Positions 1 through 64,000 of a stretch of DNA of 64,000 bases are shown piece after piece (the stretch's first letter is position 1; every line of letters starts with the position of its first letter). The notes beneath the pieces were generated by a model that was not told the origin of the DNA, ran no database searches, and saw only the letters and a program-made list of their open reading frames with translations. Made by a program: the position numbers and the translations under genes. The DNA comes from Podarcis erhardii. Taxonomy: Eukaryota. Location of the stretch: NCBI GenBank assembly GCA_964252035.1, contig OZ176200.1; one strand, given 5' to 3'.

Positions 1-531
1 AGTATGTGGGTGGGTTTGGGTGTATAAATATATTTACAAACTTGAAGGTACCTAGTTGTGTACAAGTGTGTTTGTGTGAGAATTTGCATGTAAGAAATTA
101 TGTGACTTGTCTTTTTCTTTGACAGCTACACTGCAGCTTTCATAGCTGCAGATGTTATTTGTCCATCAGAAAGGAAAATATTTCTTTTGAGCTTGAGGCA
201 TTTCTGTGTTGCTAAAATTAAGCCTAACAATGTTTAATGTACACATGAAGTAGTAATTCTGTCAGGGCAGAAGCACAAAAGAGCAGCAAGGCCCAAGCAA
301 CTAAATGGGTTGCAGGATAAAATCAACATTTTATTCCCTTCCATAGCAGAAAAGAAGGATGTCAGGTACCCAGCCATGTCACTTTAAGAATCTAGCGTCT
401 CCGCTTTTTCTTTAAAAAACAAAACAAACCACGCCACATTCCTCACATTTGAAAAGTAATTATTAATTTGCAATTTTAATGTATAATGAAGTTGAATGGC
501 ACTATCATCCTGCATTATTCATAAAACACAT

Positions 532-550
532 TGCTGCCATCTGGCGGTCA
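532..550 (-). promoter_or_regulatory. Candidate CTCF-binding motif
   Basis: Minus strand reads TGACCGCCAGATGGCAGCA, close to the vertebrate CTCF core (CCASYAGRKGGCRS). It lies in unique, non-repeat-looking sequence. Motif match only. Confidence 0.5.
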
Positions 551-3500
551 GTAGCCATGTCATCACTTATTTTCCCTGGCAGTTTAGTTTTGCAGCTTTG
601 AGGTTATGATCTGTAGGAAACTGGCTTTGGAAGGACATTTTTACCGAAAACTTAACAGGATTCTTAAGTTTTAAATGCTGTTAAGATTGAGGTGCAAAAC
701 TACGTGATATTTTCCAAGGAAGGGGCTTCTCTAGTGATATTTTAGTGTAACTATAAAAATAAAATAGTACACAAAGCAGGCATGCACAGCTTGTAACCCA
801 CCAAGACAGAACAGCCCAACAGCCTTGCATTACACACAGTCTCACCTTAGGCAGCGATAGGAGGCTCATCAAGTCCCTGATAAGGCAACTGTGTGTGGCT
901 GTACTCAGCTTGGTGTGTCACAGCTTGCACAAGACACACACTCTTGATATTTGATTAAAGTACACAGATGTTGGATTGAATAAATACAACCTAAATTTTT
1001 GAACATTTGAAAACAGCATGCACAGTCAAGACTTATAAAAATGGCTCTTTATTCTACAATCCTTTGTCATCCAAGAGGGATTAAATCCTTCACAGAGTTG
1101 GTGCTATTTTTATTATCAAAAGGAATTTTTACAGGTGCAACAAACATTAGTCATTTGCAGCTGGAGTTTGAAGCTGTTTTTGAAATGTATAAGGGAATAA
1201 GCAGCTGCCAACTTGCCCTGTTTGAAATAGTTAGTAACATTAACACCTTCTCAAGCTGGTTGTTTAATGAGGTAATGTCTGATTTAATAGAGAGGGTGAC
1301 TATTGTTGAGGTTTTGTAAAGTGGTGTAGTAGTTGTTATATTTTAGAATAACCTGCGGCTATGGAAAGTGAAATAAATATCAAATGCGGCTTCAGATGTA
1401 ATTAGTAAAACTTATTTTAGTGGCAATGCAATTTGGGTTACAAACACAGTACTGTCCTGCATGATGTATCATTAAAACTCTGTTGTCTGATCCAACGGTT
1501 CTTTGCAGCCTCTTTAACCTGCAAGGGCTTCTCTGTTTACTGTAAGGGTGAAGGCAGTGCTGAGTGGCCAAGGGAATGCATGTATGGAGGAGCTCTATCC
1601 AATGGAGGGGAAAGGGGTCCATTCACACAAGGCCTCCATGAATTTCTGGATCAGTGTTATAAGTCAAACTGCAGATTAAATGCGTCTCTTGGCTTGTCTG
1701 ATGTGCAACAATCACTTCCTTTTGTTTATAAACGGTGTTATGCTTACTTAGATGTACACTTTATACAGTTCTGCCCACCAACTGATCACTAATTTATTTT
1801 TCACATATAAAATTCAGGCTGATAGATAGCAACCCACGCACAAAATTCAAGATAACAAAGCTCTGAACTAACTTAGAGCTTTAGTGTTTACAGCGTTAAT
1901 ATTCACATGTTTACATTTCAGCATGTGAAAAGGCTAGGATTGTGATCTGTAGCATTCTTGCTCGTGAGTCAGCCCTGTTGAGAATGTAGGGCAGCTTGCC
2001 TCATATGAATCACATAATTAAGAGTGTCCAAGATGTCTAAATACAAATTGCAGTGTACCAGATATTTTTTACGTTTTCTTTTAAACATTCCCGAAATTAC
2101 ATTTAAAATATCAATTCAAACAAGAGCTTTTGAAGTAAACAAATCTGATAGAATCCCTATCCCTGATGAATTGTCTATTTTAATTTTAAAGAGAAACAAG
2201 AGGAACTTGATAGGGGCGACATGTTGGTTGGATGTGCCATGGGAAGAAGCTGTGGGCATTCCAATAAGCCATACCACTAAGTGACAACACTTAAGCAGAA
2301 ATGCCCTTTAAGAAGAGGTGTTGTTTTATAACTGTATGCCAGTTCCATAGAGATGAAGGAATCATATACATATTTGCACTTTTACATAGCAAAACATGGC
2401 ACAATTCCTTAATTTATCAGTCATGCAAATCAAGGAGCAAAGCAAAATGAATTCTACAGGAACTCACTCATAGATAATCAAATCTGACTTGTTTACATGC
2501 TTGGTTCTGGCATTTTGCTGTTCAACCACTACATATCCTGGGAGGGAGTGGGGGGGGGGACTTGGCTAAGCCACTTTACTCAATTTTTCTGTTTCTCTTT
2601 AGCGAGTGAGGCAGATATTTTGGTGTTGGCTCCTTGAAGAGAGCGTTGGCTGTCCTCTTTTAGAAAGGCAGCACCTCATGTTTGTGCAGAAATGTTTGCC
2701 AGATTGTGGAAAGCATTCATAGTTTTCTACTGTGAGTGGGGTCTTTTTACACAGGAAAAAATCATGCTGAGGAAAAAACATTCCTGTGAAATTCACATTT
2801 CCTTAAAGCTTCAGAGAAATGTGGTGACTATAACAAGCTCTGTACAGGTTGTATCCTACAGATGCTTCAGAAAGCATGTGTATATGTTAAAGCCCCAGGT
2901 TCCTGCACACCTGGGGTGATCCATGGTGGCAGTGTTTCTGATGTGATAATGGGTGCCATTAGGATAAGTAAGTCAAGAAGCTGTAGCTAGAACCTGCTTG
3001 CTGCAAAAGAATATCTCTTGGGATACCTTTACATAATAGGCTTTCTCTATTGCCTAGAGTAATAGCTACTGAGTTCTAGAGCACTGCCAAAGTGATGCAG
3101 GTTCCATTTATCTGGTATTTAACTCATTTTATGCCATCCTGTACTAAGAAACAGTTAGTTACCTGTTTTCCTCACTCACCAGAGAGAGAATCCACTAAAG
3201 GAGGAAGCTGGAAGTTACTTAGAAGTACATTTTGTATTCCTTATGAGGTGCCACATGAGTCTGGTACAATAATTATATGTTGCATACACCACTTTAAGGT
3301 TGCAATCCTGTATTCACATACTTAGTAATAATTCCCATCAAACTCTGTGGGTCTTACTTCTGAGTAAATATATATAAGACGGTAAGTTAATTGTTCAAAT
3401 AGCTTGCTACAGTAGTCCGTATAGCAACCCTGTAAATTAAGCTGTATTGTCGATCGCTTGAATGAGTTAACGGTAGAGGAAAATTCTGAAACTGGATCAT

Positions 3501-4855
3501 AGCTCAAGCTCAAACTAGCACATGGCATGCAGTCAAGTCATATGCATGACTTTCCCCATTTTTTAAAAAAGCCAAGGGTAACTTTGGAAGCCTAAGCAGA
3601 ACAGACAATGTTAGCTGGTGCTCATTGGGACTGGTAGGGTGGGAAGCAGGGAGGACAGTGACAACCAGAGGCAGAGACAGGGACTGTTCCAGTAATCCCT
3701 GCACACATTCAGTGACTATGTCCAGTGAGGAACAGGCCTGCTAACTAAAGCACCAACAGACCTGCTGGACGTACCCCTGGCAGTTGCCCATTCAACATTA
3801 GTAGGAAAGGGGGCCTTTGAATGTAGAGATGCATACATAGCACCATTTTGTGCAAAGTTAAATCCTGGTTGTTCAGGGTTCTTGCCTGTGTGGAAGAGCT
3901 TTGCTATATATGTATGCTCCCTTTTCCTTAAATGCCAAATATGTGGCCATGGGAGGCTACTAGACGCAACCCCAGTTTCCCCACTAAAACATTCAGTCAA
4001 ACAGCTGTAGTTCTCACGAACTATCTGCTTGGTTGGTTTATTTTGTTAATTAATTAGTTCAAGTGCATCTTGGTAGCATGCATAGTGCCAGCAACAAGCA
4101 ATGTCAATTAAGCATACAAAGACTTTAACTGGTACAGGTGCACATCATTATCATAAAATGCAGACAAGCAGTTAACAGGAAGAGACAAGCAAGAATAGAC
4201 TGGAAATTGGGAGATACTTTATGTTGAGATTTCATCAATAAGTCAGTCCCAGTCTAGGAATCAGGCAATGTCCACATTCTGTGAATGTGATGTGAATATG
4301 TGTGTGTGTGTGTGTGTGTAATATCTACACAAATGTCCATGACAGGATAGCAGATCACTTTTACAGTATGCATGAAAACACTTTGTATGAAATACACCTA
4401 AAACGCGCAGTTCAAATACAGCTTTACTTCCTTATAATTTTAGAGCGAATACTTTTGAAACTATGTAGTATTTGAGTTCATTCACTTTTTCTTATCTTCA
4501 TACTGGAAACACTAGCTTCCTTTAGTTTTTTAAAAAATTGCCTAGTTAATTGATGTGGAAGAATACTATCACCGTGACATGTGTCTCTTCACATGTATTA
4601 ATCATTATCATTTAAAAAATACATATACATCCTTAAAGTTTTATTCTGAGTTTTAAAAAACCTTCTGGAAATGCCATAGAATTGCAGATCTGATGATGAT
4701 GTGTAAAAATGGAACATGGATGCAGAAATTTCATGAAGTAGATTTTCTGCTTTGATGCTTATGTGAAAAGACATCTCAAGATGACTGAATGTTTTCATCC
4801 GCTATACAAACCACTTCCTTCAAAAAGCAGCAGTGGTGCAATACAATTTACAACA

Positions 4856-4923
4856 CAATCCTACACATGTCTACTTAAAAGAAATGTGTATAGGACTTCC
4901 AGGTAAACGTGTGTGTAGGATTG
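4856..4923. repeat. Short palindromic MITE-like element
   Basis: Perfect 12-bp terminal inverted repeat CAATCCTACACA...TGTGTAGGATTG; related copies at ~36321-36390 and 41133-41212. Confidence 0.55.
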
Positions 4924-7310
4924 CAACTTTAGTGAATTATTTATTTCTTAAATGGTAATCACATTGTCTCAGCCCCCCCCCCCCAATTTGTCCAGAGTTT
5001 TGAGTTTATTGGATAGTATGGTTGGAAGAGGGAGGCTACTTTTGGAATGAATATGTTCAAAAGCTCCACAGCGTTGCTATAGTTCTCTCCATGGTCCTCT
5101 TGATTCTGGCTGTGGCTTCTTTGAAATGTAAACAACATTTGCAAACAGTCTTTTACATCTGTTTTATTTTCCATTTGTTCCATAACTGAAGGTATTTCTT
5201 CTGTGGCTTTACTGTCCAAATTTTATACTCACATTTGATGAAAATATCCAATAATTTGGAAGTGTGTCAGCTTCCCTTTAAAGCTTCCATTCTAAGAACT
5301 GAAAGTTGAGAATGTTACATTTTGTTCTTTGTAAAAAAAATTGCAACGATGTCTACCATTTCATTACATTCATTAGCATCCGTGTGGCAACTTCAGCTTT
5401 AATTTTTCAGAATCTATGGTGCTTGAAAAAAATTTGAGCTCACCAGAATGTCTTAGGTGTATATCTTTAGTGCCCTACACACATTTTGATAAATTATTAG
5501 ATAATAACATTCTTTCTTGCCACTTTTGAATTCTTGCAGCTGAGGGCACAACCTGTGTTTATTATTATACTGCAGCAATTGAGGGGCACTGAAGATGGAG
5601 ACAGCTCCCTGCTTCATCTTCACCAGGAGCATTAAAAAAATAAGAAAGAAGCAACACCCTTAACTTTTCACTTTATGTATCAAAAATAGATTCCGTGTTG
5701 TTGAGCTCAGGACTCCCATTGCAAATAAACAAACATAACACTCATACATCTGCCGTGCCTAACGTAGCAAAGGCTATGAATAACTTTCACAAATAAATCT
5801 GATATTTTCTGGTGGACCATATTGCATCTTCTACTTCCTCCCCCCCTTTTTTCTGTATTTCGTGTGTGTTTATGAATAACTGCATCCTTTTTAATTGGTG
5901 GGCCAAGAGGGATAGTTATCCTTGGGCATCTCAGATTGGTTCAAGTATCTGGAATTGCCCCCCTTTGGCGCTGCATTTAAATGTGCTAAAAATTGCTTTG
6001 CATGAAAATATGTTCATATGCATAATTTCTCTCTCTTGCCATTGCCAACCTCCCTCTGTATATCATACCAAAAGCTGCATTCCAGATGGGGTAAGAAGGC
6101 TCTGTTGCCTCTGTACCAAATCAAAATTTGCATCTGAGTTATATTGTATCACATGCAAAAAAAAAAACCAGGACCAAGCAAGTTAAGCAAAACAAATATG
6201 AGCCCGGTCATATGAACTTGATATGATTCTTAATGATCTGTGCTTCAACAGAAGATGTTGCTTTCTGCAAAGAGATTATACCTACCCGAAGGACAATAAT
6301 ATCAGTGGTTTCTTTCCAAGATGGCCTTGGCATCAATTCACTTACGAAGTGATACTTGGTTGGTTGAAGTCTGCACTGAATAGGGTTAGAATGTCCCATA
6401 GCAGTGACCATGTCCATTGAAACTGGTGGAACAGATTGTAAGGAGTTGAAATAGGTGGCACTATTGCCAATGAGTGACAGAGCCAGCTAATTCTAGATTT
6501 GTCCCCATCCTCCTCCCTGCCGAGTTCTGAGACTCCTTAGTCGGAGGGGAAAACTGGCAGTGTCATGCCCTTGGTCTGGTTGTAATAAGAAAGCAGGCAA
6601 GTGGGGATTGGCTGAGAGCAGACTGAGGCTGGTGGTGCAGTCTCCGCGGGTGTCACATTTAGAGTGTGTAATAGTCATTGCCTAGAGGATAAATGGCAGA
6701 AAAGATTGTTGGTGCTGAGCAGTGCTGATATCCTGCAGGGATGTTCTCCAGGTTTAAAGCAATAAGGACTATTCTTTGAGTACAGTGAGATATTGAACTT
6801 CATTTGTTAGCCTTGTAGAATCAGGACTACTCCCTGTCGTGCATTTCATATTATGCGTGCACATATATTTTTCCAAGATTGCCAGGCTGCATTTTAGCCA
6901 CTTGTTTAGATTCAGATTCCCCCCCCCCCCGACATTAATAATCCACTTATGTGACAATTGTGCAATGCCTATGATGGGGAAGATAATGTAATTTACAATC
7001 AGAGTGTATCAATGAATTAATCCCAAAATGACTGTTTGCTTGCAAAGGCATTCTATAATCATTTTCTCATATTCCTTGGAGGTACAAATGTCAGTGTCCT
7101 GTAACAACCCCTCACCCAACCACCAAAGAAGTGCCCCCTCCACATCTTCCACCCTGGCCAGCAGAAGCTAATGTGGTGACAAATCTGCTCCCTCAAGTTA
7201 GGATCGTTCTGTTATCACACCTTTCAGACCAGCAAATGTATTGTGGCTTAAGCATCCAGCTTATATAACCCTGTATCTTCATTAACATTTCTTTCAGCAT
7301 CCTCAAAACT

Positions 7311-7455
7311 ACTCTGATGGTGGTGCAGTGGGACAGTGCATCTGGCTGTTAACCAGAGGGTTGGTGGTTCAAGCCCACCCAGGGACAGCTGTGAGCAGGG
7401 AGTTGGGCTAGATGAGGCCCTTGGCGTCCATTCCAACTCTACAACTTAATGATTC
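7311..7455 (+). mobile_element. tRNA-Asn-derived SINE with CR1-type 3' tail
   Basis: Head GGCTGTTAACCAGAGGGTTGGTGGTTCAAGCCCACCCAGGGAC resembles tRNA-Asn(GUU) including the B box. The tail CCATTCCAACTCTACAACTTAATGATTCT resembles the CR1 3' end seen at 62530-62575. Confidence 0.7.
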
Positions 7456-8344
7456 TTTTGAGGCAGATCACTTACACACCTATTTTATAGATATATATTG
7501 AATACTGAGACTTGCTCTCAGATTATTCAGCTTGCTATTAGATCCCTCTGTTAAACAAATTCAGCTTCTTCCTCTCTCACCTATCACTTTGCAAATTAAA
7601 ATATGGCAAATGTGTGAGAACTATCCGCTCACCTCTGAGAAATAAACACACTACTTTTAAAAGACTTGTGAATAGTTTCCCAAATATTTCATTTTGAGTG
7701 TTTTAATGCCAAAAAAATCCAGGAAATGCCTAACTGAAACAAGGGTGTGGTCTTACTATAATATCAAAGGTTATACTTATGCCAAAGTTCCTTAAAGATA
7801 AAATGTGTATTTGTTTTGACTGTCAAGACGTCGCCTCTCCATGGTGATTTTTCTGTTCCAACTGAGTCAGCTCTTGGGGAAATGTACCTCTCAAACAAAA
7901 GGCCAGCAAACCAAACTACAATTAACTACCACTCATGGGAAATTCCATAGTGGCGTGTAACAGGCATTTGAAAAATCTACACCTTCTGAGAAAGAAAAGG
8001 CAGGAAAATTCTGTCAAACAATTAATCTGATGGGTATTCCCAAGACTGGGAAAACAAGTCATCTGTCAGAAAAAATGCTGGCCCTGAGTTTATGAGAGAG
8101 TACAAATAAGAATATAATTTTGATCCTGTGCATTACTGTTCTATTTCTTCCTGCCCTTAGTCCAGGGGTTGTGGTTTGGAAACCAAATAAGAGACTGAAT
8201 CAAAGCGAAGTTGAGGAAAAGGGATTATAAAGTTTGGCAATCTTGACAAGGCAGGATAAGGCAGAAATTTGTCAGATGGGACTGATTTAGTTTCAAGTCA
8301 GAACTACATTAATTTAAGGTTATTTCAGGCATTGTATCTTTTAC

Positions 8345-8592
8345 CTTTCAATGCAATTTGGATTTGTCCTCCTCCACATGCAGCTGCTGAGTGACCTTGG
8401 GCTAGTCACACTTCTTTGAAGTCTCTCAGCCCCACTCAACTCATAGAGTGTTTGTTGTGGGGGAGGAAGGGAAAGGAGAATGTTAGCCGCTTTGAGACTC
8501 CTTAAAGGGAGTGAAAGGCGGGATATCAAATCCAAACTACTACTCTTCTTCTTCTTCTTCTTCTTCTTCTTCTTCTTCTTCTTCTTCTTCTT
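8345..8592 (+). mobile_element. Squam3-like squamate SINE, 5'-degenerate, (CTT)n tail
   Basis: Body CTCCTCCACATGCAGCTGCTGAGTGACCTTGGGCTAGTCAC...GCCGCTTTGAGACTCC matches the reverse complement of the copy at 23399-23653 and ends in a (CTT)n run. Family name is from recollection. Confidence 0.75.
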
Positions 8593-8769
8593 GTCTACAT
8601 GAGTAGCTGTCCTGAGACTGTATTTCCATAACTCACCTGGACCTCAGATTTAAGCCCCATGTTATTCACATATAGAAAAGGGTAAAATGTGTAGAAAGGG
8701 GTTGTGGGGTCACTCCTTTGGCCCTGCTCCTCTGCATGGCTCTTCCCGCCTATTTTTTTCCGCCACCCA

Positions 8770-9612
8770 TGTATTTGTTTGGATATTTGAGGCATGGAAA
8801 CTTTTCAGTGTAGACCTCTACGTGCTCTTGATGGGGTTACACTTCTTCTGAAGGAGCAGGTACATAACTTTGTGCTACTTTTGGATCCTTTGATGTCAAT
8901 TGAGGCTCAAGTGGCCTTGGTGGTACGGAATATCTTCCATCAGTTTCAGCTGGTGGCCCAGCTACACCCATATCTGGACAGGGATAACCTAACTTCCGTT
9001 GTCTATGCTTTGGTAACCTGTAGCCTGGATTACTGTGATGCATTATACGTAGGCTGCTTCTGAAGATGGTTCAGAAACTTCAGGTGATGAAGAACTGGTC
9101 ATAAGGTTGCTCATTCTGGGGCAAGACGGTTTGAACATATTACAGTGATTCTGGCCTAAATGCATTTGCTGCCAGTTAGCTTTCAGGCCCAATTCAATGT
9201 GCTGATTTTGACCTATGAAGTCTTAAATGTCTCAGTGCTACAATACCCCAAGTACCGCCACTCCCCATATCTAAGGCCCTTCTTTGTGTGCCTCCTCCAT
9301 GTGAGGTCCCGAGGGTGAAAACAGGCCTTCTCTGTAGTGGCTCCACGTTGTGGCATGCACTCTCCAGAGAGGCTCGCCTGGATCTTCATTATATAGTTTT
9401 AGGCTCCAGTTGAAAACATTCCTCTTCAACTAGACCTTAGGCTGATAAATAATCTACAGCCTTTTAAATGTGTTTGGGGATGGGGGAGTGGAGGGGAGGC
9501 AGGGTGTTATTTTGTTTTTTCTGTTTTAACTATTTATTTGTGCTTTCATCTTGTATTTTTATCTTGTGAACAACCCTGAGATATTCTGATGAAGGGTGGA
9601 ATATAAATCTAA
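8770..9612 (+). mobile_element. Degenerate L2-clade LINE 3' fragment
   Basis: Translation includes VYALVTCSLDYCDALYVG, the L2 ORF2 C-terminal LDYCNxLxxGLP motif, followed by decayed coding sequence and an A/T-rich 3' end. Boundaries approximate. Confidence 0.7.
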
Positions 9613-12476
9613 TTAATACTAATGCTAATGCTAATAATAATCTTGGCACCCTGAAAGCACAACCTAAAGTATACTGCAATAGAACCTGCAACATCTGTTC
9701 TTAGAATGGGACAACTACTTATGGCAACTGTGTTAATCTTGAATGAAATAATACTATCTGAATGTGTGAAGCTTGACTGCTCTGTGAAAAAGGTGAATTC
9801 CATGAGTTATTGGATGTATTTATTCAGTTATTAGGAAATAGGTTGAAAATAAAACTATACAAGTGGAGGGAGTGTTGTTGCACTGAGGCCCTGTTTGAGA
9901 GCACCCTATGTATAGGCATTTGGTTGGCCACTTGGCCTGATTCAACAGGGTTGATCTTAGGTTGTGAAATTACGACACTTCCCAGTGACGTGATTTCAGT
10001 GCTTTGACATGAAATGCATGTGACATTTGAAAGCAGCCCTAGGCCTTGTTCACACATTATCACCTGAGGGAGCAAGCCGCAGACATCTGCCCTATTCCAA
10101 TACAACTCCATTTTGGGGTGAGGTGGAGATAATGGTATAACATACACACCAGAAAAACCTGTGATGAAACACATGGAATAAATATATTTTCTGGTTTAAG
10201 TTCTTTCCTCAATAGTCCCATCTTCTGTGCAAATTACTACTACTAGTAGTAGTACCACTGCTCGTCCTTCACCAGCAGGTCCTAGGCAGGGTTACAGCAA
10301 TCTAAAATTCAGTTAAAACAGATAACAGTCACAGGAATAAAGTGGTAATGGGTTATTGTTCTCCAAAACATTTCCTTCTAAAATTATTTGCCTACCCTGT
10401 CTACATTATGCCCCTGTCTTTGCACATAAATAACATTTTTCACAAAAGGTCTGCTGTTTGCTGACAACCACATAACCTGATGGAAAGCTAATAATGCCCA
10501 AGGAGGTTTCATTTGATGAATTCTGTTAGTATCACACATTTTTAGTTTTTTCTTAAATATCTGGGTCATTTCACTGCTCTTGTATGTCTTTCTATGAGAT
10601 GTTTCAAATAATTAAAATATTAGGCTAAATGATTTATTTCCCAATAAACAATGTCTTACAATATTTAGAAAAGCCCTGCCTCCCCCCCCCTTTTTTTGGT
10701 AAAGTATCATTAAGTTTCATTCTCTCTTCTTTTGTTTTTGAAATGTTAACTTATTAGTAACAAAAACAATGATATCAGACATTTACTGCTTTTCCTTCCT
10801 GTAGTCTATATATATACAGGTGCCAGTAACACAAGTTTGAAATAAGTCTCCTAATTCTAAGCTGTACAGTTAATAGAGTTATATGGGGAGTGGTAAGAGA
10901 GCAGAGACATTGATATAATAAATGTTTACTGAAACTTTATTCAGCATATACCAGGGGAGATTGTTCTGATTTCTAGGGCATTTAAGGACTTGCTTGTTCT
11001 TGTAAAACAGGAGACAGAATGAAAACAACAACCAGAATGCTAAGAAGACAGATACTTCTGAAGACAGGGGATGCATTTTAGAGTTCTGCCTTGCTAAAAG
11101 GTGTAGCAGTACTTTTTTGATTAAGTGTGCAAACATGCAAGTTGGTGCCCAGATTTCTGTAACAGCAGACGTTCTTGATAAAGGGTGGGGAAGATTGATA
11201 CAATTCCCTTATTCACATGGACTGAGGAAAGACTGTTTCAAACTGAATGGAAGCAGTCTAAACCTGCACTTAATACTTCCTTGACTGGGTGTATTCCCTT
11301 GGGAGTGACCTTCATGCAGTTCTTTTAGTGTTCATGAACTCGTAGCTTTGAACCTTCAAGTTCCTCTTGTCCTTTCAAACTCCCCAGTCAGTATTCCATC
11401 TTTTTCATTCATTTTCTGGAGTCCCTATCTTAGAACTCAAAAGCCTATTTAGCATTCACATATCACTCCATATATTTTCTCTCAGTAATCCTTTCAACAA
11501 CCCGGTAAAGTAACTTCGTATTAGAATTGTCAGGTTTGTGAAACTCAACTTTGTGTGTTGTGGCTGAAGCAAGGTTTGAACCTAGTACATAGCTCAGACT
11601 CTCGTTATCTTGGTAAAGAATTTGACTGGGCAAAGCCAACACATGAGTACACATATACTTGTAGTACTCATGATGAGCATCAGATACTTCGGGAATTGCA
11701 TGCCCCAAAGTTCCTTGCTGATCTAATCATAACCAGAAAATCAGTTTAGTTTCTGAACTGGAAATGGACTTCACTGGGAGCATGACACTCCATCTGTTAT
11801 GCAGCCAAGCATCGGCAGCGAGGAAATAATATTGTGAGCCAGGTAAATATGAACTAAATATCAGCCACTATGTGTCCCCAGCTTTCCTGCTCAAAAAAGC
11901 CAGGAGCTCATGCCTGGGAGAGCACAAACAAACAACAGTCAGATTTTGGACCCATTTGGGTCCCTATAAACACTTTCTCATGCATATGACCTGATTAAAG
12001 CTATGTGACACTTCCAGATTGAATAGCTAACCAGCCATTATTTGCGAATGACATCCCTTACCTCCCTTATCTTGTCCCTCTTCTGGAATGTATGAACTGC
12101 TTGAGAGAGGGGCAGGGTTGTATCTGATTTGGGTCAGATATGAAGAAGATAAAAAAATGTAGGAGTCTCTCCTGCTGCTTGGGAGATGATTGGCATCCTG
12201 CTGTCTTGGGAGATAACGGAGGAATGCACCTTTGAGGGTGAGGTCAAGTTGTTGGAAAGTTGCAGTGCTTGCTGTGGCTGCAGAGACCAATGTGGGTGAG
12301 ACATGTTTTATTACAGCTGGGGCATTTGAAAGCACCCAATTGTGCTGCTGCAGATAGCATTTCTACTCTCTGTGCTCCTCCTAGCGGTCATTTCTCCTCT
12401 CAAAAGCACAGGGATTTCTCCATCTCCAGCACAGGGATGGGTGTGGTGTCAGGTGCCCTGCTCACCATAGAGCTGT

Positions 12477-14493
12477 GGCATAAAAATCGGCGTGCAAGAA
12501 CACAAATTGAAAACATATGCAGATGACCTTATGTTGTCATTGGAAGAACCAAAGGAGAGCATCGGCAAAGTTATAAAATTACTGGAAGAATTTGGAAAAC
12601 TATCGGGATTTAAATTGAACAGGGAAAAAACTAAAATAATGACTAAAAATATGAAAGAAGCTACCAAAAATGAGCTTGAGAGACAAACTGGAATTAAAAT
12701 AACTAAAAAAGTAAAATACCTTGGAATTTGGATAACTATGAAAAATATAAATTTGATGGAAAATAATTATAAGAAAACATGGAAAGAAATAATGAAGGAC
12801 TTGGATACATGGAACAGATTACATCTCTCGTGGATGGGTAGAATGGCGGCGATTAAAATGAGTTTATTACCCAAATTACTCTTCTTATTCCAGAATATTC
12901 CAATAATTAGGGGAATTGCAATATTTAAAGAATGGCAGAGATTACTTTCTAAAATTATTTGGCGGGGAAAAAGACCCAGAATCAAATTTAAATTGCTTAC
13001 AGATCAAAGAGATGGGGGGGGGGGTCTTGCGGTTCCAAATCTGAGGTTATATTATGAGGTCGCATGCCTTTGTTGGGTAAAAGATTGGATCGTCATCAAA
13101 AATAAAGAGATGTTAGACCTAGAGGGGTTTAACTTTAAGATTTGGTTGGCACGCCTATCTATGGCGAGACAAGGGAAGGGTCCATAAAGGTTTTTCTAAT
13201 CATATCTTCAGAGGGCCACTACTGGAAGTCTGGGAAAGGAATAAAAAATTGCTGGAGCAGAAAACGCCCTGGTGGCTATCACCAATTGATATTTTAACAA
13301 TTAAAAAATCAAACATTGAGGGGGAACGATGGACATATGAGGACCTACTAACTAAAACAGAATCCGGGTGGAGGATTAGACCATATGAAGAAATAAAAAA
13401 TAAGTTGACTGGTTGGATTCAATATCATCAAATAAATTCAATGTGGACGGAAGACAAAAAGATTGGAATAAATAAGAAAAAATCTAGATTCCAGATTGAA
13501 ATAATAGAAAGTAAAACAAAATTACTATCAAAAATGTATAACCAGTTGCTTGAGTGGGACACCAAGGACGAGGAAGTAAAGGAGGTGATGGTGAAGTGGG
13601 CGGTAGATCTAGGGTACAATATAGAGTTTGATAAATGGAAGGCTTTATGGTGTAAAGATATGAATTATTCAGCATGCACGACACTCAAGGAAAATATGTA
13701 CAAGATGATGTACAGATGGTACATAACGCCGATAAAATTGCATAAAATTTATAGAACAGGCGATAAATTGTGTTGGAAATGTAAGAACAAGGAGGGCGAA
13801 TTCTTCCACATGTGGTGGACGTGCGAGATTCTCAAGAAATTCTGGGAATCTATTTATAATGAATTAAAAAAAATTCTTAAATATACGTTCATCAAAAAAC
13901 CTGAAGCCTTCCTGCTGGGGATAATTGGGAAGTATATTAAAGAAGAAGATAGGACCTTTCTTCAATATGCAACAGCGGCCGCTAGAACCCTCATAGCACA
14001 GTACTGGAAAACACCAAAAATCCCAACATTAAAGGAGTGGCAATTTAAATTATTAGACTACTTAGAATTGGCAAAATTGACACAGAAAATAAGAAATCAA
14101 AAACGTACAAAATTTAGTAACGAATGGGATAAATTTAGAACATACATGGAAATAGAGACAAGGGGAAAATCAAAATGTTAATCAGAAATATATAGGTATC
14201 AAAAAAAAAAATCACAGTAGGCATGAGATAACGCTTACTACGTTATAAATTTCATTTTGGAATAGATATAGCAGATAGATAACTAAGATAACATTATCCG
14301 AAATCGAGATAAAGGGAAGTCGATCAATGTTGTTGTAAAATTAATGTTAAGTTGTGTTGTTTATGTTGTATGTATTGTATGTTTTTCTCTTTCTTTTTTC
14401 TTTTTTATGTTTGTTTTATTTATTTTTGTCTTTTGTATGTCTGTGAAATATATTTATGCAAAACTTAATAATTTTTTTTTTTTTTAAAAAAAA
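12477..14493 (+). mobile_element. 5'-truncated L1-clade LINE (ORF2 RT C-terminal half, 3' UTR, poly(A))
   Basis: Begins at GIKIG-VQEHKLKTYADD (RT catalytic motif), continues KYLGIWIT, GGLAVPNLRLYY, and a C-terminal CWKC...HMWWTC zinc-knuckle-like motif. Stop at 14181, then a T-rich 3' UTR and an A-run at 14486-14493. No clear TSD found. Confidence 0.92.
12492..14181 (+). pseudogene. L1 ORF2 remnant split by one frameshift near 13135-13145
   Basis: ORFs 12492-13187 and 13249-14181. The alternative frame after ...LEGFNFK reads FGWHAYLWRDKGKVHKGFSNHIFRGPLLEVWERNKKLLEQKTPWW, which joins the second ORF. Confidence 0.85.
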
Positions 14494-17400
14494 GAAGAGT
14501 GGACGTACCAGTACAGCTTAAATTGAATACCTATCTTCTCTCCTTAATTTTAAAGGAATTTAAAATGAACAATTAAAATTAAGCCACAGCAAACTGCATT
14601 TTATGACCTTGCCCTGCTGAAGCTGTCTCACCATTTGGAAGTAACACCTTTGTTGCCACTTAGCTTTGCTCTTGAAATGAATGGATAAAAGCTGTTTTTA
14701 AAATATGAATAAATCCTAGAACTTCTAGAAGTGTGGCATGACAGGGGTTCTGCAAGGACTGTTCTGTTTGCCCACCAAACTCAACATTTCCCTCAGTTTC
14801 TAACTTTTTCTTAGTTAGCTGTGACTAAATAAGTTATCTCAGCCCTCCAAGACCAAAGTGTTAAAGTGCAAAGCTGTCTGCAATAAACGGTTGGCTTCCT
14901 CAGTCAAGCAAGTGGTACATTAATTTTCATTGTTGCAGCAGGACTGGCTGTTCCATGGCACTCCTCATCTGTATTTCATTAAGTCACATTCTAGGATGTA
15001 ACATTGCAAGTTTGGAAATGCAGAAACAGTTCAAGGATTTGATTCTATTTGTTGTTTCAGTCCAACAGACCTTTGATCTGAAATGTTCAGATGTGCCAGG
15101 CTGTTCCACTTGAGCCACCTTTACCCATTGTCAGCATAATAATAACCCTTGTTATCAAGTTGTTTGAATTAATTCTCTCGCATTGGTAAAAGGAAGCTAT
15201 AATTTCACAATACTTAGGAAACACAGTATTCACTGCTACAGAGAATGTGCCTGATGATTTACTAGCAACACTACATCCTAAGTACATGGTTCAGTTATTT
15301 TGTGCCATTGGCTCAGCTGAAAAATAATGAAATAATAATATAATGTGCTTATATAGGACCCCAGCATGAAGGTTTTTTGGCACTTCACAAATATAGCCCA
15401 AAACATATGGCAGATTGCCTTCAAAATTCCTGGGCTAACAAGTTGGAAGGGAACAGGAAGAATCCCAATAACCCAAAAATGAAACAGAACTGAACTTTCA
15501 ATATGTTATATTGTAAGGGAAATATTTAAACATTAAATGTAAATACATACACCACAATTCACTACTTGAATAGCTTGTGAGACATTCAGAAGTCTAGAGG
15601 GACAAGAATGCTCTAAAATGATATTTTGCAGGGTACCGCTGGCATTGGCCAGCATGCTGATTATACCACAAATCTGGAAAACTGGCAAATTTAGGGAAAC
15701 TTTAGATGTTCTTCCAGCTATGTGGAAGGTGCTTATCTGTATGCAGAATGTTTAAAATTGCTAACCACCTGGCCAAGTTATGTGAGTCTTTCCACAGAAT
15801 TGGCAACTCTCTACGGGGTTCCGATTCCATGGGAAAGACCTACATAAATGGCTCTCTTCCATGTGGGTGGATCATTTAATTCCCCCTGCCCCTGGCTGTA
15901 TGAGAGCTGCTCATAAATAAGCAGTATTCACACAAATAAGACAAGCCATCTCATAGGCAATAAGCACGATAATTTCACCTCATCCCCACCTAAAGTGTGG
16001 TGAAATCTGCCTTATGATTTGGGAGAATGATCCAGATTGCCTGGGATGAGAGAGACTTCCCTAGAGTAGTTTTATTGCTTGTATAGTCAGTCTCTTTAGC
16101 TATGCAACAGTAGGGTGAAAGGGTTGTAAAATAGTTATGTCGATGTGACAATCACCTGTTCTAACCTCTCACTGAAATGGGTTGTACCACTTCAGATCAT
16201 GGTGGGGAAGGTCTCATAACTGAATGTTGCTTGATAGTAAAAATAATAATAAATAAATAAAAGGGCCCCTCATAACTTTAGTTCACCCATCAACCATGTA
16301 TACATAATATGTAACAAACAATTCTGTAATAATATATCGTCAATTTTCATTTATTTTTCTTTTTTTAAAAAAAGCTGAAGAATGCTAAAATTGGGGTAGA
16401 GAGTCAGCTCTACACTTTTTGTTTCCTGCTATAAATTGCTTCTCCACTTTTTGTCCACCTGCAAGCAAAAGACTAGAAGCCCCTAATTATTCTTATTGAA
16501 ATAGAAGGGACAGTGGAGTGATTTTAAGCAGACAGCTGGCAGGATTGAAAATGGCTAAGCACGTCCATGTACCCACTGCCCCACTGATCCTCATCTCAGC
16601 CTCCCACAGCTACTTTTTGATGGGGCAGGGGAGGACCAAAAAATTCATTTGGAATAATAATGGAATTTCCAGTCCTATATAGTCATGCCCTCACTCTTGC
16701 TACCTTTTTAAACTGATAAATGCCATTAACAAGTTCTTTGTTTTTCTTCAAGTGTTAATTGATGTAAGCAAAGGCTGCATTACACCAAATCCCTCTGAAG
16801 CTTATTAAAATTAGAGATCTGCCAGATTATTCTATAGCAGGTTGAGAAGCAAGTGAACCATTGGATCCAGTTGTTCAAAAATAGCATAGGCTATATATAT
16901 ATGTTTGTGTATGCAGTTTGTTTGTTTGTTTGTTTTCAGGGTCCAGTGGCAGCAAGGCATTGAAACAAATTTAAAACAAAACAAAAAATTCAGTACTAAT
17001 GACTATACTTGAATATATTTTTCAAATTACATGGGCTGGCATATTTATGGAAGAATTAAAAATAAGGAAATAATTTCACAATGGGCATCTTAGATGGTTG
17101 GTTTAATGATTATATTTTATTATGCTGTTGTTGGTCTGGTTGAAGTTACATGTTTTGGAATTTTAGTCTTTTTCTCATCAGTACCGTCACAAATCAAAGT
17201 GTTCTGGACCTATGAGGCCATAAATGACTCAATACAGCACAATGATCTGGGTCTGAAATTGCTCTTATATGAGTGGAAGGCAATTCTTTGGAAGCAAGGA
17301 ACCGCCCTCCCCTCCCCATTTCTGCAGAACCCCTCACCCCACTACAGCATGCCATGTCACAGCCCTGCATAATTTTGATGGGTGCCCTGACCCTTAGGAA

Positions 17401-17517
17401 CAGTCTTTGGAAGGGTGCAGGAGGCTGCAGTGAAGACAAGGGGGCGATCATGTTTAATTGGACCAGACCCATATCAGCGCCATTCCTTCCTGTTGCGATC
17501 TCTAAAATCCAACAGAA

Positions 17518-17755
17518 GTGTGCCGTTGTGGTTAAGAGACTGCACTGCAAATCAAGAAGTCCCAGATTTGAATCCATTATCTGCCATAAGCATATCAGGT
17601 GGCTTGAAGCAAACCACTGAGCCACAGCCTGCCATCTACAATATTGGAATAATTATACTGTTCTGCCTTAACAGGTTTGTTTTAGGGATTATAACAAGAT
17701 AATGTACGTGCACTTTTCTGAAGACTCAAGTGCTGTAAAATGTTAATTATTATTT
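17518..17755 (+). mobile_element. Old tRNA-headed CORE/MIR-like SINE
   Basis: A-box-like GTTGTGGTTAAGAG, B-box-like GATTTGAATCC, MIR-like body and A/T-rich tail. Degenerate. Confidence 0.5.
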
Positions 17756-17812
17756 TTTCTCGTCACAATATTCTTCCTGGGCTATGTTTGGACAGCAAGA
17801 ATGCTTTCAGAA

Positions 17813-18170
17813 TATAAGAACGTAAGATGAGTCTGTTGGATTGGGCCAATGGCCCATCTAGTCCAGCATCCTGTTCTCACACTGGCCAACTGGAGCCTGC
17901 AAAGTGGACATGAGCACAACAGCTCTCTGCTCACCTGCAGTTCCTAGCAAATGATAATCAGAAGCATAATGCCTCTAACAGTGGAGGTAGAACATAGTCA
18001 TCATGGCTAGTAGTCATTGGTAGCCTTGTCCTCCACAGATTTGTCTAATCGTCTTTCAAAGCCATCCAAGTTGGTGGCCACCACTGCCCCATAATTTAGC
18101 TAATCCCATATTTTAACTATGTGCTGCATGAAGAAGTACTTTCTTTTATCTCTCCTGAATCTGTTAATAC
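17813..18170 (-). mobile_element. Old CR1 LINE 3' fragment
   Basis: ATAAGAACGTAAGA tail followed by GGCCCATCTAGTCCAGCATCCTGTT, typical of the reverse-complemented 3' end of old amniote CR1. Confidence 0.7.
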
Positions 18171-19071
18171 CATTAATGCCAAGTCTTAAATATTATTTGC
18201 TAGGAGAGTTGCCAAACCTAAACCGGAGCATCTTTCAGGAGTTATGTACATACACGTCTGCCTTTGTAGCAACTTTTTCTTAAGGGAGCGTGTGATAGCT
18301 GGAAAAGAATGGGCTGGAACAGTAATTTATAATTAAAATGGTAGCACGAAACAAAAGCGGTAGGATGTGTTCTTTATGTGGAAATGTAACCCTTGACCAA
18401 ATTCACACGCTTTGTGAGAACTTGAGAATATTCACAATGCAAAGCTTGATGACTCCCCATAGCTCTACTTGTCTGTACCCCTGACCAGAATAGAAAAGCT
18501 CAATTTGGAGACGTTCTTGAAAAATGAAGTGTTGGTGTTAAGCAGTATGTCTGATGTCCCTGATTCCAAATATAAATATACAGAGAATATGTATCTCCGT
18601 TATGGCTGTTTTGTAAGTCAGGGACTGTCTTTTGAAGGAGAATGGATGCCTTGGGGTACAGCATCAAATAATGAAGAGCTGGCTAAAAACAAATCAACAA
18701 ATGATGCATGGCTTTATTTGTGATCATGTGGCATGTTTTGTATGCATTGTGATTTCTTCCACATAACACATTGTGTTTGTCTGAGTGATGACATCTGATG
18801 CCCTCAACCACCATTGCAAATCAAGGTTTAGGCAGACTGCTCCAGATGTGCACTGTAAGATCACTATCCTGAAGCACAATGCTCTTCTCTTCCCATCTGT
18901 AACAATATTTAACATTAACATGTCAGTACCCATTACGATGAAATTATTTCCTTTCTCATCCTCCTCATTGTCCGCAACCATCAATACTTTTTTTGTAGTT
19001 AACAAAATATGCACCATGAAAAAGTTTTCCTTCTTTAAATCATGATGTGAAAGTATATTCTACTTTAGTAG

Positions 19072-19072
19072 G

Positions 19073-19117
<45 letters not shown>
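19072..19117. repeat. (GTT)n microsatellite
   Basis: Direct trinucleotide run; it produces the poly-Cys ORF at 19047-19229. Confidence 0.95.
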
Positions 19118-19118
<1 letters not shown>

Positions 19119-20756
19119 ATTATGTCATTATCAGTTAAAATACTACTCATTTTTTGTGTTAAAAAATGTATGTTGTATTTGTTTATGCCCAATTCAAACA
19201 TACTGCTGTGGTATGATGGGTGCTTTTAAATGGTTGGGACTCTGCATTGACACCTGCAACTTATGTGGATGGTTAATGTGATAAGTTCCTTAGGAAAGAT
19301 GGTTCTCCTGTGGTACCTTGCATATGATCTACTCAAACCAGGTTGTTGCCAGTTGAAGTGTCACTGTGTAGCATGGATGGAACTTTCCCCCCAAAAGAAA
19401 GTGGTGATGCTGCTGCAATAAGTATACAAGAATTGAGGTACAATTGATTTTTTATTCTTCCAGAGCAGCATCACCAATAGCTAGGCTTTTCTCCCCCATC
19501 TGTTAGTACTAATAGGACTCTTGGGGCTGTTCAGTTGATATCTAAAATGTGGTTGAGATATTCTTTTTCTGTTTGTGAGGGAAAGGCCTAAAGATAATCT
19601 AATCAATGTGCAGCAAAGCAAGCTGAAGCCACTGAATTGCATATAACTTCTGATATTAACCCAATTCGGCAAACTCTATTGGGATGTTTGTTTCTATTAG
19701 GATGGACACATTCACACAGTAGTCATGTTAGTACCCTTTTCAAGTGGAATGGAATTGCTCACATTAGTCTTATAAAGTCCCGACTAAAAAGGGAAATGAC
19801 ATTTTGACCCTTCCAAAAGGATATGGCCAAAATTGACAACTTTATCAGAGAGGCAAGATGTGTGCTGATGAAACAGAGCATACACAAAGGTTACATTTGT
19901 GCCATCAACATCAGTAGCGTTTGAAAAAGCTAATCAGCCTAATAATTCTCAACATGGATCAGTGCAAACTGAACTGTTACTTTCAACTTAGCAGTATAAA
20001 GGCAATTTAAAGAAATCAGACTTACCATCTGTTAATGCTTGACTTTCTCTATAAGCCGGGATGACATGAGAAAATGATGAAGGGAAAAAGAATCAAGCAA
20101 AATGTATATGGGACTAGTTCAAACACTGTAGGCAAGTCAGTGCAACTTGGTACACTATTAGCCATATCCATTTCAAAGAGATAACAAAGGACTTCTTCCA
20201 ATGCTTTCTGCAATCAGGACAAGGAAACTTCTGGATCTAAACATATTTTTATCTCAGCAGTATACCTTATCATTGTTTTGGGTTATTGTCTGGAGAAGGA
20301 GAATTCCTTTGCAATCAAAAATCTTGATCTTAAAAATTCTGTTCTTCACTATGATATGGCAGTATTAGCTGCTCCTTGAAACATCAGTTCAAAACAGATT
20401 TCAAGAAGCAACTGTGAACAAAGCAAACAAATCCCTATCAGCCAGGATTTGGCTTCATTTGTGCCCTAGCTTTAGTACTAGAGCTTAATCTTGAAATGTG
20501 TAAAGTGAGATACATTGCCTAGATATCACCTAAAGAAGAGTAGCCTCATAGCCATTTTAGCATCCTTTCCGGATTGTTTCTCCTGGGGTTTTTTTCCCTT
20601 TCTATACTGGCCTGTAGAAAAGAATCGGTCTTTCCAACAAATTAGTCCTGCTAAGATAATATAGCACAGTTGTCCTGTTAAAAGATTTACGTGGCCAGTT
20701 AACTTTTTACAGCTAGGACTATATTATGAAAGAATCAATTGGATATTACCAGTTTT

Positions 20757-20760
<4 letters not shown>

Positions 20761-20818
<58 letters not shown>

Positions 20819-20826
20819 TGTGTGTG
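20761..20826. repeat. Compound (TC)n(TG)n microsatellite
   Basis: Visible directly in the sequence. Confidence 0.95.
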
Positions 20827-23079
20827 GTGTTTGATCAGTTCACATTTTAATGCAAACCTTACCTAAATCACAACTCCTGAATCAATAGGCAAATTGCAAT
20901 GTAGCTATTTTTCAAAATGTGCACTTGAATTTTGCAATGCAATTCTTCAACCACAAAATGCATATACAGAAAGGTTTGGTCTGATCATATGCAGAACACC
21001 AATCTCTCACCATCAGTAAATGCATCTGGGACTGGAATGAGTTTTAGGCACCATGTGTTAAATAAGGCTGTCAACCTTTGAACATTATCTGTTTCACTAT
21101 ATCTAACTCATCCTTTTTCTTCACAAATGCAAGTCAACAGCACACCTATTTCTAGAGTGTTGTTGCCATTGCTGATCAAAATGTTCTGCCATAAAACTGA
21201 CCCAGTTTATTTTAAATCTCCCGAGAGGTTAGTTTGAATCTATGAGGATCCAAATCCGTAAGGCAGAAACTCTGCCCAATCCCTTGCTGGTGAGTCAGAC
21301 TGCCTGTCTATGCTTGGCATCATAGATGGCCTGTATCAAGTCTGATGTACCTGTATGCTGTCATAGTTCCTCAGTTCATACAAGGTCATGAACAGAGAAT
21401 TTACACTTACGTTATTCCACAGTATTTTCTGCATACTGGGTCTTCTTCATCAACTAATGTTATTGAGGCAGCAAGGAGATCAATGCAGTGTAAATGCACT
21501 AGAAAGTGCACTGGATTGGTTTTCCCAGTGCATTTGCACCCCAGTGACTTCCCAATTGCCTTCCTACTCCCAGTAAACAGCAGCAACTCAGCTGTCAGGA
21601 GTAGACCGGTGAAATCCACTACCCCATCATGCTGTCTACTACTAAGTATTGACCAGGAGGTCCTGTTGAACTAAATAGTGAAGAAACAGAATAAATTAGG
21701 GACCCTATATTGGACAACAATAAACCTAAAGCAGCACTAGTTGGAGGTGAGTGTAGCAGCAGAAGGGAGCTGTAGCAGAATATAGTCAGCATTACTTGAT
21801 AATGAACTGCCAATGAAGAGTTGGGCAAAAAAGATTCCTGCATTGCAGGCATCATTACCAGACCACCCTTTCCAACTCTACAATTCTATCTGAAGTCTCA
21901 CTCATGCTAAGAACTACAATGCACAGTGTTGGTTGACAATGTTAGTTGATGAAGAAGGCACAGCAGACAGAAAGTACTATACTTGGATTGACTATGCTGG
22001 TGTATTTACACCATGTTGCCCTCCCACCCTCCCCCTCACCTCTCAGTGAGCAGCAGCAGCTTAGTGGTCGAGAGGTCATGTAGCCATAAAGATAGACCTA
22101 AGATGAAATATCAGTGATTAATGGATCTGATGAGATAATAGTATCTAACACTAAAATAAAATCAATAAATGGGTATCTTAACTCCAACCAAATCAAGTTA
22201 ACATAACCATTTGGGTGAAAAGGTTACCAGAATATTGCGAAGATACGACTTGCCTCACCATGGATTTTACAGAGAAAGTGGGAGGGAATGTTGAAATTGA
22301 TGGGTAAAATATTGGGGAAAGCCACCTTACAGCAGCTATTCAACCTCAGAAATGGTCAAGGAGGGGCACAGAAAGATTGGTAACACTGTGCTGGGAAAAG
22401 TTATGTCAGCTGATATTCTGTGTTCCTCATAACTAAAAGTATCCAAATCTCCATTTTGAATGGGGTTAGCAGCACCATTCAAGAAAAATGTCCCGATCGC
22501 TTCATAGTTAAATTTTGTAGTTCTTCTGTCTTTAGTTGACATTTAGAGAAGTTTGTAATAAAATCTGTTGACTCCTTTGTGTGTAAAGAAGGAACAGAGG
22601 AATAAGTAGCACTACTGTGATCTGCAGTTTTGTATTCATGCCAGTGGGGCTTAATTTCATGCAACCTCTTTATACAATAAAATCAACTCAATCCCAAGCA
22701 TTCCATACATAAAAATGTGGTATATTTAAATATTTATCCTGTTAATCAGTCTATCAACAATGTCTCTTTAGGTCTTTTCAAACAAAGTAATACCATAGTA
22801 GACGATTTAGAAATAAGAAAAGGGGGGGGGGGGAATCACATACAAAATAAAGAGAATAAACATGAGTACCTTAAGGTAAAACCTAGTGAGGACTCCTTTA
22901 TAGTTCTAAACCTGCTGGTCCGGATAATGATCAAAGGCTATGAAAGTCTCATATTCTATACTACTTAGCCATGCCTGCTTAAAAACATCTAAGGGGAACA
23001 TGCATCAGAAATGCATTTCAAGAGAGGTAAACCTCTGCTTAGGATTTTTATGGGTTGTTGGTTTTTTTCTTTCTCCCTT

Positions 23080-23690
23080 CTCATAATACCAGAACCTAGG
23101 GTCACCCAATGAAACTGAATTCAGAATAGGCAAATTCGCACAGCACATAGTTATGGAATGTGGTACTACAAGATGTCATGATTGTCACCAACTTAAATAG
23201 ATTTGGAAGTTAAATTCATGGAGGTTGAGGTTATCAATTGACACTAGCCATGATGGCGATGGCTATATGCTACACCCTAGGATCAGAGGCAGCATGTCTC
23301 TGAATACCAGTTGCTGAGAAAGAAGAGTGGGAGCAACCTGTGTGGCTCTCACAATCTGCTTGTAGGTTTCCTATTGACATCTAATTGGTCACTGTGGGAG
23401 AAGAAGAAGAAGAGGAGTTCGGATTTTTTTTATCCCACTTTATCACTACCCCAAGGAGTCTCAAAGCGGCTAACAATCTCTTTTCCCTTCCTCTCCCACA
23501 ACAAACACTTGGTGAGGTGAGTGAGGCTGAGAGACTTCAAAGCAGTGTGACTAGCCCAAGGTCACCCAGCAGCTGCATGTGGAGGAGCAGGGAATCGAAC
23601 CCAGTTCACCAGATTATGAGTCCACCGCTCTTAACCACTATACTACACTGGCTTTGATCTAATCCAGCAGTGCTCTTCTTACATTTTTGT
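23080..23690 (+). mobile_element. Old CR1 3' fragment interrupted by a SINE
   Basis: AGGGTCACCCAATGAAACTG...GGCAGCATGTCTCTGAATACCAGTTGCTG...GGTCACTGTGGGA [SINE] TTGATCTAATCCAGCAGTGCTCTTCTTACAT. Confidence 0.65.
23399..23653 (-). mobile_element. Full-length Squam3-like SINE with tRNA head and (CTT)n tail
   Basis: Minus strand reads AGCCAGTGTAGTATAGTGGTTAAGAGCGG (A box)...GGGTTCGATTCCC (B box)...CTCCTCCACATGCAGCTGCTGGGTGACCTTGGG...(CTT)n. Confidence 0.85.
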
Positions 23691-23714
23691 TGGGTCTTAG
23701 AAGGTATCACAGGT

Positions 23715-24052
23715 TAGTGCTGCCTTACATCTGGAAAATCCTGGACATGGCCAGGATTTGGCACCTGAAAATGGTGTCTAGGCGGAATTTTCAATTCCCG
23801 TTGTAAATGTCCACTTTCTCAGAGAACCATTCATTATCTCCCTCCCTCCCCAACCCTGAAGCCTTACTAAGCCGAGCCATGTTGAAAGCCAAGGCACAAG
23901 GCAGGAAGGTGTGCATGAGAGGGAGCTTTGGTCTGGCTGGAAACTTTGTGAATTCTCCTTGCACCCCTCAGTTCCCAGCCAAGCGGATCCCCTGGTCATG
24001 AGGGATCCAGCCAAGAGGGCGCCCTGTGCATGCCAGCCTGTGTGTTTGTGTG

Positions 24053-24094
<42 letters not shown>

Positions 24095-24766
24095 GTAAGA
24101 GAGAGAGGGAAAGAGTAGGAGGGAGGGACCCGAGAGACAAGCAGCCACCTCTCAGCACCTGATTGTCATGGCTGCTTGATCCAAGCCCCCCCAGAAGAAT
24201 ATCAGTAGGAGCCTGCCCCCCCTCTCTGGCTCCCTCCCCTTCCTCCCCTAGTGCACCACCTCTGCAACCCTTGTCTCCCCTCTCATCTTCCATCCAATGA
24301 TCCCTCCCCCCCACTACCCTTGTTCTGCCTTTTGAGGGGCTCCCTCCAGGAAATGCGGGTATATTTGGCCCAGGGAGACCCACCTTTCCTTCAAATGATA
24401 CGTAAAGATTTAATTCTCCCTCTCCCTCCTTCACCCACATCTCACTGGTCTCCCTGAGTTTCCCCCCGAAACAGGTTTTCCTCTTGCTGAAATTTCTGAT
24501 GCTTGCCCTCCCTTTCTCTGCTGCTGCTTTCCCTTGCCCCCACCCCAGCCTCACACCATTGCATGGCTTTTTCAGTCCTTTGTCTCCTGCCTCCTGTCTG
24601 AACACCGCCCCCAGCACCCTCTCGTCCTCCTCCAGATCCCTCTTCCATTCTCTCTCTTTCTCTCGTCCCCTCCCCAAGGGAAGGGAGAAGCAACCAGGTC
24701 TCACTTTGGAAAAGAGTGCCAGGGCTGTGGGAGCATATAAGAGCCCTTGGAAATATGGCAACCTTA
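23715..24766. mobile_element. Non-autonomous hAT-type DNA transposon, 1052 bp
   Basis: Perfect 8-bp TSD TCACAGGT at 23707-23714 and 24767-24774. Termini TAGTGCTGCCTTACATCTGGAAAATCCTGGACAT and GAAATATGGCAACCTTA are homologous to the ends of the MITE at 54085-54229. Confidence 0.8.
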
Positions 24767-25914
24767 TCACAGGTGTTCCCTTACCTTTAACATGCAGTTC
24801 CCCTGTTGTGGTGGCCAGTTGCTCTGCAGCACCCTCTGATGTCATATTTTAATAAGGCATTAATTAACATTATAACGTTGTAACCATGAGGGTAGGTCCG
24901 CCCTCAGTCTGTAAGATTCTGAACTTGTTCATGAGGTACATGTGGTTCTGCCTTGGTGGATGGAAATTCTTCTTACCCTCCACCCCGCTCTGGAAGTAGC
25001 TTTTGTTGTTATTGCTATGTTTTTTTACACCTGGTTTTGTATGGAAGTTGCATCCCCTAGATTGGATGTATGCATACAGAATTTCCCCAGTGTTCTGTCA
25101 TAAGAGAAAACAAAGGAGCCCCTGAGTGTATGGATCACTGCATAAACATTTTCATGCACTGTTTCCCCATTTCCTTCTCAAAAAATTAATTTACAGCAAA
25201 AAGTGTTTGGTATAGAAGTTGGGTAAAACATATTAGGCTCCGTCACAAAGGCATGCTTCTCTCAGACACTGCCTGTTTATGACTTCAGCATGAATCAAAT
25301 CAGTTTTGTTTTCCTTGTGATAATTAAGAGTCACCCTACAACAGTTAAAAGTGATAGCGTGGAGGTCTAAATTCTGTGACATCAAAATATTTCTTTTAAC
25401 TTATCAACAGTGTAATGATTAAGTGTCAATCAACCTTGTTGAAGCCTTATGCATTAAGGATGGACAAATCACTGTATTTCACTTTTGCCTTTTTTTACCC
25501 ATAAAACTATTCTATTCTGTTTCTACTTCATTCCGCAATTGGTTTGAGAAATGTGGATTTTAAAAGACATATTTCTCAAAATACACATTTTTGGACACAT
25601 ATTGAAACATTTTTGAGTCAAGAACTGCCTTGGAACACAGGAAGTACAAAAGCTAGTAATTAACTCAGCTGTAGTCCAGACATTTAGTCTGGCTGGTACA
25701 GATCAAGCCAGTTTATACCAGAATTTAGAAAAACTTCTAAGTTCAAGCATCCCAGAAGCAAATTGATAGATAGATAGATAGATAGACAGACTTCTTATTT
25801 AGGCTGCTCAGCAGCAAGTGGATTTATGGTATATTTTCCCAAGAATTGGTGTGAATGCTGTTGGTGTACTATTGAACCAGGAAAATGTGGTGAAGGAGAG
25901 AAAATGCTGTTACT

Positions 25915-26769
25915 CATAGAATCATAGAATCATAGAGTTGGAAGAGACCACAAGGGCCATCGAGTCCAACCCCCTGCCAAGCAGGAAACACCATCAGAGC
26001 ACTCCTGACATATGGTTGTCAAGCCTCTGCTTAAAGACCTCCAAAGAAGGAGACTCCACCACACTCCTTGGCAGCAAATTCCACTGTCGAACAGCTCTTA
26101 CTGTCAGGAAGTTCTTCCTAATGTTTAGGTGGAATCTTCTTTCTTGTAGTTTGGAGCCATTGCTCCGTGTCCGCTTCTCTGGAGCAGCAGAAAACAACCT
26201 TTCTCCCTCCTCTATGTGACATCCTTTTATATATTTGAACATGGCTATCATATCACCCCTTAACCTCCTCTTCTCCAGGCTAAACATGCCCAGCTCCCTT
26301 AGCCGTTCCTCATAAGGCATCGTTTCCAGGCCTTTGACCATTTTGGCTGCCCTCCTCTGGACACGTTCCAGTTTGTCAGTGTCCTTCTTGAACTGTGGTG
26401 CCCAGAACTGGACACAGTACTCCAGGTGAGGTCTGACCAGAGCAGAATACAGTGGCACTATTACTTCCCTTGATCTAGATGCTATACTCCTATTGATGCA
26501 GCCCAGAATTGCATTGGCTTTTTTAGCTGCCGCGTCACCCTGTTGGCTCATGTCAAGTTTGTGGTCAACCAAGACTCCTAGATCCTTTTCACATGTACTG
26601 CTCTCAAGCCAGGTGTCACCCATCTTGTATTTGTGCCTCTCATTTTTTTTGCCCAAGTGCAATACTTTACATTTCTCCCTGTTAAAATTCATCTTGTTTG
26701 TTTTGGCCCAGTTCTCTAATCTGTCAAGGTCGTTTTGAAGTGTGATCCTGTCCTCTGGGGTGTTAGCCA
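25915..26769 (-). mobile_element. Young 5'-truncated CR1 LINE
   Basis: Uninterrupted ORF2 C-terminal frame (LQNDLDRLENWAKTNKMNFNREKC...[20 protein letters not shown]...) followed by the (ATTCTATG)n CR1 tail. Confidence 0.95.
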
Positions 26770-26857
26770 GTGTTCTGATACACAATAACATACCACTACC
26801 AGTGTTCTGATACACAATATCATAATACCAGTGTTCTGATACACAATAACATAATTT
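26769..26857. repeat. Three tandem copies of a ~30-bp unit at the CR1 5' junction
   Basis: CAGTGTTCTGATACACAATA occurs three times with short variable spacers. Confidence 0.85.
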
Positions 26858-28252
26858 GGTTGTAAAAAAAAAAAGCGTTGAGTCAAATAAAATAGCTTCG
26901 TTATTTTCATTAAGAAAACATAGACAGGAAACTGTATTTCCTGAGATAAGAGCATGCCTTTCAGGTCATTAACTCTTGAAAGAAAGGAGGCCTGGATACT
27001 CCCTATAAAGATTTATCTCTGTGATTTCAGGGCATTCAGATGTCTTAAGCCTGAGTTTTAATCCCTTGCAGCTACCTGGCATGGTGTCACCCTTGCATGT
27101 TACTTCTAAATCTTTATTGCTTTCTACAGTTATGGTGCCATTCCCGCTGGAATCAAGCTTACTCGCCACATTCATTCCGACATTCTTTCACACTTCATAA
27201 GCCTCCATACCATCATTAATTAGGAGATATTTCCTCCTGAAAGTCCCCTGTATCTCCCTGATGGTGCATGAAGAGATATATCTGCTCCACACCAAATTGC
27301 TATATGTCTCCCATTGGTCATTATCATTTTAGGACAAGCAAATTGGTTCTAATGTCTGTGGCCATGGAAGGAGGAGCGTAGCTTCCCATACAGGAAATGT
27401 GTCTGTAACTTAAAAGCAAGAGGTGCCTAAGAACTTCTGAGTGAATATGCTTAAATGACAGTATTTTGGATTCTTCTCTAAGCCACCTCATACATACATA
27501 CATACATACATACATACATACTTTTATTTGTATACCGCCTTCCCACAGTTCAAACTGTGCTCCCAGCAGCTAATAACATGGGGGGGGTGTTACATAACTA
27601 CAACATAACAAAAGTAGTCATAAACAAGAAATAAAATACACAAGCAAATGGAAATTTCCATGTGAATCACAACAAATTCTAAAACAAAGATACAAAATAA
27701 AAGAAAGATATGAAAGCCAACAGCAACAAACACCCCCAAACACCCCAGCAATAAGTAAATCCAGTTTTATAGAAAAAGATTGCTGTATCTGATATATTTA
27801 TTTGAAACACATAAGTGAGATATGTATGTATGTGTATGGATGGTACATGTATCCCTATGTGAAATATATACAGTATGTGATTAAAAGATCAGGTTCTTAC
27901 AGGGAAGGTGAAAGAAATAATACATTTGTTTGTAAAGCTCTTCCTGCCCCTTTCTTTGTTAATAAATAAGAGTTTATGTTGGAGATGATTAAAACTTTTC
28001 TTTTTGCAGATGGTCTCGAGGCTTTATGCATAGGTTAAGGGCCATGTAAAAATCTCAGCCTTCATTTTTGAAACCTCGGAGACATTTGTCTGTGTTATGT
28101 GTTTTCAGCCCCTTAGGGAGATTCTCTTCCATTTCTTTTTCTTTCTGCAGACATGATGGGACATTTTTCTATGTATATCTGAGTGTTATTGCTCAGAACC
28201 GTATCCATTCCATCTACCTTCAACTTCACCTGAAGGGCAAAAAATCCCTAAG

Positions 28253-28435
28253 NNNNNNNNNNNNNNNNNNNNNNNNNNNNNNNNNNNNNNNNNNNNNNNN
28301 NNNNNNNNNNNNNNNNNNNNNNNNNNNNNNNNNNNNNNNNNNNNNNNNNNNNNNNNNNNNNNNNNNNNNNNNNNNNNNNNNNNNNNNNNNNNNNNNNNNN
28401 NNNNNNNNNNNNNNNNNNNNNNNNNNNNNNNNNNN
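28253..28435. other. Assembly gap (183 N)
   Basis: Run of N. Confidence 1.
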
Positions 28436-29084
28436 TCAAGCTAATAATCTTTGAACATAAGCTTTTGTTGCTGTTACAGGGACCTTCCAGATGCGAGTCA
28501 GAGAAACCTTTTTTTCCTTTCCCTCCCCTTCCACCTTGCACAAAACAGTGTTAAGCCTGTCACCGCTGACAGTAAGGTTCAGTGATCTGTCAACATTCAC
28601 CCCCTGATAGAGACAGCGAGAGAAATCCATGGCTCTAGAGAGTTCAGTGGAGACCAAGCAGTATGTTTGCAAAAGAGCATTTTTATATGTTTTCTTGTGA
28701 CAGCAGTAGTTCAACAGAAAATAGTTGGAGTGTGCCAGCGAGAAGGTGGGGGGAGGAAGACAGTAGTAGTAAGTTAGGCTAGCATGACATGATGGATCTG
28801 GACTATGACAAACAGAATTGGAAAAAAACATCCCTGGGGACCAACTACACCAGGTTTGCTGAATTGTATTTCGTGATTTCTTACTGTGCAACAGTGCTTT
28901 TTAGTGTTAGACTGACTGGGCTTCAGAATATTTTTAAAATTGTACAAATCAAGATCCATGTAGCTTAACAATGAAAGATGTAAAAGGTTTAGGAGTTTGA
29001 TGTATTGAAAGGCATTCTGTATTCCCTGGCGTAAGTATTAAATGTACACTTTGTCTGTCTGATGAATTTTAAATCTTGGTGGAA

Positions 29085-29150
29085 GGCAGCACGCGCTGCG
29101 GTAGTTTAGGGGGTATAAAAGCCTTGCTCAAAAGGGAGCGCATCGGCCGC
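29085..29150 (+). promoter_or_regulatory. Candidate TATA-box Pol II core promoter
   Basis: TATAAAA at 29114-29120, a CA dinucleotide 28 nt downstream (29141-29142), and local CpG enrichment (CACGCGCTGCGG, GAGCGCATCGGCCGC) in an otherwise CpG-poor region. Confidence 0.4.
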
Positions 29151-29921
29151 AAAGTGCTCTGATTTAAAGATAGAGTTTTGCTCTCTGCCTTGCCTTGTTG
29201 TGCCTAGGCATTCCACTACCTATGAGGCTGGATTAAGCAGGGTGCTAAGGCTACAACAAAGTAGGGCCCAAGTCCAAACAGTATGCTGTGGGGTAGTATA
29301 ATTATCGAAGAAAATCCTGTAATGAACACCATGCCTGCCGTGCTTCTTGTGCCGGGTTTGTCTTACATATGCTCATGTTTTCTCTCTTTTTATAATGCAA
29401 GGGGTAAATGATTTGAGCTGCTGGGGATAATGTAAGAAGATACTGCCAGATGCTGACTTTAGGGGAAGGACTGGGGGAAATCCTGCGTTGAAGTTAGTGG
29501 GGAATTTCCTCCCCAAGCAAATACCAACCTCTGGGGGTAAATTTTTCTTAGGATTGCAAATGGAAGGAAAAGGGTTAAAAACCCTTCCACTCCTGTTGCA
29601 GTATTGAGGATCAACCCCTCTCCCTGCTTAGGCTATTCTGATTTACCTTCTATGTGAGGCTTCTCTTGGGCTTAACCTCTTAGCAAGTGCTTTGTCAACA
29701 GAGGGCAGCAGATCACACTTCTCTGGATGTCTCAGTTCACCTGGAGCAAAAAAACTCATTGATAACTATTTTACAGAGGAGGTTGAGAAAGCACAGAGGT
29801 TGAGAAGGCAGATTTCCAGTGCTGAAGCTGAATTCCCCAAGAGAATAGGAATAGGGGACTCCAGGTCTGAGTCATCAGATTGGTTTGGAAGAGCCATAAT
29901 TGGTTCTTCATAATAAACTAT

Positions 29922-30696
29922 TGTGTGTTGGGGTCCTCAAGCCACCCCAATAACTCACACATCACACATAATTTTTGTTTAAGGTTTTTGGCATAATTTT
30001 GGCCACAACTTTATTTAAATACATAACTGTGAGTTGTTGCTTAGGCATTGGTTCCGACTATCTGTCCCCCCATCCAGGGACAGAACTGACTTCCGGATTC
30101 CAGCGGAAGCCAGTCAGGGAAAACAATATTGGGGAGAAATGAAGCTGGGCACCAGACCCTCACCTCTCCCCGCATGCTCCCAGAGGCTTGCATGGCCCAA
30201 GCCCGATGCCAGGGACTTGGACAAAAGCTTGGCAAGCCCCTGGATTCCTTTAACGGAATTCCCTTGCAACATCAGCATTGGAGGGGCAGGCACTTACCCC
30301 TCCACCAACCAATTTTTAAACCAATGCCTACCCACAAACCTTACAAGTTGTGATGATTTGCTACGCAGTAGGCAAAAACCAAATGGCTCCAGCCAATCAT
30401 CCAAATGGACAAAATTCCTACCAGGCCCCTGCCCCAAAAGCAGGCGACCCCATGAAAGGCATAGCAAGGTCAAGAGCAAAATCCCCAGTTCCGGGAGGGT
30501 GGGTGGGTGATCTAGCGCACGCAGCAAAAGAGAAAGCCCAAAGCTGTGTGCCCAATATTTAAAACCTTTGAGCCCAACCCACAAATTGGTAACATCGAAA
30601 TCTCCCCAGAAACACAAGTAGCCAATCACAGCCTGTGGCCATCCAAACAGATCTGCCCAGCAACAGTGGGGTGGCCTGCTAGACCCCACCGCAACA
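29922..30696 (-). mobile_element. Probable solo LTR (Gypsy/ERV-like)
   Basis: TG...CA termini with imperfect ~25-bp inverted ends (TGTGTGTTGGGGTCCTCAAGCCACCCC and GGGGTGGCCTGCTAGACCCCACCGCAACA), a GC-richer interior, and AATAAAGTTGTGGCC near the minus-strand 3' end. No clean TSD. Confidence 0.6.
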
Positions 30697-30881
30697 TGCA
30701 CTCTCTATTAAGGAGAACATGCTTTGGTAAAGTATTTATTTTATTACATTTATATCCTGTGTTTTCTCCAATGAGTTATGGTGTACACAGTTCTCCTTCC
30801 CATTTTATCTTCCCAACTACCCTGTTTGGTAGGTTAGGCTGAGAGGGATTGACCCAAAGAGCATATAATCTGCATCAATAT

Positions 30882-30999
30882 TAAGGTTACCAGACATCCC
30901 TGTTTCCCCGAGACAGTCCCCGGATTTAAAAAATCCATCTATTTAGTAGGAAGTTGAAAGGCGTCCCAGGATTCATTGAAAAAGAATCTGGTAACCTTA
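30882..30999. mobile_element. hAT (Blackjack/MER81-like) MITE
   Basis: TIR TAAGGTTACCAGA / TCTGGTAACCTTA; 8-bp TSD ATCAATAT / ATCTATAT (7/8 match). Confidence 0.8.
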
Positions 31000-32779
31000 A
31001 TCTATATATGATACCTGTTTGCTCTTGTGGAGGCAGAGCATGAAATGAATCAATACATTCTTCTCCTTAACTTTAGGTTGATGTATTAAGGCTAATTAAT
31101 CTACATGGCTGTATTTTTTCATCCCCTTTAAAGTAGCGATTTTGCAGTTCATCATCAGAAACCTGATCTGTTGCAGGCCTAACCCTTTCTTGAGAAAGCA
31201 TTTGTCAAGAGAATCCACAAGGAATAACACACATTTGAGGCACTGCAAGGCTTCAAGTCATTTCCTACCCTCATCACTAACTTAAAATAGTGCTGAGCCA
31301 AAATGTGGGCTCCCCTTTTGCATTTCACCTCAGCACTCATTTGAACTGGTAATCGTGGAAGGAGTCCATTTGGAGTTCTGCCATCCTATCACAGCATAGA
31401 TTCATGGTTAACAAAATAGATTAAAAGGGAAATTAGACTTTGACCACTTTGCTTTGAGTTTTCCACTTTCTACAGAGGGCACCATTTGGGGCCTGTAATG
31501 TTGTGCCTGCATGATGGGATCCCTGATATATTTCTGAATGCACTACACAGTCAGAGACTTCTTAGAAGCATAAAGTTGCTTTTCCTTCCATGACCCTCAC
31601 AGTTTAAATCTAAAAAGGTCAACCAAGAGATTTTAAATAATTCTACAGTCTGAGAGGGGGATATCCTAGTGCCGCTGCCAATTGATTTGACTCATGCTAT
31701 CAGTCATGGTGCTGCCAATCATGTTGCTGATACTTGTCAGGTTTGTCGTGCTGCCAAGCACCAGGTCTAAAATTGACAAGGGATGTATAAAGTCATTGAG
31801 GCTCTAAGTCACGTATGGTTTGTGTGGTGGAACAAATACTTCTGCTAGAATTTTAAAAGGGGGGGGGTTCATATTCATGTTTCACTATTTGTAGTCTGAA
31901 TCAGTATTTCGATTAGATTGTTGTATTGAGTCACACACTTCAATACTAAGAGAAATATAATTACCCCTGTTTAAAAAAGCATTGTCCCCAAAATGCATAT
32001 ATTTCAAAAAGACTTTTGCCACTTGTTGAGAAATAATATAGTCTAGATATGAGGGTCAAACTACTCCAGTATGCAGAGTTTAAACAGCTTCCAGGGTTAA
32101 TTGTTTTTCCCCCTGTTTGAAAGGTTTATAATAATACATGCTTTAGGTAAATTACAACTATTCATATCTCCTATTGAATATAAATTTGTTCATTGAAGCT
32201 TCATTGAAAAGTGGCATAGGACAGTATACTCATTTATGCAAAACAGATCCTGCTAAATGGAAAACTTCCATAAAACAATGAAGAGTCTTGTAGCATCTTA
32301 GGAATCAGTCCTAAGCCTGCCACCCCGCTTGGCAGAGCCTTACAGAACAGCAGGGCCATCTCCACATCCCCAACATTGCTTCGCATGGAAGCCAGGGCAG
32401 AAGCTGCAGAACAGGCTCTGACAGCAGTGGGGCTGGAACCTAGATTCAGTGGATCCTGGTCTAGCTCAGCCTCACTTCCACCTGCCTGCACATTCAGCAG
32501 GCAGAAGCTCCATGCCAGTTTCAGCTGATTCACATATATTACCATTTTTTTGTATAAATTGCAAATGTAATAAAATGTTGCATTACAAAAAGGACTTGCA
32601 TAAGTGGCATTCGAGTGCCTTTAAAATGTCTGTTATGCCCGCAGGAATTCATACAACTCACGGCTCAAAGAGCTAAGTATCAATAGGCTGCTAAACTGTC
32701 CTTCCCAGATGCATAAGTGAGGGAAACAAGACACTGTATTCTTACTGTATGGGATATAACTCAGTTACCTGATCTGCAT

Positions 32780-33130
32780 GAGGTGGCATTCCCTTTGAAG
32801 AAACAAATTCATAGTCCGGGAGTACTCCTTGAGCCATCATTGTCATAGGAGGCTCAAGTGGCCTTGGTAGCTAAGAGTGTTTTTTGTTTCATTTTTGTTT
32901 TTGCTTTTACAGTTTCAACTGATAACCAGCTTGAGACATTCCTGGGTAGTGATAGATTTGCAACAATGGTTCATGCCTTGGTAACCTCATAACTGGATTA
33001 CTGCAATGTGCGCTATGTGGGGCTGCCCTTAAGTTTGGTCTCGAAGGTGCAGCCAGTGCAGAATGCAGAAGTCTGGCTCATGACCCTGGTTGCCTTCCAG
33101 CAACACATAACACTTGTGGCCCTCCAGATG
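32780..33130 (+). mobile_element. Degenerate L2-clade LINE fragment
   Basis: GAGGCTCAAGTGGCCTTGG...CTGGATTACTGCAATGTGCGCTATGTGGGGCTGCCC (LDYCN.RYVGLP), homologous to 8900-9060. Confidence 0.7.
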
Positions 33131-34864
33131 GTGTTGAACACTACTAAAATACACAAACCAAATGGAAACAAGAAAACAAGCTTTATATAAACACACCAGA
33201 ACTGGAAACAAGTATAAAAGCAATAAAAACAAGTAAAACAAATGTAACTAAATAATGTATTCAGATAGGCTTGCTGAAACACGTTTATAGCAAATTTCTG
33301 GAGTCTGGTGACTCTGTTGAGGATGCCAACACCAAGGATACCTATGGAAGATCAGGGTTTGCTCGCATGTGGGGAGAGTCTCTGCAAATGCAGAAAGCTC
33401 CCCATTGCAAAAGATTGCTGCAAATGTGCAAAGAGCCCTTGTGTGTCTCCAGAGGGGCGGGTGCATGAGGCAGAGCCAAACACAAGCCTCTACTTGTGTT
33501 TCCCTCTCCAGGCAATAATGCCTGAAGATGCCTTTTGAGATCATCAGTTGAGATAATTGAAATGCCTACTGAACAATTTCTATTTTCATCTACCTGTTGC
33601 TATCATCTGGTCCAGAACATACATTATAGGAAATCATATTTCTGATTAGTTACAACACTGTCAAGTCTTAAACATCTAACAATAGTAAAGAGATTGCTGA
33701 CATTTATACAGAACTTCTCTTTTCGTTATAGCGTCGTAAAATATATACTACAAGATCGTTGGACTGTTGTTGGTTTTATATTTGTAAGCCATTTTGAGCA
33801 ACTCTTTGTGGAGGAGAAAAGTGATTTCTCTTTTGTGTGTGTGTGTTATATAATTTCCTGAACCCTTGGGAAGTAACTTTATCATTACAGTGAGCATCCT
33901 GTTGTTTAAAAACACAAAACTACTCATATATTACAAAGTGGCAAGATTCTGTCAATCAAGCAAAACCAGTTGGCACCATAATGCCTGATACAATATATGT
34001 TCAAAATAGGTACACAGTACATTTATTGTACTGTTCTTCGGAGATACCTAGATTGAATTTCTCCCCAGGCAGCTATTTCAGAAGCTACAAGCTATTTTAT
34101 TCAGACACCTGTTTCCTTTCATTGTCTGATAACTTAAGCTTATTGGGCCAGCCCATGTGAAAAGATAAGGCTGGACTGCCACAGTTTTGTTTATAAGGGC
34201 ACACTTAGTCATGCACTTAAAGATTGGTCAAAGGAATTTAGCAGCGTTAACCATGTGGATGGGATGATGCAGCTGCTTTTATCGTGAACTTAGATTACTG
34301 TCAGTTTGAGTTTCTGGCACAGTGTTGTGTTCTCTCGTTGCTTTGCTATAATGAATTTCTTTTCCTTGGAAAGCAGCTGCACATCTGGGACAGTTGGCAA
34401 CACACAAAATGGACACTCAGCTGGGGATTCTTAATTATGCCTAAGGAAGGCTAATTCCTGATTTCCCTTTCCCCACAATCTTGTGTATATTCTGCTGCTG
34501 TTTCATATTTTTTGAGCAGGTTATGTACATGTTCTTATTCATTACTGATTGGTGTGTTGTCTCTCCCTCTCTCCCTCTCTCTTTTTCTTTCTTTCTATGT
34601 TTGTGTGTGTGACATTGGTACAACCATACCACTCCTTGCCTGGCTTTCCACATTAGCTACATAGAGGAAAAAACCTGCACTCAAGTGATACCATAGAACT
34701 GTTTAATCTACATTCAGTTCAATGTATACAAGTGTTTTTGAATAAAATATCAAAATGGCTGCTCACACCAAGGACCCAGCATAGTTACTTTCCAAAACAC
34801 CGTTGTTGTTTTGTTTTTAAATTATACCCTCTTCATTTATTGAAATTCCTTTCAAAACCATATA

Positions 34865-35090
34865 CAGTGGTACCTCAGGTTACATACGCTTCAGGTTGCA
34901 GACTCTGCTAACTGAGAAATAGTGCTTCAGGTTAAGAACTTTGCTTCAGGAAGAGAACAGAAATTGTGCTCCGGCGGTACGGCGGCAGCAGGAGGCCCCA
35001 TTAGCTAAAGTGGTGCTTCAGGTTAAGAACAGTTTCAGGTTAAGAACGGACCTCCGGAACGAATTAAGTACTTAACCTGAGGTACCACTG
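34865..35090. mobile_element. Tigger/pogo-like MITE
   Basis: TIR CAGTGGTACCTCAGGTTA / TAACCTGAGGTACCACTG, with TA TSD on both sides. Confidence 0.9.
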
Positions 35091-35426
35091 TAGAACTCTC
35101 TTACTTGACCTATATTTTTCCTGTGTGTACCAGTTAGTACCCAGGTGGAGACTGAAAGGTGGAATACAGCTCCCAGGGTAGTAGCAGCACAGTGGGAATT
35201 TAGACATGTTATTGTTGAATATGTGATCCTCACACCATGTTATGGGCAGTTTCCCTTGCCTTGTGACACGGGCGGGGAAGAGACATTGCTCTTTGAGAAC
35301 AATTCTGAAGTTCTTTGGGCTCACAAAATTAGTGTTACACTTCCTAGGATATTGACTCTAGTGGATGAACTAACCAGAGCTTTTGGGGGTCCTTTCTGCC
35401 AAGCAACTAAGAACCTGTTCAGATTA

Positions 35427-35627
35427 CAGTGGTACCTCTGGTTACATACTTAATTTGTTCCGGATGTCCGTTCTTAACCTGAAGCACCACTTTAGCTAAT
35501 GGGGCCTCCCACTGCCGCCACGCCGCCGGAGCATGATTTCTGTTCTCATCCTGAAGTACACCCGAGGTACTATTTCTGGGTTAGCGGAGTCTGTAACCTG
35601 AAGCATATGCAACCCGAGGTTCCATTG
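35427..35627. mobile_element. Second Tigger/pogo-like MITE of the same family, inverted orientation
   Basis: TA-CAGTGGTACCTCTGGTTA...AACCCGAGGTTCCATTG-TA; the interior is the reverse complement of 34865-35090. Confidence 0.85.
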
Positions 35628-35655
35628 TAGTCCAATAACTTTCAGTTTGCCAATA

Positions 35656-36041
35656 CAATGGACCCTCTAGATATGTACCGCTCTGGATATGTAATGTTTG
35701 GGTTATGAACATGGCAAACCCGGAAGTGTATACTTCCGGGTTTCCCCACTTGTGTGCGCAGAAGCACTTAATTGCACTACGTGCATGCACAGAAGTGGCG
35801 CCTCTGCCTACGGACTTTTCAGGTTGTGGACGTACCCCCCAGAATGAATTTACCGTATTTTTCCGGGTATAAGACTAGGTTTTTCCCCCTGCAAAATAAT
35901 GTCAAAAATTAGGGGGCGTCTTTTCACGGATACATCTCCCCCCATTTTCTTAAATCTGAGTCCCCCAAAATAGGGGGCGTCTTATACATGGGCGTCTTAT
36001 AAATTGAAAAATACGGTAATTCGTATCCGGAGGGTTCACAG
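35656..36041. mobile_element. Tigger-like MITE carrying a nested insertion
   Basis: TA-CAATGGACCCTCTAGATATG...GTATCCGGAGGGTTCACAG-TA with degenerate TIRs. Confidence 0.6.
35853..36016. mobile_element. Nested Tc1/mariner (Tc2-like) MITE
   Basis: TIR CCGTATTTTTCCGGGTATAAGAC / GTCTTATAAATTGAAAAATACGG with TA TSD, and repeated GGGGCGTCTT subterminal motifs. Confidence 0.8.
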
Positions 36042-36460
36042 TACCGACATCCAGTGGTGGGACCATCAGGAACATGCCACCTGTGGTGATGTGACAAAAG
36101 CTCACTTTAGCAGAATTCAGGATAGGGTGTCAGCAATGCACACAATTGCCTCACTGCAGACTGACAAAGTGAATATTCACATAAACATAGGGATGGCCAA
36201 GATGGTGCCCTCCGGACGTTGTTAAACTCCAGCTACCATCATTCTTGACAATATGGTTTTTATCAGTCCATAATACTTCTTTCTATAGTACTTGAATTTA
36301 TTATTTGAAGCTTCTCTAATGCTGCAATCCTATACACAACTTCTGAACTCAATGTGGCTTACTTCTGAGTAGACATGCATAGGTTTTCACTGTTGGTATC
36401 CTAGCAAATGTAAGTGAACAGTTCACGGCATATGGAAAATCAAGTAAAAGTATGCAAACG

Positions 36461-36461
<1 letters not shown>

Positions 36462-36510
<49 letters not shown>
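36462..36510. repeat. (TA)n microsatellite
   Basis: Visible directly. Confidence 0.95.
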
Positions 36511-36513
<3 letters not shown>

Positions 36514-38079
36514 ATCTTCCCTCTTAGTTTACTGCATTATTGTACTGTTTGAGTTGCTATTAAAAACAGCACATTTATGACTACATTTTTTAAAAGAAAA
36601 CAAAAAAACAACAACAACCCTAGCCTTGTTTATTCCTAGGTTGTTTCATCAATAAAATCTGACATTTTTGCACGAAAGATGTTATGCTATAGGAATTAAC
36701 TCTTAGTCAATTGTAAATAATTGTATTATGCTGGAATGTTATCACCAAGATTAGAAATCATTTCCTGTGGAATCATGTTTTTGCTTCCTCAGCACTGTTC
36801 CAATCGAAGGGAATTTGAATGAGGTGGATCTCATTATGAACATAAAGTAGATGAAGCTTGAATAATTTTTATATTTATTTCCCATAGATGGCCATTCCAT
36901 TTCTTATCCTGTCTATCCAAATCTTATAAAATAAATTGTTCTAATCCATTCTTTGGAGAGAAGCAATGAATTTGTTTTTGCCGAAGCAAAGTAGCTGTAT
37001 ATATGCATAAAAAAATTGTTAACACAGTTATTTATACAAAGAAGTGGAGCTCCCTTACCTTTGATTTCATTTACATACTTCATTTGCCTTCTGACAAGTT
37101 CTTCTTTTTCCTCTTTTATTTATGTGCCAAAAATATGTCTTTTCAGATAAGTCAACCAAACCTTTAATGTATTGTATATTTTAAAACTACATAAAATGCA
37201 TTCACTCGATTTCCCCCCTGTCCCAAAAGCATTTGTTAAAGGTGATGCTATATCAAGATTAGACATATTTTACCACTGATAACAGTATAATGGCATTGTA
37301 TTTCTTAAATATTATGAACAAATAGATGTGTTCTATTTTAAAGTCTAATCTGACATTTACACTGAATTATCAAGCATTAAAAAAGAAACTTTATCACCAG
37401 AAAGTTAAAAATGTTGGCAGCCTGTCTTTTATAAATATAGACGTTGGAGCCCACTCCCTGAGAAAGAATTTGACCAATTTATTTTAAGTGCACAAAAGAT
37501 GTCAACAACCTAGCTGTGTTTCTGTTCAAACATGGAGAACATTCTCAGTTTCCCATAGGTAGTTCTTGGGTTGTAACTCATGTCATTCATCAGTGAAGGA
37601 AAAAGAGGCAGGATGTTGATATAATAGGGTCAAGCTCTGGAAATGCAAGTTTAACTCTTGCTTTCCCTCAGCAGCTCTTAGTTAACCAAAACATGGGTTT
37701 AATTTGCATAGCTCATCACTAAAGTATTAAACTCATTAAATACATTAGGCAGAAGAGTTGAATCTACTTCTCTCAAACAGTTATTTTAGATGATTAATTT
37801 AAGTATTATCCCTTCATATTTATAAAAGCTCAAAAGGAGAAATTGCCTTTCTAGTTTGGACAACATGCACTGGTAGACCTTCATAAATCCCCTGCTGGAT
37901 TGGTAATGGTGAGAGCAATGGGTGGGGGGTGGGCAGGGGCTACTGCCCTTGGTTGCAAAATCCACAGCCTGAGGATGAGTGTGTTGTTACTGTTGTTGGG
38001 TCAGTAAGCACACATGCAGCTCTCCTCAGATCATTGGAACTGTCAGTTTTCAATTGGAAGCTGATGCAATTTCACACAT

Positions 38080-38080
<1 letters not shown>

Positions 38081-38122
<42 letters not shown>
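38081..38122. repeat. (CA)n microsatellite
   Basis: Visible directly. Confidence 0.95.
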
Positions 38123-38129
<7 letters not shown>

Positions 38130-39383
38130 AAGCTGACTCCTTGCATATAATATAAGATGGCTGCTATAGATTTGTTTTTTTCAATATGTAAGAGCCACGA
38201 TGTGGAATTCCCTTGAATAGTAGGTGCAGACAGTTGACAGAAGGGAAGGAACAGGAAAAGTTAGAACAGATGGACCCAAATTTTATAATACATTTTTAGG
38301 TTCTGTTTTCCTCTGCTAGATGTAGCTATGCCTTCTTTATAGCTGCATCACAATAGCTACTCAGCTTCACATAATTTTTATCAGCCAAAGTCCTTCCAGA
38401 AAGTGTTTTCCTCATTCACTTCCTACTGATGAGTCATTTGGCAATTATCGTTTATCTATACCTGAGAAGTTCTGATTTGGCAGTACCTAAAAGACATCCT
38501 CTAGCCATAGAAAGTGTCTGTTGGAAGCAACACTCCTGGGGCAGAACAGAAACATAGCACTGCCACACTGAGGGTGCTGGCTTCATTTTTACTCAGTACC
38601 ACTTGGGTGACAGTACTAAAATCTTGGAGCACTGAGCATTTGTTCTCAGAGGGAATCACGGAGAGACAGTAGTTTGTCTTTTGGGGATTGCCAAACTTGC
38701 ATTCTCCTATTAGATAACTATCTAAATCCCAGCAGTGAAGAAGTGTGCAAAGAAAGATGGTCACGTGGGCCCTACTGGATTTCAAATTATTTTGTTTGTG
38801 TCTTGAAGAAATCTCCCCCTAAGGAATCTAAGCTTTCTTTGCCCTTTACCGTAATGGTGAAGTAAGCCTCTCTAGGATGGCGAGAGCAGTTGTTCAGGGT
38901 GGTATGACATTCTCCCTGATCTCTTTCTGACATGTATGCCTTTATCTTGCCAGAGGACAGAATGCAAGTGCATCCCTTGAGAAAGTTTTAAAAAGAATTG
39001 CTTTATTTGGCCAGATCAAGATCAAGCTCTTCATAGCAGTGGTCACCCCAGATGCCTCTAGAAAGCTCACAAGCAGAGCATGATGGTTAAAGCCATATCC
39101 TGCCATCATTTTTTGTCACCTATACCTTGCATTCAGAGTTTATCTACCTCCGAATATGGATGTTTAGCTGTCAAGGCTAATACATGATGATACAAACATT
39201 TTAAGTGTGCCCCTCTGATCTAGAGGTAGAGCTTTCCTTTTACTTTTTAAGAAGGAAGCCATTTCTTGCACTATTTAAATTTCAATTATAAAACTGTGTT
39301 TCAGGTCCACAAGGCTTGGACTGTACACTTTTTTTAACGTATGGCGATCTGCATTATGAAGTTTCTGAAGATACAAAAGAAAA

Positions 39384-39680
39384 NNNNNNNNNNNNNNNNN
39401 NNNNNNNNNNNNNNNNNNNNNNNNNNNNNNNNNNNNNNNNNNNNNNNNNNNNNNNNNNNNNNNNNNNNNNNNNNNNNNNNNNNNNNNNNNNNNNNNNNNN
39501 NNNNNNNNNNNNNNNNNNNNNNNNNNNNNNNNNNNNNNNNNNNNNNNNNNNNNNNNNNNNNNNNNNNNNNNNNNNNNNNNNNNNNNNNNNNNNNNNNNNN
39601 NNNNNNNNNNNNNNNNNNNNNNNNNNNNNNNNNNNNNNNNNNNNNNNNNNNNNNNNNNNNNNNNNNNNNNNNNNNNNNNN
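39384..39680. other. Assembly gap (297 N)
   Basis: Run of N. Confidence 1.
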
Positions 39681-40463
39681 ATGAGAAATTCACTTTCCAA
39701 CAAAAGGCTTTCTGTGTGAAATTGCCGTGGCTAACAAATCAGTAATACTAACTTCATATAAAAATAGCTCACCATGTAATCTTAAATGTGCTTAACCTTA
39801 CTTAAAGAACCAAGAGAAGCGAACTTAGCAGCTCTCTGACTAGAGGGCGATTGTACAGAATGTCTATGTTGGCAGGGTCTTTAAATAATGAAGAAATGTT
39901 TAGTTTAACTCTTGAATTAGCCTGCTGAGTCAGTATTTTCTTTGTGGCATCAAACATGGCACAATGGTGCACTTTGGTACAGCAAGGGATTAACCACTAC
40001 CCACTTTTCTTTAAGTAACTCCAGGGGGATACATTTGTTTTTCAGTGTGTGTCAATTGGTTCTGTTTACAGGTACAGAATGAATAAGACCACAAAAGAGA
40101 CAAAGTACTTCTAAAATGTTATCACCCTACAACATAAAGGGACTACCTTCATGTTGCATACCCCTTTATGTCACCTTGATCTTACATACGCTGTGAACTG
40201 TCACTTTCAAAGGGGGTGAACTGCAAATTGTGGTGTTGAAGTACAACCGCAGAAACTGACAGGAAAATAATTCCATCATGCGTCATTGGAAGAGTGTTGA
40301 CTTCATGCTTTCTCTCTTTTACCTCCCAGGAAAACACAAACATATACGCCTCTATTTCTGAAAATAGATTATTACTTGAGTTATTGTAAAATGGAGGGCC
40401 TGAGGTGAAGTTCAGAATCAGTGGATAGCCTTTCTGCAATGGGACTACCGTATGTATAGACCA

Positions 40464-40800
40464 GTAAAGGTAAAGGTACCTCTGACTGTTAGGTCCAGTC
40501 GTGGCCGACTCGGGTTGTGGCGCTCATCTTGCTTTACAGGCCGAGGGAGCCAGAGTTTGTCTGCAGACAGTTTTTCCGGGTCATGTGGCCAGCATGACTA
40601 AGCCACTCCTGGCGAACCAAAGCAGCGCACGGAAACGCCGTTTAGCTTCCCGCCGGAGCGGTACCTATTTATCTACTTGCACTTTGACGTGCTTTTGAAC
40701 TGCTAGGTTGTCAGGAGCAGGGACCAAACAACGGGAACTCACCATGTCGTGGGGGTTTGAACTGCCGACCTTTCGATTGGCAAGCCCTAGGCTCAGTGGT
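40464..40800 (-). mobile_element. Sauria/Squam1-type SINE
   Basis: (AAAGGT)n tail on the + strand; body GGTCATGTGGCCAGCATGACTAAGCC...GGTACCTATTTATCTACTTGCACT; B-box-like GGTTTGAACTG. The 5' head is slightly truncated. Confidence 0.9.
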
Positions 40801-41132
40801 AATAGAGTCCTGAACTGATAGACTGAGTTTTACTACTGCAGGAAGCATCAGGAGGGGAAAATGTTGTTGTGCTCAGATCTTGCTTGTGGTTTTAGAACAG
40901 GCATATGGTTGACCACTGTGATAACAAGTTACTGGACTACACGGACCACTGGTCTGATCCTGTAGGTTCTTACTATGTTTTATGTTTTTACAGGAAGGAA
41001 AATGAGTTTTTGAATATTTTCATATCTGGATTTGATACGTATCTGATTTAAGCCAGAAGTTCCTAAAAGCAAGGGCACTTTGCAGAAATAAAAGGGCAAG
41101 AGTGCTTATGTAATAGTTATTGGCATCTAAGG

Positions 41133-41212
41133 TTGCAATCCTAACTCTATTTACCTGAGAGTAAGCCCCATTGACTTAGTGGACTTCTGAGTAGACACCG
41201 TTAGGATTGCAA
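41133..41212. repeat. Short palindromic MITE-like element
   Basis: Perfect 13-bp TIR TTGCAATCCTAAC / GTTAGGATTGCAA. Confidence 0.6.
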
Positions 41213-44097
41213 TGTTGGTCAATGGAAGAATTCGCCTAGTGTGCCCTCTTATTTCTGCATGAGAATTTATATCAAAAACTTTCAGGCCTACTTTCAGTCC
41301 CATTCAGTTCTAATTCCTACTCAGTTTGCAGGTACTAAACACCTGACAGTATCAATGGGAATGCAAGAAACAGCCGGACTTTCTTGTTTCTGCACAGGCT
41401 GATCATACCCTCCACCCTATGTGTGATTGACAACAACCTGAAGGGGGCATCTTTGTTGTACACAGGGTTTTCTCCTCCGGGATGGGAATCCAAGGTCAAT
41501 CATAGGACAACTGAACACCCAGACAGGGGTAGTTTTAAGTGGGAAGCAGCTAAAAAGCTGAGATTGTTTTACATTGCCCACATTCTGACCAAACCTGGGA
41601 TACTGGGCCTAATTTTATCTCAAATGTATTTAAGAGTCATTCATTAAATTCAAAATAGTAATCAGGGTAATTAATCTGATACTAGTGTCCTTGGTTGCAA
41701 ATGACTTTGTTTCCTTACATTTATTTTATACCTACATTACTATATTTTCTTATGGAGTTACTTTACTTTAACCAATTTAACCTGCTTGTTCAATTTTCCT
41801 CCTTGCTAGTTTGCTTTATAAATTTTTTTTTCCAGCAATCTTGCTGGGGATTCTTGCAGAACATTTTAGACAGCCTCTTTTGGCATGGGTGCCCATATAT
41901 ATTCTATTTTTGTAGTGTTCATCTAGCATCATATATTTTTGCCATTTACTTTGCTTCTTCTGAAATAAAAAAAATAAAATAAAGTGTTAGAAACCCCAAA
42001 CTTTACTTTGAAAGCATTGTAATAAAAACATGACAGTTGGCAAAAGTTTGGATGCAAACTTTTTATTTCTCAATTTTTTTAAAGATCACAATACTGTAAA
42101 ATGTACCAAAGGCGGGAGAAGCTAACCAAAGAGAATACAACATTAACTTAGTTGTAGCTGGAAGTATGGAAATGCCCTTTAATCTTTGTAATTATGGGAG
42201 AGATCATTATGGAAATGTGGTCCATGCTGCTTAGAACCATGTTGTTGTTAAATGAAGAAGAAAAGTATACTTGGGTCCAAAGAGGCTTGGATGGAACTAT
42301 GCTCACCCAGTGAGCCTTTCCCACTCCTTCTTCACTGCAACTCCCAGTGTCTCCCAAAACTGTTTATAAGGGTTGGGAAACTCTCTGGAATGGCATGGAA
42401 TAGGGTGTGGGAGGAGGACAGAAGAAAAGAGAAGAAAAGAGAAGGCACTTCAATAAGATCAGCAATGCCTTCTACTTGGGAAGAGCAAGTATTTGGACTT
42501 GTCATTGTGCATTGCAACCTTAGGGCAATTACAGGTTGCTCGCCTTTGTATGTTTTAAAATTGTTGCTTGTTTCAAAAAAGAGTTCCAGCCAAAGAGAAT
42601 TATGTTCCCCTGCATTTAATGGGGCTCTTTCCCAGATGCATATGTATATGATTGCAACCCATTAGTGATTTAGTGGTGAGCTATATTAAACTGTGGCCCA
42701 CAAAGTTCTCTTAAGTTAGAGAAGAACTTGCTGAAGAAGCTTATGGAATTGTAAAATGTTATTTTCTGATGTATAAGCCTGACACCTGGAGGAGTCTAGA
42801 GTACTGCCTACAAACCCCAGCAGGGCAGATTGAATCTTATATTGCAGGATCCACAGACAATGACTCCAGCCTCCAGATGGTAGATTCTGCTTATTGGCTA
42901 AGCCTCTCTATCTGTCTGGTCATCAGTTGGCACAGACAACAGTATGCCAATTATATCACCTCGGAAACATATAGCAGTCTATTAATCATGTATACTTTGA
43001 AATGTACATTAACTCATAATTTCTGAAACTGGGCAATATCTTTGTCAATGGCATTATACATCCATAAATATCTTCCAATGAGAAGGAAAGTTTTTTTTAA
43101 TGGCCTGCTTATTATGTGGATGGAAACAGTAAGAGACAGTTGGTGTAGAAAATTAATGAACTAGAGTTTCATGGCTGGGTTTCACTCCAACCTACCTTAT
43201 GTTACCAGTTAAATGAGTTTGGGCACCTCACCGTCAGTCCTTAGGAGGTTTTTATGCATTTTACCAAATGTACGACAGAGCATATTATAGTTAAAGCACT
43301 AGTTCCCCCTCCCCCATACACATTTATAATTTGGGTTTTCATTACAAGAGACATTGCTTTAAAAAGGATTTCAAAGTAATACCACAAGTTCATACGGTCC
43401 AAGAACATACATGCACAAATATTATTACTTGTATATCAAGTGAGAATGATAAAATGTTCACCATTTCTCTTACAAAAACCCATTCTTAGTTGCTCCTGTT
43501 TGTGTTGCTGTCAGCATAAACCTTTATAGATAACATTATCAAATATAGAAAGTTATAGTCTTCCGAATATTTCAAATGTTCCTGAGAACATTCATATAAA
43601 TGTATGATTTATGTATATACATAAATGTCTAGCTGCTAACTGAAGTGACTTGCAAGAGGTATATTTTTTACATCTTACCTGTATTTTGTCTACTGTGGAG
43701 CACAAGGAAGTATCCTTTTCTTTGCAGAAATGGTTAGTTTGCTTGGGCTTCATAAAAGTTCCCACCTGTATTCAAACCCCCCTAACAAATTGTACTTTGC
43801 TGTCTCCAACTGTTGGCTGCGACACCTTCTGATTTATTTATTTTTTTATAACCTGGAATTGATATTTTTGGTGGCTTTTGCTTTTGGTTGTCAGCTTAAC
43901 CTGTGAGTCACATTGAGAGCCTGCAATGTGGTAATGTGTCATACAGGGCGCTAACAAGGTGTTGTATTTAGAATACAGGACGAGGACCAGGACATAAAGT
44001 TTCAAATCCCCAATCAACCATGATTCCACCGGGGCACCTTGTACCAGTTGCTGTGTATTTTAGCCTAATCTAGCTCACAAGGTTGTTGTGAGAGTAA

Positions 44098-44478
44098 GGA
44101 GGGACGTGGGTGGCACTGTGGTCTAAGCCACTGAACCCCTTGGGCTTACTGATTGGAAGGTCGGTGGTTTGAATTCGCATGACAGGGTGCGCTCCTGTTG
44201 CTCTGTTCCAGCTTCTGCCAACCTAGCAGTTTGAAAGCACGCCAGTGCAAGTGGGTAATGGGGTACCGCTGTGGTGGGAAGGTAAACGGTGTTTCCATGC
44301 GCTCAGGTTTCCGTCATGGTGTTCCGTTGCACCAGAAGTGGTTTAGTCATGCTGGCCACATGACCCAGAAAGCTGTCTTTGTACAAACACCGGCTCCCTC
44401 GGCCTGAAGTGAGATGAGCGCTGCACCCCTAGACGCCTTTGACTGGATTTAACTGTCCAGGGGTCCTTTACCTTACCT
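44098..44478 (+). mobile_element. Full-length Sauria/Squam1-type SINE inside an older SINE
   Basis: GGGACGTGGGTGGCACTGTGGTCTAAGCC head, (ACCTT)n tail, 12-bp TSD TTGTGAGAGTAA at 44086-44097 and 44479-44490. Confidence 0.9.
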
Positions 44479-45993
44479 TTGTGAGAGTAAAATATCAGGG
44501 TAGAGAATCCTGTGCATAGCGCTGATTGCTGAGTTTTAAAATATATGGGATGAATGGTAGATAAATACATATATTAAACAGCCCATTTTGCTGTACATTA
44601 CATGGCCAGAGAAACATTCATAGCATTCAACACATAGGAAATGGCATTTTCAGCAATGAAATGACATGGCAAAAAAGGCAGCAATTGTATACATGCTTAT
44701 CTTGATGTAAGTGCTGTTGAACTCTATGGCACTTACTTCTGAGTTGATGTGTATAGGATTGTGTTGTTAGAACGAAAGGAATTTATTACAACTGAGAACT
44801 AAAATACTACATTATAAGTTTTTTTATTTACTAAAAATAGTACATCAAGATATAAGGGAGACAATATGCAGAAATATAAAAATCACTATACACATTCACA
44901 TCTCTTTAGTTTGCATAGATAAATGTTCACACACACATATACGCATGTGTATGAATATATCTATAATCAGTGAAATGTTCCTTGATTTTCCACTTAAAAT
45001 ATCTGCCAGTGCATTGTATATACATGAGTTGTTAAACCATTTAGGGCTCCACCAAAGTAGCAGGGCATTAGATTTTCACCCATCCATCTGAAAACAATTA
45101 GGAGAAAATGCCACTTATCTTAAATATTATTTGTCAGATTTTCTTCATCCAACTAGGTAAATACAGATTTGCTGACATTTTGATGTACTATCATCAATCC
45201 ATGGCAAACCTAAGTGACTGGGCTTTGGCCCGTGAATAGCTTTTGTTTCTCTGTGACATTAAAATGTTTTAAAACATATGATAATAATGAATATTCAGAA
45301 TTAGTCATTCTTCAGTGTGTGCACAGTAGGTCATATGTCATAAGATCATGAGAATATTTATGGTACAATCAAGAGGTTTATAACTGCCTTGCAATAGAAT
45401 TTTGCACACAGTATCTGCTGTGTATGTGCTTGAAAGCAAATTTGCTATTTCATCCAGAACAATTATTTTTAGACAGTATAATAGACAAATACTTTCAAAA
45501 CAGCGTATTTCAACTTTTTAGCAATATCCTCAACACCTGTCTTTAAACGATGGTTCCACTACATGTCTCCAATTAATCTGAAGCACTCAACAAAAGCACA
45601 CATGGGTTACAATGTAACTGTAGGATTACATAAATTACAAAGCAAAAATTGAATGCTTTGCAATGGGTATTGATTATTCCTCTAATTACTCATTTCCTTT
45701 CTGTTTTCTTTGAAGCGTCATTGGTTTCATATCATACAGCATTACACAGCTAATGTAGGCAGCCTGGGACAAACTTTTTTTACGTCCTAAATTGAAAATA
45801 TGATCTTATATTGACTCTGTACTTTGTGACAGGTAGTTTTATTTTTCAAATTTGTTTCCCTATCCTGAAAAAAGAATTAGCCAGCAGAAATCAGAGAAAT
45901 CTTTGTGCAACAGATGTGATTTCTTCCTTACACCACAAGTTAGTCTGCACATCTTAATTCAGCCAAAATTTAATTTTATTAAACCTTTTGGAA

Positions 45994-46146
45994 TAGAATC
46001 ATAGAATTGTAGAGTTGGAAGGGACCATGAGGATCATCTAGTCTAACTCCCTGCAATGCAGGAATACGCAGCTGTCCCATATGGGGATCAAACCTGCTAC
46101 CTTGGTGTTATCAGCACAATGCTCTAACCAACTGAGCCATCTGGGC
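45994..46146 (-). mobile_element. tRNA-Ile-derived SINE with CR1-type 3' tail
   Basis: Minus strand reads GCCCAGATGGCTCAGTTGGTTAGAGCATTGTGCTGATAACACCAAGGTAGCAGGTTTGATCCCC (tRNA-Ile-like), then GGTCCCTTCCAACTCTACAATTCTATGATTCTA (CR1 tail). Confidence 0.75.
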
Positions 46147-46292
46147 TGACATCCTTATCCTTCTGGTAAGGCTAAGGGGACCTTCAGCTGGGAACAACAT
46201 TGCTTGGACTTCCCTGTCCTGAGAATTGTGATGGGAAATGGATAATTTGCTGCTGTATTAATGATGGCTCTTCTTTTTTTCCTCCATTCATG

Positions 46293-46388
46293 GCACTCAG
46301 TGGACCCAATGCTTTATTCTATCTTGTCTAAGAAATAGAAGCACTCACTGGACCCAATGCTTTATTCTATCTTGTCTAAGAAATAGAA
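46293..46388. repeat. 48-bp tandem duplication
   Basis: GCACTCA(G/C)TGGACCCAATGCTTTATTCTATCTTGTCTAAGAAATAGAA twice, one mismatch. Confidence 0.9.
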
Positions 46389-47419
46389 ATAGAAAAGGTA
46401 GTCATATTATTCACATCTACATTAGAAGATCTTGCTCCAGTTTTTGAGGGCTTTGAATATCAAAGGGTATTTGAAGTGTACTCTCCTCTCTCCCCCATCT
46501 CTGTCATTGTCTCCTGTAGAATCAACTGCAGTACAACCACAAGTATCTGATTCACCCATAGGATAGCCAAAACACTTATATAATCATAACTTCCAATAAA
46601 AATGGTGCTTCCTGAAAAAAATAAAAAACCTCACACTGGTACGTAGTGGCAGATAGAAGGGAGATAAGTAGGGATTTTATACAACAGCTGCTTGGCTGCC
46701 TTTCCCCCTTTCTCTAGTTTTATGAACATAAGTAATACCTCTTTTACTTGCAGATTAGTTGCAATTAAGGCTCAAACTCTATGGCACGTTATTTGGGAGT
46801 AAATCTCACTTAGCTCAGTGGAAGTTTCTTCTGATTAGTGTTGTTATAAATTATGCCTTGAATCCATCCTATTAGGTTTCTGGAAACGGAAGTGCTCTTC
46901 TCATTTGCAAATGGAACTGGGATCCAATGAAGGATCCAGTCACTGGAAGAGGAGAAGCTATGCTATCTAATTCCCCTTTCATCCTACACCCCCCCCCCCT
47001 TCACCACTTTTCATGCTGCTATGGAGGATTATTCAATTCTCTGGGGAGATTTTTTAGGAGCCACAATGGTCTGAAAAGGAAATGGTGAATCAGAAAGAGT
47101 CCCCTCCTCTCCTTAAACTGGCAGGAGCAAAACTCAGCTCTAGTGTTCCTGCTTCTAATGAACTTATATTTTTCTCCATGAAAACAAACAAACTTCTTTT
47201 AGAGGGATCAGAACAACATTAACGTTTAGTTGCACGAATTATAGACACCAAATGTTGAAATGTGTTTTATTCTCGTAGTGAACACTTTAGTATCTAAGGG
47301 TTCTTTTACACAAAATTGCAAAAATCGAAGAGGTAGGCATGTGGCAAGTATGGAAGGCAAATGCATTGCTAGTAAACACATTATTAGAATGGTGTGCTCT
47401 ATTTGAAAAGTGCATAGAG

Positions 47420-47743
47420 CAGAGGTCAGCAAACCTTTTCAGCAGGGAGCCGGTCCACTGTCCCTTAGACCTTGTGGGGGGCCAGACTATATTTTTTTTT
47501 GGGGGGGGATGAATGAATTCCTATGCTCCACAAATAACCCAGAGATGCATTTTAAATAAAAGCACACATTCTACTCATGTAAAAACACCAGGCAGGCCCC
47601 ACAAATAACCCAGAGATGCATTTTAAATAAAAGGACACATTCTACTCATGTAAAAACACGCTGATTCCCGGACCATCCGCGAGCCGGATTTAGAAGGCGA
47701 TTGGGCTGGATCCGCCCCCCGGGCCTTAGTTTGCCTACCCATG
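47420..47743. mobile_element. hAT (Charlie-like) MITE with an internal ~65-bp duplication
   Basis: Perfect 8-bp TSD GCATAGAG (47412-47419 and 47744-47751); TIR CAGAGGTCAGCAAAC / GTTTGCCTACCCATG; internal repeat CCACAAATAACCCAGAGATGCATTTTAAATAAAAG..ACACATTCTACTCATGTAAAAACAC twice. Confidence 0.88.
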
Positions 47744-49299
47744 GCATAGAGCATACATTTGGTTTTCTGGATAAATACCTAGGGTATCAGCCTGCCAAAG
47801 TTAAGTCTTTAATTCCCATTCATTTTAATGGCAGAGTTAAGCATGTGCTTAAAGTTACCCTATTAGAATAAGTGAAACAGCTTTGATGGGACTTAACTGA
47901 TTCCATAGACATCCTACTGAAAGTACAGGCGTGAACTAGAGAATTGCATTTGGTGCAACTCTAAGCTTGTTTACTTAGAAGTAAGTACTCCTAAATTCAG
48001 CGAGACTTAATCTTTAGATTGCAGCCTTATATCAGGAAAATGTCATTGTCCTAGCCATAAATCATTCAGTTATAGAAACCTAACATTTATTGCTAAAAGT
48101 TCAGTCATGTGATAACATTTCATAGGCTGTCATCATGCTAGCATGAGAATCAAACATTACCACCACCTGAACCTTTGTCCAGCTGAATTGCTACATACTA
48201 GATTGAAGGAGAGGAAGTGCAGAGGAGCAGCAAGGTCAGGGTGGTGCAAACACGCTGTCAGGAGTGCTAAACTGGCTTCACCAGCACATTTGCACCATGC
48301 TGACCTTGCCATGCCCCTTCTCTCACCATGTGCTGCAGTGACTCAGGCACACGAGGGTCTGGTGAGCAGTGCAACCCCACCATGCCATCCACCATTGATA
48401 ACACATAGTGCAATCTAAAGAGGTGAGCACCTTATAAAAACCCAGCGCATGCCATTTTAGGCACATGCTTTTGCCATTTCAGCCTAACTCTTAGATTGGG
48501 GTGTGAGCAGCTGTGGATATCATGTAGCTGTTATATTGCACTGTTTTGCTAGCATTTAGGATAATCATATATTTTTCATAGATCTTTAAAAACAACAAAA
48601 ACCATCACCAAGAACTTTAAGGATCATGGCTTGTTGTAATAAAGGCAATCAGAATCTTTCAACTGCCAGATTGTGTGGAGCTGAATATTTCTTATAATAT
48701 CAAGGGGTTAACATGTTTTTTTTCCCTGGAGTCTGACCTCATGTTTGAATTGTGATTCTAATGTTAATCATTGTAGGACACAGTTTCACACCTCATAAAT
48801 TCAGTCAGTGCTTAAGTAAACGGAAGATTCACAAATGCTTACATCACCTTGTATTCTCTCTCTTCCTCCTTCCCTTCCTCCTCCCTTCTCTTCTTTTCAA
48901 AGTTATGTCCTTGGTTTTATAAAACTGCCATGCAGAGCAGTCTGCCAGAAAGCTCTAAAAATAATAGCACAGACACTAGCATCAACAAATTGGCTACTTT
49001 GCTTTCAGTGATTCTGATGTTCAAATGCGAAGGTTTCTGGATCCAAATGCTGGAGGCGTTCTTTGAATATGTTAGCCCAGTTTACATGGATAATAAAGAA
49101 ATGGAAGATAACAGAGTTTTAGAAACTTTTCAAAATAATAATAATAAAAATCACTATCAACTTTAAATTAAACCAGCTGCAAGCACGTATTTGGGCTCAG
49201 CAAACATTTGACATTAAGAACTTAATTGCCTTTCAGGATCAAGATCTAGTCCAATATTTTATTTCCCAAAGTGACTAGCCAAATGCCTTTGGAAGCTCA

Positions 49300-49522
49300 G
49301 ATCAGATCAAAACTTTATTAGCAAGGCCAACAGGCCACAGCTATACAAGAATTAAAAATAAAAAGAAGAATAAAAAGAAGAAAAGAGCAGGCAAAAGGAG
49401 GTCCGTCAGATGAACAAGTCTGTCACTCAGATGGTGGCCCTCAATTTCACAGCTCTCTCGATGTACCTCGCGACCTTCTCTGTTATCTGACTATCCGTAT
49501 CAGATAAGAGAAAATACAGTGT
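49300..49522 (-). mobile_element. 5'-truncated Rex1/Babar- or RTE-X-like LINE fragment inside an old CR1
   Basis: TSD AATGC(C)TTTGGAAGCTCA at 49282-49299 and 49523-49539. Minus strand encodes LYFLLSDTDSQITEKVARYIERAVKLRATI*, followed by AATAAAG and a (TGATC)n tail. Clade assignment is from recalled C-terminal motif similarity. Confidence 0.65.
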
Positions 49523-50001
49523 AATGCTTTGGAAGCTCACAAGCAGGGCATGAGGATAATGGCCAAGTTGCCAGTCACCAATATTTGGCATTTAGACACG
49601 TTTCAACCTCTGTGCATAGAAGTTATGCTCAGAACTATCTCGGCAAATTGTCAGGCCTGTTTTGCATGAATTTGTCTAAAGCCATTTAAGCTAGTGGCAT
49701 CATATTCCATTCCAGCCATACGTTGATTAGGTGTTGTGGGTAGGTGTGGGTGTAGAGGTGTACAAGTCTTTGACTTCAGATATACAGAAATATGAAATAA
49801 CAGAACACACACACTTTTATATTTAAATCTAGTATCCGGAATATGCCAAAATTAATTGCATTTATAAATAGTTTCTGCTTGATATAAATGTAATAAAATG
49901 TTTAGAAAGTTTAATCTGTCAAATTTCCCATGGTTCTCCCATACTAAATTCTTATATATCATGAATTCAGAGACTTTTTGACTCTCTTTGCTGTCCCCTG
50001 G

Positions 50002-50191
50002 CAGAGGTGGATTTAGGGCAGTGCAACCAGTTTCGCTGTACTAGGTGCCAAGCCTAGGGGGCACCGCAGGGCATTGCAACTATGGTGCATAGTGAATTGA
50101 TCAGAAAAGAAGCTGAGAGGCATGGATGGGCGCCATATTTTGGCCTCGCACAGGGCGCCACTGAAATTTGAAATATCAAAGTCTGCTCCTG
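50002..50191. mobile_element. hAT (Tip100-like) MITE
   Basis: Termini CAGAGGTGGATTT / AAAGTCTGCTCCTG, flanked by a CCCCTGG direct repeat. Confidence 0.55.
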
Positions 50192-50322
50192 CCCCTGGCT
50201 GGCCTCAGAGGTGCCTCTTAACATTTTAAGCAATATTTTTTAGAAAAATCCTGCATTGATATTTCCAGTCATCCTTCCATTGGAAGCCCAAGATCCATTG
50301 AAGGAACTTTAAGATGAATAAA

Positions 50323-50645
50323 AAAGGTAATGGGACCCCTGACCGTTAGGTCCAGTCGTGGACGACTCTGGAGTTGCGGCGCTCATCTCGCTTTACTGGC
50401 TGAGGGAGCCAGTGTACAGCTTCTGGGTCATGTGGCCAGCATGACTAAGCCACTTCTGGCAAACCAGAGCAGCGCACGGAAACACTTCCCGCCAGAGCGG
50501 TACCTATTTATCTACTTGCACTTTCAGGTGCTTTCGAACTGCTAGGTTGGCAGGAGCAGGGACCGAGCAACGGGAGCTCACACCGTCGCGGGGATTCAAA
50601 CCGCCGACCTTCTGATCGGCAATCCCTAGGCTCAGTGGTTTAGAT
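50323..50645 (-). mobile_element. Sauria/Squam1-type SINE
   Basis: Same family as 40464-40800 and 44098-44478. Confidence 0.9.
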
Positions 50646-53398
50646 ACACTCAGGAAATTGTGGAGTAAAAGAAATTTCCTTTTTCCTAAAAAATGATGAC
50701 ACTCACTTAAAGCCATTCCCAAGCCACTTGCAAACTATTCAACTGATCCAAATACTACTCAAAAAGTAATACCTAACATACCTAACACTGTTTGACGAAC
50801 CCTATACCAAATTTGGTAACTGACACCTTGTATTTGAAAGCAAATACTCATTTTATGGCCAACTAAGACATAAATTGAGATCTTTGGTGCACTTACTTGA
50901 AAGCAACATAGTTCAGGACATTTTGGTGACCAAGGCACAGAATCCATATGGCACATAAAATTATGCTATTATAACAATCTAAACAATAGACCACTTGCGA
51001 CCCTTTCATAGTACTCCAAAGTCTCCCACTTGAGGAAGATCACCTTATGCTGTCTTAATAGGGAAAGACAGCCTTGTTAGAAAGCAAACTCCAGTGAAAT
51101 CAATGCTAATTGCATTAGTCAGAGAACTGCAATGTTTCCTCCTTAATTTTAAAGGTATTTAGCCCCTTACTAAGCTATCTACAGTATGACCTTTTCATAA
51201 AATCAGCTTCAAAGTTCTTTTTTGTAGTTTCTCCAAACTTCCTACACTTTGCATCAAAAGTGATAAAACACAAATGTCAAACTTTATTAGTTCTGTTATC
51301 ACCAGGCATTATTCTATTTCTTTTTCCCTTTCTGCTTCATTGTATGTATGCTAAGATCTGGAATATTTCCAGTCATTCTCACTATCATTTAGTCCTTAAA
51401 ACCCAGAACAGACATTTAAACTGAGGAAAGCAGGGGAGAGAATCCATGCACTCACAACACATTTTGCCTGCAGATGCAGAGGCAACAGAGTCTGAAGATG
51501 AATTCTTGTAGTTTTCAACCGATGGTATCCATGTGATAGACTCAGTATAATTAAATAAGGGGGAAAATATAGCATCTTGGGTATTCCTTTGTGAGTAAAA
51601 GATTGAGCTACACAGAGAGAGAAAAGTCCACAAGTGATTAGCAGCTGATTTTTATGAGAATTTTTCTACACCTCTAATTTGATCCCCCCCCCTCCCCATA
51701 TCTGTAATGAGTGCAGTGATGTTTGTTGCTTCAGTTTCATCCCAGCATCATTCCCCGTGTCATTACCATATGTATGCTCAGTGGTTTGCTGAACTTAAAA
51801 CACCAAAGAGCTTGTAAAAATGTGGCTCTTATGGCATCACAGATAGCAGGGTTTTTTTGGTATTAGATTTCTGTGAACCTTAACGCTGCCATTTCCATAT
51901 CTCAAGGCTGTTTCATGCAAATGTTGGATCTAGGTAGTGCCACAAACAAGCCAGCGTAATATATCAGTAACTTTGTTTTGGAGGAAAAGAAAAGAAAAGA
52001 AAGACTTTTGAACATGCAGGAAATATTAGTACATCAAACACAGTGAAAGACAAGGTAGTTTAACTTGTTGGTTTGTTTGCTAAAACTCGAAAGTAAATAT
52101 ACTGTAGCTAAAAGTATTCCATTTTTATCTGCCTGCTGCAGTAATGGCTGTGTTTCTTCAGGGCTTACACTTCAATAATTGATCAGGGTTTGTATAGCAC
52201 TGGCTAAGAGCAAAAATAAGAGTGTTGCTTTGAACAAACTGCTGCAATGTTGTAGCATTAGGCACAGAAACAAGATTCTGGAAATATAGATATATATAAA
52301 AACAGGAAAAAAGATGGATAAGTTGGAGTGGTAAATACTGCTCCAGGCTAGAAAGTAATGAGAATTTTTCCATAGAGAGTTTTGACCTGCTATTCAAAAT
52401 TGTTTCTTGTCTTAATAAATCCTAAAAGTGTAATTTACTTGCAAAAGGGAAAGAACAAAGGCACCGAAATTCTTTTGATAACAACACTTGTTAAGGTTGA
52501 TAACTTGGGTTTCAAATGTGTGAAGAAAAATGTGTGACAGTTTGTTTTAAGGTGACAACCTAAGTGTTCAGATACTTTCATCTTATGCTGTTTTAGAAAG
52601 CTCTGCACCAGCAAATGCTATATACCACATACACTAGAAAGCAATACAATAGATAGCAGGAATCTCTGATCAATTTTTTACCAACCCCTTTAGTTCTATT
52701 TGCAAAATTGAGTCATGTTAATTTATCCCCTGAAAGATTGCAAAGAAGATGCAGGTTTTTCTCTCTTGATGTTCCACAAAAGGAACAAATGGAGTGACTT
52801 TATAACCAATCAAAAATGGCAGTATTTCTTTCTCCCCCCCCCCCACTCAGAAAAGCAACTTCATGAATACTTCTGCTGCGGGTGAAAGGTATAGAGGACA
52901 TTTTTGTGATTTCTCCATTTTGTATCCATGAAGCATATTTTTTGAGCAATTGTTATTTTTATGGAGATGTCACCATTTCATCAAATGAAGAAGGGAAATA
53001 AATCTTCTTTAACTTTAAAATTAGTATCAGACCAGAAAAACATGAGAAATACTCAATAGAAGCTTGAAATGCCATCATTATCATTCCCTGTTGTACTTAG
53101 TGTAGGTGTTGCAAGATCCTCAAAACAGTGGGAGATTTTGCATAACATATGTGCTGTCATACCTAGTCAAAAAGAGAAATGAATATAGAGATTTTCATAT
53201 TTAAATCTAATTACTTAGAAAGTATATGATGAGTTTCTTCAAAAAGAAAAAAGAAGAAGGAAAAAAAGCTTGTTCTTTGGTGTTAGCAAGATATGGCCAG
53301 GAAGGAATTTATTTCCCTCAAGATGTTAGAATTTACTAATCCCCCATGAAATATCCAGGGGAAACGCAAATAAGAACACATAACGAACACAAAAAAGC

Positions 53399-53536
53399 CA
53401 GGGATTGGGGAAACGTGGCCCTCCAGATGTTGTTGAATTACAGTTTCTATCATCCCTAACCATTGGCAGTGCTGGCTGGTACTGATGGGAATTGGAGTAC
53501 AACAACATCTGGAGGGCCACATGTTCCCTATCCCTG
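53399..53536. mobile_element. Palindromic hAT-like MITE
   Basis: Long inverted arms GTGGCCCTCCAGATGTTGTT / AACAACATCTGGAGGGCCAC, with CAGGGA...TCCCTG termini. Partial relatives at ~36187-36250 and ~55220-55280. Confidence 0.75.
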
Positions 53537-54084
53537 AGCTTACAAAGGAGATAATAAAACAAATAATGACCTCCCACCCCACCCCCTAGTAATTGGTTTT
53601 AGCAGCGCTATACTGCAGAAGTGGCTCAGTGGGTAACATAGAGCCGTTTCACTAGCTTCCTGGTTGGGGTGGGTCACTGTTGCTTATCGAGAGGGGTGAG
53701 GCAAATGGGGAGATCAACAGCGCATCAGCAGGAGCATGGAAATGGCTACACCAGTGCGTTTGCACCACCTCACCTCGCCCCTCTCCCTCCTGGGAAACAA
53801 CAGTGACCCACCGGCTGAGAAGCTAGTGTAGCAGCTCTGCCCTGCTCAGCAAGCTCCTTCTGGCATGCCACCTCTGTACCTGTGTTCTGCTTGACTATCA
53901 TATTTAATAGTCACTGACAGTATTACAGCAGAGCTCTAGCAGTCAAGCCTTGAGTGGGGGCATTAAATATCAGTGAGAAATCCCAACTAACTCCAGTTTT
54001 GGAGAGGGAGTAAAAATCAGTATTTAGTGCAACGTTGACAAAGGACACCATGCAGACCAAGCCAGCATAAAACATCAGTTTATC

Positions 54085-54229
54085 TAGGGTTGCCATACGT
54101 CTGGATTTTCCCGGACATATACAGAATACCGCAGTTGACAGCAGGATCTGGATGGAAATCGGGAAAATGTCAGCAGTGCTCAACAACTTTTCTGTCCAGA
54201 TTTTCACTGTTTGAAATATGGCAACCCTG
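54085..54229. mobile_element. hAT-like MITE (MER53-type GGGTTGCCA termini)
   Basis: TIR AGGGTTGCCATA / TATGGCAACCCT. No clean TSD. Confidence 0.75.
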
Positions 54230-54599
54230 TTATAAACAAGCAGTGAAGGATTAGCATTCTGTTCAAGCTCAGTGTAGGTTCAGATTAGGTTACTAGTGTA
54301 GGTCTAGATCTCAACCCAGCTGAAAAGTTCAGCTGTTGTTTGGCCGGTTTTAAAAATTGAGATAAGTTGACAGTGAATCACACCCCCTGCATTCCTAGAT
54401 GGGCACCAAGTGCCTGCTTTTTCAGCTTAATTCTCACCCGTTGTCTGCTCCCCTAATTTAAATCCCATTGCCAGGAGGTACAAGTTTTGAAGCTGATTTT
54501 GCATCTATTTCATCTATAATTCTGAGAAACTCTTCCAACATTCTATAAAGTGGCCATTTTTAACAGCGGGCATTTCTGTTTATAACTTCAGGTGGTAAT

Positions 54600-54697
54600 C
54601 AACTAAATTTTACTCAGAGTAGATGCGTTGAAATGAATGAAAATGGCAAATTGGGGTCAATAATTTCAATGGGTCTACTCTGAGTAAAGTTTAGTTG
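54600..54697. repeat. Palindromic MITE-like element
   Basis: Arms CAACTAAATTTTACTCAGAGTAGA / TCTACTCTGAGTAAAGTTTAGTTG. Confidence 0.6.
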
Positions 54698-55776
54698 AAC
54701 ACAACTCTTAATTATTATATATACATATATGCAAGATACACTCTGCATTTCTTCAAGATCAGACATAGGCTTGACAGGTGATATATTTGGCTCTGCCTAT
54801 CCACTTTCTAGCCTTTAGAAGGCTACAGATGTTTAAGTGTCATATTGACTGATGGCTACCTTAGGGTGACGGGCAATGTGGCAAAGATGTGCACACACTT
54901 TCCAGAGTGTTAGCCTAGACAAACATCTCAGCCTACTTGCAGCTTCTGTGATACGTCAGCATAAGTTGGTTTTAAAAAGAGTGGGAAAATATTATATCAC
55001 ATAAGTAGGTCAACCGTCAAATACATGATTTTTATGTTTGCTCATTTGGGACTTCTCAAATATGATTTTCGCTTAGCTCTTGGTAGTTAAGAAATTTTCT
55101 GCTGAGCTGTTTACATTTAAGAAAAAGAGTGAGCGTAAAGTCCTAATGACATTATTAGTTTCAAACCAAAGAGCAAAATGCTTCAAACCAGGTGGCTTTG
55201 ATTTAAATTCCTTTACACTAAGGGTAGCCAATGTGATACCCTCAAGATATTGTAGAACTTCAACTCCCATCATTCATGAAATTTTGTAATGTTGTTTGGG
55301 CCTAATGAGAGTTGTCTAAACACCTTTGAGTACAAGCCACCAATCATGTGGAGAAAAGCAAATGTGAACTAAGCTCCGAAGCAGACTGCAAATGGAATCT
55401 CCTTCTGGCACAGATAGGTGTAGCTCAAATGGGCCAGAGATAGGAATGTGGTCTCAGATGGACTAGACGTCAGTCATATACCAAGGTGAGGTGTGAGAGT
55501 TTTTGTTGCTACTGGGTACAGCAATCTGCTCCCATGGAGGAGCTAAGCATGGAACATGTTTTGCTTGCAGGGGATCCCAGGTCCAATCCTTGGCATCTCC
55601 AAATAGAGTTGGGAAAGACTCTTGCATGAAACCCTGAAGAGTTACTTCCAGTCAATGTTTATATTATTGAACTAGATGGATCAGTTGACCTGGCAACTTC
55701 CTGTGTTCCTATATAGTATAAGCCAGGTCCCTGTTTTGTTCCTTAGCTCACCTATCCTTAAGCTGAGATGATGGAC

Positions 55777-55985
55777 CATAAGACACAAGGAAAGCCCCAC
55801 TGGAAGAGGACAAAGGCCCATCTACTCCAGCATCCTTTCACCAACCAGATGCCTATAGGAAGCCTGCAAGCAGGACCTGAGTGCAATCGTCCTCTCCCCT
55901 CTTGTGATTCCCCTAAGGATTAGACAAGTTAATGAAGGATAAGAGTATCAATGATCACCAGCCATAATAGCTATGTTCTACATTG
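55777..55985 (-). mobile_element. Old CR1 3' fragment
   Basis: GGCCCATCTACTCCAGCATCC...CCAACCAGATGCCTATAGGAAGCC, same family as 17813-18170. Confidence 0.6.
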
Positions 55986-55999
55986 CTGTTGTTGTTCTT

Positions 56000-56510
56000 G
56001 TTGACATTTTATTCTGCCTTTCATTCAAAGATCATAGGGTGGTTTACAATCTAAAAACACAAAAATACATACCATAATAACACACACACACACACATAAA
56101 CACAAACAGTTTAAAAGGCCATAGATAGTTTAATTAGCCAAAGGTCCGGGAGAAGAGGAATGTTTTCGTTTGGCCCCTAAATATATGTAATGAAGGTGCC
56201 AGGTGAGTCTCTCTGGGGAGAGCATTCCACAAGAAGCTACCACAGAAAAAGCCTGTTCTCATGTTGCCACCCTCCAGACTTCTCACAGAGGAGGCACACT
56301 AAGAAGGGCCACAGATGATTATTGCAGGGTCACAGCTGATTAATATCTGGAGAGGCAGTCTGTAAGGTATTGCAGTCCTGAGCTATCTAAGGCTATATAG
56401 GTCAAAACCAGTACTTTGCATTGGGTCTGGAAATTAAATTGCAGCCAATGCAGTTAGGGCAGGATTGGTGTTATATGTTCATATCGTCTTGCCCTGATGA
56501 GCAACCTGGT
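56000..56510 (-). mobile_element. L2-clade LINE 3' fragment
   Basis: Reverse complement resembles 9200-9610 (GCCTTCTCTGTAGTGGCT...TGTGGAATGCTCTCCCCAGAGAG...ACATTCCTCTT...GGCCTTTTAAA). Confidence 0.6.
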
Positions 56511-56801
56511 GACCTTCAGATACAGAAGGTCTCTGAATACCAGCTGCTGAGAATCACTAATGGGGAGAATGCTGTTGTACTCAGGACTTGCTTGTGACCT
56601 TCCTGTGGGAAGGGATACTAGGTTAAATGGGTCTTCTTAATGTTCTACCTTCTTTCTCTAGATTTGCTGTGCCTCCTTGTATCATCTATGCTCATACATC
56701 ATTGGCCTCTGAAACTTCGTATTATATGAACTCATATTTTTCTGGCTTCGGAAAAGATATCTGTAATACTAAATTTGGATTACTTAAAAGAGAGGAAGAA
56801 T

Positions 56802-58776
56802 ATATTTTTTTTTAATGATATTTATTAGAGTTTCAAATAATACACAAAAGCAAAAAACAACAAAACAATTTTCCAGAAAGGATAAAATAAAGAAAAAAGA
56901 AAGAAAGAAAAAGCAGAATTAAAAGACATTCAACATTTACAGTCCTTATTTTCAATAACTTTTTTCCGCAACTTCCCCTCGCCTCCCCTTCTTGTATTCC
57001 ATGTCCAAATATTTGTTCAACAAGTTCTTATCCCTAATTTTTAACCTTAATTTATTATTATATTTAATTCAATTTATATATCAAATTTTAACTTATATAC
57101 ATCAATCGTTATACTTAAAGACTTTTTCTAAGATCGACCCAATTTCCCTTCCACGAATTCCCCATTTTTATACTAATCACATAGCAAAAAAACGAAAAAA
57201 TAGAAAGAATCAGAATATATTTGTACACCCTTTGGATTCCCAAACCCCACCCTCCCTTTCCCGGTTTCGATCCCCGCACCACTGTCCATTAGTCCATCTG
57301 CTATCAGCCTGGAGACCTCACGTCTGAGGCTCTTAAATCTCTCTCAGTTCCTCTCTGCCAGTTTTTTTGATAGTCCTTTGTATTAAACACCAAATCTCGG
57401 AGGGGCTCTGTCCCGATAATGTCCATGTTCCTTCCAGCCAGACCTCCATATTTAAAGGTGGAGCTCAAATCTTGTTTCTTAATCCTTTTAAGTCCAAATG
57501 TCCCAAAAGCTCCAACTTCCACCTTAATCAGATTTATAGTCCATAGATCTTCAGATCTCCACAGAAGGAGATCTTTCCATTCCTCATTCTTCAATTCAAA
57601 CCAAATTTTCATCATCCAGTCCTTATTTTCTTTTATATCCATCTTGACAGGCCTCCGGCTCTCCTTTGCCTTCTGCAGCATTACAGCCCCTCCTTCCTGC
57701 TCCTCCTGTTCAGCATATATCTCTTTCTCCACTTCCTCAAATTTCTCAAATTTCTTTTCTTGTTCAGCTGCCTGGACTTTGTACATCAAGTCCTTATCCA
57801 ACTCAGTAGATTTATTTACTGTTGACTTCGAAGTTGTGACACTTGTAGACAAAACATGACTTTGCTCTTGCAACTTTCCCAAGAGAAAAAAAACCTCGTC
57901 CAGATCAGCTAGTATTTTTCGACTTATATCCATTCTTGTAATGTCCCTAAACCCCCTCTAGAGGGATTCTGGTTATTCAGTATTCCTTCCACTTCCAACC
58001 CAAAAAGCAAGTTAACTTGTTTCAATTCTTCTTTATTTTCAACAATTTATAACTATATTGTAACTAATGTAACCAGCAAGAACATCAGAAACAAAGTTCT
58101 CTATTTTTCCCAACTTTGACAGCTAATTTGACAGCTGTCAAAATCTTCTATGTCTCCTCCACAGGCTCCTCTCGCGGATCACTCCCGGGTCCCGGGGGGG
58201 GTGGCACTTTAGCTCTCAAAGTTAGCTCTTATCCTCCAGCACAATTACTTATACTCTCAATTCGTGCAATTAATAGCTTTATCCAATAAAAAGGAGATGT
58301 TCTCTCGACCTTAGTTATTTAGTCCTTGCTTCAAATTGTTTACAAGGCGGGGAGACGGACTTCCTCTTTGCGCCTTCCCCGATCGTGCCAAATTCAGACA
58401 GAAAAGAAAATCTTTCTTTTATAAATCCAATTTCCATATTGCTCACGGGCTTTTACTTTGGGTCCAAATATTCAAAGGAAGAAGTCAGCGCTCTCCAACC
58501 ATGGCATGCGGCTTCCCTCAGTAGGAGTAGCAGTCGACTCTCAGCACCGCGCCTCTCCCTGTCCCCCGTTCCGAAGCCGATAAAAAGGCTCCTTCTCGGG
58601 TCGGGGAGGATGCAGATGGTGCCCGCCGAGTCACCAGGTCCACAGGCTTCAGCGCCTGTGGTTTCTGAGGGTCCCCGCGTCGCCGCCGCGGCAGGACCCG
58701 TCTCCTACTGAGCCGATTCCCTCCGGAGCTCGGAGGGAATCCGCCATTAGGCGATGGCGCTAACCCGGAAGTCCTC
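56802..58776 (-). mobile_element. Complete ~2-kb non-autonomous poly(A) retroelement (HAL1-like, L1-dependent)
   Basis: 17-bp TSD TAAAAGAGAGGAAGAAT at 56785-56801 and 58777-58793. CpG-rich 5' end starting GAGGACTTCCGGGTTAGCGCCATCGCCTAATGGCGG; one 209-aa ORF; T-rich 3' end with AATAAA and an A tail. Confidence 0.88.
57304..57933 (-). CDS. Intact 209-aa ORF of the retroelement; acidic coiled-coil-like N-half, Trp-rich C-half; function unknown
   Basis: ATG-to-stop ORF (MDISRKILADLDEVFFLLGKLQEQ...AEQEKKFEKFEEVEKEIYAEQEEQE...KDWMMKIWFELKNEEWKDLLLW...). No RT or endonuclease motif seen. Confidence 0.55.
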   Translation of the reverse strand: MDISRKILADLDEVFFLLGKLQEQSHVLSTSVTTSKSTVNKSTELDKDLMYKVQAAEQEKKFEKFEEVEKEIYAEQEEQEGGAVMLQKAKESRRPVKMDIKENKDWMMKIWFELKNEEWKDLLLWRSEDLWTINLIKVEVGAFGTFGLKRIKKQDLSSTFKYGGLAGRNMDIIGTEPLRDLVFNTKDYQKNWQRGTERDLRASDVRSPG

Positions 58777-61700
58777 TAAAAGAGAGGAAGAATTAATAAG
58801 ATTCCAAATAATGAGTGACATCCAATGATGTTCACCTGATTGCACAATGTATTTTCCACCCCACCTTCCCCACTCTAGCTCCCCTCCCCATATTTCCCAC
58901 ACTCTGAAACAGATTTGGCAGATGTGCCACGGGGTGTTCAATGCGGAGGAGAGGAAGTCCTGTAACATGAATGGAAGTCTGCTTGCACAACACTGGATGT
59001 GACCCAATGACTGGTGCTGAACCATACCAAACACCCATGCAATGTAATAGCTATCTGCTTTGTCCTGAAAGCTTTGTAGAAATTCATGGCTTGTAAAATT
59101 CAACAGGATTGAGCTCAGGGTAACAGTGCTCAAATAATGAATCAGCATGAAAGCATCCTTACTATGGATCTTGGTGTGCTTTGTGCATCACAAAATTAAA
59201 ATGTAAGCAATAAAAGAAAGCATGCAGTTTTGGAACATATTCACGGTGAATTCATATATGTTAACGTAACTTATCTCAATGGAAGAAATAAAATGTCTTC
59301 CCTGATTTTGCAGATTTGGTCAGTGACACTCTCATGGACTATAGATAAACTTCATAAAAATATTGATCATGCAAAGGAAATAACCAAGTGAAACAAGAAA
59401 ATGAAGTGTGCTAAATTATAAATTGTTATGGGATCAGTCTATATGATGACATACTTTGCTTCACCAGAACATAAATAGACTCAAATGAAGCAAAGTTAAT
59501 TACGGACAAATTCCAAAAGTGTAGCTGTGCTGGCTTCATGGAATAAAAACTAATTAAGGCAAAATCTCTTGAAGAAGCAAGATAAAAATCCTCATGTTCA
59601 TCACCCCCCCCCACAAAAATAGTATAGTTTGTGGCCCAAATTTGTTCTTTGGTTGTGCTGTAAAATATTCTAAAGCACGATGAAACAAAAAAGAGTGATT
59701 AAAATTCCTCTTCCTTCTAGGATCTAAGTTATCCTTAATATACAACGTATTAACTGGTTTCCAAACAGCATGTACAAAGTTGAATGGCATATTGGAGTTT
59801 GTTCCCCTGTCCCCATACCTCTCAAATAGCTTGAAATAAAATGCTAATATGTTCTATTAAAGAGTTGAAATAAAAGAGTTTGTCCTGGCCTAAACAATAG
59901 TCATTCATAGGTTCAATAGCCAAATATTGAACTTTTCAGATAGAAAGTATGTCTTACGCTGGAGTCAGAATACTGACATTTACAAAAGAAAAAAAACTAA
60001 CAAAACAAAACAAAACCTTCTCAAGTGTTGTTTTGAAGTGAAGCCACTTCAGTGGCATTTAACAGAAAACCTGCTCAGATGGCAGAGAAGTTGCTCCAGC
60101 GGAATCTGGAGAAATGCCAACTGTACGGTATTAAACCACATTCCTATTGAGAATTTGTATTGACAATATACGGTTTTATTAATGTCTCCTCTGTGCAAGA
60201 AACAAGAAAAGATACTTATTGTAAATGTTACAAAAAATTACTGGAGCCCAGCTTACTTCAGCTTACTCCTGAATATTGTAATATAAAGCTTTGAGCTCTT
60301 CTTCATCACTTGATATAATTAATCAGGGTTCATCTCTAGTGTTGTTGTTTTTAGTGAATAACATTTCCTCCAGCACCCTCCAAAGGAGTGTGAACCTTGA
60401 TTGTGTGAAGGTGCTTTGCAACATACCTTCTGAACATTTGCTTTTGTCTTCATTCCCAGTTCCACAATTCTGCTGGACTTTTGTTCTCAATGCACCCACC
60501 GCCTTTCTTTCAAAGCAGTCCCATGGAACAGAGCACCACAGATAAAGCAGACTTGATCATTCTAAAAAACGGACAGGTAGCAGCCCTATCTTGGTCATAG
60601 GAGATAGATTTTACAAACTGAACTTTCATCTTAGGTTGAACGAGGAGTTGACCTGCAACTTGTAACCAGTCCTAAGCATGGCACCTTTGTGCACTGGGTT
60701 AAAGCAATGGAAAGTAATAGTTTTAGAATCACAAAGGATTTAATCAATTTCTTTTTTTAAAAAAATGTGACAACACTGAAGTATGCAAAATGACAGAAGA
60801 TGATTCAGAAACCTTTTTATTTATGAAATCCTGCTGTTAAAATGTCATACTTTTCGGACAGAACAATCTTCTGCAATGCAAGTGTTTTATATTTGGTTCT
60901 GTCTGCCACTCCCTCAGGTACCTTATCCTGCTGCCCAAGAGCACGGCAGGAGGAGCAGGTGGTGAATGTTGCAAATGGCAAGTAATGTATTTAAATGGAT
61001 GCTCTTAGAACAACACACTGTAAACTATCAATTAAAAAGCTAAATTGAACAAATGATACTACTCTCCTGCAATCTCAATGGCCATCATAGCTAAATTAAC
61101 TGGGGCAGCGAAGAATGGCTTCGTTGCAATAGAAGAGCCAGTTATTTTGCATGCAGTGCTCAGAGTAAGGGCAGATCATGTGATTAGTATGGCTATTTTG
61201 GAAAAACACAATGCCAGTTTAAAAGAGATAAGACTATGGAAATAACAAAAGGGTCTGGTCACTAGTAGGCTGTTCTTTGACCGTGTAATCCTTAGAAGGA
61301 TTGCCTACCACGTTCAACAGGACCTGCACATAGGTACAGGTGCATAGGCCTGCAGTCTTACAGTGCAAGCCCATGTATATTTACTTATTAAAAAGAAGAA
61401 GATCTTAGGACAAAACCAAATCCCACAAGGATTTACCTTTGCGCAATGGAGCTTCCCTTCTCTCCTCCCTTGTGTTTGCCCTGCACCCTCCCTAGTTCTG
61501 CTGCAGAAGGTAGAACACATTTAGTGAGGTTACAGGGAGAAGAGCAGAGATAAATGTTCCCTTGCACAAGCAGAAACTGTGCTGATAGAAGGTTCACATA
61601 GTGCTACTTTGGATATGACCCATTGCATTGAATGGGATGTACTTATTTCCATGTAAGCAATCCTAGGCTTTCAGCCTAAATGCAGTTGCAGTCTGTGGGG

Positions 61701-61976
61701 TAGGACACTGACATTTGCACTGGTCCCTGGATGGGGTTGGCATGGAGGGGGGGGAGTGCACAGGCTTCTGCACCCGCTACTGTCACTGTTCCAGTGCTTC
61801 TCCTACCCACATTACTGCTCTGCCCTGCCTTGCTGCACCCTATCCCTTTTCCAGCAAGTGGCAGCACAACTGCAGCCAGGAGGGCAGTGGCAGCAGCCCA
61901 CCTCACATGCCACGACTGTCTAGATGTGCATGATGGGTTATTATAATTGATGATTCTAACTGTAATCCTGTACTGT

Positions 61977-62575
61977 TCTGGGCTGCATCAATAGGAGTAT
62001 TGCATCTAGATCAAGGGAAGTAATAGTGCCACTGTATTCTGCTCTGGTCAGACCTCACCTGGAGTACTGTGTCCAGTTCTGGGCACCACAGTTCAAGAAG
62101 GACACTGACAAACTGGAACGTGTCCAGAGAAGGGCAACCAAAATGGTCAAAGGCCTGGAAACGATGCCTTATGAGGAACGGCTAAGGGAGCTGGGCATGT
62201 TTAGCCTGGAGAAGAGGAGGTTAAGGGGTGATATGATAGCCATGTTCAAATATATAAAAGGATGTCACATAGAGGAGGGAGAAAGGTTGTTTTCTGCTGC
62301 TCCAGAGAAGTGGACACGGAGCAATGGTTCCAAACTACAAGAAAAAAGATTCCACCTAAACATTAGGAAGAACTTCCTGACAGTAAGAGCTGTTCGACAG
62401 TGGAATTTGCTGCCAAGGAGTGTGGTGGAGTCTCCTTCTTTGGAGGTCTTTAAGCAGAGGCTTGAAAACCATATGTCAGGAGTGCTCTGATGGTGTTTCC
62501 TGCTTGGCAGGGGGTTGGACTCGATGGCCCTTGTGGTCTCTTCCAACTCTATGATTCTATGATTCTATGATTCTA
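61977..62575 (+). mobile_element. Young 5'-truncated CR1 LINE
   Basis: Open ORF2 C-terminal frame ([20 protein letters not shown]...NHMSGVL*) and (ATTCTATG)n tail. Four amino-acid differences from the 25915-26769 copy over the shared ~154 aa. Confidence 0.95.
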
Positions 62576-64000
62576 CATGTCAATTTCCCTATATTGGGAA
62601 AATCCAATTAGATACCATCATTTTAAGAAGTTAGATCACTGGAGTCGGCCTTTTTCGTTTGTGCCATCTATACAGAACCTTGATTCTCAGGAAGCTCCAC
62701 CAGGCCACACCTCCGCTTTTAGGTCATTGGAAAAACATTTTTGTTTAATGCCACTTGGAGTTTCTTTTTGAGTCCAGAGGGAAGAGATTCCTACTTCACG
62801 TCCCTTAACCTTGACGGCTATGTAAATCAAGGTTCAGTTTTATTCTGTTCACTATATAATGATCCACAGCGTATCAATAATCCATGTTCGGAAAGTGGTT
62901 TCCATTACAGTTTTGGCAGAAATAGATGTCGTTTGAGATTTGATAGTTTATTAATTGGTTGTTTTTGGCTATAATGTGCCTCCCAGTAAAGCCAATGGGA
63001 TAACTCCTGCTGATCCAAATAGAGTTCATTTCCACCTCCACTGCTTATTTGCTGATTAAAAGTTTGTTTTCTAAGAACTGGTTGCTTTAAGACGTGCTGT
63101 GTGATGGAGGAATAATGTGCAGCAGCATTAATTTTAGCTGAGAATTTAAATAAAAAAAAAATACAAGTCTAACATAATCTGTGTGCAGAGTAGTGATAAG
63201 AGAAGGAAAAATGTATCATGGTCCAGCACTTTTTCTATCTGAAAATCCGTGCAAGATGCTTCTCTTACCTACATCTGTAGCAAATGCCTTCTGGGCTTCT
63301 AAAACTAGCTTTCTGTTTCGCATCTGCAAATAATTTGCTGCATGTGAAGATATATCTATAAATATCTTACTACACTGTTGGTTTAAGAAATTAGTTATAC
63401 TCTATTTTGCCTCTGTTTTTCCCAACTATTTGGCAGAGATTCTACCCAATTTAGGCAATAAGAATTCTTATTGGAAGCTGGAAGTACATTGTCAGAGCCA
63501 GTGTCATTTCTGTGGAAGAGACCAAAGGTTACAGCCTCAATGCTAAAATAGATATTATATTATATGTGTCATTTAACTTGCATTTAATATTTGATTTTAT
63601 TGGTAATTTTGATGCATATTTTATATTTTATGTAAACTGCTTAGAGGTTTCAATGATCAAGCAATATAGAAATCCGATTAAATAAACAGAAATTCATTTT
63701 AATCAACATGCATGTTTTTAATGCAATTAGCAGCCAGTTGGGAATTCTTTCCTGGTGCAAAGAGCTTCAAAGGACCGCTTTTCATCAGGACCACAGCAGT
63801 GGAGAAAGAGTTAAACTCCATCTCCCGCCCCTTTTGCGACTGTAATAATGATAATCTCCAGTAGTTGCTATTTGCATTTTAAGACCATACACATTAATTT
63901 CAAAGATGCATTTAACCTTATCTCTGGTGTGGCCCTTAGCTGATGTTATTTACAACTACAGTTGCCAATGCAAAACAAGTTTTTGAAACAAAATGGGAAA

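Follow-up and report, generated by a model that had tools for sequence, protein, structure and literature searches.

To our knowledge, half-L1 elements have been described from mammals only, where they encode a normal ORF1p, a protein whose RNA-binding domains are thought to be essential. L1 copy number is low in squamate genomes. HAL1, a mammalian non-autonomous derivative of L1, encodes only ORF1p (PMC5753468), and the part of that source which cites Smit (1999) and Bao & Jurka (2010) has HAL1 arising several times independently. Our literature search returned no description of HAL1-type elements in squamates. The clade-1 L1 families of lizards share a 5' extremity consensus, GACTTCCGGTG-N8-ATGGCG (Boissinot & Sookdeo 2016, PMC5381506), and conservation across lizard L1 families is highest in the first ~120 bp; in addition, clade-1 5' UTRs are long, with 45% GC on average, the sense strand of lizard L1 ORFs is A-rich and C-poor, and the coiled coil of the clade-1 ORF1 is well conserved (PMC5381506). 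Copy numbers of 75-144 were reported for two Anolis L1 families (PMC3787681). Besides, the SVA and LAVA elements of hominoids are composite, non-autonomous, transcribed by Pol II and mobilised by L1 (PMC7353768).

The element analysed here occupies positions 56802-58776 (1,975 bp) on the minus strand of a 64-kb window, by which we mean the whole stretch of DNA under analysis, and we read it, at a probability of about 0.75, as a young and complete copy of an abundant, non-autonomous, polyadenylated and half-L1-like lizard retroposon family. Its sequence begins with GAGGACTTCCGGG and is flanked by a perfect 17-bp target-site duplication, TAAAAGAGAGGAAGAAT, the copy adjoining the element's 5' end (58777-58793) being 100% identical to the copy adjoining the A tail (56785-56801). 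A 5' UTR of 843 nt and 48.5% GC (57934-58776, minus strand) precedes a single ORF (57304-57933, minus strand), which encodes 209 aa plus a stop, carries A at -3 and G at +4 of its ATG, and has a sense strand with 35% A and 13% C. The ORF is followed by a 3' UTR of 502 nt and 30% GC (56802-57303, minus strand). The first 300 nt of the element (58477-58776, minus strand) are rich in CpG, with 26 CpG dinucleotides, a GC content of 62-68% and a CpG observed/expected ratio of 0.6-1.1. The RNA of the first 120 nt (58657-58776, minus strand) is predicted to be strongly structured (-63 kcal/mol, z = -3.96, with none of 200 shuffles equally stable) and includes a hairpin on the same strand with arms at 58712-58725 and 58731-58744 (inverted repeat I4), whose 14-nt arms are 93% complementary and form 11 bp in the predicted fold. 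At the 3' end, AATAAA (TTTATT on the plus strand, 56821-56826) is followed by 7 nt, nine A residues (56805-56813) and TAT (56802-56804), the A tail being short and impure with three non-A bases ahead of the duplication.

Neither an endonuclease nor a reverse transcriptase was found in the 1,975 bp, either by Pfam analysis of the ORF or by tblastx against the ORF2 of the L1 in the window, and an autonomous L1 is thus ruled out, as there is no ORF2 with an APE endonuclease and a reverse transcriptase. SINEs possess a Pol III head of tRNA, 7SL or 5S origin and extend over a few hundred bases. A SINE identity is likewise ruled out for this 2-kb, protein-coding element, given that Rfam and tRNA scans of 55700-59000 yielded no match. 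No second copy of the element or of its protein was detected elsewhere in the 64-kb window. Most of this architecture had already been proposed in a first-pass annotation made from the letters of the sequence, and the perfect 17-bp duplication, the A tail after AATAAA (though short and impure), the roughly 840-nt 5' region with its CpG-rich 5' end, the uninterrupted 209-aa ORF, the 3' UTR of about 500 nt and the lack of a reverse transcriptase were all confirmed, the last of these extending to the endonuclease as well.

We were interested in whether the element is a genuine insertion and how old it is. Contigs from four public runs, including those of organisms A, B, C and H, were placed on 55800-59780. 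One 879-nt contig of organism B spans 56389-56784 and resumes at 58777-59259, and one 1,246-nt contig of organism C likewise joins 56784 to 58777. Both are empty sites, which keep one copy of the 17-mer and skip exactly the element plus one repeat; the flanks differ from the window by ~1.6% in organism B and by ~3.2% in organism C. Organism A, which is probably the window's own species, provided a contig that starts at 58738, inside the element, and extends into the right flank, differing from the window at 3 of 1,043 nt, showing that organism A carries the 5' junction of the insertion, while a contig of the same organism stops exactly at 56801, at the end of the duplication copy that adjoins the A tail. 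As the site is filled in A and empty in both B and C, the insertion took place after A had diverged from B and C. The element is therefore a real, young and lineage-specific insertion, and its apparent youth, noticed earlier from the sequence, was borne out by the exact empty sites.

A long target duplication together with an A tail marks L1-type target-primed reverse transcription, and the attribution of the element to this process in the first-pass annotation is compatible with the 17-bp duplication and with AATAAA and the A run. The consensus of the mammalian L1 endonuclease is TTTT/AA. The primed strand was nicked here at 5'-GAAT/TAAT, an AT-rich site that resembles this mammalian consensus only loosely, which speaks against our reading, as do the shortness of the A tail and its three terminal non-A bases.

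A link to L1 is provided by the 5' terminus. Bases 4-12 of the element (58765-58773, minus strand) read GACTTCCGG, an exact 9/9 match to the start of the published 5'-terminal consensus of lizard clade-1 L1, and this 9-mer occurs twice in the 64-kb window where 0.05 occurrences are expected. It contains CCGGAAGT, which we take to be an ETS-type site. The YY1-type core ATGGCG is found at bases 30-35 (58742-58747, minus strand), which puts it 7 nt later than the published consensus does, and its inverse, CGCCAT, was read from the sequence at bases 18-23 (58754-58759, minus strand). The 9-base start motif and ATGGCG point to a 5' terminus of the lizard clade-1 L1 type, the shifted spacing of ATGGCG being evidence to the contrary.

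The 3' end tells otherwise as regards the L1 in the window, the only one present there, which is 5'-truncated, extends over about 12471-14493 and has an RVT_1 match, the upstream ORFs near it having no Pfam match. A parallel between the 3' end of the element and the 3' UTR of this L1 at 14300-14493 had been suggested in the first-pass annotation, and it turned out to be compositional only. Local alignment of the 3' UTR with 14182-14493 gave a score of 30, compared with 28.8 +/- 3.6 for shuffles that preserve local composition, and 200 of 500 shuffles reached 30. We observed no real similarity between the element and this L1 in the 3' UTR DNA, and none by tblastx against the ORF2 tail. The argument from the 3' UTR for a partnership with the L1 at 14300-14493 is consequently not supported, the alignment being no better than chance.

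The contigs of organism A were also examined for abundance. Their summed depth inside the element is about 17,000-371,000, as against ~95 in the unique right flank. Resolved by part, it amounts to about 17,000-52,000 in the 3' UTR (about 180-550 times the unique flank), about 25,000-80,000 in the ORF (about 260-850 times) and about 170,000-371,000 in the bins over 58460-58858 at the 5' end (about 1,800-3,900 times), where depth summed over contigs does not equal copy number and these ratios must not be taken as copies. Organisms B and C display the same pattern. A single-copy origin is excluded by this depth, and the element is a member of a highly repeated family, as known from contig depth and from the protein relatives described below. 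The earlier reading as a multi-copy family and not a deletion peculiar to the locus thus held, with interior depth at ~180-3,900 times that of the flank, and single-copy status, which had been named as a finding that would speak against it, is contradicted by contig depth.

The part of the element that is most abundant in genomic contigs is the 5' end (~58460-58776), which exceeds the body several-fold. This excess of the 5' end over the 3' end, the reverse of the pattern in 5'-truncated retrocopies, suggests that other families carry the terminal module as well; such sharing of a conserved L1 terminal module would account for the higher abundance of the 5' end. The same observations bear on the idea that an ordinary host mRNA gave rise to the element as a processed retrocopy, with the ORFs being orthologues of that host gene. 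A retrocopy of a short mRNA would indeed also combine a target duplication and an A tail with a CpG-rich start and a single ORF. Nevertheless, in three species the element is hundreds to thousands of times deeper in contigs than the unique flank, the preponderance of the 5' end reverses the pattern of 5'-truncated pseudogenes, and the L1 start motif is present at the 5' terminus, so that we regard a host retrocopy as very improbable. The run of organism H, the only one that may be of RNA and this by guess, contains pieces that match 57041-58142 at 85-93%, and 45% of the material placed there continues into unlike sequence.

We were then curious to know what the ORF encodes and whether the protein is maintained in other members of the family. 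Pfam analysis detected no domain in the 209-aa ORF. A first word search retrieved two clusters with 47-50% identity from raw-run assemblies, a profile search of 1.84 billion protein representatives retrieved 11 proteins, all of 129-215 aa, and a second, profile-based word search retrieved 14 clusters, all of 171-215 aa, which derive from Logan assemblies only and are unnamed. No family member was found in annotated proteomes from NCBI and UniRef sources. The restriction of the relatives to raw-run assemblies, with no annotated NCBI or UniRef protein among them, is a further point against the host retrocopy.

Seventeen distinct full-length relatives (171-215 aa) align from Met1 to a common stop, with a median pairwise identity of 39% (range 20-94%). 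Conservation is uneven along the protein: the mean share of the top residue is 0.67 over the first 30 residues, 0.31-0.35 in the middle and 0.73 over the last 34 residues. The latter form the best conserved block (codons 176-209; 57307-57408, minus strand), which is basic and ends in ...GTERDLRASDVRSPG (alignments A2 and A4). Within this block, the first base of codon 192 (57360) gives Trp in the present copy, while most family contigs and the consensus have the base for Arg. At 50% identity, neutral simulations with substitutions only left the frame open in 0.25% of trials; at 30% identity, this happened in fewer than 1 of 2,000 trials. Taken together, the uneven conservation, the fixed start and stop and the simulation point to purifying selection on the protein. 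The alignments thus indicate that a protein of ~200 aa is kept under purifying selection in diverged members, although, with a source database that lists open frames only, this amounts to an argument and not to a measurement of dN/dS. An ORF that is not conserved between copies had been named at the outset as evidence against a family, and the 17 full-length relatives with their shared start and stop speak against such a lack of conservation.

The relatives also decide against a one-off, internally deleted L1 that is confined to this locus. Such a deletion product would fit the L1-type 5' terminus and tail of the element, but the same short ORF recurs in relatives at 20-94% pairwise identity, the interior is highly repeated, and tblastx revealed no remnant of ORF2. 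This explanation is already contradicted and in our view hardly tenable.

The first-pass annotation had stated that the ORF lacks the RRM-type motifs associated with squamate L1 ORF1p, and a lack of recognisable ORF1p domains was borne out by Pfam, by PDB profiles and by a search of 1.84 billion proteins with the family profile. Of 12 family members examined, not one matched Transposase_22, its trimer or dsRBD models, or any Pfam family in common with the others at E values up to 10. Profile searches of the PDB returned no ORF1p chain, the profile search of 1.84 billion proteins contained no ORF1p-sized relative, and the word search, which accepted proteins of up to 366 aa, gave no ORF1p-sized protein either. 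The best score in the ESM Atlas was 0.84, to unnamed plant clusters, a level at which recognition is under the useful range.

Structure prediction was informative mainly for the N-terminus. AF2 returned a whole-protein pLDDT of 40 with alignment A1 and of 51 with alignment A2, and modelled an N-terminal helix over residues 2-80 that is confident only in residues 1-30 (pLDDT 81-90). No RRM was predicted, at a pLDDT of 40-51 that is too low to judge fold-level likeness. In the trimer model, codons 3-60 (57754-57927, minus strand) form a coiled coil that is parallel and in register, its contacts being spaced 3-4-3-4. For residues 1-95, this model reached an ipSAE of 0.36, as against 0.02 for the best control; agreement among the three runs is at least 100% of contacts, counted on the smaller set, with a partner pLDDT of at least 69. 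In calibration, 21 of 30 proteins solved as one-chain pairs attained the mark used for ipSAE and none of 23 single chains did, counts that come from a two-copy set and are rough for a trimer. The model thus supports an N-terminal parallel coiled coil through which the protein would oligomerise. The likeness to ORF1p consists in the position of the ORF and in this predicted coiled coil, and includes no detectable sequence feature.

Two origins of the gene have to be weighed against these results. In the strict HAL1 sense, the family would have arisen when a lizard clade-1 L1 underwent internal deletion, and its gene would be an L1 ORF1 reduced in size, in which the coiled coil is retained and the RRM and C-terminal domain are largely gone. 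The L1-type 5' terminus, the placement of the ORF where ORF1 is expected and the model-supported N-terminal coiled coil agree with such an origin. It is opposed by the failure of all 12 members to match Transposase_22 or the trimer and dsRBD models at E up to 10, by the missing ORF1p chain in the PDB profile search, by the 1.84-billion-protein search, which yields only relatives of 129-215 aa, by the word search without an ORF1p-sized match among proteins of up to 366 aa and by an AF2 model that has no RRM and is of low confidence. Moreover, the coiled coil of the lizard clade-1 ORF1 is well conserved (PMC5381506), which means that a recent derivative should be detectable. We consider this scenario somewhat short of even odds, and we judge the descent of the gene from L1 ORF1, taken by itself, to be a little under an even chance.

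Alternatively, the gene may not be L1-derived at all. An L1 frame of 5' UTR and tail would then surround a captured host or de novo coding sequence with a role of its own, much as SVA and LAVA are assembled from unrelated parts, an origin that we hold to be possible, if doubtful. Here the coiled-coil protein, kept by selection, might help its RNA to obtain the L1 ORF2p, or else enter or disturb L1 particles by way of its coiled coil, and we entertain this role with equal reserve. The absence of ORF1p similarity from every search would be expected for such a gene, as would the absence of the family from annotated proteomes. The top PDB profile match, in which the first 41 residues of neuroguidin align start to start with residues 1-41 of the family, points the same way, but its E value of 2.6 is at chance level, and we treat it as a chance match of use only as a lead. 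There is also no Sas10/Utp3 Pfam match. Furthermore, a donor gene was not found, and a fast-evolving remnant of ORF1 could escape sequence searches.

For the half-L1-like family that we favour, the following mechanism can be proposed. The 5' terminus of the L1 clade-1 type and the CpG-rich 5' UTR would act as a presumed internal Pol II promoter, and the resulting mRNA would be copied into new sites in trans by the ORF2 protein of a resident L1, with target-primed reverse transcription beginning at the element's A tail. The protein, translated from the same RNA, would form oligomers through the predicted parallel coiled coil at its N-terminus, and with its C-terminal part, which is basic and conserved, it would coat or mark its own RNA. 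In this way the protein may act much as L1 ORF1p does and aid its RNA in competing for ORF2p. We infer that L1 mobilises the element in trans from the hallmarks of the insertion and from the clade-1-type 5' terminus. The overall interpretation given in the first-pass annotation hence stands in part: the protein-coding, non-autonomous family without a reverse transcriptase and with a conserved ORF was retained, while the partnership with the window's L1 through the 3' UTR was not.

A single copy of this kind is ordinary, and the interest lies in the family. As far as the searches and models reveal, the lizard family keeps only a coiled-coil protein of ~200 aa without the RNA-binding domains of ORF1p. 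Should the family still be active, nature would provide in it a minimal system in which to ask what a protein encoded in cis has to contribute so that an RNA is copied by L1 ORF2p, and the family would be relevant to the part that non-autonomous elements play in shaping squamate genomes. Should the gene not be an ORF1 remnant, the family would represent a kind of L1 parasite that has so far not been described in any vertebrate.

With the mammalian HAL1 elements, the lizard element shares a size of ~2 kb, an L1-type 5' end, one ORF in the position of ORF1, the lack of ORF2, an A tail, a target duplication, membership of a multi-copy family and an apparently preserved coding capacity. It differs from them in its lizard host, in the length of the protein (~200 aa vs ~330 aa in HAL1) and in that neither a Transposase_22 RRM nor a C-terminal domain is detectable in the lizard protein. 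Since the gene is not recognisable as an ORF1, the element is kept outside HAL1 proper and is not filed as a HAL1 member. The lizard clade-1 L1 of Anolis (Novick et al. 2009; PMC5381506) resembles it in starting with GACTTCCGG and then ATGGCG, in the long 5' UTR with about 45-48% GC and CpG-rich parts, in the A-rich sense strand and in the AT-rich 3' UTR. Unlike this L1, the element has no ORF2 and no recognisable ORF1, its 5' UTR measures 843 nt as compared with about 1.3 kb, and the spacing of its terminal motifs is 7 nt longer. Its apparent abundance, expressed as contig depth and not as copy number, is far above the 75-144 copies of two Anolis L1 families (PMC3787681). Like SVA and LAVA, finally, the element is kilobase-sized and polyadenylated, presumably depends on L1 ORF2p in trans and is possibly a composite of L1 and non-L1 parts, whereas in contrast to these non-coding elements the lizard family appears to keep a protein under selection.

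Seven contigs from a public sequencing run of organism A, probably the window's own species, share with this copy of the half-L1-like retroposon (56802-58776, minus strand) the 5' UTR and the ATG, after which the N-terminus differs (window position 57930), reading MAGGGKILMEL... in those contigs and MDISRKILADL in the copy studied here. The former version is closer to the family consensus, which indicates that several subfamilies of the retroposon coexist in one genome.

The 5' UTR of the element also carries, within 58116-58141, a perfect 14-bp palindrome, TTGACAGCTGTCAA (58128-58141), in which an E-box (CAGCTG) and TGACAG motifs are found and which overlaps a direct repeat of TTTGACAGCT; it may serve the element as a regulatory site. 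The 9-mer at element bases 4-12, GACTTCCGG, occurs only once more in the window (30088-30096, plus strand), where it is followed by ATTCCAGCGGAAGCC and enclosed by a 158-aa ORF (30034-30510) with no Pfam match. The similarity of this locus to the element is limited to the motif, with none past it; the second copy may mark the 5' terminus of a different retroelement, or else be an ETS-type site.

The left flank of the insertion (55800-56600) is made up of very high-copy repeats too, with a depth, summed over contigs and not equivalent to copy number, of about 6,000-250,000 compared with about 95 in unique DNA. Hundreds of contigs break here, at 55841, 55881-55886, and 56232, and around 56086-56100 there is a short stretch of (CA)n. 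No tRNA or Rfam matches were found in this flank.

Elsewhere in the window, a 5'-truncated L1 (12471-14493, plus strand) retains the end of its RT domain (RVT_1, E = 2e-9), a 310-aa C-terminal part of ORF2, and a 3' UTR, whose terminus is unusual in that a run of about 14 T is immediately followed by 8 A. Two long open frames on the minus strand, of 356 codons (23781-24848) and 323 codons (25997-26965) from stop to stop, gave no convincing Pfam match and possibly represent a further mobile element or else a gene specific to the lineage.

As for the family proteins, residues 1-41 of their alignment were matched, at a non-significant E of 2.6, to human neuroguidin (PDB 7mq8, chain NC) over its own N-terminal 41 residues, the two aligning start to start with about one-third of the residues identical, LQEQ among them.
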